DNA of 64,000 nucleotides from Trichoplax adhaerens (lineage: Eukaryota; Animalia; Placozoa), in assembly GCF_000150275.1 (NCBI RefSeq), contig NW_002060943.1, forward strand, positions 11,346,878-11,410,877. Direction: 5' to 3'. The notes beneath the pieces are model-generated. The model had not been told where the DNA came from and did no database searches. It saw nothing but the letters and a program-made list of their open reading frames with translations. Below are positions 1 through 64,000 of this stretch, piece by piece. Both the position numbers and the translations under genes were made by a program. How positions within the stretch are numbered: position 1 is the stretch's first letter; the number at the start of each line of letters is the position of its first letter.

Positions 1-84
1 GTTGTATGTTTCGTAAAGTGGTCGAATACGCGAGTGCATAGGTGCTTATATCAAAGTCTTGATGATGATTTACGGGCAAAGTAA
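1..84 (+). CDS. Possible last coding exon of a neighbouring gene cut by the window edge (VVCFVKWSNTRVHRCLYQSLDDDLRAK*)
   Basis: Frame 1 is open from base 1 to TAA at 82-84 and is more GC-rich than the flank. It reads like a post-transmembrane tail with a YxxL motif. No family recognised. Confidence 0.3.
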   Translation, partial: VVCFVKWSNTRVHRCLYQSLDDDLRAK

Positions 85-758
85 ATTATATTTCGACAGT
101 TGACAGCATGCACATACTCATATAGTAAATTTCACTTCAAGTTTTTTTGTAGTATTGCTGTAAATATAGTTACTGCTTAACAAATGTTAAATGTATATGT
201 ATATCTCACACACTTATATTAAAAGAAAAGACTGCTGATTCATATGTCAATTTTATGCGGTATATCAATTTACGCAGGATTTTCATATTCATTAAGAAAT
301 AGTTTAATCCTATAGTCCAATCACCGATTTAACGTGTTACAACATGGCAGAGTAAGACAAAAATTGCAAATGAGCTTTTTTGTCTTGGGCAATTTCAATC
401 GCAGCAATTAGTTAAATCAGAAAGTAATAGTTTACTTTGATAATGCAACAGATTTTATCATGCGGTATCAATACCGACAATGAATGTACATCGCTACATT
501 ACTCCATACTCGTAGTAATAAGTACTTCGGATAGTTCAAACATGGATCTATCAATGGAAATATTCTCCTCTGATTACATTACTAGCAAATCGTAAAAAAA
601 CTCTCCTTTTAATCTACTACTATATTCCAGTTTTCATGTTACTTTTTGCAGTACTATAAATTCATTCATAATAATGATCTATAATTTTCATAACACTAAA
701 TAAGCTACATTCTCTTGAGGTAAACCAGTAGTAAAAAATTTTAAGGCGCTGTAATAGA

Positions 759-3700
759 TCAGACGGCGGTATCGTCCTTTGCTGGGCTTTTCACTGGCGC
801 TGGGCTTTTTACTAGCGCTGGGCTTTTTACTGGCGATTTAGCGGGAATCCTCTATAATGATTCATGCAGTATAATAGATCAATTATACCAATAACGTATG
901 ATTGTGCGCATAAAAATGCAGGTACAAAACAATTAGTTTATTTAAACTACCTTGGTTGATCCAACGTGTTTGGCATTAGTAATCTTTTCTGCTAGTTCCC
1001 GCTTAGTCTAATTTTTGATTTGATGTTCATGAGTGAAAAAATATTATATAAATAACAAAGATGACTATGATTAGGATGTTACCTTTGCCAAATCATCTGC
1101 TAGTTTGCTGTGCTGAGCTTCTAAAGAACGGTAAGCTTCATCTCGAGCAGTTAGAGCTTTCGATTTCTGATCCAGTATCGTATCCGCCGACGAAAGCTTC
1201 GATTTTACCTAATTTTTGATATTATAAACATACCGTATAAAATTAGTATTTGACTGTACTAATTTAACTAATGGTGGTATAGTTTTGGTTGTACCTCATC
1301 TAATTCTTTGCGTACATCCTAAAAGTAAGTAAAAAAGGTAACAAAAATTATGGTATATTTTTCAATAATATTTAAGGAATCGATCGATAGAGATATCAAC
1401 CAACGAAATGATTAAATAAAAAATAAATATTTTTATAAGTTTGCAATTACAACGTACTTGCATATCATCATTGTTCTTTTCCAATTTCTGTAAATATGTA
1501 CAAATATGAAACAACGTTATTTTTTGTTTACTATTATAGATATTTTTTAGAAATACATTAGAATGACATACAGTGAGTTTTTCTTTAAGTTTCGAAGCAG
1601 CCACTCTTTCTGCAATCAAATCTTGATTATATTTATTCGCTGTACTGCCAGTCTTGAATATTATTTTATTAAAAAGAATAATTTAGCGTTAAAGTAGAAT
1701 TTATCAACTGCTATAATATACAGTAGTAGTTGTACCTTAGCTAATTCAGTCTGCAGTTGTTTCAGCTCTACCCTCAATTTACCCGTTTTATCTTGAGACT
1801 CCGCTACTGCTATTTCCAGCTAAAGGAATAAAAATTTATCGTAACGCTCTTGTAATACTGTAATTACAACAATACTTTAAGTAATTATAGAATACATACT
1901 TTTTTGGAATTGGCAGTTAAATCATTATTACGCGAATGTTCTTTGTCTAGCTCCTTCAATGAATTTTCAAGCTTGTCACTTAATTCCTAAATTTATTATA
2001 TATTGTAAATACATTAATAAAATAAGTATTGAAAGATTAGTTGGATCTGAAATAGGATTATACCTTCATATTCAATTCATAACGATGACATTTGTCCTTT
2101 TCCTGTTTAATATCATCCTTAAGCTTTTGTACCTGTTGAAAGATCAATTATAACAGAATATAAATAAAATATTTTCACCGTAGTATTATTTAAATGCATT
2201 CGTATACATTAACCTCAATTTTTAGCGTTTCTTGCAAGACTTCAGTAGACTTATTACTAGTAGCTTGCTGTTTGATCTGTAATTCATAGGAATTAATGAA
2301 AACATGCATATGTTAAAAGGCATAATAGCTACAATAACACGATATTTAGCTAATTTTTTATCATGTTTATTAAACCTCGTTCTCTTTTTCTTTGTTAAGT
2401 TGTGCTATTTGATTTTTCAAGTTCGCTTCATTGTCCGAAGATGTCTTTAGCAATTTTTGATAATTATCTACCTGTAATTTAAAACGAAGCAGATCAATTA
2501 AATTAACAAGGTTGCGTCATGAAGTTCCAGGATGATAAGTAAAATAATACAGTAGTTCTTTTGAGATGTAATTAACCTCAGCGCGCAGCTTCTTTTCCAT
2601 CTGAGTAGCTTTAGAGGTTATATTATCGCAGAAATTTTTAACACCATTGCCAAAGTGAACTGTCCAGTTGGTTATGTCCTAAAAATAATCATGGAAATAT
2701 AACGTTAAAATCCATTTTAATGAGCTATAAGTTTTTGTAAAATAGATTGTGATCATCAAATTTTGTACACTCACTAGCGAAGCATCCTCTTTCACTTCGG
2801 GGAAAGAATTTTTCAAGTGTGCCTTTAAGAATACATAATTGATATGATATTTAACATATTGCTACATCATTTTTATTATATTGAATGAATAAAATAGTTT
2901 ACTTTCGGTATTGATAGAAGTAAAATACTTTATTATTTCTAATATCACTCCTTTATAAGAAGTGATATAATGTACGATTAAGTGTGCGAATACCTTAGTC
3001 ACCGTATGAACTTGTTGTAATTTATCTTCAACCTTTTTCAATTGCTGTCATTAGATTAAAATTGTACTGAATTAGGGCAAATAGCAGATCTACGCATATA
3101 CTTTTACTTATAATAATAAATTAATTTTGATAGACTTACTGCATCATTATTTGTGATGTTATGACGTAAGTCACTTATGGATTTCTCTTTAGCTTTAATC
3201 TCTGATTCCAACACCGTTATTTTTTGATCTTTTTCCGTGATTACTTTCTCTGTAGATTTTTGCAGATCATTTATCGAGTTTGTCTTTTGTGACATTGCTT
3301 CTTCTAAAGATTTGATCGTTAAATCTCGATTTTTAATGTCAGTTTGCATGTTATTGTAAGCTTCTTGAGTAGTTGCTTCTTGCTGAAGTAACAAGTTATT
3401 CTGTTGCAAAAGTTGATCTTTGTCTTTTGAGAGATTTCCTAATTTTAAAGTGGACTCCTTAAGTTTCTTTTTGATTTCATCCAGCTCCGATCTTAACGCA
3501 TCCATTGCATTATCTTTGTTGGCATTATCAGTATTATTATTTTCAGCAGAATGAGCATTCTCTCTTATATTAGTTTGTAAGTTTTGTAGCGTATTTTCTT
3601 TTTCCGTTATAATCTTTTGTAATTCTTCACATTTCTTTTGTAGTTCCTTCTGCTTTCGTTCTGAATCTTGTCTTGTGATAGTTGATCTTTTTATCTCTTC

Positions 3701-6700
3701 ATTTAAATTCTTGATAGACTTCTATCAAATAAACATATATAATAAAGTCAGTTATAAAGTATTTAACTTTTCGTACTAGAGTTTTATATAAAAGTCGTGG
3801 CAGTAGCATACATCTTTTTCTTTTTCAAATACATCCAATTTTGATAGTAATCCCTGTATATAAAAGAATGAATGAGCATTTTGTGAGTAGACTTCGAATA
3901 TTATGCATGGATAATATCAATATATACAGGTAGTACTTACCTCAACTGTTTTAGTTATGGTAGCGATATTGCTCTTCTGATTTACAATATCATTTCGTAT
4001 TACTTCACATCGATCGCCAATGGTTTTGCTAGATTTTGAAATCACTTGGAATTTGCTGATACTAGTTGAAACAGCCTCAGCAATTTCATGTAAACGTTTT
4101 ATTACAATTTCTTCGTCTTCAGTTTGTGGTATTAAAGCTTTGGTGAGAGGTACAAGTTTAGCTACGTGCAGTTCGTTCGCACATTGTACTAACTCATCTT
4201 TAAAAGCCGTAATATATTCAAGTGTCTTATTTCCAGATACATGAGGCTAGATATTAAATAGGAATTTAAGTTCCGTATTACTTATGCAGCTTATATTGTA
4301 CGGTGTAAATATTACTATTAATCCTTATTCAAACCTTTTCTGCTTTATCACTTTTATATTTATCTAGTTGTTGTTCCAAACTCCTTATTTTATCTTGACA
4401 TCTTCTTAATGTATTGTCTTTTTGTGTACTTTCTTGAAGTATATCGTTTAATTTCTGATTAGATGATTTCAACGATTCATTTAGCTGTTTATTAGTTGTT
4501 TGACTGAAATTTAAAGGATTGAATAGTATTAATTTATAAATACTTAAGCACGCGGTTTAAAATTTATTGTAAATATCGCTAATTGTTACTTAATAAATGC
4601 TTACAGTTGTTCAAGGTCGTTCGGTATCTTTGAATAAAAAAGTTAACAATTATATTAGTTAGTCATTAATGCATTTATACTATTAAAACGGCAATTTAAG
4701 CATAAAAATTTTTAATACTGCACATAATCACAGCCTTAGCAATAAGCATTCATAGATAAACTTGAATTAATTCATTCTTAAATAAAGGCATACTTGATCT
4801 GGTAACTTTTTCGGGGATGTCTTTTGCCGTAATGCAAGTAATTGTTCCTTTAATTCGGCTATTTCTTTTACCTTCAAAGAGCATGTAGGAGTTAGTAATA
4901 ATTCTTGATCAATAATAACATCGTATAAAATTGTACCCGTATTGCTAAATAGAATAAAGTAGCTATGTACATACCTGTGCAGCAATTTTGTTATTAGCTT
5001 TGTTATAAAGACTGTCGCGTTTCACTCGTTCTTCGCTTAATTGGTTTCTATTAAATGATTCACCATTATATATACAAAAAATTATATATTCAATAAATCT
5101 TTATATAAGGTGTCCAATTAGAGGGGAAAAAATAATAGATCTATATATTACGAGATTTAGTAATAGTTTATCGCGTTACAAATTGTTTACTACTACATTT
5201 TCTTTTATTTAACTACCTAATTATTTATCATATTTATCATTCTAATTTTACTATATCTATCTTTGTAAGAATAACCTGATGTCCTTGATTTGCTTTAAAA
5301 AGTTACGATTGCTTTCTTTTTCTATAATAAAAATTATATTAAAAATTAATTTTATTAGTTATGTTGCTAATATTACAGTATAACTTCTAGTAACACAATT
5401 CAAATAATAAAAAGTCTAGTCGTTCTTGTCATGCCTTGAGTTAGTTCTGCTTCTTTAATTTGCAATTGTTTTCTTATGCTAACAATGCCAGCGCCTTTCA
5501 CGGAAGACTAATTTAAAGAATATAAAGCAATTCATCAGTGTTAGCGTCCAAAGGCTAACTCTTTTAAAAAATTTAGAACTATACACAGTATAAAATGTAA
5601 TTCATAACGACAACATCAGTAAAAAAATTTAAACTTTATTAGCAAACCTTTTGCCATGTTCCATCTGATTGCTTCTCTAACAAATGATCAATTACTAGTT
5701 GAATCTCTTCTTCAGTAAAAGTAGAAGAATCCAATCTTTTCACAATATCGTTAGCTGTAGCGCCTTCACCTGATCAAGAAGATTTGAATGTATATCAATG
5801 CATTCATATTGAATTAAATTTCGTACTAATAACAATCTTTACGATATACAATCGATATAAAAATCTGGTATAGTATACGGTTGCATGATAACTATGGTAC
5901 TTTTATTCAAAACGAATATATGAGATAGCATCAAAATTAATGCCGAGATCTATCAGAATGTCAGATATTTTAAAGATATTATAAATTACTAAAAATATCC
6001 TGATTTATAGTTTTGTCAATGTACGATTCAAGAATATATATATTTTACTAAAATATCGAATCAGGTGTCAAATTCTATTTAACCATATGCGTTATTTTAT
6101 GTATTTACAGCATGGGTAAACACTTGTTCACTACGTTCACACTTCCAGCTACTCTAATTTTACCTGCTATCCTACTAAACTTTGCAGTATGCTACATAGC
6201 GCTCTAAATTTAAAACGTTCCTGATAATAGAATCTTTCATAGGTGTAGATCAGAATTATACGCACAACATTGTAAGTGATTTTATTGACTTTTAGTAACG
6301 TTGATTCTTTGTTACTATGCCCATGGTAATCAATCTTCTCAGTATTTGGTAGTTTTAATTTTTAAAACTATCTATTTTAATAATTAACTACTTCTGGACA
6401 GAATTGTTACAATTTCATCATGTGTAAGAGGATTTATTTACCTTGACGGGTAGTTTTCTTTCGCTTGTTAGATTGGCTCAATTTCTGTTCAGTTGGTAGT
6501 GATCTTTTATTTCGAACTTCGCTGGCAGATTTTCCATCATCGAGACTCTTGGCATTTGTAGTTTGATTTACATCTGCTATTTTACTTCCAGTAGTTTGCT
6601 TTGATTCTGTAGGCACTTTTTGCTGGCTTTTAATCACAGATGCACTGGGATTTTTATCCGACTTGACAGAAGTCTTTTTGACTTCACCATTTGCAGTTAT

Positions 6701-7168
6701 TGTGCTAGATAATCCAGTTTTACCGGACTTCTTGGACGAGTGATCCTGTTTCGCTGTAGTATCTTTAGTTTTGTTGGCCGTATGTTTTTGCTTTTCATTA
6801 GCTACTGTTACCTTCTCGTTAGTTTTTGATTTTATATCATTTGAATTATGGTCATTTTGGTTGCTAGCCTGCACAACACTATGACCAGATTCATTATTGG
6901 AATGGCTAACTGATGTAGATTGCTGTTGATCGAGGCTGGCGTGAGTTAAGCTGCTCTCGTCACCACTGTCATTTTTTTTCTTTCTTTTAATATGCTTAAT
7001 AGAACGATTCTTCTTACTACCTTTACTGGTAGTTTGGGCTAGTTCATATTGCTGTTGCTCTGCAATAGCTTGATCGTAACTTTTTTCTCCAGTGGTAAAT
7101 AAGGTCCAAATTACAAAAGAAACAATACCGCATCCTATCAATGCGCTAATGATTATTGTGATTTCCAT
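759..7168 (-). CDS. RRBP1: Ribosome-binding protein 1 (p180)/kinectin-like ER membrane coiled-coil protein, multi-exon
   Basis: N-terminal hydrophobic anchor followed by EKSYDQAIA (cf. RRBP1 ETSYEEALA) and a Lys-rich stretch. Spliced exons give TWQK-SSVKGAGIVSIRKQLQIKEAELTQEKE, then many coiled-coil exons. The last exon ends KDDTAV* (TGA at 761-759). Confidence 0.8.
781..835 (-). repeat. 18-bp coding tandem repeat x3 (VKSPAx)
   Basis: gctgggctttt(c/t)act(g/a)gc repeated three times inside the last RRBP1-like exon. Confidence 0.9.
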
Positions 7169-7732
7169 TCGTACTACCTAAATGAGTAGATTAGTCGGTT
7201 TTACTCGATTATTCTACACAGTCGATATTATATAATTACGCTATATGTACTGCAAGTTAGAAAAAAGTGATACCAGACTTTCACATTTACTTTGATTTTA
7301 ACTTTTTCAGTATAAAAAAAAGTCAAAACAAGGATAATTACTTGTAATTCTATGAGATCTTGAGCACGCTGTAGTTAAAGTAGAGTTGTGAATGATAGCT
7401 GCTACCTGCCGGCACCAGGCTCGATGTCGACTTGGCCTCACAATAGATTTTGGATTCTATCTAAAAAGATTCGAAGTGATAATTCATTTTAGTACTTAAG
7501 TACGTATTTACTGGACAAATAAAAGAAAAATTGTTTTTATAATACCATGTAGAATGTTTTTAAGTTATTAATATTGAAATACTGTAGATACTATATCATT
7601 TAATTATTCAATGCACGAGTACGTCGATCATTTCAGTCCATAATACCAGTCAATATAGACAGAAATCAAACATCTAGATTAAAAGCGATGGACTGTACTG
7701 TAAAACGCATGTAAAACGTGTAACTGGGAATC

Positions 7733-7842
7733 GATAGCAATACTAAGCTTGATATATACCGTACGTTTTGGTCAGTAATGATTAGTAATGATAGCAATAC
7801 TAAGCTTGATATATACCGTACGTTTTGGTCAGTAATGATTAG
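7733..7842. repeat. Recent tandem duplication, two identical 53-bp copies (57-bp period)
   Basis: gatagcaatactaagcttgatatataccgtacgttttggtcagtaatgattag at 7733 and 7790. Confidence 0.95.
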
Positions 7843-10370
7843 CGTAGGTGGTAGTGAATGTTAATAAATGACAGTGGATGATATCTTAATTAGTAGCTGT
7901 TTAGTTTATTATCCCTACAACGAAGAGACGCGAGAGCCATCTAATGTTAAGCGGTTCACTGTCACTAAGTTAGAACTTACCGTAGCAGTACCGTATCTTG
8001 TACTCTAAAATGTAAAATGTTGCTATTCAATGTCAGCTTTGAACGTGCAATGTAGATGTCAAGTGGTGAAAGTAGGCTCGATTCTATTTACGGATTTGAA
8101 TATAAGGTCCAGAGTCCAGAGCAGGAATGAACCTGCTTAACTTTGTACAGAGGCGTCGACTATATGCCGTGCGAATAAAGCGTGTAGACTGTAGAGTATT
8201 ATCCTTCTGATCGTGCATGCTGTATTCGGACTGTGCTACCTTATTTAAGGGCGTTGAAATATGATTTGATATATTTGTTAGCTTTTCCATTTGTGATAAT
8301 ATTGCAAATGCTGTCTCAAAGTGAAGTTAATTTCTTCCTATTCTCACTATCACTGCCGTTACTGAATATTCACTGATAATACAGTACATAATAGTCTATC
8401 TATTCTAAAAAAGTACAATAGCTCCTGTAACCACTATACTGTACTGTAGCGTGTGTTTATTTAAGAAAAGTAAAGTTACAGTACAGTATATTGTAGTTAA
8501 CTATTTCTAAATTAAAGCCAATAGAGTCCATTTTGTTGCTAGCTTTGGAACATTAGTATGATTAGCTTACAAGAGTGAAGAATATGGATTAAATCCATAA
8601 GAAAAGAAATCAAATAAAGACCATTACCCCAGCCATTGAAAGTAGGGTATTCCTAATCGAATCGCTTAATGTATATTCTACAACTCTAGTTCAGTACAAT
8701 GGCTACACGATAGTTTAGATCGACTGAAAAATAGGTAGATTACCTTCTACCGATTAGGATGACATATTCAAATTCAGATTATAACCCATGCAAAACTAAT
8801 AATGGTATCTAATTTAGCGCAGCTGTTAAGAAAATCTGTTACCCTTTTAATCCGTGATAATACTGGTGGCTTTGAAAATCGGCAATGAACCGAGAATGAG
8901 CGATCTCTTTCTAGGTGACCGCTACCAGGTAGACTTGGTGATTATGCAGTGAAATCTTAAAGCACAGGCCATTGAAAATAGTACACGAGTCTAAGGAATG
9001 TGGCCACTACCTTAACTTGATTATACACCCGTATACATGGAAGTATGTAACAATAACAAGTTAAGGTATTGTGCACAATTCTTTAGGATGCCCTACTGTG
9101 CAGTGTAGGGGAAAGGGTTAGTGCACCCTTCGCTCTGTTTACACACATACTGGACATTGGGGTTAGTTTAATTAGCGTCAAACATACTGTATAAAGTCAG
9201 GTAAAGTTGTCAGGGATTGCCACTCTTGTTTATTGGTAGCTGTACATTCCATCCAGTACACACTGCTGTTGACTCTTTGATTATTTTTTTTAAGGGCTAT
9301 GATAAAAGAGAGGCACGCAGTGATGCAGAACAACTACGTAGTTCAACTGAAAGGCTGAAATTACAGTAATGCCAATCTGAGGTATCGTTACATCATGATC
9401 TATGATACTTTCTTATTAATAACTAATTATGTATTACCAATCTATTCTATTATACAACTGGTTGAGTTTAGAACTAGTTTATGATAATAAGTGGGTTGCT
9501 TGAATGGTGTCGTATGTCATTAGTCCCATAAACTGTCGTATCGATAGGTAGTCGCAAAGTAATGATTTAAAGTAAGCAATAACGAAATCCAAAAATGCCA
9601 ACTCACACCAGGTTTAGACTGGGATCTTTGTAGTGGTAAAATAACAAAGACGCAGTCCCTTAATTCACATAGTTGACTCAATTCAAAGTTATCCACGTGG
9701 CTGTGCTATTGATACATTCAACATCGATAAAATGTCTAAGTTAGTGTAAAAAGTAATCGTAATAATTCTTTTCCCCAAAATTGATCGCATCTGTAATGAT
9801 AGTACATTGACTCACTATTATAAGCTTATTATAAGGTGTGACTGCATCAACACCTAGGTATTGCACAGTAGGTTTTTTCTTCAAAGGTGGATCCTCCAAA
9901 TGACTTGTACAGTAATCATTTCGAATTTACTAGTATGTAATCGATCCTTCATTGTCAATGATAAATAGTTTAATGGCCTTTGCGCCGTGTTTACCCCTGT
10001 TGAAATGCTTTACATGCGTAAAATTCACTCAGCGGAAGCCATGATTAAGATTGGATGCTATAGTTACAACGTCATTACTATACACTAAAGAGAACCATTC
10101 AAGCGAAACGATCTTGCAGGGTAATAAAAGTATAAACTGATTTGGATAGAATGTTTGTATTATCCATTACAGAAAAAATGAGAATGATAGGTAGCGTTGC
10201 TGCTATGATTAAAATGTATCAATAGGTCATGCATAATTAAATACTTGTAATCGGTTTCTCTTATTAGAGAGGAGAAATAGAGAATCCTGTGCTTTCACAA
10301 ATGATGAATATTATTGATAAATGTTGAAAACTGTAGAATGTACAGAGTTGAAATCAATATGCTGATAACC

Positions 10371-10530
10371 GTATTTTGATATCGAGCGATCTCTTTTAGA
10401 TTGTCTGCCTAATCGATTTGCATCTTCTAGATCAAATTGACAATCTCTCAGTTGGTATTTTGATATCGAATGATCACTACTAGATTGTCCTACTTGAATC
10501 AATCTGAGTTCAGGAGTAAGTTGACAATCG
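10371..10530. repeat. Diverged 84-bp tandem duplication
   Basis: gtattttgatatcga..gatc..tagattgtc..ttgacaatc recurs at 10371 and 10455. Confidence 0.8.
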
Positions 10531-12590
10531 ATGAAATGGAAGTATTCAAAGTCTAGTCAAGCGAGGCTAGTTACGTCGGGATGTCTCCACGTGGGCACGA
10601 TCGAGATCGTAGCCTTGATATTATTATTAATTCAAATACAAAACGGGACTTTCAATGCCTACTGCACAGCAGGGCTTGGAAAGTTTCTATATTTAGTCCA
10701 ACGGTAGAAAAAAAAGCTTCCTCATTGCAGAAATTGTATTGATGTAGTTGGAGCAATTTGCAGCGGCCAATTTTAGTCATCGGTGGGTTTGAACTAAGTG
10801 AAAACTGCTGGATAGGTCAACTAGCGATTGCCGTCCGTCCACAGGCGGAAATCAATGATAATGATGCACTGTGTCGTTGCAATTCACTGCCAGTGTCATG
10901 ACTGAATTTTATGAAATGCTTTTACGATTGCCAACTGTCTTGACTGATTACATCTTCTTTACATAGACAAGATTTTGGAATACTAGGAAGGATGAAAAAT
11001 TGATTCATTGAAAGTCTTCTTGTATAGTCACAATCAACTTGGAATAAAGTGCTATAGTTTAGTGTTTGTGCTGTAGTATCATGGTATTGTCTATGGCTTT
11101 GTTGTTACTGCAACATACAGTAAGAGCCGTTGTGGAGTGGTTTAGTACTGTAAACAATACGGGGTCTGACTTGGGGTCACAACGATAAAGCGTACAATAC
11201 CGTGGATACTGATTACTACCACGACAGCTCCTAGTGGCACATGTTAGAGTGTCACATGTACGGTAACGAGTGTAATGCAAAATGGGGACCAATAAGCAGC
11301 TGACACGAGTTGTCTACAAAGCAATTCAGTACATTTTTAATAGTAATCAGAAGAGTCGCTAGGGGATATTTTTCTTCAGCATGAACTGTTGCTATTCAAT
11401 GTCCACTTAAGAAAATCTTGATTTCTCTTCTTGTTTAACTAGCATGCTTATTCAATGTCTCGGCAAGATAGAAAGATTGTTATACATAAACATTCTACTA
11501 CAGAAAGAATGTTTTGGTCATGATCAGCTCCCCCAAAATTAAACTACTTTACTATACGGTAGCGTACACTCTAGGGGTCTCTAGTGTACACCACCATCAA
11601 TGAATTTTATTATTGACACTGCAAGGAGAATTTCACTAGCAGTGAATATTATACTTTGCCAGACAGCTATTAAAAGTGTAGACCGTAGTACAGGATATTA
11701 ATTTACTGGTTTCTATTATACTGTGTTAAGACTAACTTTATTTTTAAAAACGTGAACACTTTTTCTTTTACTATGTCAATTACAAATTCTCAATGTTCAG
11801 TGAATTCAATCAAGTTCACTGTCAACTTTGTACTACGGTACGCCAATAGTGATGCAGAGTAATAGCTCGATTACTTATAACTCGTTGATAGGATACATAA
11901 TGACTTTCGAAGTCTAGGACAGAATCGATGACATACTGTACGTTGAATACTGAGTTTCAACTGGAATAACGTTACCTGACAGTCCGGATCACAGGTAAAG
12001 GTTAGCTGTCATGTAGTCATGAGATGGCATCACTTTTAGGCTTATATTAGGCAGTACAGTGGAGATATTCCATGATTCAAAATGACTCAATGTAACAAGG
12101 TGGTATATACTCGGATCCATTATACGAATATACGTACGGTAGACTCGAAAGCAAACGTATAGTTTTCAGCGTACAACATTGTACAGTATATGATGCGATT
12201 GAAGGGCATAACGTCTATTTTTAGCGAAACCACTTTAATTGTTGCATTAACCTTGTAGTTTATCCGACATAGAAGGATACACTATTCAAACTTCTATGTG
12301 GTCCGGCGTTGTTGTTCAGATAGAATAATCTCTCGCGGTTATATTGGAATAGAAGATAGTATCCTACTGTATTGTCGATTGGATATCTTGGGCTTGCGAT
12401 CTTGAAATTGGCTTTCGATGATTAATTCTTCTTTGTTGTAGTCAAAAGCACTAGGGGGCTAACGTAGTTACTGCCAAGGTGTTAATCAAAGTGACTATCG
12501 TTGTCTTGCTACCACTATTCAATACAGTGTATACAAGCACTTTCGATACAGGCAATGGCTACGAAAGATTGGGATGGCAATCTGGATTAC

Positions 12591-12730
12591 CTTGCTTTTT
12601 CAACCCAACAAACGCGGTAGAGACGCACAAAGCTATTGGCTGTCGAAGGCAGTTTTACTACTTTCAGTCCTTGAAGAATGGCGAGCGTAAAGCAGTCCGG
12701 GACGGCACGCCGCGCTATCAACCCACTACT
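12591..12730 (-). promoter_or_regulatory. Putative non-coding first exon of the RRBP1-like gene
   Basis: Locally GC-rich segment ending in AAG|GTAATC (GT at 12590-12589). An acceptor TTTAG lies 9 nt before the ATG (AG at 7179-7178), implying an upstream UTR exon. Confidence 0.5.
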
Positions 12731-12734
12731 AACC

Positions 12735-13245
12735 ACAGTGTGTACTGTACAGTATACAGTACTGTACACTGTACAGTAATCTTTACTCAGTACTGTACAA
12801 GCGGTGAGCATGGCTCTGTCTGTACAGTGTACAGTACTTTACAGTTTCTAGTACAGTACTGTACACTGTACACTCAGTACGGCAGTTCACTGGTGACGGT
12901 CACCATGCTACCGGTGTCACGCGCTGTCGTTGACGTTGCCTTATCACTGTAACCTGATCTCAACTTCCTTTTCTTTTTTTTTTTAAATAAATAATACCTA
13001 AATAATATTATTACAGTAGATATCCCCGCCCCTTCAATGCTGCAACGTGAAGGGTACTCACTAAAATGACCCACACCTGGTGGCTGAAGCGGCTGGCTGT
13101 CGGACGTGCCAGGTGTACCGTGTACAGGCTGTAGTAAGACTACAGTATTGTACAGTACCTCACCGAAAGACGAGTTCACTCTGTACAGTACTGTACAGTA
13201 TGGAGAGTAGAGTCCATTTGGAGTACAGTACTATACTGTACTGAC
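12735..13245. repeat. TACTG/CAGTA low-complexity array in mixed orientation
   Basis: Dense tactgtacagta/tacagtac units around a GC-rich core. Includes the hairpin tggtgac-g-gtcacca at 12891-12905. Confidence 0.9.
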
Positions 13246-15098
13246 TGATGGATGAAGAACTGATTTTTTTGATGCGCAGCATTATGAAAAATGGCCAAAG
13301 AAAGTTTCTTTTAGTGGTCGATACTAAATAGGAGCTCTCTTACTTCTTTAAGGTTAATGAAATGAATAAATGCCTCTAAATTCTAACTGCAATTACTAGT
13401 TCTAACTGTTGAACTTAAACAAATGTACTGAGTGAGTGAGTGAGTCTATGCTGGAGACGGAGTAAGAAATTGCAATTTCACACAAGTGACAGTGTATGTG
13501 AGAAAAATTGCAAACTCAAGACTGTTGAATATAGAAAAAAATGAGTTGAAAATTTTTCTTACTACAGTGCACTCCACTTTCTACTCAACTTAATTCTCAT
13601 CGGGATAATAATGAATTAATTAGTGAATAACTGTCTACAACAACAGACCTTCATACATAGGAAGGTCCATATTGATTAGTATTTTTCAGGCGTTTATCCA
13701 TAGTTTTTACTATTCACACACATCCAATGAAAAGGATCATATTGTATGCTGTAAGCAGTAAGCAATCATACTGCAGAATCGTGGCGTCCGCAGTCCGCCT
13801 GTAGCCTGTAGCTACTGGAAATCGGAATATTACCTCAACAGTATTTTCCAAGATTAAACTGGAAACTATAATAAAATAGCGTTATTGAAATTGATATTAG
13901 TGATTCATGTGTTCTAGTTATGATAAAACTGTGATATATCCATATACGACGTATATTGATATAGATAATTCACTGAGGTACGAAATCGATAGTGAAGTTT
14001 ACTACAACAATATTATTGATAAGGCCTAGCTGGTATTCAGCACTATCCTGAACTGAGTGAAAATGAAAGAAATTAGTGTTAGAACGGAGAACAACAAGGT
14101 TAAGTTCTCCATACAATTTTAACGATATCAAGCATCTATCAATGTTCAAATAAGTTTTTATCATTGGCAAACTTAACTATCGATTTTGTACCTCAGTGAT
14201 ATACTGTATATAGATAATACGCGTACATAAGTAATTAAAACAGATGTGAGCAGGATAGTACCTTGATGCTGAACAAATTCAAGAAGTTGTGCCCTACACG
14301 TGACAGAAACGATTCAGAAATCACTGGAAATATTTTTCTTGTTACTCAATGTGACCTACAATATTTTTTGATAGAGTAAATACTAGTGTACAGCAGTGCT
14401 TTGCAACTTCCTTCATATCCAATCCGAAATCTAAAGTCATTACAGCTCACCCAATCTGACTCAAATCCTAGATACGGGCTTATAGTATTTTCACTATGAA
14501 GACATTTTAGAAATACTACTAGCCGAATCCGCACACCTCGCTGTGCATTAAATGTATAGGCACCATAAATGAGTAAATGTTATGCAGACTTAAGGTAACG
14601 TGCAGTATACATAGTACGTAACTAGATAGGGAAATATGGATGAAGGTTTTATCATAAAAAATAATCATTCATCAATACCATAATCCGTGTATACATCTTT
14701 TATACTATATAAAGTAATAAAAGCAAATCGATCGTTCGTCATTAGCCAAGTAAAATGGTGATGCAGGCATCGCCATAGAAACTAGCTTTATGAAAACTGT
14801 ACGTCAATAGACAAGTTATGTTGAATGCTGACTTTGTGATAGAAAACACGTCAAATAATACTTGCTAATCAAGTGAATTGATTATAGCAATAAAGTCGTG
14901 ATGGTTACTGATAATACCAACATTTTGTTGTAGATAGAGAATATCACCAAAATTGAAATTACGTTTTAATTCATAAATGAGTGAATAGATAAATAGTTTA
15001 GCATCAGGAAGAAAATGCAATTAATTTGTTGTTGATGGGGTATAAATCCGATAGCAATAGATGTAGAATAGGTAAGCCCCATCGTTTTATTTATAATT

Positions 15099-18000
15099 CT
15101 AGCGTAATTTCAAAGCCTTCAGCTGTGTTAAAGTGCTACGAGTATCTTTAGCCGAATTGATCAAGTCTGCTAGTGCTGCTTTTTCCTTCTCCTGCAGTTC
15201 TTGAGGAGCGTAATTCTGATATTTTAAATCAGAAATTTTTCGCTGCAATTTCTCAATCTTTTTCTCGACAGGTTTTAGCTGTTCGTTAAGCCGATGGATT
15301 AATCTGTTAAAGTCCACAATCGACTTGATATCTTTAAAAAAAGTTATTTATTGCAATACAATTAAATAGATAATATTAGAGAATGGCAAAACTGAAATCT
15401 AAGATCATCAATAATAACAATGATATCATTGTCATCAAATGTTAATTTTAATCTTTCTCTTACCAGCATACATACTGCAACTTTCGTCAATGCTATGACA
15501 TATGTACGTTTCCTTATCGCGTAGGTCATCTAGGGATAAATAATTTATGAGTAGCGAACTAAGCTATCGCAATAATAATTTAAAATTATACTGAGGGAAT
15601 AAAGCGATAACAAAAAATTGGCTTTATATTTTTTGCACTGTATTACTGAATTTACCGCGGTATTCATCCAAAAATCAACCATTCAACAACTATACATATT
15701 TGTAAAGATGACACTATATGGCACAGTAGCTATTCTAATCTAGCATGATATAATGAATCATAAAAAATTATTACTGTCTCAGTACCTATAGAGTTACTAT
15801 CAGTAAAGTCATGACAATATCTTATTTACAATTGGTACAAGGTTAATACTGACTCTATTGCAAAGGTTTAAATAGATATGTTACATTGCATCAAGACCAC
15901 TACGTTAATCTTCAATACATGCATATATACAAAATGGAAGCAGATTGAAAATTTATTGCAGCTTGTAAATTATAGTGTTCGATTATTGTATTAAGATGAC
16001 TTATGAAGTATTCAATGCTAGTATTATAGAGTAAAACATACAGCGTACTTTATTAATACTTTACCTATAAATTCAATACTCGATATTTTCAATAATTTCG
16101 TTATAGTGTCAATATGTTCTTGTAGTATCGATTGAACAGAGCTGTCAGTAAAGTCACTATGAAATAATATTACCAACCATACGTAATTAGATAGATGGCC
16201 ATTTCTAGCAAGTAATTCTATAATTCTACATACGTATGTAACTGTAGAGAGAGAAATACGGTACCACAACTAGTGTTATTACATAAAACTTTAATAAATA
16301 CTACTATTATTTTAATGTTGCACGACAAAATCGGGAAGGCTGTAAAGGTAAAGCAATTCATTGAATCTACCGTATCTATAAACGGAATTGCGGTACATTG
16401 ATACCTTAAAATAATTCTGAATGGAATTGACCACGGCAGCTCGTATTCGTTTCTAATATAACGTCCAGTTCTAATTAGAAATAAAACAGTACACAGATAG
16501 GAATTAATTTAATTATATCACACTAATCCGATGATAGAATGATTGCTGGAAGCCTAAAATTATCATTACAATGCCTACTTGAGAACATTTAATGCTAAGT
16601 ATACATTCTTTTCTGCGATGTCATTTCTAGTAAAGTTAAAATTTTTCACATCCGGAAAGGGAGCCAAGGTAATAGATTCCTGATGCATCAAACAGTTAAT
16701 TATTCGTCAATTACCGTGTCAGTATTGCATAAATAAGGCAATACAGCACTGTATATAGGTAAATCTTCCCTTGGATGCATAGATTTACCGCAGTATTAGT
16801 TTCGCTATAATCTATCATACTGAAAATACTAATTACAAACCGAGATATTACAAGCGTTAGGTAAGAAATGCCATAGTTCTTCCGTAATGTGAGGTATTGC
16901 TGGATGCGCTAAACGTAGGATATTGCTTAAGATGTGGTATAGAACGCATTTACTCCAGTAGCTACGTAGAGGAAAGTTAAACAATGGTGCAATATATAAA
17001 TTAAAAAGTTAAATTTAAAACAAATATTTAATAGTGAAATCGTTACCTGGATTCAGAACTTGAATCCCTAATAATCGAATACTTCATAAATTCAATATAT
17101 ACATCACAAAGCTCATTTCTGACTAAGCGAATTAGACTTTCAGCATACAAGTCCTAAAATAATAGTGCTAGCATCAAGCAATGATATTATACAAGAATCA
17201 ATAACAGAAAAGCGCCAATTACTGATCAAGGTATGATCGCACCATTTTAAAATTCTGTAAGCCATGTGTGCAGGCTTCCGTTGCTACTGTTAGCCGGCTA
17301 AGCATCCATAGATCGAGTTGGCTAAGATATTTCGAATTAGATTTTAGTTCCTGCAACAGAATCATTTCGTTTGACGGGCTGGCTTGATGTAGAAAATACA
17401 AAGCTTTGAGCTATATGAATTCTAAATTATGATAGAAACCTGAGGACGGAAATCATCTCCCCATAAACGACTAGCAAATTTGGCTGCATTCCATAACTTA
17501 TTACAAAAATTTCTGTTCGAAATGAGTTGACTATTGGATAATTTTTAATCAGTTGTGGTCAGTTTCTAAGTTTCATCTAAGAAAATACGACGATATATTA
17601 TAAATAAATAATTGTCTTACTTTATGTTTAGATTAATTCCTGACCCTTGTTTCTAGAAAAAATTTACAAATCAGTAAAATAAAGTCATCGTGTATTAATA
17701 TAACAAATTATGCCGGATAACCTACCATATACAGTAGCAGAGTCAAACGTAAGGCATCAGCTCCACATGGAGCAATACCTTGGGGAAATGCTTGGCTTAG
17801 CTGTTGTTTAGATGTTCGAATTTCACTTGGAGGCAGGCTACTTTTGTCCAGGGCTGACTGTAAGGTATTAAGGCTGACTCCATTCTGAGTGGTACATAGT
17901 AAGACGAATTTTTATACATAAGATTTAAATTAAATTTTTTTGATATAGTTATAGTCTTACGATAACATGCAATGGATCGATTGCATTTCCAAGGCTTTTA

Positions 18001-21000
18001 GACATTTTACGGCCCTAACAGATACAGTAGCGATAAGTATGCTATGTAGATTTAAGTTTTAAACTAATAATGTTAGCATTGATAGAAATGTTACCAAATA
18101 GAGTTCTAAATTTATAAAGCTACGCACTCTAGAATCGCGCACGATAGGGTGTAAATAAACAGTAGGAAATGGGGAATCATTTCCATCAGTAAGTTCACTG
18201 CACAACATAACCATTCGAGCCACCCAGAAATATAAGATATCGGCTCCCGTTTCCATAACTGTATAAAAATATTATTTAAGATCTGATACATCCGTGGCAA
18301 GTAATAATTTTGAGTAATTATGATTATTACTAAGGCTTAGTAAAAGCAATTAACTTTATCGCAGGAATCAAATATTAAAATCTGCGCTTGTAAATACTGC
18401 ACTTTCAGTATGGTATGTTGTAACAGATTAATAAAATAATTTACCGGAAAGAGGGTATTTGTTCATTCGCTTATTATTTGGCCAACCATCAGCCGATAGC
18501 GGAAGTAAAGCAGATGAAAACCAGGTATCTAAAACGTCTATGTCTTTCTCTAGCGTAAACTACAAAAAATACACGTAGCATTCCAATGAGAAGACTTATA
18601 AGATTAAATACAACCCTTCTTTGTATGCTATCAGGAACCTTAGAATTGTATCCCTTTTCCTGTAAAAACTCTTTAGCTTTGGTGTAAGCTTCACGTTCAC
18701 TTCGCGCAATAAACCAAGATTGCTGATCTGAAATTTCAAGATCTGGAACTGTTAGCCTCCAAGCTGGAATTTCGTGTCCCCAACACAATTGACGAGAAAT
18801 GCACCAATCTCGCGAGTCCTCTAACCATCTTTGCAGTCGGAAATTCAGGCAATAGTAAGTGGATATAAAACAAAGTAAGATATGTAAAAAAGTATTATTC
18901 TGCATACTTCGTAATGAACATTTAAAGATCTATTTCTAAATCTGTGTGATTAATTATATCGCACAAATTTGTTATTATTGTTCGTGTAAATAAAATACAA
19001 GGGGTAAGTTTATTAGGCTTAGTCTCTAATGTGCATTTTGTATCAGTTACATGTAAATGGGATTGTTTTAACCGAAAACGGTATGAAATGGTTAACCTGT
19101 TCCATTCGTTAACGTAATTTCTCGGTACAATATTTAAGAGGCCGTCCCTGACAAAGTTCAGTGCCCGAGTTGACATGGTATCACATTTAATGTACCACTG
19201 AGGTTTCAACATAGGTTCAATTATATCGCCAGATCTTGAGCATCTTTATAGTATATATAAGTGGTTCAAATGGATTAATTTGTTTAAAAATGCTTAGCAT
19301 GATTATTAGCTTATTTTAAAATTTTTAGGAATTGAACTATATTAATCCAAGTACTGTTCATATTTACCTGAAGACAGTTGAAGGGTAAGATATACATTCA
19401 GCATATAAACCTTTTTCTTTTAACTCAGAAATAATTTTATTTCGTACTTTAAAACGGTGTTGGGCAATAAAATTTTCGCAACCACATTTATCATTCTACA
19501 CCAGAAAATGCGAAGACATTCGATTATCTATTAGGTATTCCTGTATAAACAAAATGAAATATCCACCTATATGACACCATGAAACATCTGAAGCCTACCA
19601 TAGTTCCGTCTTCATTCAAAATTTCAATAATTGGAAGATTATGTCGTTGACTACAGGCGTAGTCGATTGGATCATGAGCTGGTGTTATTTTTACCGCACC
19701 CGTACCTTTCAAGTCAGGTCATAATATAGATTTATATATAAGAAATAAATTATTTCACACATATATCTATCAGGCAGTAACAACCTTTGTTAATGTCGAC
19801 AAGCTCGCGGTCGCATATGATAGGTAATCTTCTATGGTTGAACGGGTTTATTACAAACTTGCCGTGCAGGTTTCTAACAACAAATGTTATATTCTGCTTA
19901 TTATCTGGTTTGTTAACTCAATCATGGAAATGTTAGCAATATCCTAGTATAGATTACGCAAGATACAACAGCATTTACTTATATCGATCATCGTCTGGGT
20001 GCACAGCTACAGCTACATCTCCAAGCATTGTTTCAATACGAGTAGTAGCAACTGGAATACTACATTGACCATCTGCAACTGGATAATGAAAGGTATGCAT
20101 TTCACCGACGGTGACACTTTCTCCCAGTCCTGGAACTGCAATTTTGGTCGAACGTTCAACAATATCGTGGTCAACCTGTAATAGAATGATGAATATATAA
20201 CGACGTAAAATCAATTATTACTGTATTATATGAGTGCTTATAAGAATTAAACCTCAATATCGGATAACGCAGTCTTTAAGTGGCAACTCCAATTAACAAA
20301 ACGTAAATCCCGGTATATTAATTCTTTCTATAATTGAGAACAAGTATTGGCATAAATAGGACAGATATAGTGAGTTACAGTAAACTTTAACTCAGCACCA
20401 GTTTTAAATTATAAATATTATAACAGCTTTTAAGGCAAGTTTACTTCATAAAGTTGAACAAAAGCTTCAGTGACTGCTTCAGAATGATTATTATCCAGTG
20501 TAAAAATGAGTTGACTCCTAATTTCGTATAATTTTCAATTTGAATAACAGGTTATACTGTAGATTAAATTTTCACAAACAATTTCAGTATTTTCGTAACT
20601 AACCAATCTAGGGAGCCACCTAGGTGAGAAAGTTGCTCTAGAATAATATTTCTATGCTTATCTTTCCATTTTGTGATGGCTTCAACAGTATCTTGTCTTG
20701 TCTAAAAATGCATAAGAATTGATTAGAACTATGCTTTATGATTGAATAAATTAGTAGTTGTTATTATAGCAAAGAAATAAGAGTATCGTATTATTTCTCG
20801 TATGTATCTGCAATTCATTTTCGTGATGAGATCGTACAAACCATTTGGTGAAGATTTTTGCCCTGAAAGAGTAAAATAAAATGAGTACGAAATCAAATAA
20901 CTATGTCAATGCTATCCGATATACGTAGATAACATAATCAGACAAGTTAGCATTGTTTTAGCATAGACGGAGTATCTTGTAAGTTCTATATTTACTACAC

Positions 21001-22399
21001 ACATACAACACGCGGTTGTAAATTGTGAATAGAATATACGTACGCATTTACTACAGTATAATAATGTAGAAGTGGTATCAAACTATTAGTTAAAGCAAAC
21101 TTTGTTACAAAGTATTTATGTCAAAGCTAATAAGAAATGCCATATACTTGTGCGCAATCATATTTTAATACAAAGTTCCTAATAACAGAATCAGTGATAT
21201 AATTTATACCTCTTTCATGAGATCTCTTTCAACTACACTTTGGGTAGCGATACCGGCATGATCGACGCCAGGAATCCATTGCGTTCGCTCGCCCTTCATT
21301 CTATGCCATCTGACGAGTGAATCCTGTATTGCTACTGTTAATGCATGGCCTACGTGTAATTTGCCGGTCACGTTGGGTGGAGGAAGCAACATGGTGAAAG
21401 ATTCCTTACTTTCAGTTTCTATATAAATGTTTAATTGAAAACATGGCGTAGGATAATTTAATACTAGCTATTTGAGAATTGTAATCAAGGCTAAGAGCCT
21501 ACAATCTAAAGCTACTCTTAGTTATCATATACTGGAATATTCATTGCAGTTATAATTTCCAATTAGTCAAGAATAATAATAATAATGTAAAGATGAATCA
21601 TTTCTAGAAGAAATAACTAAATTATTAATTGATAATGTAATGTATCAGTAGGGCAGTCAGTAGGCCAGATTCAAAGCTTAGTAAACAAACATACGGGTAC
21701 TTGCATGTACATGATGTCGATATGAAAGCAGCAAGGTGATACAAGTATGCATATGCGTATACCACTGCAGGCATTATTACATTTGGTTTAGCGGCATATT
21801 TTTTAAGTTTTGATTGTACTAACGTCGATATCAAGCTAGTACGAATACAAGTATACCCATGCAAGCTTTATTGCGGAAGAGAAACTTTTTAGTACACACT
21901 ATGGCATCTAATGTTGATGTGATGGAAGTGTGCAAATGCATCATCGTCACGGCGGTCATAACTGCATGTTTAATTAATGAATATTGTGTATATGCATGCC
22001 TGAATGCTTGCATTTTAGGGATATACGAAAGCAGTATAAATACTCATAACCCACTACAGGTATTGCATATGAGCAATTCCTAGATTGCCTGCTATGGATA
22101 TGATAACATCAATATTATGCAGATTGATCCTATAGTAATTATTTATTATTGGATTTTTAATATAATATTTCAGGACACTGACGTATTCCTAGAGGTAGAG
22201 TAAGTGCTGTACCATCAGCTCGCCGTTGCATATTACCTTTATCTTGAAATAAATTTTTCTTGATCCACCATTGGTACCAAAATTTATCCCTGCTAGTACT
22301 ATCATATTTATCAGGTAAAGAACAGAGTAGTCTAGGATAAATTGTTCTCGATATTGACGACAAGGTAAATCTTTTGGCATAAGACAGCATCATCTTCAT
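15099..22399 (-). CDS. VARS2: Valyl-tRNA synthetase, probably mitochondrial, multi-exon
   Basis: Class I motifs [13 protein letters not shown] and GRKMSKS (~18000), plus [38 protein letters not shown] and [14 protein letters not shown]. The Arg/Ser-rich N-terminus lacking acidic residues resembles a mitochondrial presequence. C-terminal coiled coil. Confidence 0.93.
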
Positions 22400-22685
22400 C
22401 TTGTTGTTAGCCAGTCATTCATTCTTGAAATTGGAATTTTTCTTGAGCTCGCGAGGATACAACCAGTATCAACATCGAACAAAATCCTACATATCAGTGG
22501 AAATACAGTAGACTAATTTTAGACCTATTAGCAAGATCTCATCAGGAAAGCAACTCGAAAACTAATTCTAATTCATTATATATAATTAAAATTAAATGAA
22601 TGATGTTGGCTGAAAGCGTAAATTTCACAACACGGTTGAATGCATAAGCCTGATGCAGGCCTAATACCTCTATCTTTTCCTTCAA

Positions 22686-23060
22686 ATGGCTACCCTTTGT
22701 GGCATATAGCCATGTAGTAGCTCTGTCTGCAAGGTTTTAAGCAAGAAAACCGCTACGAGAATAAAAGCTGGATGATTAGTGTTAGTTTAAAGCTGTTGAC
22801 GGAACATGAATTGAAGTTTACCGAGAAGTCTCTGCTTTAAGGTTTAGTAGAAGTCCTCTAGCTTCTGCAGGCTGTTTTCGATCGCATGCTCCCATCCTGT
22901 ACCAGTACGCTTATACCGCTCATTCATCCTACCCGTAGTAGCTAGTGAATGTATATTACCCTTCTCTAGCGTTTCAGCACTACTATCCCGTATGTATACA
23001 TTAGTACCTGCTACCGCGCAGGTACATTTCAATCTGGATAGTCTTGCAGATTGTTGTCCA
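22686..23060. ncRNA. Candidate structured non-coding RNA, family not recognised
   Basis: At least six nested or adjacent stems, e.g. ATGGCTA/TAGCCAT, CATTCA/TGAATG, and ACTATCC/GGATAGT enclosing GTACCTGC/GCAGGTAC. GC content is above the flanks. Confidence 0.3.
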
Positions 23061-23254
23061 TTTATCCACTTTATTATCATTTTAGCTACAGGATAGCAGG
23101 GGAAAATCGATATAAATATCAATATGATGGCGATAGCCAGCCGTATTTAGCATAAGAGTTCCCTTAGATCAACTTATACCTTTTGTTATTATAGTAGATC
23201 ATATTTAATGACAGTAATTTTGATACATCAGTGCATTACAATTAATTATTATCC

Positions 23255-24637
23255 ATGAGCAACGACGATACGAGGTAAGTAAAGAAACATTTCCAACAAG
23301 GATGTATTTCGCTCAGATGACATATATATATATATAGATATCAATTATAAGGGCGAAATAGAATTATTGGTGTTGCCATGATAGTAATTTATTTTATCAG
23401 CCTGTTTTTTTTTTCTATTTAACGTTGCTACAGTGAAAGGAAAGAGCTCCAATCGCAGTTTAATCGGTTTACACAACAATACAATTTCTTACATCGAGCA
23501 ATTGTTGAAAAAGAACGAAACATCGCTCAACTTCTACAGGAGATTGATTTAGTCAACGAGGTAATAATATTACACACTTAATGTTTAAGCAATGCTATTA
23601 GTGATAAGGCATCTTAACTGAAGGATGGCTATCAGTTAACTCTTGTTTTAATTATTACCTAAAATTATCATGGAGAAGCCAATTGACATAGTGCATGATT
23701 TTATTATCATGCAATGGATCGAAAATCTTCAAGCCCATCAGGGCTATGAAGTTATATTATTATTATTATTTATATACTCTTGGTTATCATAGTAATTGAA
23801 TACATATGAAGTTATTAGAAAATGATATAGATATTATATCGATAAAGAGTGCAGTAAGCTGTACAGTAAATAGTGATAAAACAATTCTATATTAACTTTA
23901 GTTAACGGACTAAAAATGAAACGCCTTCTTGGATAGGATAATCAGAATCTAGTAATTGAACACGTATGAAGTCATTAGAAAATGATATAGATATTGTATC
24001 GATAAAGAATGCAGTAAGATGTACAGTAAATAGTGATAAAATAATTCTATATTAACTTTAGTTAACGGACTAAAAATGAAATGCCTTCTTGGATAGGATA
24101 ATCAGAATCTAACGGCTAAGAAGCAATGGCTGAGTCAAGGCAGGGATTTAGAAAGAGAAGCGAGAAACATTGCGGCAGAAATAGATGGCGATTATTTAAA
24201 GTCTAAAGGTATCATATAGCATTTTAGCCTCGCTTTTACTTCTGTATTGACATGTACGAATTTAGTAAGTACAATATTTAGAAAGTTATAACGTAGATTG
24301 TCGAAATTGCAATTAAAAAGCGAATCAGATGACTATACAGTTTCCATTTCATAGTTTATTGATTCAGTAATATCTTACTCATCTATAATTCTACAGTTTT
24401 TATTGCTGGGATCCATCAACTGACCTAGTAATCGCATATTAGTGTAACTGGCTAATTAAATTATTAACGGGGTATATTCGTTATGCTTTCTCGGGCCACA
24501 TTAATAATGTAAGTAAATTATTTCATTTTCTTATAGACGTTATGGAAGAATTAAATCGTACCAAAACAGTTTTAACGCTGGAATCGAATATACTGATGGA
24601 TAAATTACGACTGCAATTGAAATCACAAAATACCTAA
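23255..24637 (+). CDS. Orphan 119-aa coiled-coil protein, 4 exons (23255-23274, 23434-23560, 24097-24208, 24537-24637)
   Basis: All GT-AG junctions are phase-compatible, giving 360 nt with no internal stop: MSNDDTSERKELQSQFNRFTQQYNFLHRAIVEKERNIAQLLQEIDLVNEDNQNLTAKKQWLSQGRDLEREARNIAAEIDGDYLKSKDVMEELNRTKTVLTLESNILMDKLRLQLKSQNT*. Confidence 0.8.
23790..24109. repeat. 160-bp tandem duplication, near-identical copies, spanning a splice acceptor
   Basis: Copies 23790-23949 and 23950-24109 differ by only a few substitutions. Confidence 0.95.
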
Positions 24638-25133
24638 GAAAAATACTACTGTGAATTATGCATTGTATTATAACCTTGCTACGTATGTCATTGCTACAAC
24701 CTATAATTCATGCAAAATGGTACGTAGTCTTGTAATTTATTGAACAATAAAGAATATTCTCTTAATAACTTGTATCAAAATGAATGGGTCATTGCCCCTT
24801 CCACGAATTGAATAGTAATCCTCCGCTTATATCAGGGACTTCTTCTTGAAGTCCTTGCTCATACATATAGTGATAAACTATTAATTATTAATTGTTAGAA
24901 CATGTTGGTATTTTTTTATCACATGCTAACTAAGACCAAAACTTTAGGCACAATCTTTAAATCATTTGCAAATTGATTCGGTATTTATTTAGCTCAAAAT
25001 AAATGTATACAACAACGCTATTTTGCATAATACAATGCAATACAAGGATCGAATACAGTCCATTAACCTCATTCGTTTGAGTAAGTCTGCGCTATAATTC
25101 GTTGATAGAAACGATCCTTGATAAATTGTTGAG

Positions 25134-28125
25134 CTACTTAAATATTTTTCCCTGATTGAATTTTCTGCCACCGAAATCTCCTTCCCATAACAAATACTCG
25201 TTAATCAGCTTTTTGTCGTCTGACTTGTCAACATCCAGTTTAACGAATTCGTAAGAAGGAGCATCGATATTCCAATCTTCGTCGAGCTTCGCATTACAAA
25301 TATTTAAAATACATTACGTTACAATAATGTAAGCTAAAACACAAAATTGTAACTCCTATTAAGATCGTATTTTATCGTAAGTAACTTACATTAAAGATTA
25401 ATTCTTGTCCGCGCATTATCCAGATTCCTGAAATAGTGCTATCACCGTCTTTACCGAAAATGCAGACACTGCCAAACGCATGCTTCTTCAACTTTTCTAT
25501 TCTTTGAAACATACCGCTAACTAAATTGCAAGACATAAATATCTTCTTGAGATCTTCTGGATATTTATATTCCCCCTTCCAAATTGAGAACCCTTCTTTG
25601 TCGAAATTTTCCCAAAAGTACGGAATCGCAACTTTTTCTGTGTCCTCGTTGGAATAAACTCGTTTGAAAGCATCAAGTACGAAGGCACTAGATAAGTATC
25701 AACATACGTTAATTACACCATTTCAAAACTTTTCGTCATATTGAAGTGATAATTTAGGCAGAGAAAAAATAAAAAGTATTATGATACCTTTTAGCAAGAT
25801 TGGCAAAAGGATCAGGTTTCTTTGATTCTTTTGGTTTTTCGTCATCATCATCTGCTTGTGGCTTGGGTTTTGGTTTCGCGGCCTTTGTCTCCTCTTTCTG
25901 CTTTTTCTCTTTTTTTTGGTCCTTCTTATCTTTTCCTTGGTCCTTCTTGTCTTTTCCTTGGAGCTCTGCAAATCTTTTAGCTATGTAGTTTCGACGTTAT
26001 TTTATGTAAGATAAAGAGTACGATTAAACAAGCAGAACTATTATCAGGGAGTCAAATTACGTATAATAGACTACCATCAAATTGTGCCATTTTTTCACAG
26101 AACTTGAATTCTCCAATCACGTTACGGAATTGAGGTTGATTTACAAGCGTAGTAAACCATCGGTTAACGTTGGGGTAAGGTGCTCTAAATGCAGGATCAA
26201 GGACCTACCAGTGTATAGCATATAACAATCAATTAGCGGTGTGTCCATTTTGTTTTTACTCGTTCTAAACATAAATGATGTTTCTAAATAACCTGTTTAA
26301 ACAAGTGATACAGATTGCACGCCAAAGAGATATCAGCCAAGGTTACTCTTTCTCCGACCAAGAAAGTCCTTGTGGACAAGTCATTGTTGAGGACCTTTAA
26401 AATAGATGAGATCACTTCCTTGGCTTTTTCGGTATTCTAAAGAGATAAATCAAAAGTTGCTATTCAGCAAGATAGCATGAAATCTATAGACTTTATTTCA
26501 TCATTAAAAGGTAGAGAGATGTTATTTTTTAATATAGCAGTCTCTAGCACACAACTACAACGATTACTTGAGTTAAATGATTACTGATATGAAGTGAACT
26601 ACTAAGACTTGCCTGTTTATTATACTGCATTATCCCGTAAGTTGGAAAAACCCAAGAGCAAGCATGAGGCAAAACTTCATTGTCAGCTAGGCTTATATAC
26701 TGCATAATTTTGGCAGCATCGGTTTTGGTTTTGCCATGTAGTTGTGCATTTGAAACTAGAATATACAAAATTGTTTCAATTTTTGGAATTATATACGAAC
26801 ATAACTTTTTAAAAAAGGACCCATCATCATGATCTACTTGAAATTTCGTTCCATGTCAAGATAAATCACTTTCCAATTATAGAGTTGTTGAGAAATTGAA
26901 CTTGTACTACCATTGCCCTGCATCTGTAATGGCATTACTCGTATTAAGGAGAGGCTGTTACAGTAAAGTATGAACCTGGCAAACATGGCCAATACTGTAC
27001 TAGCTCTTTATCAAAAGGTAAGTAGGTTAAGACGTTAACAAGCATCTGTTTAATTCAATTTAAATCTCCCTGGAATTGTCTTATTGAGGTCTATACAGCA
27101 GCATGAATAGTACAGCATGAATAGTACAGCACGAATAGTACAGTACAAAGTAAGTAAATAACAAAGTCCTATTAGGGGGTAATTCAAAAGTAGTCGCTGA
27201 AAGTAACAAATCCTATCAAGCTGATCGGTGAGAGATCGAATCGATCAAGTTGAATACTGTACACATACCATAGTAGGCAATAGCGTTAGTTTCGTAAATG
27301 CAAGTTCCATCTGAGCCTTCGAATGCAGGTACCTACGCAATGTATTTTAAGTTCAATGATTAGAAATGTTAAAGAATCGATTAATATGAAGTTGTAGATG
27401 ACTGCTGTAATAGTAGCTCATTAATTCCATAGTTGCAGTGTAAAATATTGAATCATTATTGAGTATCAATACTATACGTCCATAGTGCTCGATGTCGCAT
27501 CAATATCAGAAAATACTAAAGTAGAATAGCACTGAGGCATACATCTACAGAGATACTCGTATCATTTCTTTCAACTATCCCAACAAATTACAGTATATTA
27601 CGATCTATAAAGATATACAGTAGGTCCAATGGGATAAGCACATGCGTCATTTGATCACCGTCTTGGGAGACGAGATTCGAGAGATGCAGACAGAATGAAC
27701 TATGGCCTTTACGTAGCCGTATAGGCAGTTATCCAAATTATTCTTTCATTTTTGTATCTACACTATATCCCTAACTCTAAAATCATTTAATTGAACTACC
27801 TTTCCTAGGGGAAACTTTTCCAAGAATCCAGCGCTCTTATTAGTCTCGCCAAGGACAAATTCTGTAGGTTCGGAAATCACCTTGATATCTGTATTGCTGT
27901 ATTGGGCAGCAACAAGAATTTTGTATGCACGGAAATTATCCGGATAGGTGTACAAAACCTATAAATATGATATAAACAGAAATTAATTTACACTCACTAG
28001 TATGCTGTACTGTATACTAAAATGTTAGGTAGTTGAAAAAAATAACAGTTTAATAGAATAATTTGCAGATGTAGACGATAATATCATGATTGGAGTCGTA
28101 GTTGAAAACTTACACCGGACGCCAT
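25134..28125 (-). CDS. EEF1G: Translation elongation factor 1-gamma, multi-exon
   Basis: MASG|[34 protein letters not shown]-like N-domain, a Lys-rich linker, [23 protein letters not shown], ending FNQGKIFK*. Confidence 0.97.
27099..27143. repeat. 14-bp intronic tandem repeat x3
   Basis: cagca(t/c)gaatagta three times. Confidence 0.85.
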
Positions 28126-28136
28126 TGTGATTTATC

Positions 28137-28158
28137 AGAAAAGGATCGTACATGCGCA
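28137..28158 (-). promoter_or_regulatory. Putative TCT/5'TOP initiator with an adjacent NRF1-like half-site
   Basis: The minus strand reads TGCGCATGTACGATCCTTTTCT, ending 11 nt before the EEF1G ATG. Confidence 0.45.
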
Positions 28159-29596
28159 AACATACGTGACAAATACTTTTGCTTGGCTATCCACTGACAG
28201 CCATGTAAGCGAATAGAACAGTTTGTACCAGTTTGATAGGACTGTACAGAACAGAGGTGTAAAAAGTATAGCCTACGGCATAACAGATATACTGTACAGC
28301 ATAATAATCCCTAGTAAACGCTATATTCTGTACACGTATTACTTGTATTGAGCAAGACCGTCGTTACTTTCTTTTTACCTGTATGGGGCCTAACAACCAC
28401 TTATTTATACTTTACTATGAGAGGATTCAGCTAACGATGGACCGTAGAATATATATAGTAAATCATTATTAAATTACCGTACTCACTTCTTTTTCTCTAA
28501 CATAAATTATAACTACATCAGAGTTAAGAATAAAATTTTTCAACGTGGAGTCATACTCGTAGACGCAAGATATTCTAATCGCTTGGATGCTCATTGCTAA
28601 CTGTATTAATTATAGATGATAAAGTAATGATGTAGACTTTAGCAAAGAGTAAAAACATACATATTTATTATCTAAGAATTGTCATCTCAGGTTATTATCA
28701 ATAAATATCGCTACAGTTTACAACATAAACTGATTACAGACGGTGTTTTTAATCAGCATACAAAGAGTAACTGTACTATTTAATTAACAACGCGGTATGT
28801 CATTCCTAGCCATTAAAAGTAACTTTACAACTGTTTATCTCAAACCATCCAGTTATAGAGAAGATATTTTAGCAGAATATTTCTCTTGAGTTGCATAGTC
28901 TATAAATTGTTAAATCCTATAGCATTTTGCCAAGTATTCGCATTCATCAAATTAGATGAAATGTAATATTGCATGAAAACAAGATTGCCAAACTTGTATA
29001 CTACCGTATGTATTTGTGACTGAGAACTTTGAATCTGCTATTGCTAAACTTAGAGTATCGGCATTATGATAGATAGTACATAAATTTAAAGCGTTGTTCA
29101 CTTTATCTGACGTACATACTGTATAATATATATTTAACCTTAAAGAGCAATTAATCGAATAAATAATGGAATATATCTTTTATCATTTCATTCACCAGCG
29201 CAACAATTACTTTTTAAAAGACATCATTTGTCATAAGACAGATACATATAATAATTTCTTGAGATATTTAAGACGCTATAGTATTTACATTATTATATTA
29301 TAATAACTACATTTAATATTTATAGTGGATATTAACATTCACAGGTTAATAAAGGAATATTCTTATTAATTCGTGAGTATTCTGTTGTGGTATTAGCCGT
29401 TCAATTTTAATAAATTTAAATCGTCAAACTCCATGTCGACTAAAATTTCTTAAGATTACATACTGTAATATCAATTTAAAGTCAAAACATACGTTTATGA
29501 TTTTTTCTGCATAAATCCATACAAAGGCTAGCAGGTTAAGTCATATGATGACAATATATACTGTCATTAATTTTTTTTTACATTTGGTACTGCACT

Positions 29597-32500
29597 TTAT
29601 TCATAGTCCATATTGTCTTTGTTAGAAGAGATCATCTTAATAACCGGTAAAACTCGAAGCACCGTCTCTGCAGGTGGATTTCCACCAAATTTCATAAAAA
29701 GGGATAATAAATCAGATGGATATCCTAGAAATAAAAACCGTTTATTTTAGATTCATAAAAAATAAACTAATTAAACCAAATTAGCATATAAATCAATTAA
29801 TTTTAAAAAATACATATAAAGAATGAATCAAAAAGATAAAATTGCAGGATAGACTTAGGTATACCTCCATCTTCATTTATGCCAAAAATCTGGTATGCTG
29901 GCGGTACGTCATACAACTGAAGAAAGCTAGCTAAATGCTCCAAGGTGCCTAAGTTGGCCGTTATCAGCTTAGCGCCATCTTTCACGTATTCTAAAAATGT
30001 ATCGGGCTCTTTAAAAGTACCTATAAAAACATATTTGCACATTATGAAACACATAAAGCTAGCAATTAAAATATACGAATTCATAATTATATAATAACTT
30101 CATTTTACTAACCTGTAATATCATCCAACATGTAGCACGAAACGTAAGATTTTATGTACTCTAATAGTTCGTTGCTTATCAATGTTTCCTAAGACAAAAT
30201 CATAGTCCATAAGATTTATTACACTCTAGTTAACGTAAATTTTATAAAATAATATTAGCTAAAAATACCGTAACGGATTGCTTTATCCACATTTCATAGA
30301 AGGATATCATGAGATTTAATTCTACGAAATTCAACGGATTATATATTTTAGCACTTAGTTCGTGCAGTATATGATATATTGTCATGCATATGGTTATGAT
30401 TTCGGTTTTTTCTTCTTTTACACATTCAAAAAGTAACGATGAAAATAATGCCTTTAAATGATATTCTTGATCCTGTGAAAAGTCATTTATACAATATCTA
30501 GCTAACATTTAATCTTGAATTTCAATTAGCTATTACTTATTAGATCTAAATCAAGGGCATAATAAAAAGGAGTTCACTTATCATACAGTATCATTCTTAG
30601 TATTATTGCATAGAAATTCCGCAAAAGCCAACAGGTTTTTATTGGAAGTTAAAGACTTTATCTTGTTTATCTGTATAATAAGTGAAATTTAAACACAATT
30701 TATCAGTTTTATGGTTATAAAAGCAGCGGTAAAGGAGATTGAAAATATTACTTTTGATGGTTGACAAAATAAGCTTTCTTTTTCAATGGAGAAATCTCGT
30801 GCCAATGCATTTTGTAAGCCCTGCAATGTGAAGCAACGATTATGAAAATTAACAGTTGATAACTGCGATAAATGAACTGTATTAAAAATATCTAAGATCT
30901 GCCTACCTTTGGATCAGACTTGTAATTGAGAAACCCAGCCCGTCTTTTAACAAAGACAGTACCATGATTATCTAGTAATGCTCTAAAAGGAGATAGAAAT
31001 TGCACCGTAAGATATATTTAATGTTTTAAGCTACTATGTACGGTATGCACTCTACGGTACTTTTGCAATTTCGAATCATTTTCTAATTCTAGTCTAATTG
31101 GCCAATATCGAGGTCCTTCGATATTTATCTGAAAAGCAAAGAAAGTTAGTCAGTGATCTAGGGCGAATAGTGGCACTTACTTTAAAAGGCATTTAAATGA
31201 GTACTGATGACAACTATTGGTCTTTACTTGTTCGATTAGGTGTAACTCAGGAAGCAGACATGGGGTGGTTAAATTCAGCTTACATCGTTGATAGTTTTCA
31301 GTAGCCTTATGTACAAATAAGATGAAATCGTGTTCAGTTTATATAAAATAACATAGATGGAGCTCAGATATATTACACAAGGCGATCATACTTTCAGTGT
31401 GACTGATATCGGTACGTATACTGGGTCTCCATCGTCAATATTTCGTGTAACCATAATTCGTGGTTGTGAGGCTAACGCATAAAGATGACGAAGTGCTTGA
31501 AGATGGTATTTATTGTCACAGCTGTTGGCTGGAAAATAGGGATAGAGAGAAGCTACCAAATATGCTACAGATTCATTTGTTGTATTTAACGTGTATCTAA
31601 GATATGGAAAACATCAATGGCTTGTTTAGTCTCAAACATAACGACATACTGTACACATTTCGAACAGTGAATAGTTCCAATACCGCGAAATCATAAAAAT
31701 TACAATACTTATTTCGACTGAAGTACCGTACTGCATATTGACTAAAATTATTTACGGTAAAGAATAAGTAAGTTATGGCGCCTGGACACTGTTATATCAT
31801 TCCAAACTTTATAAAGAATCAGTCTATGATTTATCTATCGCCATTAAAATATGATTGAATTCAGTACGTACCGTCCTCCACCAAGAAATAATAATCCTAT
31901 AGACATATGTATCGCCATGTGTCTACCGTAGTTGATTTCGGTCGATCCTAATTGAGAATGTAATTTTCGTAATGTCTTTAAAACCGTCAAATTGCCTGTG
32001 CCAGACATAACCTGAATATCAAGTCATAAAATCGTTTAGAAAAGATTGGACTTTGTGCGAAATGCCATTTCAAAAAGCAAAGATGTCACTAATTGTATGG
32101 CAAAAATTTATCAAGTTTACCATAGCCAGCGCTAAGCATATAGTCCCAAGACACATTTCTATCGTACACTTTCCAGCCTCTTCAGATATCCTCGGATTTT
32201 GTTGTAATTTTATTACAAAGTTCAGATAATGTGTCTAATTCAATGCATAAATATAACATTAATTTCAATCAGCGTCATTGATAGCGTCAACTTTTATACG
32301 ATAAGCAATTCTTGCCATCTCATGAAACACAAGGGCTACTAAAGCAATTTTAGTAAAATAGCAACTTTTGGCAGAGTTAGTTTTCATAGAATGTTCATTA
32401 AAATATATCTGAACGTATTCGCGAAATGAGCTATAAAATATATTACATATGCTTTACCAAAGTAGAGAATGCTTCTGCGTTAGCAGATCCTGCAAATCGA

Positions 32501-35500
32501 AATCCAATAGCCATACAAGCTCCAGCAGTAATATATAGCTTAACTTGACTGATCATATTTATAACCAAGATTAAATTTAGTTTATAACAATGATCATAAA
32601 GGTCTATCTTAAAAATAGTTACACACCTTAATAACTCGTAATCTAATGTTTTATCAACCTTCACATTAGAAAAGCCGTGCTCTTGTGCGATCTATTATAT
32701 TCAGAAAATTTAATGAGATAAGATAAGGAAGATAAGTTGTTCATACTAGCCTTACCGGCGGTATTTGATTTTCAACCCAAGCTGTTGTTGGAAGGATCGA
32801 ATCCCACATGATCAAATACCTACTCCAGGTCTGATTTACGCGTGATATTATTAAAATGAAAGCTGTAGAACCTAGGCGACTCGAATCACTAATTGCTATG
32901 GAACTGATCTATATTGCCTTTACCTTTAAGAGCAAGAAATCTGGTCGACTGGCCTCTAGCAAGGTTTGAGTTTTGGGAGCAATAAACCAATCGGCAATGG
33001 ATCTATATACAATACCGAGATAAATTGTGTTTACGAAGGAGATGACTAACGATAGTGAACAATTTTCAAGCAAGTACTTTTACCGATTGTTTGTCTTCAA
33101 AAACATGAGACCAAGACTTAAAATTGCTCCCGGCGCTGTTACGTTCACGTTGATATTTACACCCTCCTGCCGTTAAAATTGAAACCTTGATATGGAATCA
33201 TTTTAGCAAATTATTGTTATTCCAGATTTTACCTTAATAAGATAGCTTGACGGCGAAGATTTTTCATCGATAGCGCGTTTCTGAAAAGAACATTATGATC
33301 GTTATATGCTTATTGCTAAAAGTTTCACATTATTATGTAGTATCATACAGTGACATCTTTATTTCCGCCAACAATATAGTTGTATAAATAATCCGATATT
33401 GTCAAATCAGATAATCCAGGAGAACAATCACCACGCTAGTAAACAAAGAAAATGCCATGTCAACTACATAGTTAATGCGAAGCATTTGCACGATGTATAA
33501 ATTTAAAAATATCTTACACCCAATGTGATCATTCCGAGAGCTATTCCAGCAGCAACTGAATAGGATTCTCTATCAGTACAATTATCCATCTCTGGACCTG
33601 GTCCACGCCCTATCAAGAAGACAGTTTAAGTTCGTAATTTCTTAATAGCTTTCATTTACTTATTTATGATAAAGAAAATCACACTGAAAGTTAGAGCAGA
33701 CCTATTTCTATTAGGAGCATCTTGACCATACTTCTGTGTAGGGATCCTTCATATAGTAAACCGATACCAATCAACGATGCAATTTGAACGTCTTGTGAGA
33801 TATTTAACTCCGCTGAAGTAGGTGGGAGAAGGGCTCGGATATGAACACTGAGCATTTTAGTGACAGCCAAATCCATCGTTCCACGTCTGTAGTAAGATTA
33901 GAGTTTTATAACATCAAATGACTAAACAATATTATAGTTCGATTGAGTTTTAATATTATATTACTTACTTTGCGGCAGCTATACCTAGTAATAAGCCAAT
34001 GCTAATCATCGAATGTCCCTAAAAAGTAATTGTGTTGTTATATTTTGTATTTACAAAATAGATAAAGTTACTCTTACCATTGATAAATAGTCATGAATAC
34101 TCGTAGCTTTTAAGTTAGATAAGTGCCCACTTAGTCCCAGAGCCATAAGAAAACCGGCATGTTCATTTGTTGATTGTTCGTTTTGAGGTTTATTGTAAAC
34201 AATCCATGTTGAGTCGATCTGAAATAATCATAAAATAAAGCCAGTGTGTAATATCGTAGACGTAAAAATGATCATAAGGTAGAAGTTATAATCCATAGCA
34301 TATTCCAAAAACATACATTAAACAATTGATTTACAGGCAAGCGCAAATATTAAAACTGAAATTGTTACCTGTGAGAGACCAGGCATAATGCTTATACCAG
34401 CAGCTACTCCGTTATGAAAAAGTGGCCAGTCAGTTAAACCTGGATAGTTACTCATTTCCAACTTAATGATCGCATTTCTAAAAGAAATAATTCTCTATTA
34501 CGAAATTTATATGTTATGGGTTGCGCTCTAGATTATCTTAATCACATCGGTAGTTTATTTACTTTGGAGGAATTCGACCAGTTAAATTTAGAGACGGAAT
34601 TGATACAACTTCAGCGACGATAGGGGAAGACTTGAAAAGAGTCAGCATACCCCTAATAAACATTTACAGCATACTCGTAGATAAGACTTTCAAATCTTTA
34701 ATAGTATCAATAGTTTCTATGTGATAAAAATAAAATTTTTGAGTAACCTTCCAACTGGTAGTGCCATAGTTCTTTGACTGATGGTGTACAACCATTCTTC
34801 TTGTTGTTCAATGTACTCATGATCGCTAAATTAATATTTTTATAATCTTCAATCAATATACATAAAATATAAATGAATTTAAGATTTAAATAGATGACGC
34901 AACAGTAAACTAATAAGTAATCAACGGTAAATGGACATTAACCTAGATTCAGGTTTTCTAGCTACCGACACTGGTACTGGTTTTGATGATCTCAATAATC
35001 TGCCGACCTCCCTGAGCCTAAGATCTTTGCCGAAGATAAGGTTCGTTACCTGCCATATAGTTGTTATGATGATAAAATATTAGTGACAATTCGAGGCTAC
35101 TGCTGGGTTGTACGTTACTAATAAGGAATAAAGCGAATATATAACTTTTGCTATTATACAAAATCAGATAAAAGTCTACCTTGTTGGATACAGAAGTACT
35201 TTCGTCAACATCTTCTTCTAATATTTCATTTGTAGCCTATTTTAAGCGTAATAAACGTTAAGATTTTGCCAAATTTAATATCAAAACTAGCAAAGATTAA
35301 ATAACATCACACTCGTAGGTCAATAGTGTTGACTTATCGTAATGTGATTATTTAAGATATTTTTGCCCATCCTAACTTTCGTTTGGTCATCGCTGAAGCG
35401 TTGTCTATTACTACGAAGTTTAGTTTGTCCTATTAAATCTTGTCTATTAATAAGTTCATATGCTAATTTTGGCCAACTTCCAGATGGATTACGGCGACAA

Positions 35501-38500
35501 TCATTTAAAATTTGATGAAGGATTATCTGTACGCCAAATGTTAGCGAATGCAATTTCCACGATCTAAAGTCTTTAAATTTTGATTAAATATTACTTTTAT
35601 TAGTATTGTACAGTATAAAAATATTACTTGATATCTAGATACAAACCATATGCGACAAGCAGCATTAAGCATTGTTCGGAAATCGTGTTCCCACTTTGCA
35701 AGTAGAGAATACGGAAAATAAATTCAAGTCAATGACAAAAATGTAACATGAAATGGTCTTCTAGTTTGCAGCTTACATGTAAACATCAGATGAATTCAAA
35801 ATTTGATCGCGGTTGTTTATATCTATCGTGAAAGAAAGCAGTGAATATAGTTTTGGGGCAATAGATCTTACAATACATTACGAAATGCATATACCAAATA
35901 TGTAGTATTCATAACGGAAAATAGGCTCAGCAATAGCTTCTTCATTGCCAGTAAATTTGGTACAGATCTTTAAAATAATAAAAAATTTGTTTATATCTGT
36001 AATCTCTAATTAACTAAAAGCTACCAAATTCTCGAAACCTTTCCAATCAATTCTAATCGACTGCAAATCCTGGGTATGTAATATAATTTCGTATCTTGCT
36101 ATAAATTTTAAGAAAAATCTTAGAATCATATTGAGAGAAGTACGGTATATACAAACACGTTTGATGAATTAATTTTACGAGCAATTACCTTCAATCGACG
36201 GAAACACTGGATCATCCAATTTCTGACATTGATGGGATACGACGTAATATAAGACGGCATTGTTTGTGATAACCGCTCTATTAATCAAATGCAGTAACAA
36301 TAAGAAGGTTTACTCATTACTATCCAGTACACGAACAAAGCATTGTCATTTTACAACTTTGAAATAATTGATAATCCCACCTGTAGGTACTACTTCCTGT
36401 AAGTTGTAAGTAAATAATTTAGGGAAGTCGCGGCGGTAGTAATCAAGATAAAATTTTGCGTCTAAAATACTAATGTAACAGAATTATAAGTAGTTTTAGA
36501 AGTTATTTATACCAACTTTAAAATAAAATTTATTGATAAGACACTTGATTACCTGGCACAGAAGTACAAGAATTGAGCTAATGGATAAAGTGAAGTAGCT
36601 GCAGTACTATCTAATTTAAATTCCTAAGGTATCGGATATCAAAACAACATACTTAGGTAGGTGAACGACCAGCATTACCGTTACCATTAACGACGAAAAA
36701 CATAAATGATATGATAGATATGATTTATAAAACTAACCTCATAGATCAGATGGAGAGAAAATAAAATAGAGGGCAAATGCTGATAACCGATCCAGTTCTT
36801 ATCAGGTCTACGATTCCGATGGATTTGTTAAGTAAGTTTTTTGAAATTTTAAATTTAAAATAGTATTGACATAAAAACTTAATTGCCCCTAAATGTCTAA
36901 ATATATCAGTAACTAACTTGATACACTTTGTTACTATAACGTCAAGCAGATCTTCTTTGGTATATCGAGCATGAATTGGTGTTTGGAGGACCGCTGACCA
37001 TATCTAATAAAGAATTTTTGGATTATAAAACTGCAATCTAATTTCAAAAAGCACCTTAGAAAAAGATGATTTAATTCAAGTTATCAATATATTAGATAAG
37101 AACGACTTACATCAGTTCCAATCCTAGTGCCAGTGCCCTGTAAGGTTGTCATCCAATTCAGGCATGAAATTTATCAGTTATTAAAAAAAACCAATGTCGT
37201 ATTTATGTGAGCATATCAATATACATATGTCAATCGAATCTTAATTAATAGTGTATATTGCGCACTGTACTTACGCTTACTTCTTCTAGAGAGCCTTTTT
37301 CAGATATAAGCCATAATAGAAATCTTACAAATACTTCCAGACTACATTCGATATTGTCATAAGATTTGTTGACAGATGCTTTCAAGTACTGAGCTAGTAT
37401 TGTAAATCCAATTTCTTCCGGTAGTAATTGATGCAAAGCAGCTAAGGACGATTTAACTGCGAGATTTTATCAAAAATGTAAAACGATTTTTAATTTGTTG
37501 ACTACGATCTGCTTCAGATCTCCTGTATTATCGCTACGATATGTACAATAGCACGCTCTCACCGATAACATTCGATGGCAGCTTCAATAAAGGTATACGG
37601 AACATTTTCCCGTAGTTATTAGTCTATACAAAAGATATAATACATTAGTACTAGATTACACGAACTAAAACTTCGTACTACCGTATCATAAATTGCATTC
37701 ATTATTCATACCACTATAAGTGTATCAAACGCCCATTGATATAGGAACTGAATCGATCCTGTACATATTGTTAAATCAGTTATTAATTCTAAGAATCAGC
37801 AGAATGTAGTATTCGTAATATTTCGTCATACCTGGAATTTTCCAGAGATCGAAGTTCAGCTGACAAATCTAGCGGAATCGAGTAGTCAATTAGGACAATG
37901 TCAGATAAAACTAACTGAACTTGTGAAATCTACCTGTAGAAGGCCGTTATAAAAGTAACCATTTGATGCATTATCTAAAACAGCAATTATACCAGTTTCC
38001 TATATAAAAATAACGTCGATGAGTTACTTATACCATCAATACCGTTTAGCTACTGCATTGTGTACATAAAGTGCAATCTGTAAATCCATACGTAGGCAAG
38101 CATTTACCGTCATGCATGCGACATCCTTGCTCTCTATTGTTAGCTTATATTCAAAATTCATATCATGATATTGATAAACTCTAGAGAATAGAAAAGGTGG
38201 GGTTAAAATTACGAATTGAAACTAACTGATCATTCAATATTTAATGACAGTAATCATTTTAACGTCGCTAAATGTACCTTAGCTGATCTCCTACAAGACA
38301 GTAAAAATATTTTCTGCCGTAGAAATCAGTAGCGAAGAAAGCTTTCTTCGCAACCGAAGCCAAGCAGCTAAAAAAATTTGATTTCAAACAACAACTATAT
38401 TAATATGTATTTTTTAAGGCCACTGATAGTATAATGAACTAACAGTTAATTTATTACTAATACATCATTTAATACACACATGTCTTCTTCCCATATTTTA

Positions 38501-41344
38501 GATAAACATATTTCCGATAGTACAGGTTGTAGAGGCTCAGTACTATATATATTTGTTTTGACGAAAGAAAAATCTCGACCTTGGCGATTTAGTGAAAGTT
38601 GAATACTGGACGCGGTTGGCGTTTGGTGTCCGATGGTCGGATGCTGTTGCAAACGGTTTATATCGTCCCTGCCCTGTAGAGGATGAACTTGTTGAGCAGG
38701 CATGTGTGGTATTAGCGTAGAAACTGGCGTGTTTCGATGATGCGAAATTATACTAGAATTGACAGGTGGAGGAGTATAACTTCGAAAAGGTGATAGGGCT
38801 GCGGAATGATGGAGATTCTGTGATTTTGTCGTAAGATTATGCAGTCGCTGATCGGTAAAATTAACGGACGCTAATGGGTCTGTGTTGAAGGAATCAGATG
38901 TATTCTATACAACAATAACGAAGATAAATATAATTACATACTATATATAAATTTAAAGAAAGGCAGAATTACACGCGCTAACCTCAGTTTTTAATTTTCG
39001 TGGTTGCCAAAGAGAATGCTTATTTCTATTTTTATCAAAAATAAGAATGAACTCAGGTTCTCTTATGGTGGTGACGACTTGATATTCAGGACCATAAAAA
39101 TATTTTGATTCACCGCCTAAACAATAAGAGAATCATCAATAAATTTAAATTACTTAATTTTTTAGCCAGAAAAAATTTATGAAATACACTTGTACAAAAA
39201 TATAAAGTTAATACAGGGCATTGTGATAGCTGCAAAAAAGTTAGCTTACTTTCAAGATTGATGAATACCGGATGAGGTTCGTCGATTGGATTTGAGATCG
39301 TGTACAACTCGGGTATTCGTTTACCATGTCTATGATATAGTACAATAGCCAGATGTATTTGCATTATTATAATACGGAAAGGTTAAATTGGATAGTGAAT
39401 AATTTTAGCACTCGAGCTACAGAATGATGTATGGCTAAGACTAAAGATATTGAAATAAACAGTATCTATATTACTTTTCATATTCTGATTCTGTAAATCG
39501 TCTTTGTATTAAAAGGCCGGTGGATATATTCCAAACGTGTTGTACCTATTTAAGTGTTGAAGATTAATGCTTTAAATTGTAAATTGATGTACAGAAACGA
39601 ATTATAAAATACCAAATTGGACAATTCACAAAGACCTTACGTAAAATAAATACTATCAGCTGCATAAGCTACGGTAAATCGATAAAGTTTCTGTCAGTTT
39701 TTATAAAGTTCCACAGAGTACTTACCGGAAAAGGCGTTGAGCTGGTAAAGAAAGATCCATCCTCTGCGTAAAAACTTATAAAGTTTTGCTCAATAATGCA
39801 TAATTTTTGATTTTTAGCCCCATGATGACCTAAAGAGAAGTCATTCAATAATCGTTTTAGCTATAATGATACAGTTCATCAAGTATGATCGCAGTTAAGA
39901 TAGAAATTTTTCATTTAACTGCAATATATAACGTTTATAGTGATAAAGTACAGCTATTCATACGTTTTGTATTTGTGTCTTCTGAAAAGGTACACCAAAG
40001 CACCTATTGAATATAAAATAGTCAAAGTATCAAATGTAATAAATTTAGCATACTTAAAGATAGCGTCTTACTGACGTCGATTATTGGCGTTTCCACGGTA
40101 AAAGTTTTGACGATTTTGTTCGTATCGCCTATGCCACTAAAGCTTAGGACAACAGTCTTATCGCATACATAGATCTAATACAAGTATATAATAAATTTCG
40201 TGACCACATTGCAATATATTTGCTGAAGAGCTTTAATTTGATAAGATCACACTGGGATGACCTAATAAATTTTCTTCTTGATTTAGCATCATAGTATTTT
40301 ATTTTAACTACTATTATATGCAGCTTTAATATTTGCATAATTCTTTCTTTTAATATTGCTTCTAAATACATACGTGTCTGTAATATGTGCGCACATGATG
40401 ATATTTTTAACATTACAAACGCTATTCTCATAAACATATTCATTAAATTAATAAGATTAGATTATATCGATGACGTACTTCCTTCTCTGTAGCTACATTC
40501 CCTCCATCTTGGTCGTCTGCGTAACATGTAACTTTCCAAAAATCCTAAATGAGCGTTGTATATTGATAAATTGACTTTACTGTATATATAATATTAGACT
40601 ATGGAACTATCATAAAAAAAATTATCATGGTTTATGGTAGCCAATGAATCTATTTCCATAGCTAAGATCGAAAACAAATAACTTGTAAATTCCGATTAAC
40701 AGTAGATTTTATGGATATTTTGATGGGTTAAAATGACCTTCACTGCTTGTGACTGGTTCAGTTGAAATTTGTGCACATTTACTTGAATAGTACTGTAACG
40801 TACACGAATGTGGTTTGAATTATAATAACTCAGATTGATCGTTTGCAAATAATGGGTTAGAAACTCTGAGATTCTAGATAGAGCTATAGGGTTCAATTAT
40901 ATTATTGGGTATAAAAGTCATTCGCCGTACGCATGCTGTGCCCATAAAATTTATTATACGAGTATGAAACTATAGTACGCAAATATTTTACTAATCTGCA
41001 AACTTTTACAGAAAGATGAAAGATTTTTTCAGCACTGTACAGTATTACATTCAAGTCTTTCGATAGCTATATTCATTACTTTCTGGACAGTGTCCGAATA
41101 TTGCAAAAGTACATATCAATATTGAATCGGTATACTACAAGAACAAATGCAGATGCAAACATACACGTACATTATCTTATGCAAGTGATGAATGATATGT
41201 TAAAAATAGTATCTATCTACACTATATATACGTCATATTTATTTTGGTAGAAACCTTCTGTTCTTGGTGACCGTTTTCATCGTTTTTACCAAGCGGATGT
41301 CGATCTCGATAGTAAATCTTTCCATTTGGTATAAAGTCTTCCAT
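29597..41344 (-). CDS. ANAPC1: Anaphase-promoting complex subunit 1, multi-exon
   Basis: Starts MEDFIPNGKIYYRDRHP (cf. human LQEFVPFGRDHCKHHP). Contains WPLFHNGVAAG, HAGFLMALGLSGHL, GACMAIGFRFAGSAN and YHLQALRHLYALA PC-repeat segments. Ends ETVLRVLPVIKMISSNKDNMDYE*. Confidence 0.95.
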
Positions 41345-42604
41345 CCTCGTTAATTCAAGCACAAAGGTCTATTTGTAATGGGGTATTTCTCTGTTCGAGA
41401 TTTAAGAAAGTAGACAACAGAAAATAGCTTATTAGTGGATTAGCATTAGCGCAATGTCAATATGCTATAAATGAAATCTTGCAGATAGAGCTTGCAGTAT
41501 AATAGAAAAATAGGAAGTCTAACCAGAGCATAGAGTACCATTACTGTATCTATCAGTATACAATACTGTAGATAGTATAGTACAAGTCACTGCTGGTATT
41601 TTTTCTACTGTGCAAAAATCTAGGCAATCATGGATGGTATAACAAACTTCTTGGAGATTCAGAACAATGATATGTAAATGGATAGTCAAACATGAGACAC
41701 CTCCATCTTTCAACTTTACGTATTTTTATGTGGTAATATTTTATAGTCCATCGTTGGGAGTTGGGATCAACTTATGAATAAATTGGGAAATTATCTCCTA
41801 CATATTGACTACTATACAAGTTTGACACTGAGGTCAAATGACCTCATTGTGTTTATAAACTCTATAAAGATGTCTTTCTAGCTAGTAAAAAGACATTAGC
41901 AGATATCTAGTAGGAGCATTGAAGATGTAGTACAATTACAGGTTGATCGAGTTCAAGTGAAAATTTCGATTGGTACATGATACTAAAAGATTGAAAGTGC
42001 CCATTTATGTATGATTCTAAGAAGGAAAGGTAAAGATCTTATTGAGTAGTCATTAATAATAATATATTGTACAGTACTACTACTGTACATTGGCATCTAT
42101 CTGTAAGATAAGCAAAAACACTTTCTGCAATGATTAACTTGGTGGTGCTCTATCCAGATAGCTCAAAAACACAAATATGATTTCAAAGTGGTAATATTAA
42201 TCTACAACTGGGTAAAAACAGTAGAAATAGCCAAGACATACTCTAGATAATACAGAAATAACAGTCATTTATTTATTGTAATCATGGACTATCTTAAGTT
42301 ACATTGAATTTTAGTCAATAATCTGCACAGTCGCACAACTCTACTTTCTACTGCTTGTAGGTAAAACGTTGCCAATTTGCATCACAAGAAATCAACTCAT
42401 TGGATAGTTGATATACGTACCACGCAGCTAGTCCCAATTTTTCCGAAGTAGTTACGGGTTGCCTTTTAATTGAATTTTATGTTCTATGGCAAGGGATTCA
42501 ATTTGCATTCATACCAAGAGCAATGTTATAACCTGGAAAATGGATCGATTTGGAAGGCGAGAAAATCAATCTCCATTCACAGCTCATTGGTCGATCTAAA
42601 GGAC

Positions 42605-43130
42605 GATACTGTATTCTCTACCGTACTATACCGTAAAGATTGGGGGGGGGGTACTGTACCGTCAGTACAGTATAGTGCACTGTTTCAGTGAGGAGTCTAC
42701 AGCTAGTACAATAGTACAACAGTCAGATAATTTGATTTTCGCGCCAGATGCAACCTTTCAGTGTGTACAGTACTCTCTTACGATGTATGTACTGTGAAGT
42801 AGTACTGTACACTGTACTGTCCACTGCCAACAGGTACAGTACAGTACAGTACAGTACTGTACTGCATTGTACTGTACTGTACTGTACTGCATTGTACTGT
42901 ACTGTACTGTACTGCATTGTACTGTACTGTACTGTACTGCATTGTACTGTACTGTACTGTACTGTACTAGCATGGACCTCTACAGTACAGTACTGTACTG
43001 TACAGTACTGTACACTACTGTACTGTAGGTCTACAGTACTGTAGCATGGGCCAAAGGCCGTATCGGTACTGTACTGGTACCGTAAATACGATACAATTTT
43101 AATCTTCAAGGTTAAAGCGGAACCTGTACT
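42605..43130. repeat. Large TACTG/CAGTA microsatellite array with internal inversions
   Basis: (tactg)n with periodic tgcat interruptions at ~42855-42967, flanked by opposite-orientation (tacag)n. A G11 run lies at 42642. Confidence 0.95.
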
Positions 43131-44499
43131 GGCAACGATGAGCAACGATGAGCTCTAATGTTAATAGCCCAAAACCCAAGATGTCATTTTTCAGGTAAGC
43201 AAAGACATATTATTCTACCTCTGGCATACTGGTCTTGTCGAACAGAAGTACAAATTTCATTAAAAACTGCTACAAACAAGCACTACTTTCATTGTGTCTT
43301 GTGTTAGCCTGAAGCAATGTCTGTATTGTATACATTATATATGGATATACGAGTATGCGGGTATACAAAGTACCAGTATGGACTCCTACTACAAGAGCAC
43401 GAGCATCGGCCATTGCAGTCTATAGCTAAGATGAAATGAAGCATTTAGGCAGATATTTAGCCATAGTTAGCTAGATACCATATGATTACAAAATAGGATA
43501 CTCAAGCTTGATTGTGATAGTAGACACAAACATCAAACTTGTAGAAAGGATGAAAAGGAACCTGTTGGCAAAGTAGGCTGTTTTGAGATATCAAGGATGC
43601 GAGCCATTCTCTTGACAAATTCATTTGCAGAAGTACAGTGTTAATTAATTGTAACTAGCATACAACCCACTCTCTATAATAATTAGAAAGTAGTAAAATG
43701 ACAAATCTATGACTGGTGAAATGATTGCATTTAAAAAATATGTACACAACTTGAATAATACAATTAGTCGGGTAACAGGATACTTCATGCAGTGATCGTC
43801 AATTTGTTATGATGGAATGATCTAGGCCTTGCAGTCGTCATCAAATCTTTCCCATCCTCTGTGGGTGTAAAGGCTTTATTTACACCTAATAGTAGGGATA
43901 AGCGTGGTAGTAACTCGTTCTACACATATTTATTTTCGTAAAATTTTGTTAATATTATACTGTACCAATAAATTTCCTGTTCAGAATTTTGCTCGTTGCA
44001 CGCCCAATACCGCATCGAAAGTGATGACTATCATCATTTCGATGAAATTATTTACTGTACTTTGGCATCTCGCTGATTCATTCCTATGACAATAATTAAT
44101 GGAAATTGACAATTTACAATTCGAAAACTCATCGTTTCTTTTCGGACTGTATAATTTAATGTGCGTTAAATTATTTACAATCAGTAACCAAGATCTGAAG
44201 CTTTATAGTCATAGTAAACTTACTATTGATATACGAGTATTAGGGACTGCTAGAGGTTGCTCGAGTATATTGCCTCTTAATGATATGGTATTTATTGACT
44301 TTTAATACGCATTGGAAGATTAATTTAAAAATTTCTTAAACAGATATATAGGGTTGGGTATCGTTCTTTCCTCAGCCGTATTATTCTTACTTGTCAATAC
44401 CGGAAGTATCGTCAATAAGCCAAAAAATTCGATTAAATCTACAGTAAGAAATTTATTGCTCTTTCCCCACTAAACGTAAATTGCTTTAAATTACTGAAG

Positions 44500-45345
44500 A
44501 TGTAGAGATGAAAGCCATTAGTTAAAACCTAATTAAAATATTTTAAGTGATAATATCCACAATCGTGCTGCTGTGTTAATGTATCAAGTGCTTAATTATG
44601 CTAACTATTTAGTCAGTTTTACTTTCAGCTTTATAGTTATTCATTTCTTTCTTTCTTAAAAGCAAAATACTTCAAGATGGGATGAATAAATCATTGGATC
44701 CTTCCTTCCTTTCAATATTTTAAATGGAATCACTTAAGCTTTCTTCTCCGTATTGTTTGAAAAAGTGTGATACAGAAAATGAATTCAATCTATAATTTAT
44801 CTGCTCTCACTTTTACGATATGAAAGCTATTAGAGTAATGCATTTATCTTTGATGTTATCCGCTATCTATCTCTAATGTCTTTTTATTCCCACTAATTTA
44901 TAATTACATCGCTGAAGGCTAAATGTTGTAAATACTTATTGTATTGTGTCTTCAATAAAATGTGATAACAGCCCTGCAACTAGTGTTCCACATTCTATTC
45001 GATTTGACCATTTTGACATAAATTCGATTCAATTCGAAATTTGTGCAAGTAAAATTCGGTTTATTTTTACGTGAATATACAATAAATAGTCATTTGAAAT
45101 TGTATATTTGTAAATTTATTGGCGTATACCATTATAATATTAGTTCTATAGAGAGAAAATAAAGAATTTCATATCAAGCAACTAGTAAATAGACATCATT
45201 TATGACAGATGTTAAAACGTTCATTTGCAAAATAGCCAATGTGCCGTGTTTGGTAAATGCCCGTGTATGTCAAAACGCTATTAGGACCACTATAATTTAT
45301 AATTGCAATATAGAATTAATAACAAAGGTCAAAGATACAAATACA
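44500..45345 (+). repeat. Diverged direct copy of the calcineurin B 3' flank (partner ~51140-51945)
   Basis: Shared collinear blocks agcaaaatacttcaaga, aaaagtgtgatacagaaaa, tattagagtaatgcatttatctt, gagagaaaataaagaatttcatatca and tttggtaaatgcccgt. Confidence 0.92.
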
Positions 45346-45759
45346 GGATAATATGTTTAAATCTTGTTATGTAACAGCGATAAATACTACGATATATCTA
45401 AATCTTGCTACAATTCTGATATCTTAGTATGTTTCAGTCTTAGCATAATTCATAATGCATGTTTTATTTGCAATCTTAGCTTAACTCTTATACTCTATGA
45501 TGTGTTGCAATCTTAATACTCTATGATAAGTTGAAATCTTTGTGGAGTTCTAATACTGAGCGATATTTTGTAATCATTGCGCAACTCAAATTTGTCGCAA
45601 TCTTAGGGTACCGTACCCTGACACTCTGATATGTAGCACTATTAGTGCAACTCTGATGTATTACTATGATTTAGTTCCAATTCATTTTATTTCAACTACT
45701 ATTACATGCAGCTTTATTATCTGTGTCTTTCTTTTCAATGTTGATTCCATAACGTGCCT

Positions 45760-46382
45760 ATCCGTGACGTGCACACAAAATTATAAAATTCTTAATATTA
45801 AGAGTAGGATTCTCATCAACATATTCATCAATAACATTAGGTCATATCGATCGCGTATTTCCTTCCCTATAGCTATATTTCCTTTATCTTGGTCGTTTAC
45901 GTAATATACCCTTAGCTTTCAAAAAAATCCTAATATATTGTACATTTATAAATTGAGTATCTTAATATATGAAAAATTCACTTTATTGCATAAAATAGGT
46001 TCGTCTTATAACTACCAAGAAATATCTGGCTACAATCAGATTATCTAAGTTACTACAGCAAAATTCATCATTGATATATGTTACAATCAGCTATAGAATT
46101 TTTTTAGCAACACAATGAATTTATTGTCATAGTTAAGATCGAAATAAATAACTTATAAATTTTGATGAATTGTAGATTTACGTATATTTTGATAGATTAA
46201 AACGGTCATTAATGTTTATGAGTGGCTTAGTAGATACAACAAGAGTATCATTAATTGAGGTTGGTGTACATTTACTAGAATAGTATTGTATGTGTATGTG
46301 GTTTGAATTATGATAACTCAGATTAATTGTTTGCCAATAATGGGGTAGAAATTTACGATTCTAGATAGAACTATAGGGTAAT
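45760..46382 (-). pseudogene. Decayed direct copy of an ANAPC1 5' fragment (partner ~40380-40897), including the second coding exon
   Basis: Collinear matches such as atcttggtcgt, taagatcgaaa.aaataactt and tgtggtttgaattat.ataactcagatt. The exon copy is frameshifted, contains stops and has lost its GT donor. Confidence 0.85.
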
Positions 46383-46984
46383 AATAGCCTCTGTGACAGA
46401 TTTATTGCATTACATCTATCTAAATGTGTCATATATGATATGTACAAGTATGCAATCAACGCTTGTAACACTTCTATGTAGATCTTTGCATCGTTCTTAA
46501 AAATGATTGCTATATGATGAATGCAAATTATTGTAATCAGTAGCTTTCACTTTACAAATAAGAATTACTATTTCAAGTCAACAATATCTTTAATTAATTA
46601 AGCATGTACAATATTCTGCACTATATCAACTACGCACAATTTTATTATAGCCAGTTAGAGGTACAACTACAGCTCATCTTAACACAATCTGACTACATTT
46701 TACAGTTAATTTCTCATAAAAAGATTTTTTAATTAATAAATTAACCCAACTTCCAAATAATAATAAACAACAAAGCAACTTAAAAACACGTTTGAGAATA
46801 TGTTAATTAAACATAATGATTGAGCCCAAATATTATTGCAACAGTTACCATGTTCATAATATCAAATTAATTAATAAGCTATATGATTATCGTCGCTCAG
46901 TAGTAATATAATTTAGACATATACAAGTACTAGAATGCGTATATTAGGACCGATTGATATCACAAGAACAGGGACTAATTGAAG

Positions 46985-47445
46985 TTTTTAAAGTTTAGTT
47001 ATAAATTTGGATATTATTGCTATTAATCTCAGATAAATTTATCGCCCAGATTTCTACAAAGTAGAAAGACAGTAACAACATACTGCATGGTCCTAGTGCA
47101 AAACAAGATTTCATTAATATTTACATAGCGCTAATAAGTTATTTTCCTTCGTCTTGTTTCTAAAATTTTTAACAGGAGGAATACTCTAGCTCTACCTTAA
47201 AGAATCGATTGTTGCACCTAAATTAACGAGGATGGAAGGCTTTATACTGAATGGAAAGATTTACTTTCGAGGTCAACATCCCTTTGGTAATGCGGTGAAA
47301 CTGTTCAACAATGTCCAATAAATTATGTAGCGCTACAGGCTGCACCTTATTATTAAGAGATAGATTTCTGGACGATAAACTCCCAATAAATAGCCCTCGA
47401 TGAATCTTATCTTCTGTATAACGAATTACAATTGGAAATTTAGCA
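46985..47445 (+). pseudogene. Inverted decayed copy of the ANAPC1 first coding exon and flanks (partner ~40985-41695)
   Basis: 47232-47321 encodes MEGFILNGKIYFRGQHPFGNAVKLFNNVQ* versus ANAPC1 MEDFIPNGKIYYRDRHPLGKN. The flanking intron sequence also aligns in reverse complement. Confidence 0.88.
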
Positions 47446-48007
47446 ATAGTATATACTGTACATATAATTATAAGATACAATAGATACAATTAACAAACGA
47501 ATTATGTATGACAATGAATAATGCATACATATTTTAGGGGTTAGTATGTTTATTTAGGACTAAATCGTTTGAAACAATTCATGATTTAAACAGTCGGACA
47601 TCCTCTTAATCCCTTTGGGTGAATTACATGTCTATGAGTATTTAGAAAAGAAATAGACTAGAGCCGAATCTAGAGTTAGAGTTGCTACGACATGTGCCAT
47701 ATATCCATGAGAATTAAACGCTTGCTCGAACTGGGAGCTAATTATACAGTGCACGATACGTAGTTGTCAATCATTAGGAGTTCTCGGCTTATCAAATGTC
47801 AATCATTTATTGACGCCTTTATGATCAACTCTAAGAAGCAATTAAGTATGATTATTAAGTTAATTGAGTCTAAACTGCTATCTATTAAACATGATTGTAC
47901 ACTGTTTCAGTTAAAAGTCCATTAATAGAGATTGGTACTTATATTGGAAAAATCGAAGAAGTTTATTTAAGGGTTAACCGATAAGAACTCGTTAAGATTG
48001 GATCAAG

Positions 48008-48388
48008 ATGAGTAGAATGGCTCATATTTTGATAAAAGATCTCACCATGCAGGCCTTTGTTGGTATTCGCGAAGAGGAATTTCGCAATCCTCAAACTGTT
48101 GTATTATCCCTAAAAATATTTACAGATATTAATTTAGCACGGCAAAAGGATGATATTCACTATACTCTGAACTATGTCAAGGTGATTGAGGAAATTAGAT
48201 TAATAGTTAAAAGACAACACCATAAATTATTGGAATATCTTGGGGGTGATATTATCTCTCATCTCTTTGCTTCGTTTGATGCAATCCAACATATTGAGCT
48301 AAAAGTAATAAAACCGAAGGTTGTTCCCGATACAAAAGAAGTCGGTGTTTTAATCAGTCAAGATCGAAGCTCATATGAAGCGCAGTGA
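48008..48388 (+). CDS. folB: Dihydroneopterin aldolase / dihydroneopterin-triphosphate epimerase (FolB/FolX T-fold family), intronless
   Basis: 126-aa ORF with family motifs IKDL..FVGIREEE..Q, DD..TLNY, LLEYL and IKP..VGVLI. Residues equivalent to DHNA catalytic Glu, Tyr, Glu and Lys are present. Confidence 0.88.
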   Translation: MSRMAHILIKDLTMQAFVGIREEEFRNPQTVVLSLKIFTDINLARQKDDIHYTLNYVKVIEEIRLIVKRQHHKLLEYLGGDIISHLFASFDAIQHIELKVIKPKVVPDTKEVGVLISQDRSSYEAQ

Positions 48389-51139
48389 AATTTTACCACG
48401 AAAATCATAATGGTCAAATAAGATCAAGTGCAATGCAGAATCTATTATTTGCTCGATTTTAAGAAGTTTTGAAATAATTTTTTGCTATTTAGCATTGAAC
48501 CTCGTTTTCAAGTTAACATTAGAAATTAGAACAAAGGTAAATTAAAGACAGAAGTTATACCTCCTGTCATACGTAGAAAATAGCAAAACAAAGCTAGATA
48601 TTGTAACATAATATACAATCACATTCTGTTTAGCACTGTGTTACGGTGTTGCCTTGTCATTAGGATAGTTTAATAAGTACAGTAGTAGCTAGTATGGAGA
48701 ATATCCATATTTGTAGTGCTAGGTAGATAAATAATGCCTTAACGTGGATGTTGGTTGTAATAGTTCATTACATACTTGATATTGATTATTATTGTGTGAT
48801 AGATAGCAGTAAGATGATTTAAGTTCTTGTTGATGATAGTTGAATTAGACAACCTACGAGCTTAGATTAAGATTAAGCATGAGTAAGAGATTCAAAATAT
48901 TTACTGATAGAAAAGCTATGTAAGGAACATCTCAGTTCGAGATGTTTCTCCTAGTAAGGTATAATAATAATACTGTTGTTGTTTAAAAATTAGACGGTTC
49001 CTATATAAACGGGAAAATTGAGTTGAATGGTGTGGTAAGAAGTTGTAGATGTATCTTTGCTAACAAAAGTTTCATCTTTACAGTCCTTTGCTTTGTGTGT
49101 TTAACGTTAAGTAAAAGGGCGTTTAAGTCAGTAGCTACTTATAGACTTTTACTGTACGTTACCTTGTCGCAGAAGTGAAATTGTGACACAATGATACCAT
49201 ATTAACTGTAAGTAAGTTATGTGATAGATATATTATACCAGCTAGCCAATCACTATGTAGCATAGGCAACTATAAAAGAAGACTGTCTAGCGAATATTAG
49301 TTAGTTACGCATTACACATGAATACGGGCGAGTTCGGCTAATAAATACTTTATATTTGTATCTATTGACTCCTTTTCCTGCCTTTAATTTACAAAGCCAG
49401 GGAATATCATTACAGATATCGAAGAAAATCAAATTATACTGTATTTTTAAGACGGAACGAGATAAGAAAGATGGAAAAGCTGGAATATTCCGGATGGTTA
49501 CGATATCTACAATTCCGTGTTATATATATTAATAAAGTTTTTTCTTTGAGATCGTTGCATTGGGAAGTGATACCTTAACCAAACCATCGACAGGTGTAGG
49601 TGTGGTACGGTTTGGTGAGCCTTTGAGCTAAATATGGTCCTTGCAAGAACAGTTCGATCGAGACAATGTATAATCGATTGCCGAATGTGCTGCACACTAC
49701 ATATACATTACACACGATATCTATAAATCAATGTAATTTACGAGGCTAATTATAATGCTATCTGTTGTGTATTTTCGTGGGGAACAGGTTCGAACTCAAA
49801 GAAATACACGTGCTTCTTTTTCTAGGCTACAAGCTAACTTTATTTCGCATTACTTCTGTATACATATTATCGTTTAACAGTATCTATAGATACGAACCGA
49901 GTCAGTCAAACAGTGCTACCTTACTATACTAACATTAACTAAGTCTAAGATTCAGATATATGACACTATCCTGTAGCTAGCTAACATTCACTGTCCTCGT
50001 CCTCGCCAGTACCTTAAAACAAAGTTATGACTATTTTCTCTAAACACTGATCCAATCATTGTGTGCTTCATTCTGTTGGATCTATTTCTACTGAGTAAGT
50101 AAGTACAAAGTAGCGATCTCTTTTAAAGAGGCATTAATCAAAAACAATTTTCTTCTGAGGATATAAAGTAAATCTTAAAACTTTACTATCTTTGGCACTA
50201 TGTGGCGAACAACTCCAATTGGGCAAGGTTATTATAAGGCTCCGATCCTAATAATAATACAAAACTATGAGATCAATTTATCGGACTTGCATAACGTTTT
50301 GAGTAGGATTAAGCGCTTGTTTTCAATTATGTGTGTTAATAATTTTCATAAACGACAACAGGTCATTATTAGACTAACAAAATCTTCGTAGATCAGCATA
50401 AAAAGCAATTAAATTGCTGTGCTTAAATACATTACATTCATCTTTATGAATACAATAGTTAAAACAAGGCAGAATGGGGCATATTTTTCACCTGGAACAC
50501 AGAAGATACGTCATACTGTACTATGAAAAAAAAAGGCCTAATCATTTACGTCCTAGAGATATACTATCGCCGTGGCAGTGCAAATATCCATATCTTGATA
50601 ACAGCAGTCCCATTCTTCTCCAGAAGTAATTGCACGTTTGATGTATCGTTTTAAATATCATGTATTAGGGGAATATCTCTTATCCGACTTCAGTTTTGCA
50701 GGCCAATAACTCATTCTCTAATTGCAGAGAAACTTCCATATTTAAACAGGATATAAAAGCTCAGAAGCGAAAAAACTATAAAAATTCAGCTGTTATATTT
50801 AGAGATGGTAGATTGCTTAATACGATGAATGATTAACATCAACAATTTGCAATCCAATCAGCAATTGTTTCTTTTCAAAGAATAATCTGATGTACGATAA
50901 ATGAATTATTTACAGTCAGTAACTAAGATTTGAAACTTCATAGTCGCAGTAAAGTTGTGTCTCGTATTATTGGTTAATTGCCATGCAATGAAATGATCTA
51001 TTGACTCTATGCTTTGTAAGCTAATTTAACAGTTTATTAAAGATAAATATGTGGAATTGGATATCGCACTTTTCCCAGTCTTTATTATTGCTTATCAGCA
51101 TCGAAAGCACAGTCAGTAAACCAAAATATAAATAAATAA

Positions 51140-51945
51140 TGCTATTATTTAAAATCTAGCTAAAATAAATTATATGATGTGATAAAATTTGCAATCATGC
51201 TGTAGTGCTGTAGTTCCAGATACTTAAATTTTTATTGAATTATCATTGCTAATTAATCGAAGTTATTTTTTAGCTTTATACTGTAGTCATAAATATGTTT
51301 CTTAGTAGCAAAATACTTCAAGACGGAATGGATAAATCGTTGGATTCTTCCTTCCTTTCTTTCAATAATTATAATAAAATGAATAACGTAGGCTTTCTTC
51401 TCCGTATACAGTAGTTTGGAAAAGTGTGATACAGAAAAATGAATTTAATCTATAATTTATCTGCTCTCATTCTTACAGTATGAAAATTATTAGAGTAATG
51501 CATTTATCTTAGATGTTATCCACTAACTACGAGTATCTCCGATATCTTCGTATGTGCAGCTAATTTACAATTACTTCCTTGGCAAGGTAAACGTTGTAAA
51601 TACTTATCGTATTGTGTATCCAATAAAAGTAATGACAGTAATCCTAACCCTAATGACACCTTATTTTTACGCGAGTGTATAATAAATAGCCATTGAAATT
51701 GTATATTTGTAAATTTATTGGCCTATACCTCTATAACATTAGCTCTATGGAGAGAAAATAAAGAATTTCATATCAGGCAACTAGTAAATAGGCATCGTTT
51801 ACGACAAAAGGCAAAACGTTCATTTCCAAAATGGCCAACGTGCCATGTTTGGTAAATGCCCGTATACGTCAAAATGCTATTAGGATCATTATTATATATA
51901 ATTGCAATATAGAATTAACAAAGGTTACAGATACCAATACAGTAT
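51140..51945 (+). repeat. Calcineurin B 3' UTR/flank, partner of the 44.5-45.3 kb copy
   Basis: Collinear direct similarity to 44500-45345. Confidence 0.9.
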
Positions 51946-52286
51946 AAAGTATGTATCATTTAAAGGATTATAGTTACAAATATAAACTAAATAAACTGCG
52001 TATCTAGTCGGGAGCTGATGCATACAGTCGGTTTAAGAGAAATTACGTAGATATTACAGAAATTAATTCTAAGGAGATTTAAGATATTACATCATTATTA
52101 CCTGGAGCAACACTAAAATACAAATTCATAATTACTTTTTATTTAACATTTTACCAGTAATATTTCCTACTATGAATAGGATACGATATGATGTCTGATA
52201 GCGGTACTAATAATTAATATAATAATATTAGTGATATATTTAGAAGAAGCGATTATACAAGCATCATAAGCATACAAATGCATTGA

Positions 52287-55200
52287 TTAGACATCTACAA
52301 CCATCTTCTTGTGAATATCTGTTGAGGCTACGACCTAAGACAATATCGAACAAATGAATAACAGAAGTCAGTACAAAATGTTTATTATTAAAATAGAAAT
52401 GCACCTTTCAAATCAGACTTATAACCAAAATATTACAATTAATCATGGAAGTGACAAAATTTTTACTAACTTTGCAAAATTCATCGAACGATATTTTTCC
52501 ATCTCCATCCGTGTCGGCATAGATAATAGTTTTGTCAACAATTTGTTGTAACTGTGTATCTTTGAGGTTGCTACCAACCATCATTTTTAGTACACGAAAT
52601 AATTCAGTATTCGTTATGTAGCCATCTTTATCCATATCATATATTCTAAAGGCAACTATATTGTATGGCAAATTAGTATCATTTTGAATCAAACTCGCTA
52701 TCTCAAGTTAACAATGGGAGTGCATTACTTTAATGTAATCGTAAAATATCTTAAGAATCAATAATAAATCGTAAACGCTGATATACGAGTATATTAAGAG
52801 TGCCAAATATACAGTACTTACACTTCAATTTTGATTCCCTGTCGCCTTTAACGCTAAAGAGTGAGACGCCGTGGATAAATTCTACCAAAAGTTAAAATAA
52901 AAAATAGACAAATAGACATGACAGAATTAAAATTTCTTATCTGGTTGTATTTGATAAATAAGCGAACAGTAATCGATCTTATTAATTATTATTATGTGAT
53001 GCATTTTTGCGGGATGCAAATTGTAATCTAAAAGGAATTCAAGGCCTTTACTGTACAGTATGTTACGGAAGTATCTTTGGATAGCTTTTGTACAATATAT
53101 ACAGTAAAAGAATCATCAACTACTTTTTAATAATTACCATATCGACGATTAGATATGAGTTCGTAAATGCATTAATAGATAGGGCCACTATTTTGAAGAC
53201 AATGGACAAATTTGTAAATGCCCCTAAGTTTGACGTAATATTTTTAAACCATTTTGCTATTGTGATATGAGCGTTATATTTAAACACGAAATCCTGCAAG
53301 TTTGCATATATTTTACAGTAAAGAACACAAATGATCTTTCATCATTACGTTTACAAGTAAGTTACGAAGCTGAGATTAAAGAATTTTCAGACTATAAATC
53401 CAATCAGGCTAAGTACTACATACTGTATAGCTGAATGATATCAGTTACGATTCTACTGTATGTAGAAGTATATACAAATAACACTTGCTTTGCAAAGAAA
53501 GACTACTACATGTATGAATTTGAAATTATTGTCTAAGTGAAAACTACGTGTGTGGTCAACTAAGTAATGGAATAGGCTAGCTCAATAAAATTCTTGAAAA
53601 AGGTAATAAAATCGCTAGAACTAAGGTGGCTGTTAATATTACTATAATAGCAATAAATTCCTTTAGTAGCAGAATAATAGGTTTAAGATATAGCGCATCG
53701 CAAAAATGTGTATACATTTCATACCTTTGAAGTCTACTTCACCATTGCCATCTTGATCAAAAATATCTATCACTCTTTGTACTAATGGATTTTGCTGCAA
53801 TTCTGGTAAATTCATAAATTCATCAACCGATAGAGATCCACTGTTATCCAAGTCCATCTTCTTAAATCGCTTTCCCAGACGCTTGACCTCGTCAGCGTCA
53901 ACTACAAGAAAAGTGATTGTGTATATTTAGCAAGAATACTGAAATGGTGATCATACGGGAGATCGAGGACTTTTTAACGAGAGCTGATGCGCTAGTTCAC
54001 AAGTGTTTTAACAATAAATTAAGAGGATTACCCTCACGCCTATAATATATCGTTATAATATACTTTATCTATAGTAATACATGTCCTTGATTGCACTTTC
54101 GCTTACTCGGCTACGATAATATCATAACTGTACGTTTACAATTAACCAGAGGAAAGAGTATATCTATATATACATGCATCCTTAATTAAAGCAAAAACTT
54201 TACTACAAGTAATACAGTCAAGTCGGTCGAAGGTGTTAGCTAAACTGTGTATTACTTTATCGACTAGGACACTAACGATATTAAATTGGTATACAATGTA
54301 TATGTCATGACATATATATATACAGTAACAAGTGTTGTTTGTGACTGTGTCAATGATTCTCTTCAAGTATGGTAAATGTTTGTACAAAACTAGTGATCTG
54401 TGGCTACGGCAATTTGCTCATACTTAGATAGACAAATAGTAGAATTAATTCAGTAGCTGGCACATTCTGTACTGCTATCGTTACAGCGAAATGTAATGAT
54501 TTATTAAGTCTTTTTCACCCACGTACTCGTGTTTTACAAGCAAAGTTCGTTACAAGTGCCAGCTTCTTTGTAGCGATATAGAACGTTATTAAGCTAATGA
54601 TATTAAGTAATTTGTAACTACCATATGTAAATGAGTTGTTGTCCACAGGGGACAATGAATAGTTTTTTAAAGACTATTATAATGAACTCATGAAACAATC
54701 AATGTAATAAATGGAATGTTGGTATCGCTGAGATCAAATGTCTATTCAATACGATGGGCCGGATCCTTTGTGAGATAGCTCAGTTCGTCTATGATTCCGT
54801 TTACAGTTCATGCTATGCACAATTGACATGGCTATGCACCAATAGTAACGTAATCTCTCGAGTACAACAAATACTAGTGTAAACTCATCCACTGCACATA
54901 AACATGTACTATACAGACTAATACGATAGTAAAATAAAAATAAGCAAAAAGCTATACTATACTTACAATTAGTGATCATCGGTATCGAAGCATCGTTTCC
55001 CTATCATAACAAATAACAATAACGTGAGGAAAATTCAAAAATAAAAGTTCTATCGGTACTTAATATCTTTTATAGTATCAGTATGTATATATCTATATCT
55101 ATATAATACATTGTCCAGAATCTTTGAAAGGAAGCTGATATGAAGGAGGGTTTTATAAGAAATAATAAACAAACAAATAACAGGCAATAAGCCAGTGCAA

Positions 55201-56770
55201 TAACACGTAATAGACTGTCCATCATCGTTCACTGGTTTTCTAGTACCGTTTGTCATCCACACAAACAAATAAAATAAATATCGAAAACAGCCACTTACCC
55301 TTGTGACTAGGTATAGTTTAGACTAGAGCAGACTGTTCCGTTCCCATACAGGGCTGTATGGTTCGGGTTTTGCAAAAGGCTACAGTACAATGCACTGTAG
55401 TTTACAGTGTTCAGTAAAGCTATCACGCGAGCTACGCAAGACATCGTGCAAACAATTGTACAGTAATCGAGTATGAGGCTAGCAGAACTTCAAGCGTTAC
55501 AGTTGCTATTACAGTACTATATTCACGTTGCATACGCTTGAACGGAACACAATACTGTACTGTACTATGGATGGACTGTCAGACTATGAGTGTGGGAACT
55601 ACTGTATTTGGCTGTCGCGATCTGCACGGTAAATAAAAAATAATATTCTTCATTTCTGCATGCATGTATTGAAAAAAATTTGCACCTACTTATAACTTTT
55701 AAATTATCAACAACAAGAAATAAGCATATCAGAGATATCATTATGTCAAATAGATTGACTCAATTTGATGTTTTGAACAACAGTAGTATAGTATCGTGGT
55801 TTGCTACTCATGTAAACGGATAGACGGGCAGCACTCCAAAAGTTAGTGATCGTTCAATTATTGTACATGGCTGTAACAAAATTTGGGTTCATTTACTTTT
55901 TACACCTATTATCAAGAACTGGCAATTTCTTCTTTTAAGCAATGAAGAAAATGTTATATTATACTATCATAATTTGACATTCAAAGTATTATGCCATATT
56001 GTGTTGTGTAACCTATAGACTTGTCGATAAAGAACGTTAATTAACGTTCTGGCTAGCATGTTTTTACTGCTTACGTCGACATCCTTCATATGTATTCCCA
56101 CAGCATTCACCTGCAAGCAGTAAGTAAATGACTGCCTGAATTGTGCAAATGTGATTCTATAAATTGAAATGCCCTAGTTCACTTCATTGCATAAAACAAA
56201 TAAATTTAATGTTTAAATCAACCATTTAAGCCACATCGAACGCTTTAGTCACTGTTACTCAGGTTCCGCATAGTAGGCTGATCAATATCAATGCGTACTG
56301 TAAGGTACTATGAGCATTGTAACCATTGACACGCATAATGACTAGGCCTAGCGACCAGTAAGTCGCATTAGCGATATTGTCAATAATAAGTTATGATTTG
56401 GGTAATGGCTACTTGCAATTGCACGGCGATAACTTGATAGTGACAAGAGTGATGGTGTAATTTCGATATTAACGGAAGAAGATACGCTGTAATGAGCCAA
56501 CGCCGATTCAATTTTACAGCATTATATCTTATATCATACGTCTGATGAGTTAGTTACATACATTATCGTTACTGTACTCTACTTGACTACAGTATTCACA
56601 AGTCAAGTCAAGCAGGGTCAAAACCGTGTAAAGGAAAGAGGCGAAATAAAAAGGACAACGTATGCAAAAACGGAGTAAAAATTGGCAACCTGACGATAAA
56701 CTAAATAATAATTTCTTTTACAACTCTATACGACAGTAACTAGGGTATTATACGTTCTATGTGTTACCAT
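52287..56770 (-). CDS. PPP3R1: Calcineurin subunit B (4 EF-hands), 6 coding exons
   Basis: ATG-only first coding exon (CAAGATG|GTAAC at 56770-56768), then [50 protein letters not shown], ending [10 protein letters not shown]. Confidence 0.96.
55299..55370 (-). other. Putative alternative first exon of calcineurin B
   Basis: Strong donor AGG|GTAAGT at 55298. Contains ATG GGA ACG GAA CAG TCT GCT CTA GTC TAA and has its own TACTG cluster upstream at 55380-55570. Confidence 0.5.
55380..55570. repeat. Loose TACTG/CAGTA cluster
   Basis: Repeated tacagta/tactgtac units. Confidence 0.65.
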
Positions 56771-56884
56771 CTTGCTGATTTCTTCTAATTTTCCTTTCTA
56801 GTTCCGTTAACATACGATAGAGAAAAGCCCACTGGAAACGTCCACCGCCTGTAAAAGTAGTCTTCGATCTTAAAATGCCACTTT

Positions 56885-57010
56885 GTACTGTAAGGTACAG
56901 TGCAAAGCAGCGTACAGTACAGTACTGTACTGTAGATGTGTCGCCAGCATACTGTACTGTACTGTACACTGTAAAGTACTGTAGGCATACGATACGGTAC
57001 TGTACTGTAA
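56885..57010. repeat. TACTG/CAGTA array upstream of calcineurin B exon 1
   Basis: Shares a 25-nt block (tctacagtacagtactgtactgtac) in reverse complement with 42979 and a 15-nt block with 12831. Confidence 0.9.
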
Positions 57011-58239
57011 ACTTTCTTATGGTTTCTAGTCTTCCTCTTTCTTAGTCCCGGTCCCGTACGGGACCGTGATGCTTATGCTAGCTTACGGTTTTGAATGGTA
57101 TCAGGATCAAGGGCTATTCGAGAACAGACCAAAGTCTCAATTTTGGCTCATTTCTATCACTCTGAATACTAGTGAATTGCATTTCCCAAAGTCAGCAACT
57201 TTAACCCTAAGTAGGTACTGTGCTAACGGTAAATACCCAATTATTGAATGGATACATCAAATATTAAATTATACAGCAGTTGTCTACGAATGCTGATAAT
57301 TATAGAGGTGATAACTGAATACAGTATTGGAGTGTGGCTACTATATTTTCATATGTATGCATATTATTTCATTTTTTTTACTAGCTTAACCCGCACACCA
57401 TGCCGTGCGAATGAAACTTTTTATACTACTGTATATTATGTGTAATTTACAGGCGATGACTTATGCAGAATTATACAATAACAATACGGTATGCGCACAA
57501 TGTATAGCATATATAAGACAATGCGCGGCCACAGCACTGAAAAAAATTGAATTGATTAGCTCAGCGATATACTGTACTAATTTACAGTATTTTAGATCAT
57601 CGACTACTAAATACTGCATAGTCAGATATACATACAGCGTATGTCTTAACCAGTTGATTACTACTTCCTCGCGCTGTAAGAAATAGTCTTATACTACTCG
57701 GTGGGCTCAAAATTAATAAACTTGCATTTCTTCATTATCTATAAACTATATAGTATTTTGGAAAGAAAACTTTGAAGCACTCCACTCAAAATTTCCTGTT
57801 CTACACTAACTAGTAGCACTGTGCCAGTTACATAAATTGACTATACGTACAGTATAAAGCCATTAAATAAATAATTCAATTACTAATTGCCTGTACTGTA
57901 ACTGGTAGTCAGAGTGTGTGTGGCGGCAGCTGCAGGGTACCATCAAAACAATGTTAAATTAGCACTCTAAACCTAGCACAAAGGTGTTAGGATATGGTAT
58001 TACTCGTTTATTAGAATAATTAAATGACATCGAGCATGAAAAATTGTTCAAGACACCCACGTGTTGACAACTTTTAGAACAAAATGGTACCACTTGTACG
58101 TATGACTCGTAATTGATTACGCTACTGAGTACACTCTCTTCATTCAATCCTACAAATAATGATAATTCACAGAGCACGCAAAAATGCACAGAACTAAAGC
58201 CCAAAAATCAAAACACATAAAATATTATATTGAAATCCA

Positions 58240-61200
58240 TTAAAATTTAAAATTAATTTCCCAATCGTCAACTATATTCACTTCAGGTTTCTTTACAGTT
58301 AAGCGTCTATTTTCGCGATCATATTTAAACTTCAATTTACGAGGTGTGGAATCTGTAAAATTATAAACGAAACTGTAAATGACAATCTGTTTTGATACTG
58401 CAGTTAAAATTTTGACAGAAATTACGGTAAACTTACTTTTTCCAGATACAGATATTTTAGACGGTTTATTTTTCATTCCTAAGACAACAATTTTCTCTAA
58501 CCAGGAATTTGTCTTATAATTCCCATACGCACTGCCAGGCCTACAAAGTTAATGACATTGATATCACGAACATAATTATTATTAAATATTTCCTCTAACA
58601 GGAGAAACAAATTCGGATCTTGATATCAAAATCGCGAATTTCTCTTAATATGTAATATATAATTCATCAATTTCTGATGGTATGCGAGGATTACCTCGAA
58701 GAGAGGACGTTGTCCTCATACGTAAATTTTCGTAGGCTAAATTCACCCTTAGAATAATCAAAACTATGGCCATCATCAATGTATAACTGTCCTAAAGCTT
58801 GAGCCTGCCAAATAAATTTGAAAGGAATTATTTCACACTGAACTTAACGATAATACTATGCCACATAATTTTAAGGAAATTTTATTTACTTTTCTATTAA
58901 GCGCGACTGTTAACGTATATGGGTCGTCGTACATCAAGGACGAACAACGCCGAATTCGCTCTTTCCGTGGAACAATACTTCCGCCGCGTTGAAAGACTGG
59001 AATCTAAATGGAACGTATCAGGATTTGTGTTTGCATTAACGTTACTTTAGATATTATAATGTTCCAATTTCGGAGATCACCCTTTATTGTACCGTATCAT
59101 GATGACAGAAAAATAAACCCATACCTTATTAAGCGAAACACTCATAGAAATACTACGAGGACCAGTAAACCATTTATAATTTTCGATATCGTACCATAGC
59201 TGTGATCCATATTAGTTATATATTTTAAAATTAGGTGCATTTAGAGATAAAGCATTAAGCGATGGCCTTGTATCATTAATTATAGATAATACGTGTATAC
59301 CTCGTTATTTCCAGGCAAGTATATGCTAGTACTAGATGCACTGGCATCAGTAATTGGTTTTACTAATAGATCAGATCCTGCAATATAATGTATACAGATA
59401 GGAAATTTAAATCAAAGCTAGCAACTGTAAAATCAAGTTCAATGACTACATTACAAACCGATTAGATACTCATCAGACATCGCAAATGTCGACACATCTT
59501 CTGGATACTCGGTAAACAAAGGTCTAAGATGGTCAAAAATTTCTTTAAATGTCTTGATTTCTAGTTAGCTAGGCAAAATATTGCGAAATATATCCAAAAC
59601 TTGTCCATTTACATTAAAAAAATGATCTAACCTTATTATTGTTCCTCCCTTGACAGAAGCTTGATAAAAGAGTGTGTACCAAAACGGTAATAATGCATAT
59701 CTAGTACGGATTGCATCACGTACGATATTCATATTCGCCTCAGCTAGCAACCACGGTTCTCTTCTACGGGTATCAATGTGTGCATGTGCACGGAAAAACG
59801 GTTGATAAGACGCTGTTTGATACCACCTGACAAGAAGTTCTTCATCAGGATTTTTGAAAAAGCCACCGACGTCAGCTAATAATTTAATGTTAAAAATTAA
59901 TAATTTAGCATAACTTGCAATATTTTAATTAATTATATAGTATACGGTGTATAATTTTCGACAACAACGTACCACCAGCAAATGGTAATCCAGCTATACT
60001 GATGCTCATAATCATTGGGAGTGAGATTTTTAAGTGCTCCCATGAAGCGGTATTATCCCCAGTCCAAATAGCACCAAAACGCTGAGATCCGGCAAAAAAA
60101 GCACGCGACAGTACAAATGGCCTTTCTTTGAATCCTGATCGGGCAATTAAACCATCAGCCGTGGCTTTATGCTACAATATTTACAGATAGTAACAAAATA
60201 ATACGATAAGCCGAAAGTATAATTAGGATATTAAACACTAAGGCTGTGACGCAATCAAATAATCAGATACCGCATAAAGTCCAAATATATTGTGGACATC
60301 GCGATGTTCCCAACCTCCAAAGTGCTTTGCATCTTTATGCATAGTAATCTCTGGACCGTTAAAAACTGAGGGCTACATTAAATTTTAAATTATACCGAAA
60401 TTCATTCAATCACAATACACTGTGCTAGCGTTTTAAACTTTACGTATTTCATAAGTACTTGTAGGTAATGTACATCTATTAATGTTAGTAGACTATAGTC
60501 ATACTTCATTCATATCGTTCCAGATGAAAAGCGAATTGGTTGAACCCTGTTCAATTGATCAATTAAGAGTTGCTTAAAAATTTTGCTGCTTTTCAATATG
60601 CAGTACCCTGTATATGACTTCACTAGCTAACGCATCAAGTTACGCTAAACAAAATATTTGCTTGATTCCCTCACAAAATAATACAAATATTTACCGGGTA
60701 ATTATCAAGATTAAATCTGGAGGCCCACCAATCTCGATGTTCAGGGTTTATAAAATCAATCCACGATGATGATCCTGGCCAACACCAGCCCTCGTAAACG
60801 TTATCATCTTTGTTCTTTACATAACGTCCTTGATTCGAAGCATCCTAACGAAATCAATGATAAGTAGTAATCCTTTTTAATAATTAGAACATACGTTTTA
60901 ATCGAATTACCTGATCAATACCGTAACCACTATCCCTTTTAATATGTGGATCGACAATTGTGACCATCTAATTAGTTGAACGATACATAAAATTACAGAA
61001 ATTATTATGTTGAAAAGGCAGTTCAAAAGTCTATTCGTGATTTACTAAGCTGTGAATAGTAAAACTTCGTATTTATGTTTCAGTAAAGAAATCTTTATAT
61101 GGTAGCTAACCTTACGCCCTTTAGCTGCAAGACTTTTCTGCATATCTTCAGGGTTAGGAAATTTCGTAGAATCCCACGTAAAGTATCTATGAAACAGTTT

Positions 61201-63731
61201 GTAGAATTGATTAGTTACAAAATATTTCACTTTATACTATCTGAAAGACACATTACAATACAGTCGCGCAATAATTATAGGATGGTTAATGCAGCGACAC
61301 TACAAAGTCTTGGTTTTTTAACCCACTTTTTTCCATCGGTATGTTCGATATCAAGCCAAAGAACATCATATGGAATATCATGCTCATCAAATTTAGAGTC
61401 CACACTTGAATAAATTAAATTATATCAAACATAAGCATGATTATTAAGGTATAATTTTTGATATTGTCGACTAACCTTCGAACATCTTCTTCATCATTAT
61501 AGTTCCATCTTGACTGGTGATAAGCTATAGCAAATAACTATAACAAGCATAAGTAAAATTACGATACTAGGATACCGTTGATAACATTTATAATTCATAA
61601 GCTACTAAAATATTATTAACCGGAGGTAAATAAGTTGGTCCAGTCAAGCTTGCATACTGTTCAAACACATCATTAGGTCTAGGTCCAAACATAAAAAAGA
61701 CGTCGATAATGCCACTTTCAGAAAACCAATGAGTGTCAATTTGTGGCATTTCCTCATTGCCTTTTAGCATAGACGCGAAGCGGCTTAGGATCGACTATGA
61801 ATTCAAATTAAGAATGAGAGAAATAATAACAGATTAAAATAGGGATATGCACACTTGCTGTAGAAAGATACAATAGCAATATGGTTTAGCGTGCGAACAT
61901 CTTTGGCTTTATTTGAATCGATATCAATCCAAGTTTCGGCGGCATTCATCCAGAAAAGTCCAACCGTTGATTTTGCACTAAAATTATCAAAACCCTAGTC
62001 TAAATATCTTGCCCTGTGCAAAGCAATAGTGTAATACAACTGCATCTCACCAATGGGCTAACATAAAAGGAATTGATCCATATAATGCCATAGGATTATC
62101 GATCTCATATTCAAATACATCCAAGTTATACAATCGATAAGGATCGCCACCACTAGAAGTATACAAATAATGAAATGTTCTTCAATTACGGCAATTTATA
62201 CCTATTACTCATGAGGATATTGGAACAATCTGTAAGGGCACTATATGGAAAATAAATGTAATTTAATACACTGCATATGCATTAACGTACGAGGTCGATT
62301 TCAGCGCTAGGCTATCTGCATGTTCAGGAATTCCATATACGTGTTCGACTCCAGGAAATGAAAAATCCAAACCTACTGAACTGGGACCTAATCAAAGTAT
62401 AAATTAAGATATCGTGAGTTTTGGTACGATTATCAGTTATTATTATGACGGCAAACGATAACTAGCAGATGCCATAAGCGTCAGTATAAAAGCTAAAATG
62501 ATGTAGAATAGCATTTACCCTTCGGTTTTGAATCTGAATGGCTTTTAAAAGTTTCCTCCCACAATCCTTTCAATTCTTCATCTCTTTGGCCAACTTTATC
62601 GGCCAGATTCTCATCTACAGCGGGGACGTCCTCAGTTTCACTTGAAACTTGATTTACTGCCTCACTATTTTCACTACCTTCCTTAGTGCTTTCATCAGCT
62701 GGTTTACTCTCCTCCTGAAATGCCCTTAGTGCATGAACATAGATTTAATAATCATTATTATTTGCCTTATACGATCTGTCTAAAAATAATATGATTTTTG
62801 CAGATTTGCATGACGTAAAAAGTAGATTAGTATTAGCAATTGACACAAGCGCTACAGATTGGGAATACTCGTATGAACGATTATTTACTAACGGTATCAT
62901 CAATTTCATAATGTACTTACTGCTTTTTTCTATAGTTTTCAAAGTTCATTAAACCACGAGAGTTGACACTTATGACCAAAGTGTTATTAACGAGAAAATC
63001 GATTCTGAAGGGTTTCAGTGTCAAAATAAGTTGTTTATCTCTGAAATTAAGCTGGATACCCTGATCATCGCGATTAGCCAAGACCCCGCTGTTAGGATGA
63101 AAGATATAATTTTAGTTATTAAACTGCTTATACGTATACTGTAATTAATACTCGTGACGTAGTAATATAATTTTAATATAAGTTCATTACCAGAACTATT
63201 AAAGAAAAATAGCTAATACTATAACGATGCATCACGTAAACGTCATTTACAGACAATTACTTACGTCTCTTCGTCCGGTTCTTTAATTAGAATATCTTCT
63301 ACTTCGTATCTCGGATACATAGGATTCTTTTCCTTGATCCTTAATCTAGCCTTACCATTACGTAATACAGCAACAGTAGCTGCTAAAAGAGCATCATTTG
63401 CCTGGTTTTTTATATCGAAGCTTATTTTAGATCCCTGAATGCTAATTGAATCATCTACAACATTGTATGGAGATTGATTAGGGCTAATTTCTCTGTTGCG
63501 TCTATTGGAAAAATGAGTAAGCATTTAAGTTCACGCTTTCGTTAGTCTTTACGATACAAGCAAAAATTGCAACAGCTCAATATCTTTATTCGGTTCTTAC
63601 TTGCAAAAACTACTATCGTTGCACGTTTTGAAATTGCTCCGATCTACTCCATTAACAGCAATGATTACAATAGCGGTAACCAATAATAACCTTAATTTAG
63701 AATTTAGACACAGAAAAAATAAAGATTGCAT
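58240..63731 (-). CDS. GANAB: Glucosidase II alpha subunit (GH31), multi-exon; the true start may lie in an exon beyond the window
   Basis: Signal peptide followed by [20 protein letters not shown], catalytic WNDMNEP, WTGDN, GADVGGFF and FFRAHAH. An in-frame ATG lies at 63731. Confidence 0.96.
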
Positions 63732-64000
63732 TATTATTTATATTTTTTCATACGAAATTCGTAACTCCTATTCCTGTTGAGATCGGGACAAAGTTCGATT
63801 GTGAGCTCATATATAGCATAATAAGATTTCCAGCCCATACCATGAATTACAGACAGTTATTGCGTAAGACTGGGTTTTAAGTAAAGTTTGTGCAGAATAT
63901 GGTGTGAATTGATACATAGGAATTTTGATAATTCTAATAGTTATATACCCGTGGAAATGTCATTTCATCAGTTAATAAATGCTATAAGCGTATTTACTAC

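What the first reader, a model, noticed from the sequence alone, without database searches (positions are those of the whole stretch)
48008..48388. Intronless FolB/FolX pterin enzyme embedded in an animal-type chromosome: candidate horizontally acquired folate/pterin step
Seen: a single-exon, intact 126-aa T-fold gene among intron-rich genes. It has host-like composition, the same CAAGATG start context as the ValRS and calcineurin B genes, no obvious Shine-Dalgarno and no bacterial neighbours. Known: FolB (dihydroneopterin aldolase) acts in de novo folate synthesis, which animals are generally held to lack, and FolX epimerase makes monapterin. The N-half (FVGIREEE, LNY, LLE) resembles FolX, while the C-end (KP..V..VGVLI) resembles FolB. 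Inference: a domesticated bacterial gene giving the host a partial folate route, perhaps shared with an endosymbiont, or a monapterin/pterin-salvage branch fed by host GTP cyclohydrolase I.
Basis: partly seen in the sequence, partly recalled or inferred. Interest (0 to 1): 0.85.

Follow-up and report, generated by a model that had tools for sequence, protein, structure and literature searches.

The report
Lone FolB pterin enzyme gene in Trichoplax
The placozoan Trichoplax carries in its own chromosome an intact, intron-free gene for a bacterial-style dihydroneopterin aldolase (FolB) but lacks the next folate-synthesis enzymes; a 2014 paper already noted the gene, and its origin and use remain unresolved.

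Summary
Window 48008-48388 (+) is an intact 126-codon, single-exon FolB-domain gene on the 13-Mb scaffold of Trichoplax adhaerens. An independent Trichoplax sp. H2 assembly has it in the same place, between ANAPC1 and an EF-hand gene.

The protein keeps the four FolB catalytic residues and folds with high confidence as a dihydroneopterin aldolase (TM 0.88, rmsd 1.0 Å to solved enzymes). It passes NCBI's folB cut-off (marginally) and fails the FolX cut-off by a wide margin.

The host genome has GTP cyclohydrolase I (57 kb away) and PTPS. It has no DHPS, and its only HPPK lies on a 1.9-kb contig of the rickettsial symbiont.

A close relative of that symbiont has folE, folB, folK and folP of its own. 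Its FolB is only about 28% identical to the host protein over 61 residues. So the gene did not come recently from that lineage, and that lineage does not need it.

The nearest relatives (at most 38% identity) all lie in bacterial operons. Trees are star-like, so bacterial transfer is likely but not proven.

Maguire et al. 2014 already listed this "putative folB" with questionable provenance. Its existence is therefore known; only the details here are new. This scan earlier noted other intronless bacterial-type genes in this genome, not this one.

The parts
48008..48388 (+). Single-exon CDS (126 codons plus stop) of a FolB-family T-fold enzyme. The catalytic residues are E24, Y56, E76 and K102.
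   Evidence: ORF. Pfam FolB 91.8 bits. TIGR00525 folB 75.5 bits against a cut-off of 72.15. Catalytic columns align with E. coli FolB E21/Y53/E73/K98. AlphaFold2 pLDDT 94.9. Foldseek best hits are dihydroneopterin aldolases at TM 0.88, rmsd 1.0.
48004..48010 (+). CAAGATG start context. There is a second in-frame ATG at codon 4, which is the start used by the 123-aa public model.
   Evidence: P0001 is 123 aa and matches query residues 4-126. The motif frequency in the window is not above chance (9 against 7.5).
48037..48481 (+). Stretch covered by contigs of RNA or RNA-like runs, possibly marking the transcript body and a short 3' UTR.
   Evidence: RNA-Seq run X20 has a contig on 48060-48385 with no differences and nothing on 47036-47973. 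Run X18 (kind guessed) has a contig on 48037-48481. Run X19 has nothing on the CDS. The tool warns that DNA can be present in RNA libraries.
44109..45356 (+). Left copy of a ~1.2-kb direct repeat that brackets the gene. Whether it belongs to the gene's history is unknown.
   Evidence: 74-87% identity to 50842-51954. There are only these two copies in the whole genome.
50842..51954 (+). Right copy of the same direct repeat.

Best explanation
This is a genuine nuclear gene of Trichoplax that encodes a catalytically competent FolB-type T-fold enzyme, a dihydroneopterin aldolase with the usual side epimerase activity.

Inferred mechanism:
- Host GTP cyclohydrolase I makes dihydroneopterin triphosphate.
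- After dephosphorylation, this enzyme cleaves 7,8-dihydroneopterin to 6-hydroxymethyl-7,8-dihydropterin plus glycolaldehyde, or epimerises it to dihydromonapterin.
- The host has no HPPK or DHPS, so the product cannot feed host-autonomous folate synthesis. The enzyme therefore works as a side branch of host pterin metabolism. The fate of its product is unknown.

The gene most likely entered the placozoan line long ago from a bacterium and has since taken on host composition. The donor cannot be named, and it is not the present rickettsial symbiont lineage.

Shown: gene integrity, chromosomal location, family membership, conserved catalytic residues, the fold, and the absence of HPPK/DHPS in the host.
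Inferred: the activity, the substrate source, the bacterial origin and the age.
For: Location:
- Two independent assemblies carry the gene in the same animal-gene neighbourhood.
- A 2.3-kb contig of another run spans the gene and its upstream flank at a single depth.

Family and function:
- Pfam and NCBIfam folB cut-offs are met.
- E24, Y56 and E76 are invariant, and K102 nearly so, across 37 relatives. They align to E. coli FolB E21/Y53/E73/K98.
- The model has pLDDT 94.9 and matches solved aldolases at rmsd 1.0 Å.
- A 126-codon frame stays open in DNA of about 33% GC and keeps the catalytic residues, despite at least 62% divergence from every relative.

Bacterial affinity:
- The best relatives among 1.84 billion cluster representatives are 38% identical.
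- All ten contigs read for the eight inspected nearest relatives are bacterial operons. Six of the eight have pterin or folate neighbours (pteridine-reductase-like SDR, PTPS, folE, folK).
- The protein scores lower against profiles of fungal FOL1 FolB domains (53.8 and 42.2 bits) than the median bacterial hit does (69 and 57).
- It has a single domain and no intron, unlike the tandem fused opisthokont FolB-FolB (PMC4224340).

Pathway context:
- The host has GCH1 and PTPS but no DHPS, and the only HPPK is on a symbiont contig.
Against: - No supported clade joins the protein to any bacterial group.
- The AU test does not reject a clade with fungal FolB domains.
- Holozoan FolB sequences (Capsaspora, Sphaeroforma) and the Nematostella and Branchiostoma folB-folK genes could not be included.
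- The bacterial rows were chosen for similarity to the query, which biases the comparison.
- Evidence of transcription is thin: one short RNA-Seq contig, one contig from a run of guessed kind, and none in a third run.
- The H1 and H2 copies differ at only 2 of 381 bases (1 synonymous, 1 V18I), so selection cannot be measured.
- The TIGR00525 cut-off is passed by only 3 bits.
- No enzymatic test exists.
Confidence: 0.6

Rival explanations
1. Vertical relic. The gene is the last surviving FolB domain of the ancestral opisthokont folB-folB(-folK-folP) gene, retained in placozoans after other animals lost the pathway and after losing its introns and its partner domains.
For: - The AU test does not reject a clade of Trichoplax plus fungal FOL1 FolB domains (p 0.709).
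- A fungal FOL1 appears among the best 150 hits (rank 138, 54 bits).
- PMC4224340 infers folB-folB in the opisthokont ancestor and in Capsaspora and Sphaeroforma.
- Composition is fully host-like.
Against: - The protein scores worse against fungal FolB-domain profiles than typical bacterial FolBs do (rank 135 and 132 of 159).
- Identity to the fungal domain is 26%, against 38% to bacteria.
- It has a single domain and is intronless in an intron-rich genome.
- No relative above 50% identity exists outside Trichoplax in about 15 billion proteins.
- Under this reading, every other animal line would have had to lose the gene independently.
Confidence: 0.2
2. FolX-type epimerase. The enzyme acts on dihydroneopterin triphosphate to start a monapterin branch, which would supply a tetrahydromonapterin-like cofactor to host hydroxylases or NO synthases.
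For: - The best solved-structure sequence match is Pseudomonas aeruginosa FolX (E 2e-11), and E. coli FolX follows closely.
- The GI(R/K)EEE and LNY motifs are shared with FolX.
- The top database hit lies directly behind a pteridine-reductase/FolM-like SDR.
Against: - The FolX model NF008418 scores 60 bits against a cut-off of 152, while the folB cut-off is met.
- The fold matches aldolases (TM 0.88) better than FolX (0.83 and 0.76).
- The tree does not place it in the clade that holds E. coli FolX.
- The basic LRLRTF strand shared by the two FolX structures reads LTMQAF here.
Confidence: 0.1
3. Host-symbiont mosaic folate pathway. Host FolB makes hydroxymethyldihydropterin, which an intracellular bacterium carrying folK and folP turns into folate for both partners.
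For: - The host lacks HPPK and DHPS.
- A symbiont contig in the same assembly carries folK.
- Trichoplax nuclear dapF and lysA of bacterial origin set a precedent for shared pathways (PMC6879607).
Against: - The close relative of the rickettsial symbiont has its own folE, folB, folK and folP, so no gap needs filling there.
- The symbiont papers read here do not mention folate provisioning.
- The second symbiont (Ruthmannia) could not be examined.
Confidence: 0.08
4. Assembly artefact or contaminating bacterial DNA.
For: Small bacterial contigs do exist in this assembly (C642, C823).
Against: - The gene lies 11.4 Mb into a 13.26-Mb scaffold.
- It has the same neighbours in the separate H2 assembly.
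- Contigs from runs of seven studies hold the stretch.
- One 2.3-kb contig bridges the gene and its flank at uniform depth.
- GC3 is 29%, and there are no bacterial neighbours.
Confidence: 0.02

Closest known systems
Bacterial dihydroneopterin aldolase FolB (EC 4.1.2.25; PF02152, TIGR00525), e.g. the Vibrio cholerae, Bacillus anthracis, Yersinia pestis and E. coli enzymes
   Same: Length of about 120 aa, a single T-fold domain and the catalytic E/Y/E/K residues. The predicted structure superposes at rmsd 1.0 Å.
   Different: Only 24-27% identical to the solved enzymes, and at most 38% to any known protein. It is encoded in an animal nucleus without folK or folP partners, so its product has no known onward route in the host.
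FolX, dihydroneopterin triphosphate 2'-epimerase (E. coli, P. aeruginosa)
   Same: Same fold and catalytic residues. It shares the GI(K/R)EEE and LNY motifs, and FolX gives the best sequence E-value among solved structures.
   Different: It fails the FolX family cut-off by a wide margin, has a lower structural match and lacks the basic N-terminal strand motif.
Animal folB-folK genes of Branchiostoma floridae and Nematostella vectensis (PMC4224340)
   Same: Pterin-branch genes of bacterial type in animal genomes that lack folP. The paper interprets the Branchiostoma gene as transfer from a prokaryote.
   Different: Those are FolB-HPPK fusions, whereas the Trichoplax gene is FolB alone. They were not compared by sequence here because they were not available through the tools.
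Opisthokont FOL1-type FolB-FolB(-HPPK-DHPS)
   Same: Same domain family, and the AU test cannot exclude common descent.
   Different: FOL1 has tandem, fused domains, whereas this gene is a single free domain. The Trichoplax protein also scores lower against profiles of either fungal FolB domain than typical bacterial FolBs do.
Trichoplax nuclear dapF and lysA of bacterial origin (PMC6879607; PMC3641634 for dapF)
   Same: Bacterial-type metabolic genes sitting in the placozoan chromosome.
   Different: Those have identifiable bacterial affinities. FolB is absent from the 12-gene transfer list of PMC3641634, and its donor is unresolved.

Membership tests
FolB / dihydroneopterin aldolase (PF02152, TIGR00525) | Profile match above the curated cut-offs | tested here: met
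   Pfam 91.8 bits against 31.8. TIGR00526 folB_dom 91.9 against 45.05, and TIGR00525 folB equivalog 75.5 against 72.15, which is marginal.
FolB / dihydroneopterin aldolase (PF02152, TIGR00525) | Catalytic Glu, Tyr, Glu and Lys (E. coli E21, Y53, E73, K98) | tested here: met
   E24, Y56, E76 and K102 align to them. E24, Y56 and E76 are invariant and K102 nearly invariant in 37 relatives. The PDB titles Tyr53Phe and Lys98Ala confirm the numbering.
FolB / dihydroneopterin aldolase (PF02152, TIGR00525) | T-fold with four strands and two long helices | tested here: met
   AlphaFold2 pLDDT 94.9 and pTM 0.87. Foldseek gives TM 0.88 and rmsd 1.0 Å to 3o1k, 5f3m and 6ojo.
FolB / dihydroneopterin aldolase (PF02152, TIGR00525) | Homo-octameric assembly that forms the active sites between subunits | not tested
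   No complex prediction was run.
FolB / dihydroneopterin aldolase (PF02152, TIGR00525) | Aldolase activity on 7,8-dihydroneopterin | not testable with these tools
   Needs an enzyme assay or complementation of an E. coli folB mutant.
De novo folate pterin branch (FolE-FolB-FolK-FolP) | HPPK and DHPS present in the same genome | tested here: not met
   No DHPS is found in the assembly. The only HPPK is on the 1.9-kb contig C642, which has dense bacterial ORFs and is 91% identical to Candidatus Aquarickettsia rohweri.
FolX (dihydroneopterin triphosphate 2'-epimerase, NF008418) | Profile match above the curated cut-off | tested here: not met
   60.1 bits against a cut-off of 152. The protein is not in the clade with E. 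coli FolX.
FolX (dihydroneopterin triphosphate 2'-epimerase, NF008418) | Partner dihydromonapterin reductase (FolM) in the genome | not tested
   The host SDR repertoire was not searched. Only the top bacterial hit has a FolM/pteridine-reductase-like neighbour.
Opisthokont FOL1-type FolB | Tandem FolB-FolB, usually fused to HPPK-DHPS | tested here: not met
   There is one domain and one match in the genome. The flanking ORFs have no Pfam match.
Gene acquired by an animal from bacteria | Physically integrated among host genes | tested here: met
Gene acquired by an animal from bacteria | Nested with support inside a bacterial clade | tested here: inconclusive
   The trees are star-like, and AU p is 0.709 for the fungal grouping. 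Similarity and profile scores favour bacteria.
Gene acquired by an animal from bacteria | Transcribed in the host | tested here: inconclusive
   One RNA-Seq contig lies exactly on the CDS with an empty upstream flank, and one contig comes from a run of guessed kind. A third RNA run shows nothing.

The most novel reading that the evidence does not exclude
An animal-encoded dihydroneopterin aldolase diverts host-made dihydroneopterin into hydroxymethyldihydropterin. This product is either handed to an intracellular bacterium (for example the unexamined Ruthmannia symbiont) for folate synthesis, or it founds a placozoan-specific pterin such as a monapterin-type cofactor. Either way, an animal would take an active enzymatic part in the pterin branch that animals are thought to lack.
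Probability: 0.1. Interest if true: 0.7.

Novelty: already known. Interest (0 to 1): 0.35.

Why it matters
Animals are held to lack the pterin branch of folate synthesis, which is why sulfonamides are selective. A working FolB in an early-branching animal with two intracellular bacteria would be a small exception, and it could point to metabolic exchange of pterins between host and symbionts.

This report adds the following to the 2014 one-line mention:
- The gene is truly chromosomal.
- It is structurally and catalytically intact.
- It is aldolase-like and not FolX-like.
- It is not derived from the present rickettsial symbiont lineage.
- It stands alone in the host, without HPPK or DHPS.
- Its bacterial origin, though likely, cannot be proven from 120 residues.

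Tried and rejected
- The word-indexed protein search found only the protein itself.
- The ESM Atlas gave only generic bacterial FolB clusters.
The nearest bacterial relatives therefore could not be given organism names, and no donor is proposed.
- A constrained tree search on all 159 rows did not finish in 576 s. It was repeated on 64 rows.
- The search for opisthokont FolB-FolB proteins listed only fungi among its best 120 hits. Holozoan sequences are missing from every comparison.
- dN/dS between H1 and H2 has no power, with only 2 differences.
- An exact look-up of the 126-aa product found no further contigs.
- ORFs between the flanking repeats have no Pfam domains, so the idea of an LTR retrotransposon carrying the gene has no support beyond the repeats themselves.
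- Origin from the current rickettsial symbiont is rejected.
- Contamination or a chimeric assembly is rejected.
- The CAAGATG start context is not treated as evidence of domestication, because its frequency is at chance level.

Full report
**What is there**

Window 48008-48388 (+) holds an ATG-started open frame of 126 codons. It matches Pfam FolB (PF02152) end to end at 91.8 bits, against a cut-off of 31.8. Among NCBI's curated models:
- the folB equivalog TIGR00525 is just met (75.5 against 72.15);
- the FolX model NF008418 is far from met (60.1 against 152).

It is the only FolB match in the assembly. The assembly has 105.6 Mb in 1414 contigs, and the window lies 11.35 Mb into the 13.26-Mb scaffold. 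The 90% cluster of the protein also holds RDD40298.1, 'Dihydroneopterin aldolase [Trichoplax sp. H2]'. The genome is therefore Trichoplax adhaerens.

**Is it really in the animal chromosome?**

Yes.
- The separate H2 assembly carries the same gene between ANAPC1 (upstream, minus strand) and an EF-hand gene (downstream, minus strand).
- The two assemblies align at 98.4-99.4% over 15 kb. The protein differs at one residue (V18I) and the CDS at two bases.
- Contigs from runs of seven studies hold the stretch. One 2.3-kb contig bridges 46500-48471 at a single depth.
- CDS GC is 35.2% and GC3 is 29.1%, close to the flanks.

Contamination or a chimeric join is therefore rejected.

**Is it expressed?**

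The evidence is thin.
- One metatranscriptomic RNA-Seq run has a 337-nt contig lying exactly on 48060-48385, with nothing on the 1 kb upstream.
- A run of guessed RNA kind has a contig on 48037-48481.
- A third RNA run shows nothing on the CDS.

Contigs cannot show level or strand, and DNA can be present in RNA libraries. I count expression as weakly supported only.

**What kind of enzyme?**

In an alignment with 36 relatives, G19, E24, Y56 and E76 are invariant and K102 is nearly so. Aligned with E. coli FolB taken from the annotated K-12 record, they fall on E21, Y53, E73 and K98. These are the residues studied in the Yersinia Tyr53Phe and Lys98Ala structures listed.

AlphaFold2 gives pLDDT 94.9. 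Foldseek ranks dihydroneopterin aldolases from Vibrio, Bacillus anthracis and Yersinia first (TM 0.88, rmsd 1.0 Å). E. coli FolX is lower at TM 0.83 and Pseudomonas FolX at 0.76.

By sequence, the best solved match is Pseudomonas FolX (2e-11), closely followed by a FolB (3e-10). Even so, the curated cut-offs, the fold ranking and the tree all place the protein outside FolX proper.

**Pathway context in the host**
- GTP cyclohydrolase I is present as a multi-exon gene at C1414:11452089-11454089, 57 kb downstream of FolB.
- A multi-exon PTPS lies on C1412.
- DHPS is absent from the assembly.
- The only HPPK is on the 1.9-kb contig C642, which holds three tightly packed same-strand ORFs.

That HPPK is 91% identical to the HPPK of Candidatus Aquarickettsia rohweri. 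C642 therefore belongs to the rickettsial endosymbiont. The host can make the FolB substrate precursor but cannot carry the product on to folate.

**Symbiont test**

The Aquarickettsia genome has its own FolB (54 bits), DHPS (191 bits) and GTP cyclohydrolase I (238 bits), as well as HPPK. Its FolB aligns to the Trichoplax protein only over 61 residues at 28% identity (31 bits). The best database hit, by contrast, gives 91 bits and 38% over 115 residues.

Two points follow:
- The host gene is not a recent copy from this symbiont lineage.
- That lineage has no FolB gap for the host to fill.

The second symbiont (Ruthmannia) and the actual Grellia genome could not be examined. The symbiont papers I read do not discuss folate.

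**Origin**

An exhaustive HMMER pass over 1.84 billion cluster representatives found 2655 relatives. The best non-self hit is only 38% identical (E 2.4e-19).

Eight of the nearest relatives were inspected, and all ten contigs read for them are bacterial operons. Six of the eight have pterin or folate neighbours:
- a pteridine-reductase/FolM-like SDR overlapping the FolB start;
- tsaD-folB-folK;
- PTPS-folB next to folE;
- PTPS-SDR-folB/folK.

The other two have no recognisable pterin neighbours.

One fungal FOL1 appears at rank 138. Trees of 159 and 64 rows are star-like, and the Trichoplax branch joins no supported clade. It does not join the clade with E. coli FolB, the clade with E. coli FolX and the fungal domains, or the tsaD-folB-folK group.

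An AU test does not reject Trichoplax plus fungal FolB domains (p 0.709). The constrained tree even beat the short free search, which shows how little signal 121 columns hold.

Against profiles built from 120 fungal FOL1 proteins, the Trichoplax protein scores 53.8 bits (domain 1) and 42.2 bits (domain 2). This is below the median of the bacterial rows (69 and 57) and below E. coli FolB and FolX, at rank 135 and 132 of 159. So it shows no special affinity to the one opisthokont group available.

Taken together with the single free domain and the missing introns, I put ancient bacterial transfer at roughly 0.6-0.65 and vertical retention at about 0.2. Holozoan FolB and the cnidarian and amphioxus folB-folK genes were not available, and that is the main gap.

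**What was already known**

Maguire et al. [quoted passage not shown] They removed it from their trees because of poor alignment and marked its provenance as questionable. In the same paper they argue that the Branchiostoma folB-folK is a prokaryotic transfer.

Driscoll et al. 2013 (PMC3641634) list 12 candidate bacterial transfers in T. adhaerens without FolB. Kamm et al. 2019 (PMC6879607) mention nuclear dapF and lysA of bacterial origin.

The existence of the gene is thus known. New here are the proof of chromosomal residence in two assemblies, the intact catalytic set and fold, the aldolase-over-FolX call, the exclusion of the rickettsial symbiont lineage as donor or beneficiary, and the honest failure of phylogeny.

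**Other features of the locus**
- The gene is bracketed by a pair of ~1.2-kb direct repeats, 44109-45356 and 50842-51954, at 74-87% identity. They have no other copy in the genome. ORFs between them have no Pfam match. Whether they mark an old duplication or an insertion event is unexplained.
- A 550-bp dispersed element with at least 220 candidate copies (the 40 scored are 93-95% identical) sits 250 bp after the stop codon.

Noticed in passing
G000:C1414:11452089-11454089 (about 41 kb beyond the window's end): The host's only GTP cyclohydrolase I gene lies 57 kb downstream of FolB on the same scaffold. For one pre-named gene in 105.6 Mb, the chance of this is about 0.1%, or 1-2% if a dozen pterin genes are allowed. 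It could be coincidence or a loose pterin gene neighbourhood.
   Followed up: partly
window 44109-45356 and 50842-51954: A pair of ~1.2-kb direct repeats (74-87% identical, with indels) brackets the FolB gene almost symmetrically. They are the only two copies in the genome, and the H2 assembly has them too. No transposon domains lie between them.
   Followed up: partly
window 48639-49188: A 550-bp dispersed repeat lies 250 bp after the FolB stop codon. It has at least 220 candidate copies in the genome. The 40 scored copies are full-length (548-550 of 550 nt) and 93-95% identical, and read depth over it is very high in all runs. It looks like a young non-autonomous mobile element.
   Followed up: partly
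window 42809-43044: A dense array of GTACT/GTACA five-base units forms many overlapping direct and inverted repeats, and a spurious 140-aa ORF runs through it. It resembles the TA-CAG-TA / TA-CTG-TA clusters noted elsewhere in this genome (s1-767943).
   Followed up: no
L002 = G000:C642:1-1905: A small contig with three packed same-strand ORFs, including folK (HPPK). Its HPPK is 91% identical to that of Candidatus Aquarickettsia rohweri, so this is a fragment of the rickettsial endosymbiont left in the animal assembly.
   Followed up: yes
L022 = G000:C823:244-2447: A single-ORF bacterial-type PTPS/QueD (109.7 bits, 149-aa frame) on a small contig, probably also from the symbiont. It is distinct from the multi-exon host PTPS on C1412.
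   Followed up: no
L012 (Logan SRR33155360 contig): One of the nearest FolB relatives sits in a PTPS-folB cluster beside a divergent folE. Its other neighbours are ankyrin/SET/TPR/NB-ARC proteins, a gene mix typical of intracellular bacteria.
   Followed up: no
window 53749-53755 (-): The CAAGATG here reads as internal codons of an EF-hand loop (…DGNGEVDF…) and not as a start codon.
   Followed up: partly
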